This document shows positions 1 to 64,000 of a DNA stretch of 64,000 bases, in pieces. Under the pieces are notes generated by a model, which ran no database searches, had not been told where the DNA came from, and saw nothing but the letters and a program-made list of their open reading frames with translations. The translations under genes and the position numbers were made by a program. Numbering within the stretch: position 1 is the stretch's first letter; each line of letters starts with the position of its first letter. Source of the DNA: Paraphysomonas bandaiensis (Eukaryota > Protista > Chrysophyceae); the NCBI GenBank assembly GCA_965644295.1, contig CBFFRP010000258.1, positions 1-64,000 of the forward strand. Direction: 5' to 3'.

Positions 1-9
1 ACGTAAAAA

Positions 10-268
10 TTATTTTGAATAGAATAAATTATTTTGATAAATTATTTTGATAAATTATTTTGAAAAAATATTTTGAATAGAATAAATTATTTTGAAAAAA
101 TATTTTGAATAGAATAAATTATTTTGAAAAAATATTTTGAATAGAATAAATTATTTTGAAAAAATATTTTGAATAGAATAAATATTTTTGATAAATTATT
201 TTGAAAAAATATTTTGAATAGAATAAATATTTTTGATAAATTATTTTGAAAAAATATTTTGAATAGAA
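10..268. repeat. AT-rich degenerate tandem repeat, unit ~32 bp (TATTTTGAATAGAATAAATTATTTTGAAAAAA)
   Basis: Repeated TATTTTGAATAGAATAAAT / TATTTTGAAAAAA blocks are read directly; there are no unique spacers. Confidence 0.9.
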
Positions 269-413
269 ACTGGCATTATGGCACTGGATTTTTATAACAT
301 AACCATCACTGTTACAACACCACCATCATCATCATCACCATCACTGTTACAACACCACCATCATCATCACCACCACAACTGGCATTATGGCACTGGCTTT
401 TTATAACATAAAC
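268..413. repeat. Direct duplication AACTGGCATTATGGCACTGGnTTTTTATAACATAAC flanking two CATCACTGTTACAACACCACCATCATCATC units
   Basis: Copies at ~268-303 and ~378-413, with internal CAT/CAC-rich duplicated units. Confidence 0.85.
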
Positions 414-756
414 TATATAATAAATTTTATTTTATAACTTTTTCTAATTTTCATAAAAGCCAAAATGCCAGAAAGCCAAAAAGCCAAAACTATATTTTTA
501 TTTTATTATAAGATAATTATTTAATATTATATAAAGTAATTAATTTTTATTTAAAGTATAGTATTATTAATATAATTATATAGGCCATAATAATTATATT
601 TAAAGAGAAAAGGAAAGAGTAATAAAACGAAGTTTTATTACGATACGAGAGCCCTTCTGGCTCAGGAAGAATGCCTAAGCGGCTTAGAGCGACCCCTCGG
701 CCCTCCGCCTCTCTGTGTGTATATATAATATGTGCTATATAATAATTTAAAATAAA

Positions 757-930
757 TTAAAGCTTTTTCTTAATTCTTTTTTTCACAGATGTGGCCTTTT
801 TGTTTATCTTCTTGGCTACCTCCTTACGCTTGTTCTCTGCGTGCTTTGTTACGTCTTGTTTAGCTTTGTTTACTGTTGCTCTCAAAGCTTTATTAATCAG
901 TTTGTTTACTTGGGCTTGATTCTTCGGCAT
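757..930 (-). CDS. Small Lys-rich basic protein (57 aa, MPKNQAQVNKLINKALR...KKRIKKKL) in an AT-rich island; function unknown
   Basis: Intronless ORF with an ATG preceded by TTATTATAT and a strongly basic, helical composition. An alternative start at 984 is possible. Confidence 0.45.
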   Translation of the reverse strand: MPKNQAQVNKLINKALRATVNKAKQDVTKHAENKRKEVAKKINKKATSVKKRIKKKL

Positions 931-1051
931 ATATAATAAGTGTATATATTTTTTTACAGGATAATAGGGAGTAAAATACGGCATGTCTATATATAGTGTT
1001 AAACAGGTCTGTTGTTCCGTCTATCTGTTGTAATTGTTCGGTGTTTAAGTC

Positions 1052-1122
1052 AGGGTTGGTTGATTGTTTGGTTAATAGGGTCGGTTGATCGTTTGGTATA
1101 AAGGGTCGGTTGATCGCTGGGG
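1052..1122. repeat. Three ~25-bp direct repeats AGGGTCGGTTGATCGTTTGGT (iteron-like)
   Basis: Read directly, upstream of the small basic ORF. Confidence 0.75.
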
Positions 1123-1749
1123 TTAATATGTATAGTATTATTTTATTTTGATTGCATTTTTTTTGACATTTTTGTTGAAAATATTTATTTCTGATATTTA
1201 TTTTTTAGAAAAAAGTTTTTTTTTAAGAAAAATGTTGTAAAAAATGTAGTGTATACTGTTGCAAAATTTGTGAAAATAACATTTTTTTTGCATTTTTTAT
1301 TGTGAAAGGTGACACGACATTTTTTATGTAAAAAAGTGTATAAAAAAATGTAATGTACAATATTGGAAGCACTTGTACGTGATACACAGCGATACCATAG
1401 GGGTAAGGGTCAGTATAAATTAATAGTTTTTATGGTCACGGTTAACACGGCTAGGGTCGAAGACCCCCCCCCCCTCTCTCTGTGTGTGTGTAATAATGTG
1501 CAATAGTGAAATCCACTCATAGCTGTAACGGGTGAGTATAGTTTCAAGAAAGTAAATTCAGCTACTGATTACTGATGTGTGACTATGTATGATATTGGAG
1601 TGATGTGAACATATTATAAGCAAATGTTTCTGTGAACAGATGATAACCACTAGAAGTTACATAAATATATTGTGAAGTGTTGAAATTGATCATTATAATT
1701 CTTACTGGAAAGTACATTGTTTGAAACAAAACAAGGTTAAGGTATACGT

Positions 1750-2300
1750 GAAGAGCAAGGTTAACTTCAGTGTAATATCCAACTCTAATACGCCTATCTT
1801 GGTAGTTCTTAGCCTTTTGTTGTAGTTATTCTGCTATTTCTAACTATTTGTGTACAATATCAGTTTACATGGAAATTATTTTAACAACAATCGCCTTAGA
1901 ATCTAATATTTTCACTTCATTCAACATATTACGACGCCATTCGATACATCTACTTTTACCAACACAACTTGGTGAAATCACTTTATCAGGTTCCATCATC
2001 ACAACTTTTACTGCAGTGTAAATTCTAGACTGTAGTGTAGTATCATTGGATGTAACGGTTGCAACTAGACCTCTGTCTTGGGAGGGGGTCACGCTCTGCT
2101 CATCCAGTATTGTATTTCTCGATGCCCCATCTGGCGTGAGATAGGCCCACGGCCTTCTGAAGTAAATAATAGTCCATCATACCAACGCATTACTCAAGAT
2201 GCTCTACCTCATCTTTAGTTCCTCTTGATATGATCATCTACTGGGGAGTAGAACCTTCATCATTCCCTTACCATTATACGGTTCATATACTGCAGACAAT
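1750..2300 (-). pseudogene. Possible highly decayed Ty1/copia pol fragment
   Basis: EPDKVISPS...EWRRNMLNEVKILDSK resembles the copia EPxxxxEA...WxxAMxxExxSL block, and a downstream NYQDRRIRVGY loosely resembles YKARLVAxGY. Many stops. Confidence 0.3.
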
Positions 2301-2701
2301 AACAGGTCTGTTCTTATCCTTTTGATAAATAAACAACTTCATTTCAAGCGTTTCAACTCACAGGTGTGTATGAACACATGAAGAGATCTCTCCTCTTTAA
2401 TTGAAGTGAGCAGACAACGAGAATTCATTCTGTTTTCTAGTTAAGTAAGCAAGAACTCACTCCATATAAAGTACAGGCAGTGTCAGGCCGTATCATCAAC
2501 TGTATCGGAACACGTGAAATACGACTTTGGAATACGGGCTGTACTCTGCACCACATACTGCAGGAATATGTTCAGCAGTGTACAGTAGTGTGCTGTATAT
2601 ACAGAGCAGTGGAGAGTTGCGATGCATGGTATGCTCAGTTGATGAGAGAGTTCCATACAGAAACAGAGACATAGAAAGCTCATAGTACCACTATATCAAG
2701 T

Positions 2702-3774
2702 ATGAATAAATATATCCTGAGAGCAGCTGTTTCAGTAATCATCGCCCCCGCCTCTATAGTATTCTGTGACTCGAATCATAGAGAAAAGTCCTTAGAAGAT
2801 AATATCTTACAGGTAGCTGGAAGACTCAAGTCAGGGATCGATGCCAATAATTTACTGTGTCGTCCTAATAAAGATGGTGTTGAAATATGTACTCTGAAGC
2901 GAGCAAGTTATCATAAGAGTGGGTTCCCGCATTTTCGTGTGGCTCGGGCGCGTATTCATGCCCCTTTAGAAGAGGTTTATATATATGTCAGCGTGATATG
3001 TTTATTAACGTATAGTAGGTGTCATCTCTGTGGCAGAGTCAAGGAGCACGAAAGAATTGGGACAGTAATTACTGTGACGATAGTCAAGTCGTAAAGGAAT
3101 ATAACAGTGAAACTTCACTAGCATATATACGCGGCAGACCGGGTTATGTTATTCCTGCTCGTGACTATGCTTTCCACATATGCCGAGTACCTGGGGGGAT
3201 AGTTGGGCTAAATGACTTTATGAGTGTTGCATTTATTAATGTGGATGCAGCCAATGCGGTACCAACTTGTGGTACAGCGTGGGCAGTCCGCGGTAACATG
3301 AATAGCATTCTTCTTCTCCGCCCTGTTAATGCAGAGATAACTGATGTAACATATATTGTTGAGTGTTCAGTAAATGGGTGGATATTTCCATTTGTAGCGG
3401 AATATTTTGCTGATACTATCGTAAAAACTTTAACCAACATGAAGAAGGAATTGGAAGCTGATGAAAATTCTGAAGAAGCCACGGCTTCAATCGAAGAAGC
3501 CGCACGCCTTAGATTCCAGCGTCACCTTGCCCAGAAAGAAGAAAACAAGGCAACAACGATTGTCAATGATATTACTTCGAACCCTGAAGATCTTCAAGAA
3601 ACTTTAGCCATTTTGCAGCGGCGATTGAAGGAGATTCAAGCATCGAAACGCACTGATGGCATCGACCTGTCTCGTCTTGAAGATCGTGTCAAAAAGGATA
3701 TTGCTCACATTACTCATAGGCTTCAGCAGCATCGCAACTCTAAATCAAACTACGAATCAAGTAGCTGGAAGTAA
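2702..3774 (+). CDS. START-domain (StAR-related lipid transfer) protein with a C-terminal coiled coil; intron ~2974-3018
   Basis: The spliced ORF gives RKNWD, PARDY, VRG and ITDVTYIVECSVNGWI motifs typical of START domains. A GT...AG intron joins the two ORFs. Confidence 0.8.
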
Positions 3775-4718
3775 GTCGGGTAACATTCGATTGCAGCGAT
3801 AGACCCTAACGTTGCCGCTTTTTAGTTGCTGATGCTTGTATTATTTCGTACGCCTGTAGCACCATGCATTTTCACATTTTGTCAAAGTTTCATGTGAAGT
3901 TCGTGATTAAATAAGAAGAGTGTGTAGAAGTGATGTACTGTATTTGTTTCGCATTGGATTATTTGGAGTTTGTGAGTACTGGAAAATGGAAATATTATCG
4001 TACCTGTTGAGTTTTGCTGCTTGAGAGTTGAGAGCAATTAAACGCTGTAGTTCTTAAGTATCTTAAGTATGACTATCTAAGATTGTATGGAAAATGGAAT
4101 TGATTAGTAGTTGAGACAACTGAATTTGGCAATTGACAGTGATTGACAAGTGATATTGGTCATAAGCTTATTTTAAGTTACTATATGTTTCTAACTTAAA
4201 ATCTCAGAATAGAGTGAAATCTTGTTCATCTATGTCATTTTCTCTCCTTGCAAGCAGCATTTTGTATAGAATTATGTTAAGAGGTTGAATTCAATATTAT
4301 GTAGTCACCGTATATACACCTTTGTTCGGGAACTGTGAACAATATCTTCTTTTTTTTATATTCTACAAGTTTGTTTCACATATTCATAATTATTCTACTG
4401 TTGCAAATTACGTACTAACACACTAGCAACAAGCAGAGATCAACAAGCGAAATCATTTGGCACAAAGAGACTACCAATTATATATGCATCCGACACACGG
4501 AAGATGCTAACCAAATCTTGACACAAATACACTATTCGACAAATTCGTAGGTTTCATCATATACTAAAACTTACGCTGTAATATAAGTGTGATAAACAGT
4601 ATGCACTATCTAGTATGCTGTGTGCTGTGTTAGATAACGACATAATTTATACTTGAACTTAGTAAGAAAGCTTTGATAAAAACTTTAAGCAGAACAATTA
4701 TATGAGATATCTTCAACT

Positions 4719-4951
4719 CATGTTATCTCTACTACACCAATCACTTATACTACGATCTTACGTCGTCTTTTTATGTTGTACCTTTTGTAAAGTCAATATA
4801 TTTCAGTTTCACTACTACAATGGCTATCATATCATTGGTTCTCATAATACGGTTAGCTACTTCTGTATTCTTTGAGTAACGGTTATAATTCAAATTTCAA
4901 ATATCTTAGAAACTACAGCGTTTAATTGCTCACAAACAGCAAAACTCAACA
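4719..4951. repeat. Dispersed AT-rich repeat family 2 (other copies 39433-39657, 54949-55222, inverted fragment 4004-4060)
   Basis: Shared blocks TATCTCTACTACCAATCA..CGATCTTA, TTTCAGTTTCACTACT and ACTACAGCGTTTAATTGCTCnCAAAnAGCAAAACTC. Confidence 0.8.
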
Positions 4952-4981
4952 TGCTGCGTAAACTCATATATTCGTCATATT

Positions 4982-5389
4982 GAAAGTCTTATTATTAGCA
5001 GTAAGGTTAAAAACCTGCACCAACTTAGTAGCTAGATGAATGCTAGACAAACTAGTTAGACCTCTACCTGTAACTAATTAGTACACACTTCCGCTCTGAG
5101 TTCTTAAGGTGAACATCCCGGATGCTTGACTTCAGCAAGCAGCCCAATACCCCGGTTACCCTTCAGGTGGGCCCATTCCCGCTTGCCTGTTTATTCGTCA
5201 GGGCCCAAAGACGTCTACACAAGTAAAACTTATTGGTGTCCCTTGTACCACACAAGCATTCGGCTATGAGTGGGCAGAAGAATATCTGCTGACTATGTTT
5301 GCGGCTTACGTTAGTTTCCCAGAGAAAATCTCTCCGGTACTTATCCCCCAGAACACCACGAAAAGGTGCGAGTCCGACTTTGTTGAGGG
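4982..5389 (-). mobile_element. Non-autonomous non-LTR retroelement (SIDE/SINE-like), copy A
   Basis: Clear similarity to copies at 13936-15202, 39734-39963, 40196-40492, 43621-43948 and 55355-55822. Confidence 0.8.
5301..5389 (-). ncRNA. HDV-like ribozyme fold at the 5' end of the element, copy A
   Basis: RNA: CCCUCAAC(P1) AAAGUCGGA CUCGC(P2) ACC(P3) UUUUCGU(L3) GGU(P3') GUUCUGGG(P1') GGAUAAGUA CCGGAGA-GAUUU-UCUCUGG(P4) GAAA CUAA C GUAAGCCGC(P2'). Confidence 0.65.
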
Positions 5390-5624
5390 CATAGAGTCGT
5401 CATTTCGTGTTAAGTATGGAGTATGGTTATGACGTAATAGAGTCTCTAGTATTGATCAAAAGCTCGCAAATACACTAACATGAAAGATGAATCCATGCAC
5501 TAAGCAATTAGGTATGGCCGTGTAAAAATATCATATTAGCGTATATTACTACTTCTACATATGCAACAAAAATATGTACAAATCATACTACAGACAATGA
5601 TGACCCACTGTGAGTCCCAGTACC

Positions 5625-8600
5625 CTATTTGAGTTTTTGTGCCACTGGTTCCAGTGTAACAGAAGCCGCATACTGTTCATCTTCAGTGCGATACCTTGCA
5701 GGTGACTTTAAAACATCGATAACGTATGAGTTAGAAGTAAAGTGGTATGGAGTTCCTTGATAGGAATGCAGTTCCACCAACTTGGAAGCCAACGACGACA
5801 TTTTCGTAACGTTAACAATGCCCTTTGAAACAAAATTGGGCAGCTGCTGAATATAAATGATGTCTTTAAGATACAAACCCATGTACGGTAAACAGGGTGG
5901 CTGAATAGTCGTCCTTTTTAGAAACTGTCTGAACGCAATAAATCCGGACTTCGACGAAAATAGCGCCTTAAGTTCACTATGTCTTGTTGTTGCACTGGAT
6001 TTCAGCTGGTCCCATGCTTTTCGGAGTCTATACACGCTGGTAGACTCTAGTACTGTCAATACCTGAAACATTCCGTTGTAGTTACGAATACGCTCCATCC
6101 AGGTAGACATCTCGAGAAGGAAGGCGATCTTTTTGCTCGCCTCTCCTGTATCAGGACTACCGACAACCTGAGATATCATCCAATCCATCCAGTGAATCTG
6201 AAATGCCTGGAGTTCCTTCAAGTTTGCGTACGTCTCTTGCTTTGAGTCGATGAGCTCGGTGCGTTTCACGCGGCAGAACAAATTATGCTCCAAAAGAGTA
6301 ACTTGTTCAGCAACCTCAACGGGTTCGAGATCAAGAATATTAAACTCTATCGCAACCGAACCATTTCCTATATGGACCGCAACTGACGAGCGGCGTTCTC
6401 TAACATCTACAATCTCCGGTTGTTCAGACTCTCCGAATCCAAATGACATACTGGTAAACAGAACAGTGCCTCTTTTACGAGGAGGTGCTGTCGATTTAGT
6501 GGATACCCTTTTGGACATAACAGAGTTTTTCCGCTGAGCACACCTATCACGGGCGACAACCAGTACTGACTGCTTGCGTAGAGCAGCGCGGGGGGGGGCT
6601 CTAAATTCATCGCTGTCCTCAACCACCATATCTGGTAATGGCGTGTTGAACTGGGAGTCTTCGAATTTCAAAAAAGGTGCAAAACTATTCGGGTCAAACT
6701 CGTTTTCGACTAAGTCCCCACTCTTCAGCATGACTTCTTCCAAAAATTTTCCCATGGCAGCCTTCAGACTACTATCCCGTTCAAAGTCATCCTCATAGAA
6801 ATCCACACACCATATCGTCAATAACTGGAGACATCCTCGAAGAGAAGCAACATTGCAATCAACATCTGTATTCTGGTCAGGATCAACAGTGCTTGACGCA
6901 CGATTCACTGTAACAGTAGATTGGGAAGAGCTTCGTTCACTGGTTTCGCTCAATGCTGAAAGGTAGGTATTAAAACTTAAACATTTATCAAAAGGTTACA
7001 TACCAAGTGATGAGTTCTGCCTCTTAGGAGAGGTAGGAAAGTCGATAACTCCTTCCACGCTAGCTTGCTTCTCAACAGACTTCATAGTGTGAAATATCGA
7101 GGGTAGGCTCTCGTGGTGCTTTCTGGCACTGCTTAAGGAGTGAATCGAGCCTCTGGTACCGTCGTCGATATCGATGGACCCTACTTCACTGTCGTTGACT
7201 GACAGCTCTTTGTGAAGCTCTTTTATTTGACTCAGAGATTGGGATTTCCTAGAGTCATTCCCGGAGATTTTATAGTTGGAATTTCCGTGAGCAAAGGTGT
7301 ATAATGCACCAGCAAATACTTCACAAAACGTATTCTTACACGTTTCAAGCAAGTGTTGGACAGATGATATCGGAGATGTTGAGGCCATATCTTGGAAGTG
7401 AACATGGAGTTCCATGAAGGCTTTTCTTCTCATCATGCGATGTCCGGGCTTACACACCAGCTCGATAGATGATACACTGAAAGCCTCCTGAGGGACAGCA
7501 GGAGAAAATATCATTTCATTTTCGGATGGAAGTGGTCCCAATATTGGGTCACCAGATAGACCGTTATCCGACAAACGAATTCTCCAGTTAGATTCGTTGT
7601 TGTACTCCCTAAATACCACTACGTCACATAATTGTATGTAGCGCCTTCCACAGAGAGCAACTATTCGGTCGTGAAACATCTCCAACCCACATACGGCGGA
7701 AAGACTACTTATAAATCTATCTAATATCGTATCAATGTTATCGGCCACAACCCGCCCAAGCACAACACTGCGAAACATAACATTTCCCGAGCACTCCAAA
7801 CGGATATATGAGTCTACACCCTTGACAAATGTCAAAGGTCCCTCTAACCCCCTATTTTTCTCTGCCTCTATGTTATTCCCGGCAGCGGCAATCGATGAAA
7901 TGCGGAAAGATAGATGTTTGGGCTGTACCGGTGGGATCAGATCTGTATTGCTCATACCCACATTGTCAGAATCAGCATTCAGCTTTTCCATATACTCCGC
8001 CTCCATGAGGCGGAGTTGAAGATATATCTGCTTCGGATCCATTAGAAATATACCAAGAGAATACACCCAACTGTTGACAATACTCACGACTTCCTCATGC
8101 ATAGAGTGGAGCATGTAGAACCTCAGGCGTATCAGGAGGAGAAGAGTTGTGGGCTCCATATACAGTCTGTACGTCGCCAACAGGTTGTTTGCCTGATGCG
8201 TCGTAAAATATGGAAATGTGATGATACGCGATACAAGAGCCCAAGGAGTAGCGGTGGCCACTGAGTAAGTTCCAAGTGACTTCGAGTACGAAAAAGTGAT
8301 ATCGCGGCAATTCTGTTCCACAGGAACACTCTTAATTACCCTCTGCACAGCCCCACTGGAACGAAGTGTTTGAAGGCAGTCTGAATAAAGTACTCTCCAC
8401 TTGTTCTTATCACTGAGTTTGCTTATGTGTATCCCTTGTGCCTCGAGTTGAGCAGTAAAGGAAGTATACTCTCGAGAGAAGTCGCCCAGATTATTCGAGT
8501 CGTCAGTGTGGTCTGCATGGCTCTCATCAGATGGAGAGGCATCCTCCAAAGGGTCCGAATTCAAAATCTCCAAATTTCGCTCTGCTACCTCGTACGCCGT

Positions 8601-9952
8601 GTGGCCTTTATGGTCAACCGCATTGACATCAGCGCCACTACTCAAAAGTACCGTTAGAGCCGCCGCATTCCCCGCCGCTGAAATACATATAAAAAGTTTT
8701 ATGAAAATTATCGGTAACTATTACCTGCGGCATAATGTATTGCCTGTCTTCCAAACGCATCTCTAATTTTAGGGTACGACCCGCGTGCCAGCAAGAGTGC
8801 AACAATCTCTTTGGATATTGTCGGCTGCTTCGTCACTGCAGCAGCATAGCAGAGTGCAGTAGCTCCGTACACGTCCTGTATATCCGCATCGACGCCTCCA
8901 TTGAGTAGAGAGACACACCCGTAGGTAAAACCCGTCATGCAGGCGTAGTGCAGTGCTGTTCGCCGTTGATTATCACATGCCTCTATATCAGCCCCTCGGT
9001 CCATGAGTTCTCGCAGTAACTCGTCGTTTTTGGGCTGGCAAGCAAGCATTAGAGGGGTTTGTCCTCCCGACCAAGATGCCCGATTGACTCTGGCACCTGC
9101 ATCCATTAATTCAATCGCCGCTAGAAAGTCCCCCCGTCTACAGGCGGACATAAGAGGTACGATTCCCCTCTCGTCTTGCACCTCGATATCAGCACCATGC
9201 TGAAGTAGTATAGCGACAATCTCCTCATCGAATGTTATGTGCAGTGGCCGCTGGTAGGTGCGGTCCGGAATATTGACGACATCTTTGGCTGACTCTCCTT
9301 GTTGCGTCAAGAAAAGCAGTAATTGCTTGATATAATTCAGTTTGTTCGCTAGTACAGCAACATGTAACGGAGGATTTCCGATAGAGTTCCACTTATGCAA
9401 GGCCTCAATTCCCATATACTTGAAAACAGTCTCTATGCAGCTTACACTGCCACAATGCGACATAAAATGAAAGGCACTGCCCTGGTCAGAAAACTTTTCG
9501 TTCTCCAGCATCTCTTTTATATCTCGACAGTGAGTGAGGGTTTCAATAAGGATAGATTCCCTATCACAGGATATAGCGTTACGAATAATATTTAAGCGGT
9601 TGTAAGTACAAGCTTGGCCCAGTAAGGAGCAAAACTGTGCGGTTTGAGAAGAATCTTCAGTTTCAAGAACAACTTCTATCCACCGCCCTACTGAATCAAT
9701 CAAATAAACCGTGCTCGGGTGGTCATTGGCATCAAATCCAATGAGTGGAGTCAAAGTTGTTAGTGGTATACTTTTCTTTTCAGTCAAACTGCTTGAATGA
9801 AAATACAATAAGTCAGTTAAGGTAATAACAACCCAACGCTTCTTTCGTTTCTTAAAATTCGATTGATTATATATCGGAGTGAGTTCGACCTCATCTTTTG
9901 CCTTCTGTATCCACACCCAGCCTGCATACCTGTTATCAGCCGTATCATTCAT
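5625..9952 (-). CDS. PH + ankyrin repeats + REM + CDC25 RasGEF protein; introns 8678-8724 and 6956-7003
   Basis: N-terminal PH-like segment (YAGWVW..KKRWVVI..LLYF), multiple ankyrin repeats (TPLMLAC, TALHYAC), REM (LLATYRLYMEP), and CDC25 motifs (VAEQVTLLE, NYNG, PCLPYMGLYLKDIIYI). GT-AG introns restore the frame. Confidence 0.88.
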
Positions 9953-10613
9953 AATTTGTCAGATTCAATGCATGTAAGTTTCTGTCAAATTAATTAATAC
10001 CGATATGACTTCATCACTCATTAGGAATGCTAATAAACTAAGAGGGATGGTTGTTGTTATGATGTGGATAGGAGGAGATTACACTTCATGGTTAGCGATT
10101 TTATATAAGCCTAGAAATACAACAAGTACAGCACTCTTGTGGGTTCGTGCCTAAATTTACGTACACAGAGTAGAGTGAACATACTGCTGTATGTGACATA
10201 CTGTACGTAAAATATTCAAGGAACATATAAAATCTGGATATTTTTATAAAATCTTAAAAATGTTATATAGAATGTACTCTGCTGTAGGAATTTCTACATC
10301 CTTGTCTTTCAATCATCAAAGTTCGTTTTTCCGCTGTATGAATATCTGAATATTGAGTGATTAAAAGTTAAAAAACAGCCGAAATATAGATATACTCCAT
10401 CCCGATTCAGCGGTTTTGATTGGATGTGTTCTCCTGACTTCAGTGGACTTGTGAATGGATGAGGTGTACTCTACCTCCTTATCTTCACACTGTTCACTCT
10501 CTCTAACTATTATCTGATTTCATTTAATCGAATTTATAACGGGGATATACATACGTCTTAAGAGTCTCTTTATTTCTGATTAATATTAAGTTTGGTTGTT
10601 GACCATTGACGTT

Positions 10614-13365
10614 ATGGGCCCATCAAAACACAAGAAATTTGCTGGAAGGAAAAGCAAACCACTAAAAGAAGAAAACCCTTTCGAGAAATTTGCTAATGCA
10701 AGAAAGAAACATGATGTTATTAATCGTAGAGTGAAAGGTACCGTGAGTGCTGTGTGTTGAATGATATTACTGACCCTTTTAATGCAGGCGAGGATCGAAA
10801 TGTGGGGCGAGCTAGAGAGAAGGTGAATAAGTGTCATGGTGGCTATATATATATCAACGTATTGTATTTGACAGGCTATGGAAGTTAGAAAGAATAAATT
10901 ACTGAAAGATTTCGTTTCAAGCAAGAAAAGCAACACTTTTTATGACAAGTATGTAAAAGTATTTTGCTTTCCTCTGATGTTTTCGTAACTCTACACAGGC
11001 GGTTTGGCGAGCAAGATTCCACTCTATCTGTGGAGGAGAAAATGTTTATGAGGTTTCAGCATGAAAAAATGAAAAAAGTGAAGAACAAGTCGAAATTCAA
11101 CCTCGACGACGCAGAAACTCACGTTTTAACTCATCGTGGCCAAGCATTGGGAGATGCTGTGATAGATAGCGATTGGCATGAAATGTCAGATGATGATAAT
11201 TTAGGCAAAGAAGTTGTAAATAATCTTCATTTTGGAGGAGGGTTTGTGGAAGCGAAAAAACATTCCGGAGGAACGAAGAGTGATTCCATGCAATCTCACA
11301 GTGACATGCTGCAAGAAATCGTAATGAAGAGCAAAATGTACAAGCTCGAGAAAAAGGAGGCAAAAGATGCTCAGGAAGACCAAAGAGAAATTCTTGACAA
11401 GGCTTATTCAGAGCTCGTGAAGTCATCTATGCTTGAATTCAAGCCGACAAAAAAAGATCGCTCTGAGTTGAGTACAGGTGACGACAACGAAATAAGTGAA
11501 TATGACAGAGCACTTCGCGTGATGGCTTTCGAAAGTCGTGTACAGCCATCTGAACGTACAAAGAGCAAAGAAGAGTTAGCTCGAGAAGAGTATGAGCGAC
11601 TAGAGGCTCTTGAGAAAGAGCGTCTGCAGCGCATGAAAGCAAATGACCCTGAGAATGATGTCATCAATTCGGCCTTGTTTTCAAAGACGACCAAAAAGCG
11701 CAAGGCACCAAGTTTGAACGACGACTGTATCGAGGAGTTATACGATGCAGAAGACTCTGAGGAATACAGCGATTCGAATTTAAGCGGCAGTGATGACGAC
11801 GAAGACTCGCAAGCCAGTGAAAGTGAGGATGACAGCTGTGATGATGAGGAAAGTGATGAAGGTGAAGCTGATGATGGAAGTATCGACGAAGATGTTGAGG
11901 GTGAAATTACAGTGGATGTAAGGACATATAATGAATTGCCACCGGCTGATACAGATATGCCTTATATTATTGAGTGCCCAGTTGATATATCTGAGTTCGA
12001 CAACCTCGTCAAAGAGTATGTTCGCTCTGTATCTGATTTATCTGAGCTTGTCAGTCGCATTATGTCATGTCATAGCATTCATATATCTACCGCTGTTCAA
12101 TCGTCGAACAAAGAAAAGTTGTCTGGGTTTCTTCAAATTTTAGTTACATATTTCATTCGGTTAGGTGACTCGTTGGCTCGATGTCATGACTGTGAGAAGC
12201 TGTCATATATTAGTAGTGAGGTACGCCATTGCTTGAATACTTTTACTGAGTAATTCCTTTTGTGTAGTTGGATAGTATAGCGTCCGCAATATTTAAACTG
12301 GCAGCAGATTTACCAGATGTATTCCGACTTCATATGGTAAAGTTGATAATGAGTATGCGAGATAACACAACAAAGGATCTGGGACAGGTATCCGCTAACA
12401 AACAGGCGAAATGTTGGCCATCGTTGGGTCAAATTCTCTGGATCCAACAGCTAGGTTTATTGTATTCAGCCTCTGACTATCGACATGGAATAATTGGACC
12501 CGTGTTACTATTTTCATGTCAGAATTTAATGTGGTGTCCTCTAAGAAACCTCTCAGATCTTGCGTCGGGATTGCTACTCTGCTCTGTTATTTTAGATATG
12601 ACTTCTGTAACAGACAAGGCCATTCCGGAAGTAGTAAGTTTCATGACAAGAGCCTTGGGAAGCTTACTAGATAGTGATTGTCAGTCACTGAAACCGATTC
12701 TTCAAGCAGAATCATCGACTAAACTTGATATCAGTGGTCGATATCCTCTCTCGTGGAGTGCGTTTTCCTTGGGGAGCACCGCAAGTGACACCGGCGTTGC
12801 ATCGGGGGTGGTGTTTACTGTGCTTTCTATTTTAAATTTTTTGGCGCTAAAGGCTTCATTTAAGCACTCGACGGAATTATACTACTATCTTCATCGTGTT
12901 GCTAGGCGTTGTCCATTCGATAGTTTATTTCCTCAACTTCAGAGTGCGTTTATAGATGAAGATTTAGATTGTCTTGCGCGATCTCGTGAACCACTGCAGT
13001 GGAGGAAGCAGCATAAGACTGTTATGTCTACATTGAATCCAGCGTTCCAGGTTGATTACAATATGAAAAAAGTGGACACGAAAAATCAGGACAAGGCCAA
13101 GTTGAAAACACTTACTAAGCAGTTAAAGAGAGAGCAGAAGGCTTCAATGAGAGAGTTGCGTCGAGACGCGGAGTTCTTAGACCAGCAAAACTTTACGGAG
13201 AAAAATGCATACGCTACTGCCAAAAAAGAAGAAAGGGCTCGTAATTACGCATGGCTGGAGCAGGAGCAAGCCACTTTTAACCAGCAAGTTAGACTTGGAA
13301 AGGGGTCATTGAAAGGCGGAGGGACTGGAGGTGCTCCGAAACGTAAGCGTGAAAAAAGAAAGTAA
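10614..13365 (+). CDS. NOP14: Nucleolar protein 14 (SSU processome), 5 exons
   Basis: NPFE..RKKHDVINR, RFGE, LTHRGQAL, HFGGG, EIVMKSK, ERTKS.EE, SDYRH and KASMRELRRDA motifs. Short introns join the exons. Confidence 0.92.
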
Positions 13366-13935
13366 TCTAAAAGGAGTATTTTAGATTATTTGACATGTTT
13401 GAGAAAGCTATCTCTTTTATAGCATAATATATAATATTATAAACTCTAGTTTTGGCGTTTTCATTTTAGAAGTATTAACACGAAAACGACTCTAAGTATA
13501 AAGTACGATATATAAATGAATCCAGGTAAAGGCTATTAAGCACAAACTATACAACTACCAGCCAAAGTCCATAAAAATGAAATTCGTATCTGATTCGTAG
13601 TTGCTAATATTAAAAGACAACCATGATGTATTCTAAGATAGAAGACTCTTTGACCAAAAGAGAAAAATCTGGCCATATATACTTTTGTGTTTGTGTGTGA
13701 GCGTAAGCACATATATCCATATAGAATTTTGATATGTTTTTGAAGCATGTTGAATTGAATCAACATAAAAGATGTAGGGTCACAACGAAAGTATGACCTT
13801 TCGAAATTAATAGGACCCTCATTGTTAAGTAGCAAAATTGTAGAGTGCTATTCCCAATATTAGATGAAAATACTTTAGAGCTTTAGAGGTGATTAAATAT
13901 ACTGGAAATCATTGTGGATCATATATTATGACATA

Positions 13936-15202
13936 TAGCAATAGGCGTTAGAAACCTGTACCAATATAGTGGCTAGTTGAATGCTAGACATACTAGTTAG
14001 ACCTCTACCCATAACTAGTCCGTACAAATTCCAGTATCCTACTATTTAACGCTACAGAAGCTGCTTGTGCGCCGCCGCAAGCACCAAGGTGCAACCACTT
14101 CCGTTCTTAAAGTTGTTTGTGAGTTTTGCCCTGCTCGTGTGTCTTTGGACTCACTGGCGCGTGTTGTAAGGGGGTCTCCCCTTGGGATGCGGTTCCACCA
14201 GGATCTGTGGTACAGGGTTCTGCATTAAGGTCCGTAGTGTACCGAGCACTAGTAGATGTGCGTGCTGAGAGGTGAGTGATGTGGTGGAAGGTGGCGTTGT
14301 CTCCATGCATCGTTTGGGCGTCAGGCATAGATGGAGTTGCCGGAGACGGCGTCTTTGTCTAGGACTTGATGGTTTCATGCTGTCCGGTGTGCTTTATTCC
14401 TGCGTGAATGAGAGGTGGGGTTCGTGTTTGCGGTGGATGGTATTCCAGTCTCGGTTCGTCTTTGTTGGACTCCTAGTAATCGTAGCACCCTTGGGCGCTT
14501 CCATTTCTGTTTATGTTTTGGACGCGGTCGCGGGAGTAGCCTAGGGGTCCTTTGTATGAGAGGTAATGTATCGTCGACTTCGATCCTGGATCATTAGATT
14601 TGCTGCAGCGAAAAGCGGTAGTAGAAGCAAGCTGATGACCGCTGTTTCAATGTCAAGGGCTCATGGATGTGATCTCCAAAAATCGTCTCGAGTTGTGCAG
14701 TGGTGATGGTACCTGTCCAGAATCTCTCCACCTGTGGCACAGAGGGGTTCCATGCCCTACTGGATAGTCTCTGTAGCGCAGTGGTGGTCCAGTGGGGTAG
14801 GACCGGATTTTTCAGTACCTTTTTTAAGCGCGTTTTTGTGGCTGTGAAATGCCGATTCCCTTATTTGAGTGATGGCGTCATTTGTGCAGTCTAGGCACAT
14901 GTGCTTGAGGGAGTCTAGTCTGAATCCGCAGTTAGAACAGACGGCTTTGGTCAGGTCTAGTCCGTGCTTAGTTTAGCCCGGTTTCTTCCTATGCTGAAGG
15001 ATTTGTCCCATGTCAATGCTGCATTGAGCACTCGTTGGCGTAGGTGATGTACCACAGAAGCATTCAGCTATGAGAGGGCAGAACAACATCTGCTGACTAT
15101 TATATATTATATATGCTGCTCACGTTAGTTTCCCGGAGAAATGCCTCCGGTACTTATCCCCCAGAAAACCACGAAATTGTGAGAGTCTGACTTTGTTGAG
15201 AG
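13936..15202 (-). mobile_element. Internally deleted non-LTR retrotransposon (longer member of the ribozyme-headed family): 5' UTR, decayed ORF2 C-terminus, 3' UTR
   Basis: Both ends match the short copies. The interior encodes a frameshifted ...TWDKSFSIGRNRAK / CSNCGFRLDSLKHMCLDC (C-x2-C-x8-H-x4-C zinc knuckle, 14886-14939), typical of LINE ORF2 C-termini. Confidence 0.75.
15115..15202 (-). ncRNA. HDV-like ribozyme fold, copy C (P3 partly degraded)
   Basis: CUCUCAAC...AUUUCGU GGU UUUCUGGGGG AUAAGUA CCGGAG-GCAUUU-CUCCGG GAAA CUAA C GUGAG, with a perfect 6-bp P4. Confidence 0.55.
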
Positions 15203-15648
15203 TTTAACAAGATGTAACTGTCATATGGCATATAAAAGTTCTATAGTTAGCTTGCAATTATTTATTTTGAACTGAATTTTATGCTACTGCGAAGTTGGTA
15301 GAAATTCAGCATCAATGTTGTCCACATATAAAGCACTTACCCAAATTGGCCTCCGGAACGTATGTAGACCAGACGCAAGAGAAACATACTATTTATCGTC
15401 ATAGCACGAATTCAGGTTTTCCCAATAACAAGGTAGAATCTAAAATATCACTTCGATATTTAGTTATATCAATAGTAACGACACTGATTATATCATTATT
15501 TCCTATTTACTTCGACGTACTACGAGTACTATCTCATGATATCATTCACTTTCTCCACAATATTCACACTGAGTATTATAGTTCACGTGCAATTACAATA
15601 ATTACTGTATGGGATGGTGAGCAGCGTACACTACTCCGACGTCAACAT

Positions 15649-18600
15649 TCACTTGTTTTTTTCAAGGTCTGGACTACTGGTAAACCTTTTTCCTGTAGAA
15701 GTAGAATTATCGAAACTTGATTGGCTATATTTTACACTTTGGCTGATATGGTCATCCGTATTTTTGGGACTTGGCTGGCAATGTCGCCCATCAACCTCAT
15801 TCTCTTCTTGCTGCGATTCGTTAGTAAGGTCCGCAGAATGATCCATTTCTCCTACCGATTCCAGCACGGAATCGGACTCGTGGAACTTTCGCTTTGACTC
15901 CTCCTCCTCTGTGGCACAATATTAACTAACAAAACCGCATAGTTTCATTCATACCTCGCTTTCTCTTAATATTTATCACTAACCGCTTGACTTGAACCTC
16001 AATGCGACGAGCAGCATACAGATGCGCCATAGTGTATTCTTTTTCTGGAGGTAGTGTAGCACTCAATATTCCAGTGCGCTTCTTACTTTTCCGCTCCTCG
16101 ACTCCATCCCACCCATGCTTCGAGCTCAAACTCGCATACGGAAGGGAGCCAAACATGCCGCCCTTGTTTTCAGAAGCCTAAATGGTACGGCAAATATCAA
16201 TATAAACACAATTATATCACTGTAACTTACTCTTCTAATAGCCTCTGTGCTGAGGGCAGACAACACATCTTTGAAGTGGACTCGTTTACCACTAAATATA
16301 TGAAGGTTGAGACGGGATATCCTAGCCATCAGCTCTTTATGAGTGGCAATATGTTCTCCAAATCCTAAAGGGGTAAATAGAGTCTGAACGAAGTCTTCTA
16401 GCTGCTCTACTGTTATATAACACGTGGCATTCGGGTCGTAGATCGACCAGTGGTCGGCAAACCGGATAAAATCTTCTGGCTTGACTGCCTTCCCACTATC
16501 ATCGGCACTTGAGAACCCCTCTAAGATAACTCCAATAAAGAGATTCAGAAATACAAATGTAATTATCACTGTGAAAGATAACATGTAAGGATATATTGCT
16601 ATGCTTCCACATCCATTCAGCGGTTCGCATCCTGTCCTGTCGTTAAAACCGCATTTCTGTGAGTCATAGTCCGGGTCATCTTCGCACCCAGGCATCCGTC
16701 GAGCCGCATCATAAAGGAAACCATTCCAGTTCTCTCCAGTGGAGAAACGAAGTAACGATATCATCGCAATACCAAAATCTCTGAAGTTTGCATGCTCATT
16801 GTACTCATCGTTGAATTGGACCTTTGCAAACAACTGCACTCCCATCACTGCATAAATGAAGAAGAGGAGAGTTAAAAGCGCCGCGATGTTTCCGAGGCCA
16901 GGTAAGGTGAGAAGGAGCGTATTGAATAATTGGTTTATGCTTTCTGTACCATTCATCAAGCGTAGTAACCGTGCAATTCGAAAAGTTCGAAGAATAGTAA
17001 CAGTCAACCCGATATTTGACCCGGAAACCCATAAAAATACCAATCCCACATCTGTTCCGACGACAACAAGGAGATCGAAACGATTCCATGAGTCCGTAAA
17101 GTACCTTTGCTTCAAGGAAGATATCTTAATGACAGCTTCGATTGTGAAAATAATAGCAAAAATTGTGTTCATTGTTTCAAGGAATCGTCCATACACTTCA
17201 CTCTGTCCGAAATGCTCCATGCCCATAATGATAGTGTTGGCAATAATGGAGTACATAATGAACCATTCAAACCATGGGTGGAAACATATGTCGAAAAGCA
17301 TACCGGCAAAAAACTCCTCCGGTCGCATTTGTTTCTTAGTGGGGCGTAATCTTCGAGCAATCTCTTGCGTTTTAATCCACTCTTGTTGCTCTGGGGTAAG
17401 AAAAGCTAAATTTCCATCAACTTTGGCCTTCATTTTATTGAAGTTGTCGATAACGACACCAACAAATAAATTTAAAGCCAAATAAGAGCCAATCATCATA
17501 AAAAATATGCTAAAATATATCCACTCTACTTGGTTATCTCGAATAGGTTGCATATCAATTCCCGCCGAATCCACAAGGCTGTACATGATATCCACCCATC
17601 CCTCCGTGGTGCTCATCTGAAAGAACGCTAACAAAGCGACACCTACGTTATCGAAACTCTGATCGATAATGAAGTCCCAGTCCCCACCCCAACAGCGACA
17701 TAGCATTTTCGAGGTAATATCTCCTGTGAGCGGGTAATCCGAGCAACACGGTTCATTCGGGAAGTCGTAACGGCTGCAATCCATATTCGCAACTGTGCTG
17801 TTTGGACCAAACCACGACGCTTGTTCCTCTGTAAGCTTCTCCCAGGCCTTAGGGTACGTCAGCAACTTCTCGACCTCGCTATTTTGGCTGATAGAGTTGT
17901 CATACACATCGCCTTGGCAAGACCGCATCATACCCTTGAAATAGTTCACACCAAATATAGAAAATATGAGAAAAAACAAGAAACAAAAGGCAACAACGTT
18001 CATGACATCTGGAATTGAGGCGAACATGGCATTAACAACAATTTTAAGACCGGGAGCACGGTTGATAACACGGAGAGGACGTAAACCGCGTAGCGCACGA
18101 AGAGAACGCAAGGCAGTGAGCTGGGAGTTCGAATTAGAGAAGGTGCCAATGAGAGATATGACTACAACTATAAAGTCTAACACGTTCCATGACGTGCGCA
18201 GATATGCACCATCACCCAAAATGAACCCAAGTGCAATCACTTTGATTACCATCTCCGCAGTGAATATCATAGTGAGCGTGATATCAAGCACACTGAGGAC
18301 CCTCGCCAGATTGGACTCAGGGTTGAGCAAAGGATTATCAACAGCAAGCACAATAGAGGATATAATGATAAGTACCAATATCACTTGATCGAAACGCTTG
18401 TCCGCCACGACATGAGCACAGCATCTTCGAACTATGTTCGTAGGGCCGAATATGCCCAGCGTTCGCTCAGGATGAAGGGGGAAAATGGTTTCGGTCGCTG
18501 CAACAGACACTGGACCAATATCGCTGTTTTCGTCGTCGTCTTTCATTTCTCCCTGCGATTTGAGTAACACATTACTCGCCGAATCAATTTCCGACTTCGT

Positions 18601-21087
18601 TGTTTCACTGGCATGTTTCCCAGGGCTAGCTTTTCCGACTGCACCCGATACTGACCCGTCAGCATTTACTTCGGTGTCTACTGGTATTACTGCGCTGACC
18701 TTCACTTTTGTCATTTGAACTTTTTTCTTTTCCTGTTTAGCCTTTTTGTCGGCAATGAAGCGAGCAGTGGATCTTGGGGACAGGTCTGGCATAGGTTCGT
18801 CATCAGAATCCACACTTGGAACTTGCTCAAATTCTTCATCCTCATCGTCACTCGCAAAGTTCCCAAGCAGAATTGCCAAAAACAAATTCATGAAAATGTA
18901 ATTGCCGAATATGATTAACGTGCAAGTGTAAATAACCGATGCCGACCCAAGACTACGTCGACAATCATACATGATCCCATTCCAATCTTCTGTCGTCAAG
19001 ACTTGGAACACAGTCGCAAACGAGTGCGTGAAGTCATCAAAATTCGAACGTGACCAATCGGGAGCATGTTTCCAGGCATGCGAATTTATGTCCTCAATGG
19101 CGTAGCCCTCCTCATCAAAACGAAACCTATTTGCGAAAAACTGCATTCCAACTAGAGTATATATGTATAGGAAAAGGAACAACAGCAGGCCAAAGTTACC
19201 GAGATCAAACACTGTTTTAATCACTTTTCCAAGTAGCTTTTTCATAGACTTCCACTTCGCCACTAGCTTGAATATACGAAAGAGTCTAAAACTTCTCATT
19301 GCAGAAATCGCACCACCACCATACGACTCACTTCCGCCAAAAAATAAAGGTGGTGCAGCCACAAGTTCCACGAATGATACGATAACGATAACCGCATCGA
19401 ATACGTTGGATGGATCCTTTACATAATCGAATAATCCTAGCGCAATGAGCTTCAGAATCATTTCAACAGTAAAAACCAGGGCCAACAGAAAGTTAATTGC
19501 ATCTAATGTATTACCAAAGTCATCATTAATCGGATAGTGGTCCAGGGCTAGAGAAATAGTGTTGAGTATGATGAGTCCTATGACAGTGCTGGAGAATGTC
19601 GAGGATTCGACAAATGATCTAAGCTGCGATCGGCGCTCCATCCACTCATCTGAGAGAGGGATATCGTACGGAAATACTCTGTCTATTACTTTCTTAAGAA
19701 GTGCCTCGCCTGTCTTTGCTGCCTTCACATCAGACTTCGTTTGCGTGAAGTTGTCCTCCAACACAGCGAGAAGTAGATTTAGTACAAAGAAAGCACCGAA
19801 AAGGACGAGTATGATGAATATGACAGCTCCAAGATACACATTGATTGCATCCTGTGTAAAGTACATGATAGTAACCCAACCTTCCAACGTAATTGCTTGA
19901 AAGATAGTTAAACATGCGCTCCCGATGTCATCAAAGTGAGTGTATCCCCAGTTCAAGTCGCGGATGTACGTAGGCTCCGCCATGATCTTTGAATCTCTGA
20001 ATCGAGCGTTTCCTTTGGCATCATAATTGGACCCACACCATCGCCACTCAGACCGAGGGATGATAGATGTGCCATGGGGGCACTTGTGATAACCATCGTC
20101 CGAAAAACTGCACAACCTTGTGTCCTCATAATCCAAAGGCCAGTAGCAATCTCTAGCCGTTGCCCACGGAGATTGCCCCTTCTTCCATTCTTCGTCCTTC
20201 AGCTCGTTGAAGTTTGGCTCATCAAGACACCGGTACGCAGCATAATCGTCCGTACCCGGGGTATATGAGAGGTTCACTGGATAGGGGGTCAACCTACATC
20301 TGGCGTGGAGGTAGGGCCCGGAAAACATTTGCATGCCAGCGATACCGAACAGTACGAATACAAAGAACAACAGCACCAACACACCAACAAGCTGAGGAAT
20401 AGAGTTCAGGATAGATACCACCAAGCTTTGAAGACCTAGCAAGAATTGTTACTCAAGCATAGATAGTGCATTTGTGATATAATAGACCTGGGTTGGAAGA
20501 TATACTCTTGAGAGGTCGGAGAACACGAAATGTCCTTAATACAGATATATTTGGTATCCCAGGAATATATGACATCCAACTACGTATCAAATTAATTCAG
20601 CTAGGGGGAAAATTTAGTGCTTACCCAGTCACCACAACTACAAAGTCTAACCAGTTCCACCTATCATGTAAATAACCTTTCTTCCCGAAAAAACCCATTC
20701 CAAATACTTTCAGCACGCACTCTATCGTGAATACGATCGTAAATAAAAGTTCTGTCTCATCAATTAATGTATTTCGCCATGACCCTTCTGCCACAAGATC
20801 TCCCTTACTATCGACATTGGAGTAGTCAGACATCCCCAGCAGGAGGGAATTCAAGGCTATCATGGTTAATATAAATCGATCGAAGAACTTATGCGTTATG
20901 ACTTTAATCGCGCCTTTACGGGCAGGATGGTCAAGAGGAAAATAAAGGAGAGAAATATCTTCAAACTAAATACAATAATGCAAAGAAATTGATATCAGAA
21001 ACATAAGAGTTGTTGAGATATAATTCGTTTTACCGATTTCGATTCCTCTCCTTCCCTCTTCATCACATCTTTTTCAGAGCCGCCCAT
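15649..21087 (-). CDS. Four-domain voltage-gated cation channel alpha subunit, Cav-like with EEEE selectivity filter
   Basis: Four S1-S6 repeats with Arg-rich S4 (e.g. LRSLRALRGLRPLR). Pore loops TLEGW, TTEDW, TTEGW, TGENW. C-terminal EF-hand-like (WSIYDPNATCYI) and IQ-like segments. Short introns at both ends. Confidence 0.93.
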
Positions 21088-21596
21088 TTGACTCGTCCAA
21101 AGCAACTAACAATTAAATACAATAGGTCAGAATAAAGTAATTCATGCTAACCATATAATTATTAATGTCCTCCAGATACTACAATGTTACTATTGAATTG
21201 CTTATTATAGCGGAATGAGTAACGCCAAAATTGAGTCTCTAACATGTGGGATTGCCGTAGTTCGATATATCATAAAACGCCTACAATGAACTGAAAAAAA
21301 TATAAAAGAGGTAAAACGATAGACACATAGAAACTGGTCTCGAAGAGGTTGGTTAACCTTCAACCGACAGTCGCAATTTTCAGTTTATACTTTCGAATGT
21401 CAGTAGGTCGGTGTGTGTGAGATATCGTTTTTGTGAAACTGAAACTGCTACGATCATTTCTATTACGGATACATCCATACATAACAACACACATCACTTG
21501 CTTTACACTCACTGGTGTGTTTTCGTATCAACAGCAGTACAAACAAATATTGAGATACTGTCGTGAATATTTATCTCTGACCGTATAATTCTCTGA

Positions 21597-21962
21597 ATGG
21601 AAGGGTATCAAGACGACGCAGCTGAATTTTCCGTGGAGGACGTGGAGGGAATTGTTCGAACAGCGATTCATAATTCCTTGAATGAGCATTCGTACAACCC
21701 GAAAAAGGTCAATGAATGGACAAATCTGATAGTCACGAATTGCCTCAAGGATTTACAGCAGTTAAACCGGCCTTTTAAATATGTGATTACTTGTGTGATT
21801 ATGCAGAAGAATGGGGCGGGGCTATGCACCTCGTCGAGTATGTTTTGGGACACCAATGATGGTCTATGCAAGGTTCCGTGGCAGAATCTCACAATGCATT
21901 GCATTGTTACTGTCTACGGAGTGTCAGTCAACATTGATGATTCTCAAGATATAGATATGTAG
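21597..21962 (+). CDS. DYNLT1: Dynein light chain Tctex-type 1
   Basis: YNPKKVNEW, PFKYVITCVIMQKNGAGL, WDTNDG and CIVTVYG are hallmark Tctex-1 motifs. Confidence 0.93.
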   Translation: MEGYQDDAAEFSVEDVEGIVRTAIHNSLNEHSYNPKKVNEWTNLIVTNCLKDLQQLNRPFKYVITCVIMQKNGAGLCTSSSMFWDTNDGLCKVPWQNLTMHCIVTVYGVSVNIDDSQDIDM

Positions 21963-22249
21963 TTTGCTTGTAATGTAGTTATTGTATTCGTGCAAGGGTA
22001 TGTGAGAGAGTCAGTGAAATTTCGAAGGAGGGATACTGTTAATTATTATAAGTTTACATAAGTGTACTCCATTAAGTAAAACCTTAGGCCTTAATATTAC
22101 TGCTCAGCATTTGGCATCAAATAAGTAACTGTGTTGGTAGCAGACCGAGAAAATAGACTATGTTCGATGCTGCAGTTCAGCAAGGTAATATCCAACTGCC
22201 TCATTCCCACAGTGTGGCCATAGTGTAAGCTTGCTGGTACGCCACTTAT

Positions 22250-23830
22250 AACACCATGAATTTTGCTGATTCGATGCAGTCACTTATCCGTCGACCCGTT
22301 CACAATATTATATGACTATAGCGATAGCACGTACTGTATGAGCCACCCCACTGCCCCATCCTTGTTCGCCTTCATAAACGTTATATGGGGTTTCTCATGA
22401 TTATGAATGACTTATGTAACTAATACGCGCAAAATCTAGCAAGACCACGTTCACCTTCCCATATTCTTACTAAGATACATGGAGCTTCTCGTGACGACTA
22501 TGCATATATGCATGACGCCGTTTATTGTAGTGGCCTGGTATGGTCTTTGCTGAGGAGCCCCATTCTCTTCTTAAAAGGACGGGGTGTCTTGTAATCATGT
22601 ATGGACTATGCAAGTATAGTGTAGATCTAGCTGGTGCCACACAAAAAGAATACGCCGAGATGTAAAAAAGTATTAATGTATTGCTTAGTTTAATCAACAC
22701 TAGCATTTTACTGGATACTAGATAATAGGGCACGCCCTCGGAATGGGGCACCAACCAGTTTAAATTCTGGTATAGATGCAACACATCTCATAGTTACATA
22801 TTTATTTTAGCGATTCAATGTGGCAATTCTACCTCTAGTTGCGTTCTCACTCCACGCGAGGAATGTGGAAGTAAGTAGCTATACACCACAACTACAGTAC
22901 TGTTAATTTTCATTAAAGACACATTATCCAAACTACTGGTAAAGAAAGGGGTTACGCATATTAAATGAGGCAGATCTTGCAGAATACAACGCAGCAAGTA
23001 GTTTGGCCATATATACACGAAGCATACATTGGTGCATCACGCTTTACTGCCACTCTAATTCATCACCAGACCATTGTTCCCAATACTATATTTTATAGGT
23101 TCATATTTTTACCTACTCTTCTGACTGAATCAGTGAACTAGGTCCTGCGTGAGCCCAGTATACGATGTATACTACTCTCCAAAACCCTCATTACGCGTAC
23201 CCCAAACCATAATTATCCTCCACTACGGCAATAAACTGAGCTTCATTTATTCAGATTTCTTATGTTGTTTGTCATATCTGTCAAGTAACTACACATTAAA
23301 GTTTAAATATCGGTCATCGTCACCACGTACTATATGCAAAGGCTATAGCTGGCTATATCTCACTGCAAATCAATACCAGAGTATAATATATTAGAACTAT
23401 GGTGAACTGAACAGTAGTGTCGTCATATCCGGTGTTATATCCATAGCTGCATTACATAATTTCATATTGTCATTAGAAAAACACATCAAGAGCTGTAAAA
23501 TACGCAACTAATGAGAAGTACGGTTCAGGGAATCCAGCCATTTAAACACTCAAAGGGCACAAAACAAGTAGACTCATGCCCCCTTCAGTATACGAATGGA
23601 CACAGCGAATAATACGAGATTAATTCGGTGTCCGGCAGCATCATGAGCTTGTTATATTTCATGCCTTTAACAGTACACTTGGGGGAGTGTGAGTAATAGG
23701 AATGCGTGATGCATTTTATGCCCTCAGGGCTGTCACTGATATACTGATATATCTCCCACTCAGCAGATATTCTCAATTAAGCCCTAAAGATCTAGCATCA
23801 AGTAGAGAACAAGGGAGGCTACATCCACCT
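22250..23830 (+). pseudogene. Heavily decayed Ty1/copia LTR-retrotransposon pol remnant
   Basis: Ordered degenerate motifs: ADS-CSH (protease), DDY and RNGAP (integrase-like), RTICKGYS (cf. RLVAKGYSQ), VISIAALHNF (RT), and ADILN*AL (cf. ADILTKAL, RNase H). Many stops and frameshifts. Confidence 0.5.
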
Positions 23831-24243
23831 AAAATCGAAGAGGATACTCTTCACGTACACACAGGTGTCCGAGCACCAGCTCTCCTTGGACGAGGGAGGT
23901 CAGTGCAGCTACGAAGCTAGTTGCACGCACAGTACAAAGTAACCGTAGGTGATTGAGATCTTTTGTATTCCCTATGGTATTCCATATTCCGTATTTCTAG
24001 ATGTATATGAATAGAGAGGATACAGCCACTTGACTGTATGGTGCCGTATGCGGTATGATACAGCAGAATATATGGTGTTCCTCATATCTTTGTGAAGTCA
24101 AATCAAAATCGAAGTTCAAAGTGAGCAACGTCAGTGAATTTTCAAATTAGATCTACAACTACAGCCTGTATGTTGTTACATGTCGAATTGGAAATGTCTG
24201 TAGCTATTGTTTTGTGCAGTGGAACGGGTATTATTAGCGTACA

Positions 24244-26888
24244 ATGGCAGAAGAAACATCTTATCTCACAAAGAACGAGCGTAGTTTCATTGACAAATTG
24301 GGAAATGCATCTAGTGCAGTGGCTAGATTGGAATCAAATGACACCGCCAAGGAGGCCTTCGTACAAGAGATAGGACGCATACTATCTAAGCTTTCAAGCC
24401 TAGATAATAATATCAGCGATTCTGTATTGGATCTAGAGGTCGTGCTCTCTCTTCTTACAGATATCATTCAGGAGTGCAGCCTCGAGAATATGAAGAGTTT
24501 TGCGAGCAGTGAGAGTTTCGTAACCGGAATATTGTCTATTATTTCAAGGTGGCGGGCCGTCAGCTGTCAGAAAGTTCCGTCGTTATTGAATTTCCATAAT
24601 GCCTACCATATGGCTGTATTCGTACTGCTGGGGTTGATCAATGGAAGCTCATTATGCAAAGCTTTCTTTCATGTCGGTCGATTGTGTTATGTCAGCTCTG
24701 TATAATGATTGTTCGTCAGGTTGTGAAGTCCGCTAACCTGTTTGTCACGTATATTGAGCCTATCCCGGAGCTATTGGGAAACGAAACGCAGTTTTCAACT
24801 CAGGAAATGATGCTCGAAGTACTGTGTAGGTATTTTGTTTCATGGTAGCAGTAAAATACGTGAGAATGAAATGGCCAGGTTCTATTTGATATTTTCGAAA
24901 TCAGACAGAATGAAGGCCAAGGTTTGAAGTCGTTGTTGTAGTGTATCGAATTATTGTAGAGACAGAAACTGTTACGAAATGCGCCAGGAGAAATCGCGAT
25001 GCTGCTCGAAAAGCATGGTCCGCATTATGTGATATCGAACATGAGGTTATTATCTCTGCTCTTTTGATGCTAGTGTAAATACAGTCAGGTCTGCTTTGAA
25101 TGCTGTGAACGAACACAACCCCAATATTACGTCTGTTGAGTTGGAGAGTGCTGTGTATGTTGTGACGTGGACGCCATTGGAGCATGATATTCGTCTTGGA
25201 AGCAATGCGCACTGGCTCGACATCGGCCAGTCTGAAATGTCAATACCTATAGACAATACAACCATCTCTCTGCGATTCGATTCTGTTGATCGCGTATCAT
25301 ATTCTCTGACTCAAAAATCTTTTACGGTATCAATCCTGCCTTGAAGCTGTTGATTGAATGATGTGGGTGACGAGATTTTTTTTAGTTTTCGCTGACAGAG
25401 GTACCTCAGCATATGAATGAAGTGCTTCCACCGCGTCACCGCAGTACTGCTAGTCATCAGTGTACTCTTCGACTGTGTTTAAAGTCACAAGAGGTGTGCG
25501 GATTGTCTAAGTCTACTTTATTTATGTGTCGTAGAGCGTAGAACTTGTCGTGGAAATTCTACGGAACTTTTTCAAAATTCAAGTTAAAGATCACGAAAGG
25601 AAAGTATCAGGTATATATGTTTACATTGTGGTGATATCGTGATGAAAAAATGTTATATACCAGCAGTATCAACAAAAAGCAACACGGATTCTTCTATCCA
25701 GATTCCACCCGTAAGTGATACCTGTGATGTCGATGGGGAGGGTTACTGTGGCGGCGATAAATCTTTATCACAAGGTTCTTCAGAACATGTGATATCTACC
25801 TTGAATGGGTGCGTAGATGGCGGAAGCAGCGGTCTCATGTTTCTGCCACCCGTTACGCATACGCTTGAAGACAAGCTAATAACTTCCCGAGTCAGGCGGT
25901 ACAACTCACTTCGAGCTGCTCGACTGGCAGCGTTGAGCGAGATACGACCGATACAACCAATGGATAACTCACAGGAGCCATACCGGTCAGTGCCTGATGT
26001 TCCGACAAATGATTCTGCTGAAGTCAATTCAAAGAGTACCCAAGATACTCTCGTGATATCTGACGTGTCCGCTCCCTCTTCTCCGAAAGAGACAAATTGT
26101 CTTCCCCTTACATCGACCAACAGTTTGGCGAAGGAAAACTATAAACGCTGGGGAGATTCAACGTATGTATGGGAATCCGAGACAGCTACACCGGTAGCCT
26201 CAAGCAGAAGAACTGTTCAATATGAACAGCAAACGGTGACCAGAGTGGAGGCGTCTGAGCTCTCCAGTCTTCATCACACTTCCTTGCAAGATGACAATGC
26301 CATTCCAATGTGAGGAATTGTATATAAAACATAATGAGATACTTATTTGTCAAATAGGTTGGTTGCTGAATTAGCTCGCATGAAGCAGGAACGGGAGCAG
26401 CGCAAGCACACCAAGCAAAAGCGTAAGCTGTGCGAATTGGTGTACAGCCAGATCGAAGATTATATCACAGTTCAGTGGGCACCTTATATGGAAACGAGAT
26501 TGGCCATCGTGAGTTCTAAAGTTGGAAGCGATTTGGACAGCATATCCCTAGCTGTGGACGAATGCTGTAGATACATTGAGGAGCAATTCAAGGTTATTAT
26601 TTGTATTATCTGTCATAAGTTTAAGATGGAATTAATTATTTTGCTGTTTGGAAGGCTTTCGCGGCAGAGGGTGCTAAATTATCACAGCTTGTTGACAGTC
26701 TCTTGGTTGATAGGAACAACGCAGTGTCGGAGTTTGCTTCAGCTATTGAGGAAGAAGACATCGAGTTTGAAGGTTTTATGATGACTTTAAAAGCGAATAA
26801 AATTAAGAACGCAAAGGAACAAATTCAAAAAGTATGGGAATCCGACAACCAACATGCTGGTAGGAGGGTAAAAAATCTCCTAGTATAG
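24244..26888 (+). CDS. Multi-exon protein, candidate SYCP2/Red1/Rec10-like meiotic axis core protein
   Basis: Spliced product has a helical N-terminus, QEMMLEVLCR...RQKL...MRSALNAVN...ITSVELESA...HWLDI, then RKVS, a long Ser/Thr-rich linker and a ~150-aa C-terminal coiled coil. The gene itself is well supported; the family call is tentative. Confidence 0.5.
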
Positions 26889-28463
26889 CATGCCAGTGCG
26901 GTTTGCATATACTTGATTTATCACGACGTCTCTTTTCGACAAATTTAAGGTATTTTCGTTTGTAGCGCATGCAAACTCGTATTCTTGTTGAGTATGGTGA
27001 ACGAATTGTTTGGTATATATCTTAAGAGTCGTATATCTATTATATTATCGTAAGTGTTTTGTGGTAAGAGCATATTCTACATAAATAAATCAAAGTATCT
27101 ATATGAAACATGCTTTTTCTCTTGATATCTTCCTCAGTATTGAGTGAGTTTGGTGTTAGCGTGACCCCCCTAATACCACTAATCAACATCTACTACTGAA
27201 TATTTTCAATAAATATACTTATTACTCTCAGTCTCTATGGCTGTAATATATGGTCATATGTTCATTTCCTTCGTAGTAGTTCTCATTTTTTCTATAGAAT
27301 CTTTATTGTTGATTAGACTGGACATTAACCCTTAAGTGCTATATCTGCACAGCACGCAAGTAGGTGGAAGAATTCCTTAGTAAACAATACACGTGTGACC
27401 CATACATCACTATGAGAAACTCCGCGCATTCTGAAGAAGTGAGTGCATTGCCTGAAAGTGCTCTGGTGTTCACATCAAATACGCTTCGCTATATGACTAC
27501 TTAACATAATTTACTTGTCACAGAGAGTGTGCGATAATCCCATTGCAATTCGTCACTGATGCTAATATTCCACCCTGAACCTCTTCCACACAGATTGATG
27601 GCCTAATTACATGACGTTAACGTATACTCTTCTTACCGTAACGGAAAATGGTATGTGAGTTATATTCTAAGAAGAAATTCCTTGAAATTATCCCCGTGAA
27701 TGTCACTCTTTACTCTGGATATGCATGTCAGTTGTAACTCTTACTCGGATTCCATGCCAGTATTTCGTTGCCATTGTAGCGATCAGCAATGATTATATTC
27801 GACTTTAATTATCATTCCTTATGTGCCAATTAATTGGTACTATGGTCGCCCACACTATCCTCTACGTACCGTATGCACTGAATAACGTGGAAATACCCTC
27901 TTATCAGCAAATCATCGAGTTTTACTGTTTTAAATGAGATAATCACATTATAATCAAATCGATTGGGAGAATCACCACCAATAAACTGTGCATGCACTGC
28001 ACTGAAACAGATCTCTCGCAGCTGATGTCGTAGAGTCTCTTGAGGCTCCTCGTATTCATCGATCTCCAACCTTGGTAACTTCACAACTCTGGGAGGACCC
28101 CATTTCGAATAGTTCAGTATACCGTAATGGGCGTGGTAGTGTTTATAGTGTTCATTCCAATGAAGGACAGAGTTTTGGGTCTCTCACAAGATGTGATGGA
28201 AAATGTACGAGGGTTAGAATTCCAAATCCAAGATTTTGGGAATGTTTTTTGGGAGTTTTGTTGAAATATCGATGTTTTAGTTGAAGAAAAAAATGGGGGC
28301 TTTATCTTCTAACCACCTGGAAAAAGTGTTGAAAATGGAAAGGACAAGTGTGGGTGTACATTATATGGATACGAATGCATCATCAGAGAACGAAGTGATC
28401 TTCGAGTGATGTGACACAATTAAGACGATAAATCACTTGTATTTACGTCGTACATATATTTCT

Positions 28464-31400
28464 ATGTCTATAAACGGGAATGATAATCAGAGTGGTAGTC
28501 CGGATGTAGAAGAACCGAACAGTTCTAATCTGAGCACAGCTAGGCAGAAGGGGAGGCGGGGTAGTAGCAACCATCTCCCCGCCTCCCACCAGAGATCGTT
28601 ACCTAACTCCCCTGTGTCGAGTAGTTCAAGAGGGCGTAGGAGGGGAAAAGCAAGTGGAAGAATGAGGAACAAGAACAGATCGAAGCTAATCGAGGATGCA
28701 CAGGTTAGTCACTGATTATAAACTCCTTCCATGATCCAGTGAATATAGCCCGCACAGTTAATGACTACAAATTCAGCCCCACTAGACGAACGTACTGATG
28801 TATATAAATTAGATGGGGATGGAATCAATACCGATATGGGACACCTGCGTGACGTACGTAGCCATATGCTATACACGAAACGGTAATAATTTATATACAG
28901 CGGACTAGTATTCAGGAAGGCAATAGCGAAAGTCAGGATAAGCATACTGTAAATGCACAAAGTATGACATGTACTGTGCCTGTTTCATCGGGAGGACCCT
29001 ACCCTCCGGAAGTCACAGAGGAGGGAACCCAGGGAACATCGTGTCCAGAGGACCATAGGTCGAGTTCGTCGAACTCAGATAAAAAGCAGACGGTGTATGA
29101 GAAAAAACAATCACCAAAGGTACTTATGCTCCGAACACCTCTCGCTGAGCATGTTCCATTCGTGCATGCAGTCTCCAGCCTACAACATCCTTACTTCGCC
29201 TCCCCGGGTCACCGGAATATGCACGTTACTTCATCGCACCACTGTGCCGGAGGAGGTGTTGTCATGAACTCCCGGGATCCTCGTATGACCATACCGCACC
29301 CCTCAGGAATGACCACCAGGCCGGTGCCTTTGATGCAACCCCAATTCCCATACCGTTTCTCCCATCAGGTAATCCAACAACCCACTATAAGTGTGAATAG
29401 TGTTCCGGTCCAACATTCCCATCACTCCTTTGAGCAGCAGGCAGCTATGTATTCCATGCACCAGCCAGGGTAATATACTGCTTTAAATTTTCACGTGATG
29501 TTAATATACTTTGCAGGTATGCACAGAATTTTCATCCCAGTTGCATTCCTGGCGCTCCAATGATTTCCCGGAGCTCTGTCATAATGGGAATGCCCGGTGA
29601 CCCAATGAGTGGACCTCATAGAAACATGATGCCCATCACGGACAATCGCTTTATGGGTCAGACTTTGCTTGGATTCACTGGGATACTTTCATACCGCCAG
29701 CAGCATGTACCGCAACCACAGTATGTCAACGCCGGTCAGCCGATGAGCTCTGAGATGATTTCTCACCTGCAGCCTCCGTATATTTATCAGCATAAAGCTA
29801 GTGACCGGCCCCTCCGGCAGCATTACGGGGTCAATTATTCACAACAGATGTCGCTACCACTACAATCACTTCAGCACTCTACAGGTCCGCCCAAGAAGAA
29901 GCCATCCTTGCGGGACAAATCAGGCAATGTAATCAGTCTAGAAGATCTCAGAGGGAATTCATCACCCCGTGGTAGTGGGTCTATGATATCATCTCCCATT
30001 ACTCTTGCCAGCGACATGGGACGATCTCCTAGTGTGCACACGCCTGATTCACTTCCTTCTGCCAAAACACTAGCTTCCCTTTTGGGCGTAACATTGGTTC
30101 ATCCCGTTGTCGCTCAAGTTCGAGCACCTGATAGCGAGTTACATTTAGTACAATCTGATATCACTGCACCTTCTGTATCTACTGCCTCCACATCTGTTGA
30201 TCACTTCTCATATACGGGAACGATGCCCAACTCTAATGAAGGGTCCAAGGATATATCGGAATCAACAAGGAGTGATCATTTAACCGACACCGCTGTCGGT
30301 GAGAAGGCGTCCACTGTAGAGATGGGGTCAACTCAAATCGAAGGCGCTTCTGATACCTATGGTCCATCCAACACTACCTCTGAAGTACCCCCATTGATAG
30401 GGTCGCAGTTAGTCAATCCAACCCAAGATATAATGGCTCAGGATTTCTTTGCCACCAATGCTGGTGCTGACTCAGCCGAATGCAGTCCAATCATAGACTT
30501 CACTGCTTCTAATTGTGATGCATTGTTGACACCTAGTATTTGTCAAAGTACTGTGCTTCAGGTGTCATGTAAAAATGACAACACGTCGGAGTCGAAGGTT
30601 GAAAGTGTAGCAGCCAGAAAGTCTACACCTGCTAGCACATCCGGACAAGCATCAGAATGCGCAACCAGTATTTCAGTCGCTACCAATACGGAGGTGCCTA
30701 TAGCCAAGGTTGAAGACGCAATGGATGAATCCACCTGGGAGAATGAGTCCAGTGCAGATATTAGAGCCCGTGTAATTGAAAATAACAGAAACCTTTTTTT
30801 TTGTAAGGACAAGCTTGTCGTGGCTGACTCTAAGTCTGGTGCATACACCTCCGAGTCTACCTCTGTTATCAACCCGGTGGAGGTCATTAGTGTCACCGAT
30901 TCAGTTCCCTCACGTCCTGTTCCATATTCCAAACCAACCGACAATTGGGAAGTACAAGCTGAAACAAATAAGCGGAAACCTGCAATACGTTCTCTTCGAC
31001 CTCAGGGTAAGAAACTCAACGCAGGCTCCCGACCAGTGACTACCGCCCCGATGTATATTTACTGCAAAGCAGAGCTCTTGAAGTTGAAGATCCCGAAAGA
31101 GCAAATGGAATGTCCGCGCCTTTGTATGTCGTACGGTAGCATCGTGGCGATATGGAAGACGTCGAATCCCCAATACCTGCAGCAAGGAGGCCCCAACAAA
31201 CGGTGGAAACAGGGCGGGCACTCTCATCATCAACAGTATTCCAACGTACCATTGGAGGATAAGCAGGTTTCAGGATGGAATAGAGGACAGCAGCAGACGC
31301 TACCTCCTCAGCAGCAACGAAGGAACCCCCGTCGTGGACCTACTCCCCCCATGCCGAAAAAGGTAATCACAGACCCACTGGAGGTCATGTCTAGAGAGGT

Positions 31401-33380
31401 TTTTTCAATACTCAACAAGATAACCCCCCACACTCTTCTGAAGCTCACAAGTCAGATCGCCGATATCAGTATTATAAGCAGCACAATGCTCGACCAATTA
31501 ACGCAGCTCGTATTTGATAAAGCTGTTAACGAACCCAATTTTGCTAGTCTTTATGCCGAGATGTGTTATATATTGAACACAAGGAGCACTTTCACTGATT
31601 TCTGTCATGTTGTTTGGAACAAAGACAGCAATCAGTACCTTTGGATTCGAGATATGGAATACAGTAACTGTTTATCTGGTCCGTACTCCTCAGTTGAGGA
31701 ATGCGTTGACGCGACTCTTGGCATTAACTGCCCTCCTACTCAGCCTATCAAGTGCCCAGTTTCCGTCATCGATATTACGATTGTAAGAGGGATTCTCATT
31801 AGTGTAAGTGCAATGAAACCTTCTGCTGCTGCTTTTATGTATGTATAGGTATTCAAAACCACGGATAGAGATGACTTTTTTGTTACATTTATTCCATTTG
31901 CTGATTTTGATGACGCGAAGAAGAGTGGGACTTGTTTTCCCACTCGCGAAGCAGCGTTGAAATCCATTAGTTTGAGGCACGGTTTCCAGAAGAAACTTGT
32001 CAGGATATGTCAGAATGAGTATATTGACGCAGTTTCCAATGTATGAGTCTACCTTTCTCCTTAGTCTTCATAAATTACTGTCACAGACTGGGTATTATTC
32101 CTCTCCATCAAAGCGTTGGAAAAAACTTTCTCGCGAAAAGGCTAATATGACTGCTGACGAGGTGGCGATGGAGCAGCTGGAGATTGAAGAGCTGGAAGGT
32201 GCTGTCAAGCGCCGCATGTTTGGCAACATTCACTTCATCGGAGAGCTGTACAAAAAGGGAATGATTCGTCACGTTCACATACATGACTGTATCGATGAGC
32301 TTCTTTTCGGAAAGTCTGTTGGGGATCAGGAGCTGGAGCTGGTCTGTAGACTTTTGCGGACAGTGGGATATTGTATGGAGAATGTATACATGGCGCAAGA
32401 AGAATCGCTGCAGAAACAGAAAAAATGGGAAGAACAAGAAAAGGTGTTTAACTCGTACTTTGTGAAATTGTCAGAATTGGCGACAGAAGAGCGAATCAGC
32501 CCTCGAATCCGATTTTCTATAGAGGAAATAATCTCTTTACGCAACAATAACTGGAAGGAGAGGCGTGAAACTGATAGTCCTGCTCTAGTCGGCGAAATTC
32601 GTATGAAGGTAGTGAGTAAGGGGCAGATGAAGCGACAGCAATATAATCGAGGGAGAGACCGAGAAGGTACGCAGTCATTGCAAGACAGTCGGATGGGGGG
32701 CGCAGGTCGAGGAGGGGTACGATATCAGGCTGACGATGTACATAAGAGTTCTGCTGAATCGGTTTACTCGGTTGGAAGGGATACACCCCATCAACCCCGA
32801 TACGACTCTTCATCTGGTGGCCCACAGAAAAACCCTGTGGAAAAGCTGTCTTATGATGTATTGAAACGCAAAACTAGCACAATTGTGGATGAGTACCTCT
32901 CATTGAGAGATTTGAAGGAAACAAATGACTGCATGGAAGAGTTGCCGCCCAACGCCTGTGGAGAAGTGGTGTTGAGGGTCATTGAGAAGTACCTAAACTG
33001 CAATAAGAGCGATAAGCAGAGTGAGATGATACAGTTCCTCAATAGGATCATGCCTCGACTTCGGGTGGCGCAAATGCATGTGGAAGCTAGTCTGCGCAAA
33101 TGTGAAGATCTGTTACTGCTTGTTGATGTTGTGGTGGATGTTATAAAAGTCAGTTCATACTATCGTGCCAAAGTACTCTATTTTACTTTGTTGTTGCTTT
33201 TAGGCGCCGGAGTGGCTTGGAAATGTCATCAGTGTACTGATTCAAGGATCAGCCTGTCGACGAGAAGTTATTGACGAGGTCCTTGTACAGGTTAGAGCAG
33301 AGAACCAAAACGATGCGTTCGGTATACCTGATCATGAATTAGTTGCCATACATCAAAGATTTTTGTCGTCGCTATCTTAG
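28464..33380 (+). CDS. EIF4G: Translation initiation factor eIF4G (start uncertain: 28464 or 28964)
   Basis: eIF4E-binding motif YCKAELLKL, MIF4G motifs (ILNKITP, VFDKAVNEPNFASLYAEMC, KRRMFGNIHFIGELYK, RIRF..RNNNW), and an MA3-like IVDEYLSLRDLKE. The final exon ends at TAG 33380. Confidence 0.88.
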
Positions 33381-34091
33381 ATAATGATATTATCATTCTT
33401 GATAGGAAATGTAAATATACGAGATTTTTGTATCAAGTCGGCTTAAATGCATCACAACATACCCTATTGCAGTTTGCATGATACACGGTGTCAATTTATT
33501 GTTGAATTATTTGTTTCTACTGCTAACAATATGCAAGCATTTTACTGCCTCGCCATATGTTAATTATTGGAACAATAGTTGACTGTATTTGTAGTCGCCA
33601 TCTTTACGATATAGGCTTCCTTGGGACCCGCGGGAAAATATTATCAGTAATGACATTCGGATGGTGTTGCGTACTTTGGTAGATCCGGGTGGGTACCTAA
33701 CTAATACTTGGTTAAGTCCCATACGATATTTGCTAGCTACCTACTGAACCCAACTAGCTACATCATTATCACCCGGTATTTAGCACTGAATATGCAGTGA
33801 GAACCCGAGTGGGGAAGCGCTGAACTAAGCAATGTGTACATAGGTGGTAGAGGTGCGCGGTCGCAGCACTCAACAGCACCCACTAGAGGCTAGAGGGCCG
33901 CACACGGTGATTACCTAGGGCAGGCATAACTTAATATAATCATATGCTCTTTCAGGTATAATTTATCAGATAGAATAATCTGTGGCGACCTCCTAGTTAT
34001 TTATAATACAGTAACTAGCAGCTACTATGAATACAGCTTCGCTCTGATGCATATACCTAAGACACAATCTACAATACTTTAGACATCGATA

Positions 34092-34640
34092 CTAAATACT
34101 TTCTGACGATCCATCAGTGTATCCTTTCAGAGCAGGAACTGGTGGAATGCCCTTAGGCGTTTTATGTGGAGGCACAATGTGTCCAAACTGATCACCCCAC
34201 ATATCGCGTTGTACTTCAATGCCACGGTTATGTTCCTCAGCAGGCAGAAACGGCCTACTATGGTCAAACCCACGGCCAGGTATACCGAACAACGAATCAA
34301 CTCCTTGAAACGGATCAAACCTTTCCCCTGGACTAGCCCCAAATCCAAATGACCCAAAGATACTATCTAACAACGAGGAGCCTAACGCATGGCCGTTATC
34401 ATATTCAAAAAATGAGTGGCTCTGCATGCTGTCATGCAGACTGTCATCAGTAGTTTTCTCTATATTTCTAAATACTTCAACTGGTCTCTCATTTGGACAT
34501 TTTCTCATAATTGATTTAATGTTCTCACATATAAATCCTTCACCATTTTTATTGGAGCACATCTTCCTGAATGACTGGGAATAAGAGCACCCGGGGTGGT
34601 TCTTTCTGTCTTCTTCAATTTTGAAATCTTCGTCTTCCAT
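34092..34640 (-). CDS. Hypothetical protein resembling the plant Mal d 1-associated protein family
   Basis: Four-Cys N-terminal pattern CSYSQSFRKMC...FICENIKSIMRKCPNERPVEV..E.T.DD, followed by a Phe/Gly/Pro-rich tail. Confidence 0.55.
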   Translation of the reverse strand: MEDEDFKIEEDRKNHPGCSYSQSFRKMCSNKNGEGFICENIKSIMRKCPNERPVEVFRNIEKTTDDSLHDSMQSHSFFEYDNGHALGSSLLDSIFGSFGFGASPGERFDPFQGVDSLFGIPGRGFDHSRPFLPAEEHNRGIEVQRDMWGDQFGHIVPPHKTPKGIPPVPALKGYTDGSSESI

Positions 34641-35135
34641 TCCGAGAGGGAATATAGGTTCTGTGCGAATTACCAGCGTGTTTCAGATATAATTGAATTG
34701 AAGAGAACCTGATAATGTATAGTCAATTAGCCGCCCATTCATTCAACAAACAAAAGAACTGAAAAAAAATTCGAGAACAAAAAAACAGGTTCGAATCTGC
34801 CGCAGATCCACACCGTCAGATACAACTACAGAGTACAGTACAGTACATCATAGTACGATCGCGAACTGTTTTATTGTCATATATTTTTTGAGAATTTGTA
34901 AATGGACAAAATTACCATATGGAACATCTCATAGTTTGGATACGAAAACAAACTTTGTACAGAGTACACACACCGTCAGCGATACCGTATGTGTAGAAAG
35001 CATGCGTATGTCTGCACATACTCCAATCTACCAAACCCACTCGATAGAATTATCATACCATGAAATAGATGAATTAAACTTCAACAAAGAGAGAGGGGTA
35101 GTCATTGTATCACTATTTGTAACTATCAGTTCGAT

Positions 35136-37914
35136 ATGGAAGAGACAGCTAAGAAGCTGCCTCTGTCCAAGGTCCGTTTTGAGTATAGTTTGTCTTGTGT
35201 TCTACTCACAGGATTCATTCTGTCTCTGGCGGTGTTGTTTTCGAATTCCAACGCCTTTAAAGACGTTATATTTCAGAGTTTCCAAAGACTCGATGTTAAG
35301 TATGCGGCTGTGTCATCTATTGTCGCTCTAGGTCCATTATCTTTGGGCTTAATCAACACTAACCTGCTTGTAGAACAGTGGCCGCATCATATATATTTAA
35401 TTTTCTTTTTCCTTTCTGGAATTGCTGATATAATAGTGATATACACTGGTGACGGTACATACATTGTGCCACTACATATACTTCAGGAGATAGGATTTAC
35501 CCTTGGTTTATTTGGGTTGCTATGGGCGCTGCAGAAACGTATGGCGACAGACTTATTGGCAATAATGTACTCCTCACTCTGGGCGTTGTCTGTGTTGTTG
35601 CAATCCATATTTTCAAGTTATGATTGCCAGTTCACTCTCTTTGTTATTCCATATGTCATAGCCGGAATATCAATCATAATGTTTTTGGTCGACAGTTTCG
35701 ATATTATTGTCCCACCCCCCCAACAGGAAAGTCTGTCTGTTGCAACTAAACATTCCAGAGTGCTGTATATGGTGGTTCTTGTCTGTATTATTCTTGCGGG
35801 ACAAGTGTCTACTGCGTATGGATACACGCTTCGTAAGAGTGAATATGGTGACTATTTACTTTTCCATTATTTACTCCGAACTTTTTGTCTTGTCCATGTT
35901 AATGCAATGTCACCGATGTCACTGCATGTAGATGCCGAGGTAAGGCGAATTGTGTGTTTTTACCATGTAAACGAATATTCAGGTGGCGTTGACAAAGCAA
36001 AAGACATTTGTTCGCAATTTGTCACACGAGATAAGAACTCCTATGAACGCTGCCTTCGTCGGCTTGCAGCTAATGAGGGAAGCAGCCATTAGCCAGATAA
36101 AGCAGGACACGTCAACATTACCTGCACGTCATTCTGTTATTGGGTTTCAACATCCGTCACCTTCTGCGGCCTCCAAGCAGTCGAGTAATCTGGAGCACAG
36201 TTTTCATCAGCTAATGGCAGACAGTCGCAGGGTTTTATCCCCTCAGCATAGGACTACGACCAACGCACTGGACGATATGGAGAGGGGAGATAATTCAGGG
36301 AAAATATCTCCGTCAAGGAGACTAGTAGCTATGAGTCAAAGTGGCGCATGCTGTCGTGAGTCACCGAAGTCTGACCGCATGGATCAAAACTTTGAAAACG
36401 ACGCATCAGATAGTGACCCTCGAAATAGACCCACATCCCTAGTGTACATAGATGAGGTGACGACCTCCTGTGAAATTGCATTGGAGGTGTTGAATGAGAT
36501 GCTTTTGTTTGACAAAATCAACAGCGGAATAATGACAGCAGAATATACAGTCGCAGAAATGCTGGGGGTTATATTAGATCCACTGAAATCACTTAAAATA
36601 TCGGTATATTTGTGTGGTGACATTGAGTTAATAGGTTTGATAGTATTTTGATATAGGCAACTTATAAACGTATCAATTTGGTGCTACCACAGTCTCACCT
36701 GAGTCAGAAGTATTATGAATGCATGGTAGTCGTCGATGTTCCTAAGATTGCAAAAGTAATGCGGAATCTTGTATCAAATGCAATTAAATTTTCGCCGGAG
36801 AAAGGATGCGTTTCTGTGGATATCGGATTTGAAAAAAAGTCAGCATTACTTGCCATGAGTAAGAAATTGCGAGATCAGGTAAAGAAACCGCATCCAGATA
36901 TTATGAGGGTGGCAAAGGCCAATAAACTCAGTAAGAATGGTTATGTGCGAGTTTCAGTGAGTGACAATGGTGTGGGCATTGCCAAGGTAGATGGAAATAG
37001 TTAGTTTGGCGCCACTGAACTCATTGTAGGATAATCAAGAACGCTTGTTCGGTGAAATAATGCAAATCAAGCCTGGAAAGTATCAAAATGGACAAGGCTC
37101 GGGACTCGGTTTGCTAAGTAAGTGTCTTTTATCATAGATGACATTTGTGATGTTTCTGTATCTCTGATATACAGTTTCTGGGGAGATTGTGCACTTGCAC
37201 TCTGGTATATACGCAGTTTCTTCTCCTGGAGAAGGGTTGGGATCGACTTTCACTATATATTTACCGGCATTCTTTTCTACGTCAAGCATTGTTATGAGAG
37301 ATAGTGACTCGGAGTATTCATTCAGTGTTTCCACCATACTGAAGTCTGTGCGCATCTCACCGTCAATGGGCAGAACCCTCCTATCTCGGACCGTCCTCTC
37401 TGACAACAAGGAGAACAAGGTAGTCCATCCAGAGGTTCTTGAGTCCGAGTATAAAAGAAGTTTTGATAATGGGTTTACTTCTGATATTTGTACTAAAGCT
37501 TTTGTTCTGCGTCGCGTGATGATTGTAGATGACACATCATCAAACCGAAAGATACTCCGCCGACTGCTGGGAACACGCAATACTCGTGATATTGATGAGG
37601 CGGAGACAGGAGCAGAGGCAATAGAAAAACTGAGAAGTGTCATTCAATCTGTTGCTGACTCTGGGAGTGACACAGAGACTATGTATGATCTCATATTATT
37701 GGACTATGAGATGCCGGGCCTCACTGGGCCAGAGACTGCTAAAGCCATTCGGGATATGGGATACAATCGGGCTATTATTGGCCTCACAGGCCATATCGAA
37801 GAGAGTATACACAAACTGTTTAGAAACATGGGTGCAGATGCTGTTTTAGGAAAGCCATTGAATCTAAAAGAATTTGACATAGTTTTGACAGGTGTGATGC
37901 GATTTGTGTATTAA
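35136..37914 (+). CDS. Membrane-bound hybrid histidine kinase (multi-TM - HisKA - HATPase_c - receiver), several short introns
   Basis: H-box SHEIRTPMN, N-box NLVSNAIKFS, G1 DNGVGI, G2 GSGLGL, GEGLGSTF. Receiver: IVDD...LLDYEMPGLTG...LTG...KP. About 7-8 hydrophobic helices at the N-terminus. Confidence 0.9.
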
Positions 37915-38589
37915 TTTTTTATTTTCTAATACTGCTATTAGATATATTACAGGCTCGTCGGAATGAGTAAGGTATATTACTATCTGAACATAGTGAGTAA
38001 AAGTTTTCTGTTATGTTGTTTAGGTAATTGTAGTGACGAAATATATTGTTGTAATGTTCCTCACAGTATACAAACTATTGTGGCGAATCGACAAGATACT
38101 GTAGTGTGGTATAAATATCATACCACTGAATCATCTATATTACAACCTGGTGATTTATATTATGAAGGTCTTGTTACCGTGAATGGTGTATTCTGTTGTC
38201 GTGTAATGCTTTAAAAAATTAATGAAGTATGTTTATGACAAATTCTTGTATCTTCTACCATAGAATCTTAGATGTTGTATATTGTTCCTAGACGAAGCGG
38301 TTGTCAAAGTATACGTGTTTCTTTGTGCAATGAATCAGGTTGTTACTGCATCACTAGAACACATTTCACGATTATAGAAGTGCCTATTCTGTGTGAGACA
38401 GCATATCTTAAAGCAAACACAGAAAGAAATCCCACCTTCCGAAAAAGCTAGTTTCTAGATTTATTTTAGACTAAGTTTTGACAACGAATACGCCGTGAAC
38501 TATGAACGTATCCCGAAGCTTCAAAGAAAACGAATGGCTGCTTCTTCCTCTCATAGGGATTTCTGTGAGAAAAAGACGTAACTGAACAG

Positions 38590-39329
38590 CAGGGCTGCGT
38601 AACAATTAATTGCAATTTAATTGTGCCAATTATTGTCTAATTACAAGCACATATAGCATTGTCAACCGTACTTGCATTCCACAGAATCTATTAAAGCGCA
38701 ATTACATAAGGGCCTCTAATCGATGAGGTGCCATAGATTTGCGCAGATCACTCCCATGTTAATTTTTGCTCTACTGTAGTAGTGGAGTAAATATCCAGGT
38801 TTTCGACTGCAAAGAAATAGTAAAAAGCCCTGATAATCCATGTCCATACTGCTGCACATCCAGTTCGTAGTGAACTACAATCCTGCAGTGTCTTGTCAGA
38901 CAGGATCGGAAGAACATGATTGCCACACTACTTATATATATATATATATATGTATAATATATCTAAAACTAGAAGGGTATTGAGCATTCCATATATACTA
39001 GGGATCGAGCTGAACTAAGTTTTGTAGGTCAAAATCAAGAGGAAAGACACATATAATCGACCGTTCAAAGAAACAGTACCTCTCTTTTAATGTAAATAAA
39101 ACGTTACAATGAGAGACCTTCCTTCCCACCATTGTAATAGCCATTATAGTAGCCATTAAGGGCAATAAATGGCCATCGTCCTTAATAATATGTGCTTATA
39201 CTATATAGTTAATAATTGCCAATTAATTGCAATTTAATTGCAATCTTCCAGCGAGCAATTATAATTGTAATTATTACGTATGTTCCATACTATTAAACTG
39301 CAATTACAATTAATTGTTACGCAGCCCTG
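38590..39329. mobile_element. hAT-type MITE (740 bp)
   Basis: 23-bp perfect TIR CAGGGCTGCGTAACAATTAATTG. 8-bp TSD CTGAACAG / CTGAACAA (7/8 match). Subterminal AATTAATTGCAATT repeats. No ORF. Confidence 0.9.
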
Positions 39330-39432
39330 CTGAACAATACTTTCACTCTATTATGCTCAGATTATAAGCTAGAAACATATAGCAACATATTATAATATAC
39401 TCATGATCAATATCACTTGTCAATCACAAAAT

Positions 39433-39657
39433 TCATGCTGTCTCAACTACCAATCATTTCCATACAATCTTAGATATTACTATCTTATATGGCCAATATA
39501 TTTCATATTATTTCAGTTTCACTACTCTACGATTGCTATTATGACATTAGGTCTCACAATACAGTTAACCACTTCTGTATTCTTTTATTTTAACAGTCAT
39601 AATTCAAATATCTTTGAACTACAGCGTTTAATTGCTCTCAAATAGCAAAACTCCACA
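39433..39657. repeat. Repeat family 2 copy
   Basis: Aligns by eye with 4719-4951. Confidence 0.8.
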
Positions 39658-39733
39658 GTTATACGAGTAGACGTACCTCCAAATATAATGCTGTGGCCTA
39701 GATGCTAAGTTTTCGTTTAAACACGAATATATA

Positions 39734-39963
39734 GTAGTGAATGTCTTACTATTAGCAATAGGCGTGTAAGAGTCAGAACAAACTTTAGCATGTAGCAAAA
39801 CAATTTAACTAACAAGTGCTTAACTCTGATATCCTACTACTATTCAACACTACGAAAGCTGGTTGTGCGTCACCACAAGCACCAAGGTGCAATAACTTCC
39901 GCTCCAAAGCAAACGCAGTGAGTAAGCAGAATGTTGATTTCCCTGACATCTGCTGACTTCAGG
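39734..39963 (-). mobile_element. 5'-truncated copy D of the ribozyme-headed retroelement family (3' part only)
   Basis: GTGAATGTCTTAnTATTAGCAA...GCTTAACTCTGATATCCTACTA...AAGCACCAAGGTGCA is shared with the other copies. Confidence 0.8.
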
Positions 39964-40195
39964 GACGAATAATTAAATGCTGCAGGTAATGGAAATTTAC
40001 TCTCATTTTATCACAGATCGTTAAGGAAAGTTAAGTCGCCAGACTAGATATAGGTTACAATTGCATACACAATGGCATCATTTCGCAAAATTTTAGAATT
40101 CTGATGGCAATCACAGATAAGCTTTTGGTATATTAAATCATCTGTTAAGTTCTTCAGCAGTATAATAAGAAATGTATTAGTGAATTGAAGTAGCA

Positions 40196-40492
40196 TTCTG
40201 GAGGATAAGTACTTGGAGAAATATTTCTCCGGGAAACTAACGTGAGCAGCAGATAACGTTCTGCCCACTCATAGCCGAATGATTGTGTAATACAAGCGAC
40301 AAGGGACACTTATAAGTAGTGCCACTTGTGGAAACGTCTCTTTGGGCCTTGACGAATAAACAGGCCTCCGGGAATGGGCCAACCTGAAAGGTATCAGGGT
40401 ATTGGGCTGCCTGCTGAAGTCTAGCATCCGGGCTACTTCACCTTAAGGATAGAGAGCGAAATTGGTTGCACCTTGGTGCTTGCGGCGACACA
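40196..40492 (+). mobile_element. Copy E of the retroelement family (ribozyme P4-J4/2-P2' retained, 5' end lost)
   Basis: GGATAAGTACTTGGAGAAATATTTCTCCGGGAAACTAACGTGAG...TGACGAATAAACAGGC...TGCACCTTGGTGCTTG. Confidence 0.8.
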
Positions 40493-41348
40493 CTTTAACC
40501 TAACTCGGGGTGTTACACCAGGTGCAGCTATGTGTATAAAATGAGTGTGTGAATATGACAACAAAGAAGCGAAATGTGAAGATGAATGTGCTTATTACTA
40601 TGCCTTACCAATGCCTGAGCACCCTCAAGCACCTGAAGACGCCTCCTCATACGTGTTAACAGCAAGGTTTGTAACATAATAATAACAGCACATAGAACAT
40701 AAACAACTCATACAGAACCATTCACATTCCATGAACTATCTAGAAACACAGCAGAGAACACAGAACGATATTTTGCAGAAAATTCAGCAACATTTCACAA
40801 TTTTGTGAAGATATCCACCTTCTGGAAGATTCACGTAGAAGCCTATAGGAGGTGCCTTTAACCAACTCAACAGCCACAGACCAAATCAGTTTTATTTTTC
40901 ATTATATTTAACGAATAATACAAATCTATTTTATAGTAATATAGCCAATTTTGATTTATAACAATTAGTGATGAATACAGTCGCATTATTACATGGTAAC
41001 GGACTTAATGATGCTAGCCAAACTGTAATGTGATGACCGTATGAGATAGTGACTGTGTAATGTGTAAGATAGTATGTTCGCTACTTTATGGTTGAAGTGC
41101 AGTTAATCAAACTAGTTAATGATTTTTATATTCACTGAGATATTATTTCTTATTTATAATGCTACTTGTGTTAATTTCTCACAAGACAAAAACTGGAGAG
41201 TTTAACTCTAATGAATAGTTGAAGCTAACATAGCTTATTCTGCTTAATAATAGTGCAGCTTGATGATGCTTTGTTCCGTATGACAACAATTAAGAAGAAA
41301 ACCAAGACAAGGATACAAACTGCTCAAAGAATTCTTTCTACAATACTT

Positions 41349-41430
41349 CTTGTTTAATAATAATAGTTTCGCCACTTGTTTAATAATAATAGTTTCGCCA
41401 CTTGTTTAGTAATAATAGTTTCGCCACTTG
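41349..41430. repeat. Three tandem copies of a 26-bp unit CTTGTTTAATAATAATAGTTTCGCCA
   Basis: Read directly, ~45 bp downstream of the transferase stop codon. Confidence 0.9.
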
Positions 41431-41475
41431 AAGTGCTTCTTTTTTGGCTTTAACGAAAATATTCACAATAACTTT

Positions 41476-42356
41476 TTAGTGTGCACCATTGTATTTTGAC
41501 CTTACATGGCCATTTTCATACTTTAATCTAATATATTTGTCATACTCACACATACAATTCTGAACGTTGTGCAACGGCAGCGACATAGCGAGCTCTTCTC
41601 TAATTTGTTGCTGTATATCTAATAGTTCCACATGTCCCTGGTCCTGACTAATAATACTTTTTAATTTCCTGTCGTGATATCTATTCAAACCACGCATACT
41701 TCCTGGCCCAAGGGGCGCCCATGTCAACCAATCTGTTGCTGATCGAAGTGGTTCTATAAACTTTAAGTCTGCAACTACTTGGCCAGCCATAAAGGAAGCG
41801 AATCCCGTTTGCGTCTGTAAGTACTCCCAATATGACTGCAACGTCTCACCACTTCTAGGATTTCGTATTCTCTCGAAAAGAGGTGTAAAAACATGGTCGA
41901 CAGAGTAGTCAATCTTCTCCATTGACAAACCGCCAGTGGAAACAGTGTATGCGCCTGTATAAACCTTCTTCCCTTGAGACTTCCGGGCCTTAAGAATACT
42001 TCGTGTTTTTTCAGCATCCCACTGATGAGGAAACCCGATATCGTCCAAAGTATCTGGCCAGTTGAAATGCCTTGCAACGCATACAGCGAAAGCAATGTTA
42101 GGACTATCCGAGTAAGGTTCCAACCAACTTCTAAATATCCAGCGGGTAACTCGGTCATCTTCCCGGTTCACCTGTAATAAGGTCATCACTTACATTACCT
42201 GAAGAAAACAAAACATACATTGCAGAACTTGTAACTCATCAGTATCCTATCCTGTGTCCAAGGTTTGGGCAACCCCGCCTCCTTCTTGGCTCGAATAGAC
42301 TCTCTTTCCTTGATCCAATGGAATAACTCCCTCTGTTGAGGGCTCAGTGATTTCAT
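41476..42356 (-). CDS. Phage-type amino acid:DNA transferase / alpha-glutamyl-putrescinyl thymine pyrophosphorylase clade 1 (aGPT-Pplase1) homolog, 277 aa; intron 42172-42218
   Basis: Spliced protein: WIKERESIRAKKEAGLPKPWTQDRILMSYKFCN|VNREDDRVTRW...RHFNWPDTL...YTGAY...FMAGQVVADLK...GPGSMRGLNR...VQNCMCEYDKY, the signature motif series of this family. The intron is 47 nt, phase 0, GT-AG. Confidence 0.88.
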
Positions 42357-42766
42357 CGTTGAAGTTTCTGTGCTATTTATAGATAGTTCACATTTGTGAA
42401 CTTTATTTTCGGCTCTTGCGTTACTCAGTAACCAGCAGAGCAGGATATGCAGAGTGTATAGGTATCTACGTAGTAGGAATTCCTATGTATACATGTAGGT
42501 ATACAGTGTATATGGGTAGGATAAATGCGAAAATTAAAAAAATATTGTAGAATTTTTTGCTGCCGAGGTGAGGTTCGTACAACGATAGCAGCAATTATAG
42601 TTGCCACTGTTGTGGTATCTACAAAGTGTCGTCTTTTCAAACTTCTGGATCCTTGCGTTGGGTGTCATATTTTCAACTCCTACTTGCTGGCATCACTTCG
42701 CCGGGACTGTCATGGGTACTGTATTTGAGGGTTTGGAGGTATATTTGTGAATGATACTAGTATCCC

Positions 42767-43277
42767 ATGTATGCAGGTCGGAATGATACGTTATTCAACC
42801 CCGCTGAGCTACTATATCTAGAGGTGTCTTTCGTTAAAAGCGTTGTTGAGTCTTCATGTATCGTGGAGATCCCTGTGAGCGATACTGTGGAATCTCTAAA
42901 GGAAAGAGTATTAGAAGAATTTGACATAGGCATATTGGCAGATAACTACGCTTTATATTCGAATGGTAGTCATTGAGCGTGACTGTGCTATTTTTTAACG
43001 TCATTTCGTAGGAAAGCAGTTGGACGAGTCATTGTATGTTTCGGACTGCGGCCTCGTCGACTGGGATACTATCCATTTAAAAGAAAAGAACAGCAATTCG
43101 AGAATGCGGTCCATAGCTAATTCTCAAGATGTGATTGACTTTGGCTATGAAGATTCCACAGTTGATGACTTTGGCTATAGACATATTTTTCGTAATGTAT
43201 TAAACCTTTTGTGCTGTGTTAGGGATGATGCTGGCGACGATATTGGCGCTTGTTACCTAGAAAATAGTCGTGAGTAG
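42767..43277 (+). CDS. Small ubiquitin-like-domain protein; intron ~42966-43011
   Basis: Spliced VEIPVSDTVESLKERV...YALYSNGKQLDESLYVSDCGL..WDTIHL fits the ubiquitin beta-grasp pattern. There is no C-terminal GG. Confidence 0.7.
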
Positions 43278-43620
43278 TATTTTTTGTATAATTTTTGAAG
43301 TCCCAAGCATTGTTGTTAAGATTACTACATTACGTAATCTTACAGCTTTCTTGTACATTAACGTCGTCTTTTAAGACTTGTGTCTTCTATGTGCATATCT
43401 TCCTACTTTGGGAAGATTGTGACTGGCAGCGGCGGAAAAATTGCATATCTTCTAGTCTATACAATCATACTCCGATGTATGTTAATATTATTGAAAGTGC
43501 TCTCTTCTTCGAACCTATCAGAATTTGACATAATTAGGTGGTAAAGAATTATATAACAGAACATAGCATTGTACAATGTGCACTAGATATTAGATGTTTG
43601 AATTATACAATTATGATCAG

Positions 43621-43948
43621 TAGTGAATGTCTTATTATTAGCAACAGGCGTTTAAAAGTCAAAACTAATTTAGCATTGCAATTTAACTAACAAGTGCTTA
43701 ACTCTGATATCCTACTATTTAGCGCTACGAAAGCTGCTTGTGCGTCACCGCAAGCACCAAGGTGCAAACACTTTTGCTCTATCACTCAAACGCAGTGAGC
43801 AAGCAGAACGTTAATTTACCTGACTTCACGATTTTTGAGTCATTAAGGTGAACGGTGAACAGCCCAGATGCCCTTTAGGTGGGCCCATTCCCGGATGCAT
43901 GTTTATTCGTCAGGGTCCAAAGACGTTTACACAGTGACACTTATTAGT
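43621..43948 (-). mobile_element. 5'-truncated copy F of the retroelement family
   Basis: Colinear with copies G and D, e.g. AAACGCAGTGAGCAAGCAGAACGTTAATTTACCTG and GGGCCCATTCCCGGATGC. Confidence 0.8.
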
Positions 43949-44397
43949 ATATCAATATTTTGTTGTAGATGGATATATCGTCCCGCGGCCAAGTTTAGAT
44001 TGTAGCTTACCCCCGTGATATGCAGAGCCAAAATTAGTAAAATTGAAAGTTAACTAATGATAGTGGGCTGATGTCTGCAGTATTTACTTTCTACCGGGCT
44101 AATATAAGGCTATGATGGCGATATGAAGGTGCACACACAGGACGACCTGTGTATGTTCTATTGAATAAACAAGATGGGATAAGTGTATATTTGATAACTA
44201 ATTAAACGGGTATCATTGTCAACTCTGCGCCATCAAAAACATTCTTCAATACAAGTACATTTTAATTTATCAGTTGATATCCTGCACCTCTAACAATATG
44301 CACAACACATTATATTGACAGTATATCTTTGTAATTTAAAGCCATATATCTTGATATGGGTGGGCCCAGGCAATCTCAGAAATATAGCCTCTCGTTT

Positions 44398-46748
44398 CTA
44401 CACGACTACCGAAAAAGCAATAACAAATACACTTCCAATTGCAGCTGACCCAATAACAAAGTGATAAATGGCAATCTTAAGGTCAGTATTCGAGTCATTG
44501 GACGCAGAATTTTTCTCAAAATGTAGTGCCACAGTGTGCCCATCCGTTCCAGCGCTTACATGCTCCTTGTCTAGTCTGATTATTCCCCAAATACAGCGTC
44601 TGCAAAGCTCAAACATTGCTAGAAATGGCCCCAATTGGTCACTTAGGGAGTACGAAAAAGGGCTCCCAGAGGATCCCTGGTACATTACAGGTAAGAGAAA
44701 ATTACAGTGACTAAGTATATTCATCAAATACCTGTGGAATCAACGATAGCGTCCAGAGGCCACGCAACAGTAGATCCAGCACCATTGCAACGTAATAGAA
44801 CCCCTTGTTTTTCTTGTACATCAAATGACGTCGAAGGAAAACCTTGTTATCCAACGACCTCCAATCACCGCTAACCAGTGATTTCCAGGATGGGAGCACC
44901 TGGAATAAGCTCCAATCATTAAAAACATCCCAGTATGTTGAGTACAGCGTGGATGTGACGAGAAGAATTATGAACACAATCCTATATATAGAATGAGAAA
45001 GACTAGATGTCTGCTGACTGAGAGGGTGTGACAACCCCATGATCACTACAATCATACTGAGAGTATACTTAACCGCATTGTAGGAGTGAGGCCACACTAG
45101 AATGCCCCATCCAGATGAAGGAGGGGAATCGTGTACCTTACGTAGACACTGCGCAAAACGAAACCACAGAGGGAGCAGTGCAAGAAGACCAGTCAACACA
45201 AACATGTAATTGTCATTACAAGTGCCAAAATTATGCAGTGAACTTGAGTGATCGCGATAGGCACCTGACAAGAGGTAGCATACGGCATAGGCGCAGTTAC
45301 TGTACACCTTAATACAAGAAGTCATGACATCGGCAGTGAAAATCTCCCTCAAGGTTACGGGGCTGAAAGGTGAAGTTACAATGCGGAATATAACAGAAGG
45401 TGAGTAAAGTCGATGGGACGCTGAATCCCGCTGTCGAGCAGCTTGAAGTACACCATGAACAAGATAAAACAGGGCAATGAACATGATAAAGTAGTGGGGT
45501 TCCATATCCAAGTGTAGGACATGTCGACGAGCCTTATAGTATAATATTAGGTCTGCTAAGTAGACCATGCTGATGACAGACTGTTTGGAAAAAAGTTCGT
45601 GCGAACTGGGGGAATGGTCGGCACTGAGGTCTAAGAGCACCAAATAGTTGACATTACAACGTTCCCACACACTCACACTGATTGCCCACAGCCAGTCATA
45701 TACAATTAGATTGCCGATGAAAGAGTAGACATACAACGCCGGATCATTCCAAAGAATGTAGCCATTCTCAGGCTCAACGATGGCCTCCCATAGAAACCAC
45801 ACTACAAGAAGAAGCACGACGCCAATCTGGCAACCCAGATACCAAGAGTCAGTTTCATTGTGGCCACCTTTCGTCATTTTCAGTTTCCCTTTCGCCTCAA
45901 CAAGGTCACCATCGCAGCAAAATTCTGCACATAGCTCAATCGTCCGCTTTTTAACCCGGTTTAGGCGGTGGTCTTTCTTGGCTGTGCTTCCGAAAGAGGT
46001 CTGGTAGACTATAGTATCCATGAGTTCGGGGTAAAGAGGTGTCACATTCTTTGAGCAAAGTTTATCATGCTTCTTGAGAATTTTAATAGCAAGCATACAG
46101 TTAAAAAAAGCAAAAGACTCTAACTCGTCAAGCTTTTTGTATATGGCGACATACGCACGTAGAACTGACAGCTCGCGATCTTTCTTCTGTTTGCGAACAG
46201 ACTTTGCAAGGCCGACATTTACCTCCATTGATGGAACAACACCTTGTTCATTCGCCTTTTCCAGAGATGTAGTTAACTGCTCTTCTGCTTTATGAAGCGT
46301 GTGTGTAAAAAACTCAGCTACCCTTTCTATTTCCTTCAGGAACATTTCCACGAACACAGTCTCATTCCAGTCCTTTTTCTTCCCTTTCAATGGACCAGTG
46401 CTGGGCAATTCAATCTCGTGTGATTTGCGCTCCTCAATATCACTAAACTCCGACTTTTGATGATCGTCAGGTATCGCTGTAGCTTCAACTTCCTGATTCA
46501 CGCTATTGCCAGTACACAGTCCATACCTTTGGAGAAACCGCTCGTCCTGCGAACTCCAAAGACTTTGAAAGGCATGCCTACACAGATCATCAGAATATGC
46601 GTAACATTCTGTTGATAAGACAATACATTGTGGTATCTTTCACAGATGAGTCTCTTTGAATATAATTCTTCAGTGTATCGTATTCGAGATAATGCACAGA
46701 CCATTTCCGGATGATATGTTCCTTGAAATTCTTCTCCAACCGAACCAT
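44398..46748 (-). CDS. SPX-EXS domain protein (XPR1/SYG1/PHO1 family phosphate exporter)
   Basis: SPX: MVRLEKNF..WSVHYLEYDTLK and KILKKHDK. EXS: ADVMTS, RFAQCLRK, NAVKY, YSTYWDVFNDW, LLLRGLW, ELCRRCIWGIIRLDKEH. Confidence 0.92.
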
Positions 46749-47302
46749 TGCAATTGATGGAAGCGGACCACAGAATGGAACGATATCAAACAACGATGTC
46801 TACGACAATGGGCTAGAAATAACACATACGCATTACCAAGTAAATCTGGTACAACTGTGGCGTGAACAACAAGGTCAAGCAAGAGAAATTATGAATATTA
46901 TGACAAGTGAGAAAACAACTTTCAGGAAGAAATTTTTTTAGCTTCTTACGTAAATACGATACGGTATACACAGAGTACTCAGAGTACAATAACATTCCTA
47001 CCGTAGTAAACCAGTTGTGTACTAGGAATTCCTACTGTACTACGTCGTCACTCATCAACATATTTTTTTTGAATAGGAATACAGCACATGTACAGCAGTA
47101 TACACATGTAGTATCACAATCTATCATACATTGTACATAGCTGCACGAGCAGCAGATATGGGAGTGATTGGCGGTCAGGGCAGCGGAATAAGGAGCACAG
47201 CAGACACAATCATCACGACACATCGACCAATTTCATTGCAATATTACATATTTCGGATTCCCGGGTTTTATATTTATTTGACCTCGCTATTAAGGCAAGA
47301 TT

Positions 47303-47728
47303 ATGGCTGAAGAAAACGATACTGGATATGATGAGAAAGTGAAGTATGTTAATGTGATCTCGCAACCATTAGCATCCAAGAAAACAACGAAAAAAATCCA
47401 CAAACTTGTAAAGAAGGCCGCAAGCGCGAAATTTGTGCGTCGTGGAGTCAAGGAAGTTGTGAAAGCTCTTCGCAAAGGAGAGAAGGGTTTCTGTGTTATT
47501 GCTGGGGATATTAGTCCTGTGGACGTAATAACTCATCTTCCGATTATGTGTGAGGACAGGGATGTGCCTTACCTGTATGTTCCAAGCAAGCACGATTTAG
47601 GTGCTGCTGCGTCCACCAAACGCCCTACTTCTTGTATTCTAATAAACCCAAAAGATTCTTTTGATGACATGGAACTTTACGGTAAAATAGTTGAGGAGGC
47701 GAGGTCTGTTGCTCCAATCAAGTATTAA
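47303..47728 (+). CDS. NHP2: H/ACA ribonucleoprotein subunit 2 (L7Ae family)
   Basis: ISQPLA, RRGVKEVVKALRKGEKG, AGDISPVDVITHLP, LGAAASTKRPTS. Confidence 0.95.
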   Translation: MAEENDTGYDEKVKYVNVISQPLASKKTTKKIHKLVKKAASAKFVRRGVKEVVKALRKGEKGFCVIAGDISPVDVITHLPIMCEDRDVPYLYVPSKHDLGAAASTKRPTSCILINPKDSFDDMELYGKIVEEARSVAPIKY

Positions 47729-50700
47729 GTACCCTTGAATGCATGAGTCTTCATGGGTATGTTAATGGAGTCAAGAACAAGTAGCTGTTTTATAATGGAG
47801 TATATATACAAGTCTATGTAATAATAATGCCTTTATTTTACAATCAACTTTGTGGTCAAGTTTGTATTCTTTTATAGTCTTGACAAAATATGTATTGAAT
47901 AAACTATATTGCAATATCATTGGAGCAAACACGTGGCATTCAGAGAATATGTTAAATCGAATATAAATGTCAATGCTGAGTATGAGTCTGAGAAGTTGCA
48001 GTGATAAGACAATACGCAACATAGGATAAACATTTAGTCACAATGTACTTTCAAGAAGAGATATAGTTATTGATCTTATCATTACGCTATCACCGCTATC
48101 CGCTATCACCATACATTATCAAATCAGATCAACAAATATTGTAAAAGAAATACCTTCTATCTTAATTAAGACTGTGGCATTCATTAAAAAGTGAATTCAT
48201 TCTATTACACAATTTAGGAAATTACACAACTTTTAGAGCAAGTCATCATTCTCTCCAAGTTGAATTCCACCCTTCCTCTTTCCTCTGTTGTAGAAGATCA
48301 GAATCATGTCAAAACTGGGACTTCGAAACAATACTTTAAGAATTTAACTGGAGAGATCTAATGCCACATCTATTGCTGAAGGTAACTTGGAGCAGTAGCT
48401 CCCAGTCCGGGTTTAAGCCACGTCATGATATCAGGATTGTGTGCGTCGCATATCATACACACAGCGTTCGATTTAGTTGCAATAGCAGGGATTAAGGACG
48501 TTGCACAAAATATGATGATGCCAGATAGTTTAGATAGATAAATAAATAGATAGAAAATTATAGAGAATTAGAAGTAGGATAGATATATAGATGGAAAGTT
48601 AATTGATATAAAAAGTATAGATAGTATAATAGTGATAAGTATAGATTGAAAATATTTGAAATTCTTTGAAATATTTGGCATCCATTTGCTCCATAACTGT
48701 CAAATAGAAACTCAGTATTCTTGATGACATTAAAGCACAGGGAAGTAGAGTTAGAATAGAGAATAATATAGACATGAACACTGAATTGAGCGCAGCTCCT
48801 CTTAAGTCCTAATATCGAGTGCCGAAATCATTTCAAACAAAACTCCAAGGCAACTATGCAAATCACATTGACTAGTCATATAAGAAAAGAAGTATTGTGA
48901 TAACACAGAGTGAACTCCATTGAATATTTCATCTGACAAACAATATTGTTTGGCATATACACTACTCATATTTGTTCAAGAAATTCCAACTAATTGAATG
49001 TATAATCTTCAGGCAGTGACAACAGACAAAAAGAAGTTTCACTCCTGCTGATAGAACACTGAAGGCTTTCCGTAGCACTTAATAAGCTGAACCATCCTTG
49101 CAAGTCACAACCCACGTAGTGCCATAGAATTGATAGTAAAACTGACTCATTGCGGATCATATCGATATATCTGAATAGAACTCTTGAAGAACAACAGAAA
49201 ATTCCAAAGTCTCAAACTCAAAGATCCATCAAAATCATTTTGGATATTTCAACTCCATACAACTTGCAGATAATACAAAATGACGATTAAATACTCCATC
49301 TAGTACAAAAAGTTATATCTCATCAAACTTTCTTTGCAAACCATAGTATTTCTCATTGTCCTCTTTGAGATTGACACAGGCTCAATACATACTCTATAGC
49401 CTTTGTGGACTGGAAAATCTTTTGAACACATACATGGAAAAAAGAAACTTGGAAATTATATAATACATCAAGTTAACTGCAGAGCTTTCCATATTGGACT
49501 TTGAATCACTGATTCTCACTTAGTCACTCAGAACCGTATAATAACAAGATTGATACATTGACCGAATCAATATTCTAATATATAAAGGTAATAGAAAAAA
49601 ATAGATACCGTATATGCTATACATAGAGAACATTGATACTAAGATACACATTGTGAACACAGTGAACTGTGTGACACCTTCACCTAGTTTGACTTGCAAC
49701 TCTATACAACACATTTTTGACTTCAAGAAAACATCATTCAATGACGACATATGTTCTAATTGACTCTGGTGTAGACACTCATCGCAACAAGTAACAAACA
49801 ACCAAACTTCCGAAGTAAGACGAAATGAATTGGTACAATGATGACAATTGATCTCAATATTCCTCATAGTACCGTATAGAGAACTTAAGCACCATTGACA
49901 ACAAGGAAATTGATGAAAATCACAATTCAACTCCAACACTGAAAACTAAAGATAAAACTGAAAAGAGTATGAGTATAAACCTGACATATGACTTGAAACA
50001 TAAATAGTATTAATGACAATTTGCTCTTCTGAAGCTGCTGGCGTAGTGATACGACACCTTATTTGACGAAATAAGATCTCGTAGGACTACGTCAGCCGCT
50101 TCAGTCATAGGAGAAGACGAAGTTGTACCTCGATAATAAAACATTTCAGACACACAGCACGATGAACTTGCTTCATGTGCTTCTGGAGGCATTGGTGTTA
50201 CTGTGTCAACTATTCCTCAGATCTCAGAACAAATTGTTGATCCAGCCTTACTGTAGTCGTGGATTGAGACAGCTATTCGAGATGGAATTCGAAATGCTAC
50301 TCAGAGTGTTATGGAGGATACTAATGTTGTTCAACCCCGTCATGAGAGGAGAGTGACAATACAATGAAAATCTCTACAAAGGGAATGTAAGGAAATTTGA
50401 GGGAATGTGATGAAGATCTGAATACCAACTTTGGTCACTGAAAGAATCAAGTGAGAGTTAGCGCACATATCTTCAGAGCAGTTCACATGATCACACTGTG
50501 CATCCAGCCAGCAGAATCTATGAAGCACTTTCCTCAAACTACTGTGTTGTATTACAGACGTAGTAGGTAGTATGTCAGCTCTGATTCGTGTAGGAATTCC
50601 TACAAGCGTATTCTTCTTGTCTTCGTCACATCTAGACATTACTATGCCAGGTACAGTATGTATATAGGAGCATACACAGTAAAGTCCAGATATATACAGC

Positions 50701-50798
50701 AGAACGTCCAAGAGGATATCATAGACTGTGTATATTCACCATAAGCATAGATCTAAGTGTACAGTTAAGTATATCATAAAATTTCACTATAATTCGCC

Positions 50799-53700
50799 AT
50801 GGAAATCAAAAGAATGTCCTCGTTAGAGAGGCTAATGGAGGCATTATCTGACAGTGACCCGCACAGTCAAGATATGGTCAGGAATGCAGTGCATACGGTG
50901 GTCGAGTGGTGGAGAAAACGCAAGAGCATCGCCTCCATTAAACGGGATATATGTTCCGTTAAGAGCTGTATAGCCACATGTCTGGAGACAATACAGGAGA
51001 TTCAGTCACCTTCTGTATATTTCCTTTCCGCACAAACGAAATTGACAACAGATGTATTCGTTTCGTCGTTATCAGCGTTTTTGAATAAATTGCCCCGTGA
51101 TCCTGGGCTCAAATCACGTAATAAGTTTGCCAGGAGTGTACGCGTTATATCATCAGCTATTCTGATCAGTAGATTTGCTGAGAATGTATTGGAGTTTGAG
51201 AATGTCCCCGACAACGGCCCAGAGGCGACGGAATGCAAGCTTACTGCTCTGGTGTTATTGTTTTCCCTTCGTCGTCTGTTCAAAGCTTGCGACGCGGAGT
51301 CGCTTCATGAATTCAGGTACTCATGAGATATGTAGTAATCCGTCAGCGATATGTAATGGACTTAAATTAAGATTTGCATTTGTGGGCTACCGCTTTTCTG
51401 TACGAAATTTTCTAGACTCACTGGATGCCTGGAAGGCGATGGACTCAGAAAGAACAAGAAAGAACTTCGAGATTGCATACATGGAATCATATGCCATGCT
51501 ATTAACTGCGAGGAAAATGCGCGACGAATTGGATAGAAAAATCTCCGATGGCAAGTGTAGTGTCTTTACATTTCTCTGTGCTAAGCATCGTGCAGATTCG
51601 TTGACTGACAGGGAGCGGTATGCAGTGGCGAAAGAAGCGACGAACGCAGGTGAGGTGGTAACTACTGGTGAGGAAAGAATAAACCACTTTAGAAGTATTT
51701 TGAAAAAACTTATGAATGATGAGAGGTAAGTGAGTAGTTCTACAGTTGCTGTGTGTGAAGCAATATAGATATTCTCAACGCATAGAAGAACTTGAGGCAT
51801 ATGTTCAGAGTACCGTAGATTCTAGTGTGCTAGAGATGACCCTAGACGAACCTCCTGCAGCTGAGACAGTTGCCACAGATGTATCTCCTAGCCTTCATGC
51901 TAGAACTGATCACACATCCTCCCAACCACCGGTAGTAAACTTGAATCAAAGCGTTGATATATCCGCAGCCTCTGCTTCTAGTGGCCCTAGCTCTATTAGC
52001 ACTTTACCTCCATCTAGGGAGGAATTGCAACTTAAGCGAGTCACGAGTCTGGCTAATATAAGCTCAAATCGCGTCATGTATGAGTTGTTGCTAGATCCAG
52101 CATACAAATTACCCGTACCGGATACTTTCTCGTCAACTGACGCTTCACTTAACCCAAAGCACATCAGCGCACTCATGCAGTCTGATCCTACTGCTGGAGC
52201 ACAGGCACTCAAGCAACACATGCTGCGAGTTATGGGTGATAAAATGATTGCGTCGATGACGCTGTCACCTCTTCAAAGTCCCTCTGAGGTAGCATGACTA
52301 TCAAATACAGTACACCGTCTTACGTATGTCATGTACCATTGACTTCAGGTAGAAGAAGGCAAGACCTATGCAGTGTGGTACGGTAGTGATTCCCCATCTA
52401 CTCGTCCAGTGGATTTATCTCCAGATTCTCATGGCCCTTCTGCTGGTGCTTTTATGCAAGCCAAGGTAGTCGCTGCATTTTTAAATTTTGTCGTTGAGAG
52501 TCTTGGTGGGCTAGGTCAAGTCTGTGGACATTGAAAGGGCAGTTATGGATGTACAATACATCTCTGATAGCGTGACTGAGAGCGGTGTATCTATAAATCG
52601 GCTCAAACTTTTGTCGCATGGGTATATGTTACACCTATCCACGTTTCACGTGTTAATATATGCAGTCGAGATCCTGTAGGTGGTGGATTCTTGTCATACC
52701 TGGCCGACATCAGAGATAGAATTGCGGCTATTTCGCCGAATAAGGCTTTACAAGCAGAGGTACAGGCTGCATTAGACCTTGATCTAATCAGACAAATGAT
52801 AGAAAACAACGCAATGGATGTTAGTGATTTGGTGGGGGTTTTGCGAACGGTTGCGACCCTCATTATGAATCTCCAAAGTCCTGCACGTAAATCCGAATAC
52901 ATGAGGTGGTTAACGAATTACGATGATCGATGTATGTCATGTATTGACTTAAATGCATTGTTGCCTCTGCTGCCGCAATATTTTGAGGAAGCTATGCATA
53001 GAATCGATGAACTCCATGTAGAGGTAAGATAGGTTGCTGATGTTCTGTGGGTGTGTTACCATTTTGTTTGTCATTTCAGATGGCCAATTACTACTTGTCT
53101 GTCTTGGCGCCCTATGCTGCCTCTAGTGGTCGTACTATGATACGGAAGTCATTACAAGATCAGTTGGAGCTATTTTCTCGACAGTGCTCTACCTCTCAGG
53201 ATCCTCGAGTAATGTTTTCGGTGCACCTTCCTAAGACATACGCTTTTCTATGTGATCAGCTAGATACGGACAGACCCGAAAACAATGGAAGATATTCACT
53301 TCCAGCAGATATGGTAAAGTTTCTTGCTGAAAGTGCGAATATGCATGACGTGTCAGCTGAAGACATTGGTGTTACACAAGAAGTAGATATTGCTCTTATA
53401 GCGCGAGCATTCTGTATCTTCTTGCAGACTTCCATTGCGTCCAGTAGTCAACAGGTTTGAGCAAATAATTTTTTCTTTTCCGATTGTGAAACCACGTACA
53501 CAGGTGACGGACAAGTTTCCTGAGACTTTTCTGTGGGATGCTGGCAGACTGAAGTTTCTCCGTGATAGCGTTGATTCGCTAGCTGTAGTATCGACACTAC
53601 TGATAACTGTTAGACACTACTTATTATCGCTCAAAGTTAAGCTAACTGTTGATCAGGAGTTTGATTTTCAGTCTAGGTATCATAGACTTGATATCTAGGT

Positions 53701-54204
53701 ATTTATTTTTTGATCGCTTTCTCTGTGGGGCAGGCTGTACGAATTATTGCGTAGTGATCATTTGACTATGGCTCACATTTCTGCTGAGGCAATGGGCTTT
53801 GTCCGAACTGCTATCCAGAACTCCTCCGAGATGGCCGTTTCTCAGCCATGCCAATCATCTAATCTTCCAGATGGGTGGGAGGCATCGCTAGAGAAAGCAC
53901 TTAAGAAATGCGTGAGTCCATCGAGCCCAGTCCTTACTCTTTTCACCAGCAGAGTGTACAAGATTATGGCCAGAGCACTTACCAGCAATTCATATGCTGA
54001 ATTACTTGCAGCGTATTCGATGAATTCAAAGTCACAGGTACTGTACATGACTCGATAACAGCACATGTTCTCACGTACTAATAGGTTCAACAGCTACGCA
54101 TTGTCATCTCACACTCCAAGAAATTGTTTGATCATAATTGTTCTATATTTGGACCTATTTACAGTCAAATACTACGATCTAAAATTTTGTATATGATTGG
54201 ATAA
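50799..54204 (+). CDS. TCP11: T-complex protein 11 family protein, multi-exon
   Basis: AWKAMD, YELLLDPAYKL, LDLDLIRQMIEN, LQSPAR, MANYYL, FPETFLWDAGRL and the C-terminal HN..IFGPIY. Confidence 0.85.
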
Positions 54205-54948
54205 AGGTTGATAGTTACGTCTTTAATATAAGTGCTGCACTGCTGTTGGTTGTTAGCTATAATCTAGTGTTAGGGCATCATGGGAATTATGTGCGTTGGA
54301 CATGCTAGTATCCTACGTGATAAAATAAATAATTAAATGCTATTTGTAAATTGTAATTTGTTATTACTATGGTGCCGCTCCGGAACTGCTTGAACTCTGG
54401 TGTAACCGTTCAGGACTTGACACTTAGTCTGGAGGTCGCTCGTTTGCTCAGACTTCAGTTGTGCTGGGTTCTGATGGTTGTTGATGTTAGAATTAGACAT
54501 TTCACTGAAGATAACCTTGCTCTACATGTAAACCTTAACCTTGCTTTGTTGCACACAATGTACTTTCAAGACGGAATTATAATTACTAATATCAACACTT
54601 CACAACATACTCATGTAGCATCTGATGAACGTCTGTTCTAAGTAACATGTGTTTATCTTATGTTCACCAGCCACTCCTATATCTTACATAGTCACACATC
54701 AGTAACTGAATTTACATCGTTTGCAACTATATTCACCCATTACAACCTGTGAGTTTATTTCACATACTGTACTCTGTTGAATCACTTTAATTGCAAACTA
54801 AAAATGGCCATCTCGGATGATTTAACAACTACCACCCGCTACAGGATGGTGAAATAACTTTAAAAACTGGACGTAATATACACTCAATGCTTTAATCATA
54901 AAGTATGCTCTATACCACTTATCATTTATTGTCATTCGCCAAATTTAG

Positions 54949-55222
54949 GTTATCTCTACTACCAATCATTTACATACGATCTTAGATAGAAACGATCTTG
55001 TACAGGCAATGTATATCAGTTTCACCGTTATTATTCCTATCACCTTAATTGTTCATTTAATACTGTTAATCACTGTTGTTGACTAGTCTTCATCTAACTA
55101 CCTATCTGGTTTCGATTCTTGATGCCTACTGCTAATAATAAGACTTTCACACAATCACTGTTGTATTATTCAAGTAACGGTCATAATTCGAATACCAAAG
55201 AAACAAGAAATTTCAATTGCTC
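54949..55222. repeat. Repeat family 2 copy, interrupted by a ~30-bp 3'-end fragment of the retroelement family (55121-55150)
   Basis: TTATCTCTACTACCAATCATTTACATACGATCTTAG matches the other copies. GCCTACTGCTAATAATAAGACTTTCAC matches the retroelement 3' end. Confidence 0.7.
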
Positions 55223-55354
55223 TATTAAATAACACGGTTGTTGTTTCAATTGCTCAACACGGTTGTTGTCGTTACTATCATTGCCACAAAACAACAACAA
55301 GATGTTGTCATTATTATTAAAGTGATGAAGATAATATATTAAATTCACATCTTG

Positions 55355-55442
55355 CTCTCAACAAAGTCGGACTCGCACCTTTTCGTGGTGTTCTGGGGGA
55401 TAAGTACAGCAGAAATTTCTTCGGGAAACTAACTTGAGCCGC
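55355..55442 (+). ncRNA. HDV-like ribozyme fold, copy G
   Basis: CUCUCAAC AAAGUCGGA CUCGC ACC UUUUCGU GGU GUUCUGGGGG AUAAGUA [P4, weaker] GAAA CUAA C UUGAGCCGC. Confidence 0.6.
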
Positions 55443-55822
55443 AAACGTAGACAGCAGATAGCTCATAGCCGAATGCTTATGTGATACAAGGGACAAGGGA
55501 CACTAATAAGTATTATTAGTCCTTGGGCCTTGACGAATAAACAGGCATCCGGGAATGGACCCACCACCTCAAGGGCATCCGGGGTATTGGGCTGCCTGCT
55601 GACGTCAAGCATCCGGGTTGTTCACCATAAGGACTCAAAAATCGTAAAGTCAGCAGATGCCAGGTAAATTAACGTTCTGCTTGCTCACTGCGTTTGCTTT
55701 GAGTGATTGACAGAAAGTGGTTGCACCTTGGTGCTTGTGGTAACGTACAAGCAGCTTTCGTAGCGCTAAATAGGAGTAGGATATCAGAGTTAAGCACTGA
55801 CTCTTAAACGCCATTCACTGCT
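55355..55822 (+). mobile_element. Near full-length short copy G of the ribozyme-headed retroelement family
   Basis: Contains the 5' ribozyme region, central block and 3' block seen separately in the other copies. Confidence 0.85.
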
Positions 55823-56124
55823 GTGTTAATGAGGAACGGCAACGGAGTCAAAGATAAACTAATTACTCACCAACTTCCAGGAATTACTCTTAGACCTTCA
55901 GAAACTGGTTGCCAAACTGAAGTATTATACGCAGTAAACGCTTTTGATTCCTTTAATTGTTCGAGTTCACTTTAAAGTAGGAATTCCAAAATCAGTGATT
56001 GAGAAAGTTGTCTATGGAAATATGAATAGATCATAATATGGTGCATAGCAGTTCGAGTGTCTTACACAAGATATTTGTTTCATATATATTACACAAAATT
56101 TTGTGTCCTATCACCGATCAGGGC

Positions 56125-56202
56125 GACTGGATGGCCGAGTGGTCTAAGGCGCTGGTTTTAGGCACCAGTCTTTGGGCGTGGGTTCGAATCCCACTCCAGT
56201 CA
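56125..56202 (+). tRNA. tRNA-Leu (anticodon TAG)
   Basis: Cloverleaf: acceptor GACTGGA/TCCAGTC, D-arm GCCGAGTGGTCTAAGGC, anticodon arm CTGGT-TTTAGGC-ACCAG, T-arm GTGGG-TTCGAAT-CCCAC. A Pol III T-run follows. Confidence 0.95.
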
Positions 56203-56462
56203 TACTTTTTTGTTTTTTGAGTTTTGCCCAATACATACTACCATAACTACGCTGTAGGTTCCATTCAGGTGGATGGATGCTATAGAAAGCAGTCGATGGT
56301 TGGTTGTTGGTGGAGGAAATCTGCAATGTAAAGCGAGAACACAGCTCTTTAGTTATCTGGCGCTGTAGATAGCGATTATATACTTGAATTAAAACACAGA
56401 ACACGACATTCTGATCATCTTGTATAAGTTATATTATTATTGCACGGATAGGTACAGTTGCA

Positions 56463-59400
56463 ATGAAGCGATTTGATCTGCCGAATGTGGCGGAGCAGAT
56501 GCAATTACGTGATAATAATAATTTGATGTCGACCGCACTTCATCATGCACAGATGAAAGAAATGATATCTGAAGTGCATCATAGTGGAAGCACTAGCAGA
56601 GAACAAAAGGCTATTCAAATTTGGTTGAGTGAGTTTTTACCTCAACTTAATGCAGTAGAAGTTCCAGATCAGTTGATAGGGCACGACTGGTTGAAAAGGA
56701 ACAATTTCCAGAACATTACGCTTGAGGAATACAATGGTTCTTCAGAACTCCAATTTCTGCCACCGAATGATGATGCGAAAATAATTGGGTCATATTCTCT
56801 GCATGTTATGACGAAACCATTCTTCAATATAGATATTGCAGTCACAATGCCTGAAGAATGTTTGGACAAAAGGTAAAGCATTTGACTTTTTTCATTTTAA
56901 TCAATTTGTATTCTTGCAGGGATATCTTGAACCATGTGTATTTTGATAAACGCAAGTTGTACCTGAGTGCTTTGTTGCTGCACATACGCGACAGTTGTCC
57001 TACAGTCGACAGCGATAGTCTTGCGTTAGCGTTCCTGAAGGGAGATGATCGCAAACCTATCATTATCTTCAAGCCCAAGCTGAAGACATCGTATGTTGTT
57101 CGCGTTCATGTTGTGGTGCGTCTTTTAAGTATATATATGGCATGTTTATAATAAATTCGCAGCCCTCGACAACATCATTTAAACTGTCACAGTTACGCCC
57201 AACCAAGAACAATGTTAGACCCATTGGTTGGATGCAAAGTTTGGCCTCAAGACGGGAAAACTCGAACAAGTCTGAAGAGTTGCCCGATCCTACATCACTG
57301 CAACCTACCCCTAATTACAATATGGCTGTTTTGGAAGATGTTGCTGCCATGTATGTACACGATTTAGTTTTAAAGGCAACACAGCTATGGCCTATTCTTC
57401 AAGAAATTCTAGTTGTAGTGAAGGTAAAACTATGATTGCACGATTCAATGATGTCACTTATTATGAAATAGGTTTGGTTGACACAACGTGGGCTTCGGTT
57501 TGGTGTAGATAGCTTCGATGGTCATTTGGCTGGTGTCCTGTTGTCATATCTTGCGTACAAAGGATTAATTTCAGCGAAAATGAGTGTATTGTCGGGTTTT
57601 ATGGCATTTTTGGCTTATATTGGCAGTGACAATTTATTTTCCTCTCCTCTAAGCTTTGCTGATCAACCCTCACGCTATGAAGGGAACTCTCAAACTCTCT
57701 TCCATGCGTCGTTGACTGTTCCTGTCACTGACTTCGACTTTAGTAGTAAAACAGATTACTCTCAATACATGTTCTATAACGTTTTTTGGCGACTAAGTGC
57801 ATCTGCCATTGATCAACTTCATGAGCATGCGCGATGCTCATTGCAGATACTACAGAATACTGATGACGTTAGCACCAGTTTGGCGACATCATCATTTTCA
57901 AAAGTGTTTCTTTCTAAATCTAATTTCTTTTCCGAGTATGATGTGGTTTTTAAGATTCCTGTTGTCAGTGCTAATAGCGTGAAAGAGGTATCAGAGAAAC
58001 TGAATGATCTTCAATTAGGCGACGATATGGAATTTATTTCTCAGTTAGGCCACAGTGTGTTAATTGCATTGAACGATTTCACTGGCTGGCAGTATACAAG
58101 CAGAACCGCACGAAAACTTATTACTGCTGCATTAGGCGACAGGGCCAGTTGTATTCATGTCCATTCTTGTCCTTTCGAGAGCGAAAACTGCCGCATTGTA
58201 CCCACTAACCAATCCACATTGTATCCTAAGCTTTTCCCTTTTTCTTCTCAGAGTAATTCTCAGCTAAATTGCTTGGACGGTGTAAATGTGACTGTTGGGG
58301 TTCGTTTTAGTGAAGATCAAATGCGTCGTAGAGTGGATCGTGGACCTTCAGCAGATGATGAGGAAGGATGTGCAGAATTTAGGCACTTTTGGGGTCGAAT
58401 ATCTCAGCTAAGGAGGTTTAAAGATGGCTCGATAAGAGAAGCTGTTGTGTGGGATACAGATGACTCCACCAATGTGAAGTGTGTTCGACCGGAGAAACTC
58501 TCGACTGATATTGTCAATCATATTATCTCCCGTCATATGCCTTTCAATTCATACCTTTGTGGACAGATTGTGCAGAATATATCTGACCAACTGCATCATA
58601 CTTTACCAGGAAATGTGGGCACCAGCCAATCCGATATGGGTTTACGTGATGCACCTCTACTCTTCAAGAGTGCTAACGAGTGTTTGGACGTTTTACGCCG
58701 CATGATAACGTCGGAATTGAAGCAATTTCCACTTGTTATTGATAGTCTGAGGGCAACCCATCCAGCACTTCGTTACACATCTTATTACCCTCCTATGAAA
58801 CATCCAATGCTGGTTGGCACTAAAGAGTACTTAAATGCATATGCAGGCAAAAATGTAAATAGATTAGTGGAAGCTATTCCCATTGTAGCTACATTTCAAA
58901 AGTCTAGCAAGTGGCCGTCCGATTTGGAAGCCTTATTGTCAATGAAGTCGGCTTTAATTATACACTTATCAGAGTGTTTAAAATCTCAGTTCAAAGTAGA
59001 TTCTGTCGTACACCGGGATTCACTGGACATATGCTTCCAGGGATACTTGTTCCGTTTGCACCCTTTCACCGACCACGAGACTTATTTACACAGTGGTAGC
59101 ATGTTACATTGTTTTTATATTACATCACTTAGTTTTATTGTGTAAGGTGCATATAATGTTTTGCATTCAACTGCCTCCATCCCACAATCCACGAGAAACT
59201 ATATCAGGTGACGCTCCGCTGTTTTTATGTATGGGTTTCTGACTTCAGGATACAGGCGCATGACTAGAACCCCTTTACACCATGCGGCTGTTCACTCGCT
59301 ATGCAGTCAATTTTCTGCTTTCGGAGATTCAGTTCGTCTTCTCAAGCATTGGTGTGATTCGCACATGCTCTCAGGTTATATTCGTCCCTACGTTATTCGC

Positions 59401-60441
59401 AGTTTGATTTATGGATGCATTAGGTTATATTGACCACGAATTGCTAGAACTCATTGTGGCATCAGTGTTCCTAAACAGTGACTCATTTTGGAACTCTACA
59501 CCCGCGTCTTCGCTCTGCGGATTCCATCGCTCCCTTATACGGTAGAAATGTTCATACATGCATGTTGTATGTTTAACGAACTGTGCAGGTTAGCCGAACA
59601 TAAATGGATGGAGTTCCCTCTTATAGTAGACTTTTCTGGGGCTGATAAAATAGAAGAACATCATGTCGATCCCATTTATCGTCAATTTCGGGAAAGCAGG
59701 GAGTTGACTAATTATGCTCCCTGCATCAACGTCGCAGCACGATATGAAACCAACGATGGGTTTTCCTTCGATTATGGTCTCAATTTTAATGACAAGTCTA
59801 TTCTTACAATGGTCATGCAAATGGCCAAGAAGAGTATTGATAAAATTCAGATGTGGATGTACTGTATGAACAAAGCGTCTGAGTCTGTTAATTGGTCGGA
59901 AGCTGTTATGAAACCTAAGCACAGCTTGCTGCCGAAATTTTCTATTGAACTAGTATTTCAACGTTCTTTACAATGTCGTGCGAAAGGCGATTTGCCAACA
60001 GACCTGTTTCAAAGTGCGATTGAAGGACCACCGCAGTGTCAAGTTGAAGTTTTCAGTAATATATCTCTTTCTAAAGCGCGAGGACAAAGCCTAGTCTGCT
60101 GGTACGTTGAATGTGGGTGATGTGTATATCATATTGATGTTTTCTACAGCAATGAATCTCTCCCTCATCCATTTCAAGAAGAGGTTGTGAGTAAGTTGCG
60201 ATCTCGATTTGGCCATTTAGCACTCTTTTTTTATAATCATCAAGTAGCCGATAAAATTGGAGTCGTATGGAAGCCAACAGCTTTCATCCCGTCAAACTTT
60301 TCGATATTGCAGAGTCGGCACCATGTACTGAGTCAAGTTCCACACGTTTCTAAGGATTTAATGGTCTTGAATATACCCGCTCTAATTGGTGAAATGCTAG
60401 CTGTGGCTGAAGGTAAAATAGACAGTGTTTCAGTTTCGTAG
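56463..60441 (+). CDS. NOL6: Nucleolar protein 6 / Utp22 / Nrap, multi-exon
   Basis: IIGSY, IDIAVTMP, DILNHVYFDKRKLYL, PTPNYN, VDRGP, FRHFWGRISQLRRFKDGSIREAVVW, SSKWP and IGVVWKP. Confidence 0.93.
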
Positions 60442-61330
60442 ACTGGCGTAATTAATTAGCAATAATTTTTTGGCATGATTTTTTTCAGTTCATATTTTGT
60501 TTTATTTGTCTAAAAAGCTTGTCGTAGAGTAGTCCAGAAATGGATTGTTGTAGAAGTATTATTTTTGATAACTACCTGAAAATGATAGACATTGTCAGCT
60601 GAAAATGTTTTCTATGTTTTCTGGTTTCTGGTCGATACTATACATACTTATCCCCATTTTGTCTCAGAAAAAGCTTTTTTTGACCTGACTTTGTCTCAAC
60701 AGGGCGCTCATATCAGCTCCGGGCAAATATAGACATTCAACTTCAATATTCGGTTCAATAGAAGCTCACTTCTATCCTAAATCCTAAGTATGATAATGAC
60801 AGTCATATGTACGTGATTTCATTACAGTACACAATTATAGAGAAACCACTATCATGAGCGAAATGCCAAGAGCAGATCATCTAACTCCAAGTTATATTCC
60901 ATCCTTCGACTGCTGTATAAGATCACAACGATGTCAGTGCAAGTGATCTGTCTTCATATCCAGGACTTCGAAACAACTTCAAGAATATTACAGGAGAGTT
61001 TAAGTGCCATATCTGATGCTATATAGGTGGTTAGGAGCAGTGGCACCCAGCACCCAGTTCTTTCAGGGTTTGAGCCATATCGTGCTTCTCAGGATATTGT
61101 GTGTCTCGTATCATACACACATCTTTCAATCAGGTGCACCTGCAGAGGTAAAGCCTGCTATATATAAATGTGATGATGATGCTAATTAAGGAAATAAGAA
61201 GCCTCTCTTTCACCTTCAACTGTTCACATTTATCATCACACTTACAGTATACTTATCATTGATTTGAAACTGTATGAGTTCTCATTTGTGTTCTTAATGT
61301 TAATTTTCAACGTCATGAGAATGAGCTACA

Positions 61331-61450
61331 ATTTAACCTAGGGATAAGGAGTATCGTCCCTTGTCTAAATTTTAAAACTCGGGCTTTTCGCCCTCGTTTC
61401 AAAATTTTGAGCGCGGGACGATATAGCCTCCTTATTGCCCGTGGTTAAAT
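61331..61450. mobile_element. 120-bp imperfect palindrome (fold-back MITE) flanked by TTAA
   Basis: Nested pairs ATTTAACC/GGTTAAAT, ATAAGGAG/CTCCTTAT, TATCGTCCC/GGGACGATA, AAATTTT-AAAC/GTTT-AAAATTT, and a central GGGC-TTTTC-GCCC. Confidence 0.75.
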
Positions 61451-62105
61451 ATAACTATAGAGGAGTGGTCTACTAATTTCATGAATTTTGTCAGACACTT
61501 TGAGAACAATGTTGCAGGTACGAATTACGAATAGCTGCTGGATGTTTTTGCGACAGTGAAAACGTCGGCGCTATTTTCAGGAAGTATGAAGTCGTAAATC
61601 ATGAGGCAACATATTCATTGATGATATATATATGTATGTAGCATAAAGATAATAAACTGTCAAATAGAAAGTCCTTTATTTCTAACTGTTGACTATCGCT
61701 CATTTTATCACTTAGATCGTTGAAGAAAAGATGAGTAGTTAGACAAGGTAGAATATTATTGCATTTCTATAGACACAATTGTGCCGTTTCGTATAGAGCT
61801 CATCTATTAACTTACGCTTATAGTTAGTGCAGTATCGACTGATTTATATTAAGAGATATATAGTGAAATCATGATGTTGTAGCACTGTCATTTTGGAACC
61901 ACATCAATCACCAACATCAACATTCTGTTCTACAAATCGTATCTTTAACAGCTACTATATTTTCAGTTTCTTTGCATACTTGTAATAGCTACTCCTATAG
62001 TGTAGTCATGCATATTCTGTATTTCATAGCTACATAGAATACAGGATAGCTATTAGCGATAGGATTTACCAAACTTCAAGTACGCACGTAGAAGTTGGTT
62101 GTAGT

Positions 62106-64000
62106 CAGGGATAGGGAACAATATATTGTATTGCAATATATTGTACAATATATTGCAATATATTGTAAAATATATTGATTGGTGGACTGGTCAAATATTC
62201 CATCAATAGTGTTTCTGTTAATAGAGCTCACAATACTATTGCAATATATTGCAATCAATATTATGATAGTCATATAAGAGAAGATCCTCAACTGTATGGT
62301 GCAAAATATACGCCTCTGTATACAAATATCCGGAAAATAAGAAAAAAAGCCTATTTTTGATGTTATTTTCTATTTTTTATGTATCGCCAGCTCAAACAGC
62401 ACTCTACACCTCTCCACATGTATGTACAGTACTTCTCTTAATATAGTATATATATCCTATAGTGACAAGAAGAGACAACTGAATGATGAGTGCATACAAG
62501 AGTAGGGACATTTACCGCTGTTTTTGGAGTCCGGTCGAAGGTGTCCCGAACAAACACGAGTGTAAAATCTGCGGACGTAAACGACAACAGAATATTCGGA
62601 ATGGATACAACAATCTAAAGGATCACACTTTCTCTCATGATGTGTGGGAGGAGACATTGAAGAGGTATTTACGGGCTGTCTGCACCAATGGTCCCATGGA
62701 TGCTTTTGTTCTGCAGCCTTCAGACAAGGCGAAAACAATTTATGAGTGGGTGGAGTGGATTGTCGAGGAAAATCTTCCATTAAATTTCTGTGAGAAGAAA
62801 TTAACTAGAAATAAGACTTCTTTGGGTAAGATAACTACAAAAACACTGAAAAAATATATGAGACTGTTGGAACTGAAGCTACGTGATATGATTAAAGATA
62901 TATTACCACCAACATTTGGTCTAGTCATGGACGGTTGGACGTCGGACTCCCACCACTACAGTGCAATATTTGCAACCTTTTGCGACCGAACCAATACTCC
63001 GAATTTGTTATTGTTGTCTTGTAATGTGCAAGAGGATATTGATGACAACACTGTTTTCGATGAAGATCTACCTGATGAAGAGAAATTCTACGGATTCACT
63101 GCTGCGGATTGGTTTGATACTATCGTAGAAGTTCTCAATAAATTTGGAGTTGAGGTTAACGCTGACAATGTTTGCGACATTGTTGAGTTTTATCTTGGAG
63201 ATAACTGTGCTACAAACAGAAAATTGGCTACTGATTCTGGTAACACCGTATTACTTGTGTGAAATTGTCGAATGTTATAATATATATTAGGTGTACCCCT
63301 AGTTGGATGTGCATCTCACCGACTAAATCTCGCTGTCAATGAACTCATTGGCAGCAAAGAGAAGAGGAATAACCAAGGAGATGTGACAAGATCTGACGAA
63401 GGCATTAGGCCTCTTATTCGCAAAGTAGACCTACTAATGGGGAAGTTGAAGCAGATTAAGAATGCTGCATTGCTACGTGGCCAAACCAGTCTGCTACCAG
63501 AAAGGGTAAATGTCACAAGATGGTCTTCTATGTTTCAGGTTCTCGTAAAGTGGATGCGTATAAAAGATCATGTATTAAAAATTGAAGACTTACCGCTTGC
63601 AGTTACTGATATGATTCCTACTCCTCGACAGAATACCGAAATAATCGCCCTTGTAGACGACCTGAGGAAGTTTGAAAGCGTCTCGAAATTGCTTCAAACT
63701 GGAGGATCAAGTCAAGTGAATCTTTATGAATGCCGGAACATATTTGATGGCTTATTGAGGGACTTTAGGCCAAAGTATCCACTATCTGCTTTACAGAAAA
63801 ACAGTCCCATTGTTAATGATCCGAATTTCGAGAATGGAATTGCAAAACTCCAAGCAGGCGAAGAATTGGACTTGACAAGATCTGAGAAAGATGCTGTTAG
63901 AATATATCTCCGTTCAGACAGTGATTATTGCAACAATACAGAGGATGATGAAGCTGAAGTTGGCTATGCGGAAAAAATTCTTCAATCAGCTCAAAAACTT
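62106..64000 (+). mobile_element. hAT DNA transposon, left end and most of the transposase (runs off the window)
   Basis: Begins CAGGGATAGGGAACAATATATTG, with subterminal TATTGCAATA palindromes, followed by the transposase. Confidence 0.85.
62483..64000 (+). CDS. hAT transposase with BED zinc finger; intron 63240-63290; 3' incomplete
   Basis: CKICG...GYNNLKDHTFSH (BED), MDGWT, GDNCATN, GCASHRLNLAV (CxxH) and TRWSS. Exon 2 is open to the window end. Confidence 0.92.

Follow-up and report, generated by a model that had tools for sequence, protein, structure and literature searches.

A spliced nuclear gene of the phage family PF18723 in the protist Paraphysomonas bandaiensis, and its probable origin in marine phages

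Introduction

How does a gene from a phage family linked to DNA modification come to stand in a protist genome, and what could its product do there? These questions are raised by a locus in the window, a stretch of 64,000 nucleotides of Paraphysomonas bandaiensis DNA (assembly GCA_965644295.1, contig CBFFRP010000258.1, positions 1 to 64,000). An initial annotation, made from the sequence alone, described the gene as a domesticated phage amino acid:DNA transferase, aGPT-Pplase1, that may hypermodify thymine in the DNA of the protist or of its viruses.

The aGPT-Pplase family was defined by Iyer and colleagues in 2013 (as described in PMC5889632 and PMC8989533). Its two clades currently carry the Pfam names HMUDK_hel (PF18723, clade 1) and ADDT (PF18724, clade 2). 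For clade 2, Lee et al. 2021 (PMC8989533) describe the transfer of glycine, serine or putrescine onto 5-phosphomethyl-dU. The reconstituted transferases, all of this clade, are M6 gp51, PaMx11 gp46, ViI gp247, PhiW-14 gp109 and the enzyme of phage 15599 (PMC8989533, PMC11472151, PMC13458397). The later structures are also of clade 2 only: PUGT, PDB 8Z2M/8Z2N (PMC11472151), and DADT (PMC13458397). Eukaryotic homologs of the PF18723 family have been noted before, in basidiomycete fungi (PMC5889632), in keeping with the remark in the initial annotation that such homologs occur sporadically.

Gene structure and expression

The gene is read from the sequence as a two-exon gene on the minus strand, with its ATG at 42356 and its TAA at 41478-41476. 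Exon 1 ends in ...TTC TGC AAT, with its last base at 42219; the intron reads GTATGT...TTACAG over 47 nt; and exon 2 opens with the codons GTG AAC CGG from 42171. Joining the exons gives a coding sequence of 834 nt for 277 amino acids, with no internal stop, which bears out the intact, intron-split product first proposed. Every motif of the series named for it is found in this protein.

The ORF listing gives the two exons as separate ORFs, at 42195..42356 and 41476..42189. A plain ORF track therefore misses the join and is, as had been remarked, incomplete for this gene.

Evidence for the splice is provided by public sequencing runs, four of 16 of which were compared with 41300-42500. X1 and X2 are RNA-type runs of the same organism from two studies. 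Each has one contig at the site (979 and 950 nt), and each contig omits exactly 47 nt; a 2-nt ambiguity at the junction settles as GT..AG on the minus strand. X12, a DNA-type run of the same organism, retains the intron in a contig of 2262 nt, so the splice proposed at 42172-42218 is confirmed. A fourth run, X4, a polyA marine metatranscriptome, includes 441 nt of exon 2 without any difference. The gene is expressed and its transcript is spliced.

The ends of the X1 contig give approximate UTRs of about 49 nt (5') and about 97 nt (3'). Two small differences from the window fall in the 5' UTR: position 42374 reads T>A in X1, X2 and X12, all three runs that cover it, and one base is missing at 42376 in X1 and X12. 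The transcript ends in a tandem repeat that has one locus in the whole genome. The features of the transcribed region are:

42219..42356, minus strand: exon 1, coding part, 46 codons, ATG at 42356 (sequence reading, PF18723, PHROG 2396)
42172..42218, minus strand: 47-nt GT-AG intron, phase 0 (skipped in the X1 and X2 contigs, kept in X12)
41476..42171, minus strand: exon 2, coding part, 231 codons and TAA (PF18723, homologs)
41379..42405, minus strand: approximate transcript span (ends of the 979-nt X1 contig)
41349..41430, no strand: tandem repeat, 26 nt x 3.2, at the transcript 3' end (Tandem Repeats Finder)

Nuclear setting

The assembly comprises 62.5 Mb in 669 contigs, and a profile search of the genome finds the PF18723 family once. 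Other genes of the window encode an EXS/SPX protein, Nrap, a four-domain voltage-gated Ca channel, a MIF4G protein and a response-regulator protein. Further features of the locus are:

38587..39340, no strand: dispersed host repeat of about 745 bp with inverted ends, downstream of the gene (genome copies)
40490..40886, no strand: dispersed host repeat of about 395 bp, downstream of the gene (genome copies)
42767..42973, plus strand: divergent neighbour ORF with a weak ubiquitin-like match (PF00240, below cut-off)

The first repeat has dozens of copies on other contigs at 75-89% identity, and the second at least 25 at 86-88%. Because eukaryotic genes and dispersed host repeats lie around it, the gene is nuclear and not a contamination; together with the spliced RNA, this upholds the earlier view that the contig is not a contaminating phage contig. 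The description of a head-to-head host ubiquitin-like gene stands in part. The divergent ORF is present; its match to PF00240 (E 8e-4, 19.6 bits) is below the cut-off of 25.4 bits.

Family assignment

Both exons match PF18723 above its gathering cut-off of 25 bits. The match of exon 1 spans positions 5-42 of the profile (E 7.6e-11, 42.3 bits), and that of exon 2 spans positions 45-277 of 281 (E 6.1e-24, 85.3 bits). Since the matches are collinear across the intron, the join restores an uninterrupted domain. PHROG 2396 is matched by both exons in like manner. Membership in aGPT-Pplase1, as first assigned, is thus supported by the profile search, and no other Pfam family reaches significance on the 277-residue protein. 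NCBIfam and PADLOC gave no family assignment. A sequence search of the PDB with the protein and with a profile of 112 sequences returned nothing at E<=10. In the fold analysis and the searches, the exon translations and P0010, a full-length homolog 63-65% identical, stood in for the spliced protein.

What the family name implies is a separate matter. The Pfam search finds no P-loop kinase domain on the protein, and PF18724 gives no match at E<=1. Profile comparison of clade 1 with Pam3 gp47 or with an alignment of seven clade-2 sequences (hhalign in default, global and local modes) stayed below 1% probability and was not significant in any mode, so homology between the clades is supported by structure only. 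With no PF18724 match and no P-loop, the protein is, as far as its sequence tells, a stand-alone PF18723 member that is neither a kinase nor one of the proven transferases. Identification as a 5-HMUDK, which the Pfam name HMUDK_hel might suggest, is rejected for want of a P-loop; the name refers to the helical domain fused to the SP10 kinase.

The label "amino acid:DNA transferase" does not hold up either, as the proven transferases all belong to clade 2. Nor is the chemistry that was called established for aGPT-Pplase1 sustained, as its cultured-phage proteins are dispensable in reconstitutions. M6 reactions without gp52, gp53 and gp55 still yielded product (PMC8989533), and the order of genes in the M6-like phage SN1 marks gp55 out as the clade-1 protein. 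In SP10 gp186 a kinase and a clade-1 domain are joined in one protein (PMC5889632), and the kinase is still active after that domain has been deleted. We know of no clade-1 member with demonstrated activity. Correcting this annotation trap is of use in itself: "aGPT-Pplase1" is not to be read as "amino acid:DNA transferase". The protein adds a eukaryotic member to a family known from phages, and its novelty is moderate because eukaryotic homologs of PF18723 are already in the literature (PMC5889632).

Origin from phages

A word-based search found 328 homologs, the best at 70% identity. The closest, at 65-70%, include proteins from metagenomes and one that is annotated in Ectocarpus fasciculatus; a protein from an MMETSP transcript has 55% identity. 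Among the closest, P0001 and P0006 have eukaryotic genes beside them on their contigs, for example Ndc80 and CwfJ. Each is interrupted by a GT-AG intron of 51-52 nt at the site of the window intron, shifted by 1 nt, and the intron phase is 1 in these two genes and 0 in the window gene.

At the locus annotated in Ectocarpus fasciculatus and at related metagenome loci, the gene is intronless and stands head-to-head with a homologous giant LamG/TIG ORF. One neighbour ORF at these loci has a bacterial-type Tlde1 domain. A gene order shared with the window was considered and rejected, as the window has no giant LamG/TIG ORF.

Other relatives are found on phage contigs: P0014, P0016 and P0037 at 58-64% identity, and P0071 and P0099 at about 50%. 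These contigs carry a Pam3-like replication module. Its genes are, in order, a SNF2 helicase, Pam3_gp32, DUF7307, Pam3_Gp34, a PDDEXK nuclease, an AEP primase and a UvrD-type helicase, then the PF18723 gene, followed by a thymidylate-synthase-like gene, an HD nucleotidase, DUF3310 and PolA. Proteins P0014, P0016 and P0037 agree with the window protein in length, in stand-alone architecture and in all invariant residues. Their genes are intronless and sit between the UvrD-type helicase and the thymidylate-synthase-like gene, with the HD nucleotidase, DUF3310 and PolA near by, whereas the window gene is interrupted by an intron, stands among eukaryotic genes and lacks such partners.

Cultured phages are more distant. 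Pam3 gp50, the M6 gp55/YuA gp14 group, ViI gp160 and the C-terminal domain of SP10 gp186 belong to the same Pfam family, with only 31-34% identity to the window protein. Their genes belong to cassettes that also encode a 5-hmdU DNA kinase, ADDT, Nmad5 and radical-SAM/PLP enzymes. In GTDB genomes, identity (measured against P0008, the first row of the query alignment) does not exceed 42%, save for one partial match at 48%. More than 550 relatives are present in IMG/VR, and 88-97% of ESM Atlas neighbours are viral.

Phylogenetic analysis was based on a 212-row FastTree tree and a 75-row IQ-TREE tree (LG+C20). The window protein, the intron-bearing group and the Ectocarpus-like group form a clade of 11 rows (support 99/69). 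This is nested in a strongly supported clade of 37 rows (100/99) that includes P0014, P0016 and P0037, and the sister clade (27 rows) and outgroups of the 37-row clade are phage. The best tree has a single eukaryotic clade that takes in the MMETSP protein, with weak support, and the data do not reject a topology that unites the intron-bearing genes in one clade (p-AU 0.40).

From this nesting under an outgroup root, we infer that the gene passed from phage to eukaryote. The simplest reading of the sequences would be one transfer from an uncultured marine Pam3-like phage group, followed by vertical descent and intron gain. The notion of a domesticated phage gene is therefore supported by the phylogeny, in which uncultured Pam3-like phages surround the eukaryotic clade. 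Taken together, the gene, its splice, its family and its origin in phages are very probable. The case documents phage-to-eukaryote transfer followed by intron gain and long-term purifying selection; no description of this marine eukaryotic clade or of its phage source was found in the literature.

Selection and conserved residues

Against its eukaryotic kin, the window protein shows dN of 0.28-0.32, with dS saturated, so that no dN/dS ratio is given. In the 112-sequence alignment it keeps all 30 invariant columns and 84 of the 86 columns conserved at 90% or more; the two changes, M>V and R>K, are conservative. The retention of the invariant residues and the dN values at saturated dS point to long-term purifying selection for the phage-type chemistry. 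Three conserved features are candidate functional elements:

41761..41805, minus strand: helix-hairpin-helix (HhH) motif GFASFMAGQVVADLK, residues 169-183 (direct reading)
41731..41733, minus strand: invariant Asp193, at the spacing of the HhH-GPD catalytic Asp (invariant column)
41536..41562, minus strand: QNCMCEYDK motif (Q250, N251, C254, E255, K258), candidate active-site helix (conserved columns)

In the HhH motif, Q177, A180, D181 and K183 are invariant in 112 homologs. The family consensus of the hairpin is GLGSFMAGQVV, and the window protein has GFAS there. Asp193 sits 24 residues past the hairpin, where a canonical catalytic Asp follows by about 20, and by this spacing it is a candidate counterpart of the HhH-GPD catalytic Asp. 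The columns of the third motif are invariant or nearly so, in the helix pattern Q-N-C-x-C-E-x-D-K.

Fold and candidate active site

A structure was predicted with AlphaFold2 for P0010, using the 112-sequence alignment. The model is all-helical, with a mean pLDDT of 95.5, and the HhH motif forms a hairpin between two helices. Foldseek gives weak matches (E>0.1) to HhH glycosylases and to 8Z2N. The top match in VIA-align is PUGT/ADDT 8Z2N, with Z 11.8 over 209 residues and an rmsd of 3.6 Å, although between all-helical folds a Z near 12 can come from a common arrangement and is suggestive, not decisive. All of the top VIA-align matches belong to the HhH glycosylase class, and those to Ogg, Mag1, EndoIII and MutY reach Z 8-11 over 165-190 residues. 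Scores below that of PUGT were:

Archaeal Ogg: Z 10.8-11.1 (MjOgg 11.1)
Mag1: Z 9.7
QNG1 (7UGK): Z 9.5
EndoIII: Z 8.7

The clade-2 enzymes ADDT, PUGT and DADT (PF18724; 8Z2M/8Z2N), as the best structural match, share with the model a two-lobed helical fold that contains an HhH. In a weak local alignment, Q-N-x-x-C of clade 1 falls opposite E-T-x-x-C of a clade-2 protein; the aligned structural ranges, which set model 260 against chain 255, have an offset that agrees with it. On this footing Cys254 may be the counterpart of Cys247, the catalytic residue of PUGT, on a C-terminal helix that seems to correspond, and the PUGT metal ligands Glu243 and Thr244 appear to be replaced by Gln and Asn (Q250 and N251). 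Sequence and profile similarity between clade 2 and the window protein is undetectable, and demonstrated transferase activity is confined to clade 2.

The HhH-GPD glycosylases (archaeal Ogg, Mag1/AlkA, EndoIII and MutY) belong to the same fold class, at about 10% sequence identity to the window protein. They share the HhH hairpin with it, and its candidate Asp193 falls at their canonical spacing. Unlike them, the window protein has no Fe-S cluster motif and no catalytic Lys, and it has an extra helix with invariant Cys, Glu and Lys. An HhH fold and a DNA base as the target are reasonably probable.

Partner genes

The genes that accompany the family in phages give a further indication of its setting. 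They were counted within 8 kb of a PF18723 relative at 80 viral loci:

Thymidylate-synthase-like gene: 70/80
PolA: 46/80
TAGT glycosyltransferase: 42/80
P-loop kinase: 15/80
ADDT: 5/80

At the loci of P0014, P0016 and P0037, neither a kinase nor ADDT was found. At L006, one of the close phage loci, the best cultured matches of the thymidylate-synthase-like gene are its homologs in Pam3, M6/PaMx11-like and ViI-like phages, which hypermodify thymidine, and in one ViI-like record the homolog is annotated as a deoxyuridylate hydroxymethyltransferase. By these sequence matches, the thymidylate-synthase-like gene beside phage PF18723 is probably a dUMP hydroxymethylase. The counts and the L006 matches thus describe the ancestral setting as one beside a probable 5hmU-making enzyme, and not as one of kinase plus transferase.

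The protist genome was searched for the same partners with single queries against the draft assembly, where a partner "not found" is not proven absent. Only one canonical thymidylate synthase was found, with no second copy, and the searches returned no relative of the Pam3 5-hmdU kinase, no ADDT and no TAGT. Tet_JBP was not found in a weak search whose positive controls gave no match. With none of these five partners found, the suggestion that the protist hypermodifies thymine is unsupported.

Possible functions

The explanation that we prefer, and hold to be somewhat probable as a whole, is that of a phage-derived nuclear gene under selection, encoding a base-flipping HhH DNA enzyme that acts on C5-substituted uracil. 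An ancestor of the protist would have acquired the gene from uncultured marine Pam3-like phages, and purifying selection would have retained it. The product would act on a C5-substituted uracil such as 5-hydroxymethyluracil. Asp193 would stand at the classical glycosylase position, and the Cys254/Glu255 helix may be used like the catalytic cysteine of clade 2, with attack at the pyrimidine C6 and chemistry at C5. Such Cys-dependent C5 chemistry is put forward tentatively, as a suggestion that could well fail. Since the genome searches turned up none of the phage partners (kinase, transferase, hydroxymethylase), the enzyme would be expected to process or repair rare 5-substituted uracils and not to rewrite bulk thymine. 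Against this explanation count the failure of those searches to detect a source of 5hmU and the dispensability of M6 gp55 and of the SP10 clade-1 domain in vitro. That the eukaryote keeps the clade-1 protein alone, with all of its invariant residues and no partner found, argues for a self-sufficient function. Clade 1 is among the commonest genes of phage thymine-modification regions, and the protist gene is a clean system for finding its function.

A bolder and improbable extension is that one group of marine protists kept the clade-1 enzyme for a novel stand-alone reaction on 5-substituted uracil in nuclear DNA, which could be the direct reversal of 5hmU or the installation of a new base. If true, a stand-alone reaction would reveal the function of clade 1 together with a new eukaryotic DNA-base pathway that can do without a 5-hmdU kinase.

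Base-excision repair offers a related possibility. The protein could be a monofunctional HhH DNA glycosylase recruited to excise 5hmU, U or 5fU. The model fits the HhH glycosylase fold (MjOgg, Mag1 and EndoIII, as listed above), with a canonical hairpin and an invariant Asp about 24 residues beyond it, and a direct reading finds no Lys at the bifunctional position. However, the helix with invariant Cys, Glu and Lys is not a glycosylase feature, excision of thymine or uracil beside a phage hydroxymethylase is speculative, and no member of the family has a known activity. This makes a glycosylase unlikely.

HhH-like folds also act on free nucleotides, as in the case of QNG1. An enzyme that cleans or salvages the 5-substituted dUMP pool, in the manner of this queuosine-monophosphate glycosylase, would agree with the presence of QNG1 among the structural matches. 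It would also agree with the place of the phage gene in a nucleotide-metabolism block that holds the thymidylate-synthase-like gene, an HD 5'-deoxynucleotidase and a dUTPase. The HhH hairpin, however, is a motif that binds the DNA backbone, the best structural match is a DNA-bound enzyme, and in SP10 the PF18723 domain is fused to a DNA kinase. An action on the nucleotide pool is therefore rated as quite unlikely.

The initial proposal was of a DNA transferase that puts an amino acid or amine in the place of the phosphate on kinase-activated 5hmU and so may hypermodify thymine in the DNA of the protist or of its viruses. PUGT of clade 2 is the best structural match, an invariant Cys-Glu pair lies on what looks like the matching C-terminal helix, and in SP10 no glycosylase-like domain was detected other than the clade-1 domain carried by the kinase (PMC5889632). 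Even so, every demonstrated transferase is of clade 2, to which the protein has no profile match. The genome searches found no kinase homolog, ADDT, hydroxymethylase-type second thymidylate synthase or Tet_JBP, and in phages a kinase or ADDT is near few of the relatives and near none of the closest phage relatives examined (P0014, P0016 and P0037). A transferase of this kind is very unlikely.

Finally, a neutral or decaying leftover of the transfer, or a contaminating phage or bacterial contig without function in the protist, would suit a family that is overwhelmingly viral and a genome in which the partner genes were not found, but is the least probable reading of all for a gene that is spliced and expressed in a polyadenylated library, is flanked by eukaryotic genes and host repeats, keeps all invariant residues at dN of about 0.3 with saturated dS, and has orthologs with an intron at the same site on other eukaryotic contigs.

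Partner genes in phage loci

The PF18723 loci taken in come from uncultured Pam3-like phages: L003, L006, L106 and L107, together with the 80 IMG/VR loci L026-L105, in which partner genes were counted within 8 kb. A thymidylate-synthase-like gene accompanies the PF18723 gene in 70/80 loci, and a TAGT glycosyltransferase is often paired with it (42/80). Two other genes are rare nearby: the 5-hmdU kinase (15/80) and the clade-2 transferase ADDT (5/80). The frequent pairing with the thymidylate-synthase-like gene and TAGT, combined with the scarcity of kinase and ADDT, suggests that PF18723 and the thymidylate-synthase-like gene, often with TAGT, form a separate, uncharacterised base-modification module.

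Homologs in eukaryotic contigs and in contigs of uncertain host

The homologs in these contigs include some with and some without introns.

L010 ~3650-3702: intron in PF18723 homolog
L012 ~3150-3200: intron in PF18723 homolog
L008 1-9153 and L005 1-9405: intronless homologs, one of Ectocarpus fasciculatus and a related one from a metagenome

The introns of the related eukaryotic contigs L010 and L012 share the site of the window intron, shifted by 1 nt (phase 1 versus phase 0 in the window). The 1-nt offset may mean that the intron slid, or that introns were gained twice at a single proto-splice site.

In both L008 and L005, a giant ORF lies head-to-head with the homolog. These ORFs (9882 and 7904 aa) carry LamG/TIG repeats and are homologous, with 48% identity. 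In L008 an ORF nearby encodes a Tlde1 domain of bacterial type, which makes the host of these contigs uncertain.

Residues 1-65 of P0033, an MMETSP transcript homolog, form an N-terminal extension that is absent from the window protein. Within this extension, the basic segment PKKKKSSSKKRPRD resembles a nuclear localisation signal.

Surroundings of the window gene

38587-39340: dispersed repeat family, ~745 bp, inverted ends
40490-40886: dispersed repeat family, ~395 bp
44714-46501, minus strand: EXS/SPX phosphate-transporter-like gene

Each repeat family has dozens of copies on other contigs, at 75-89% identity. The closest database relatives of the EXS/SPX gene are only 58% identical; the Paraphysomonas bandaiensis lineage is poorly sampled.

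Two 5' UTR positions differ from public contigs of the same organism. At 42374, T is replaced by A in contigs from the RNA-type runs X1 and X2 and the DNA-like run X12; at 42376, one base is absent from those of X1 and X12. Either assembly error or strain difference accounts for these changes.
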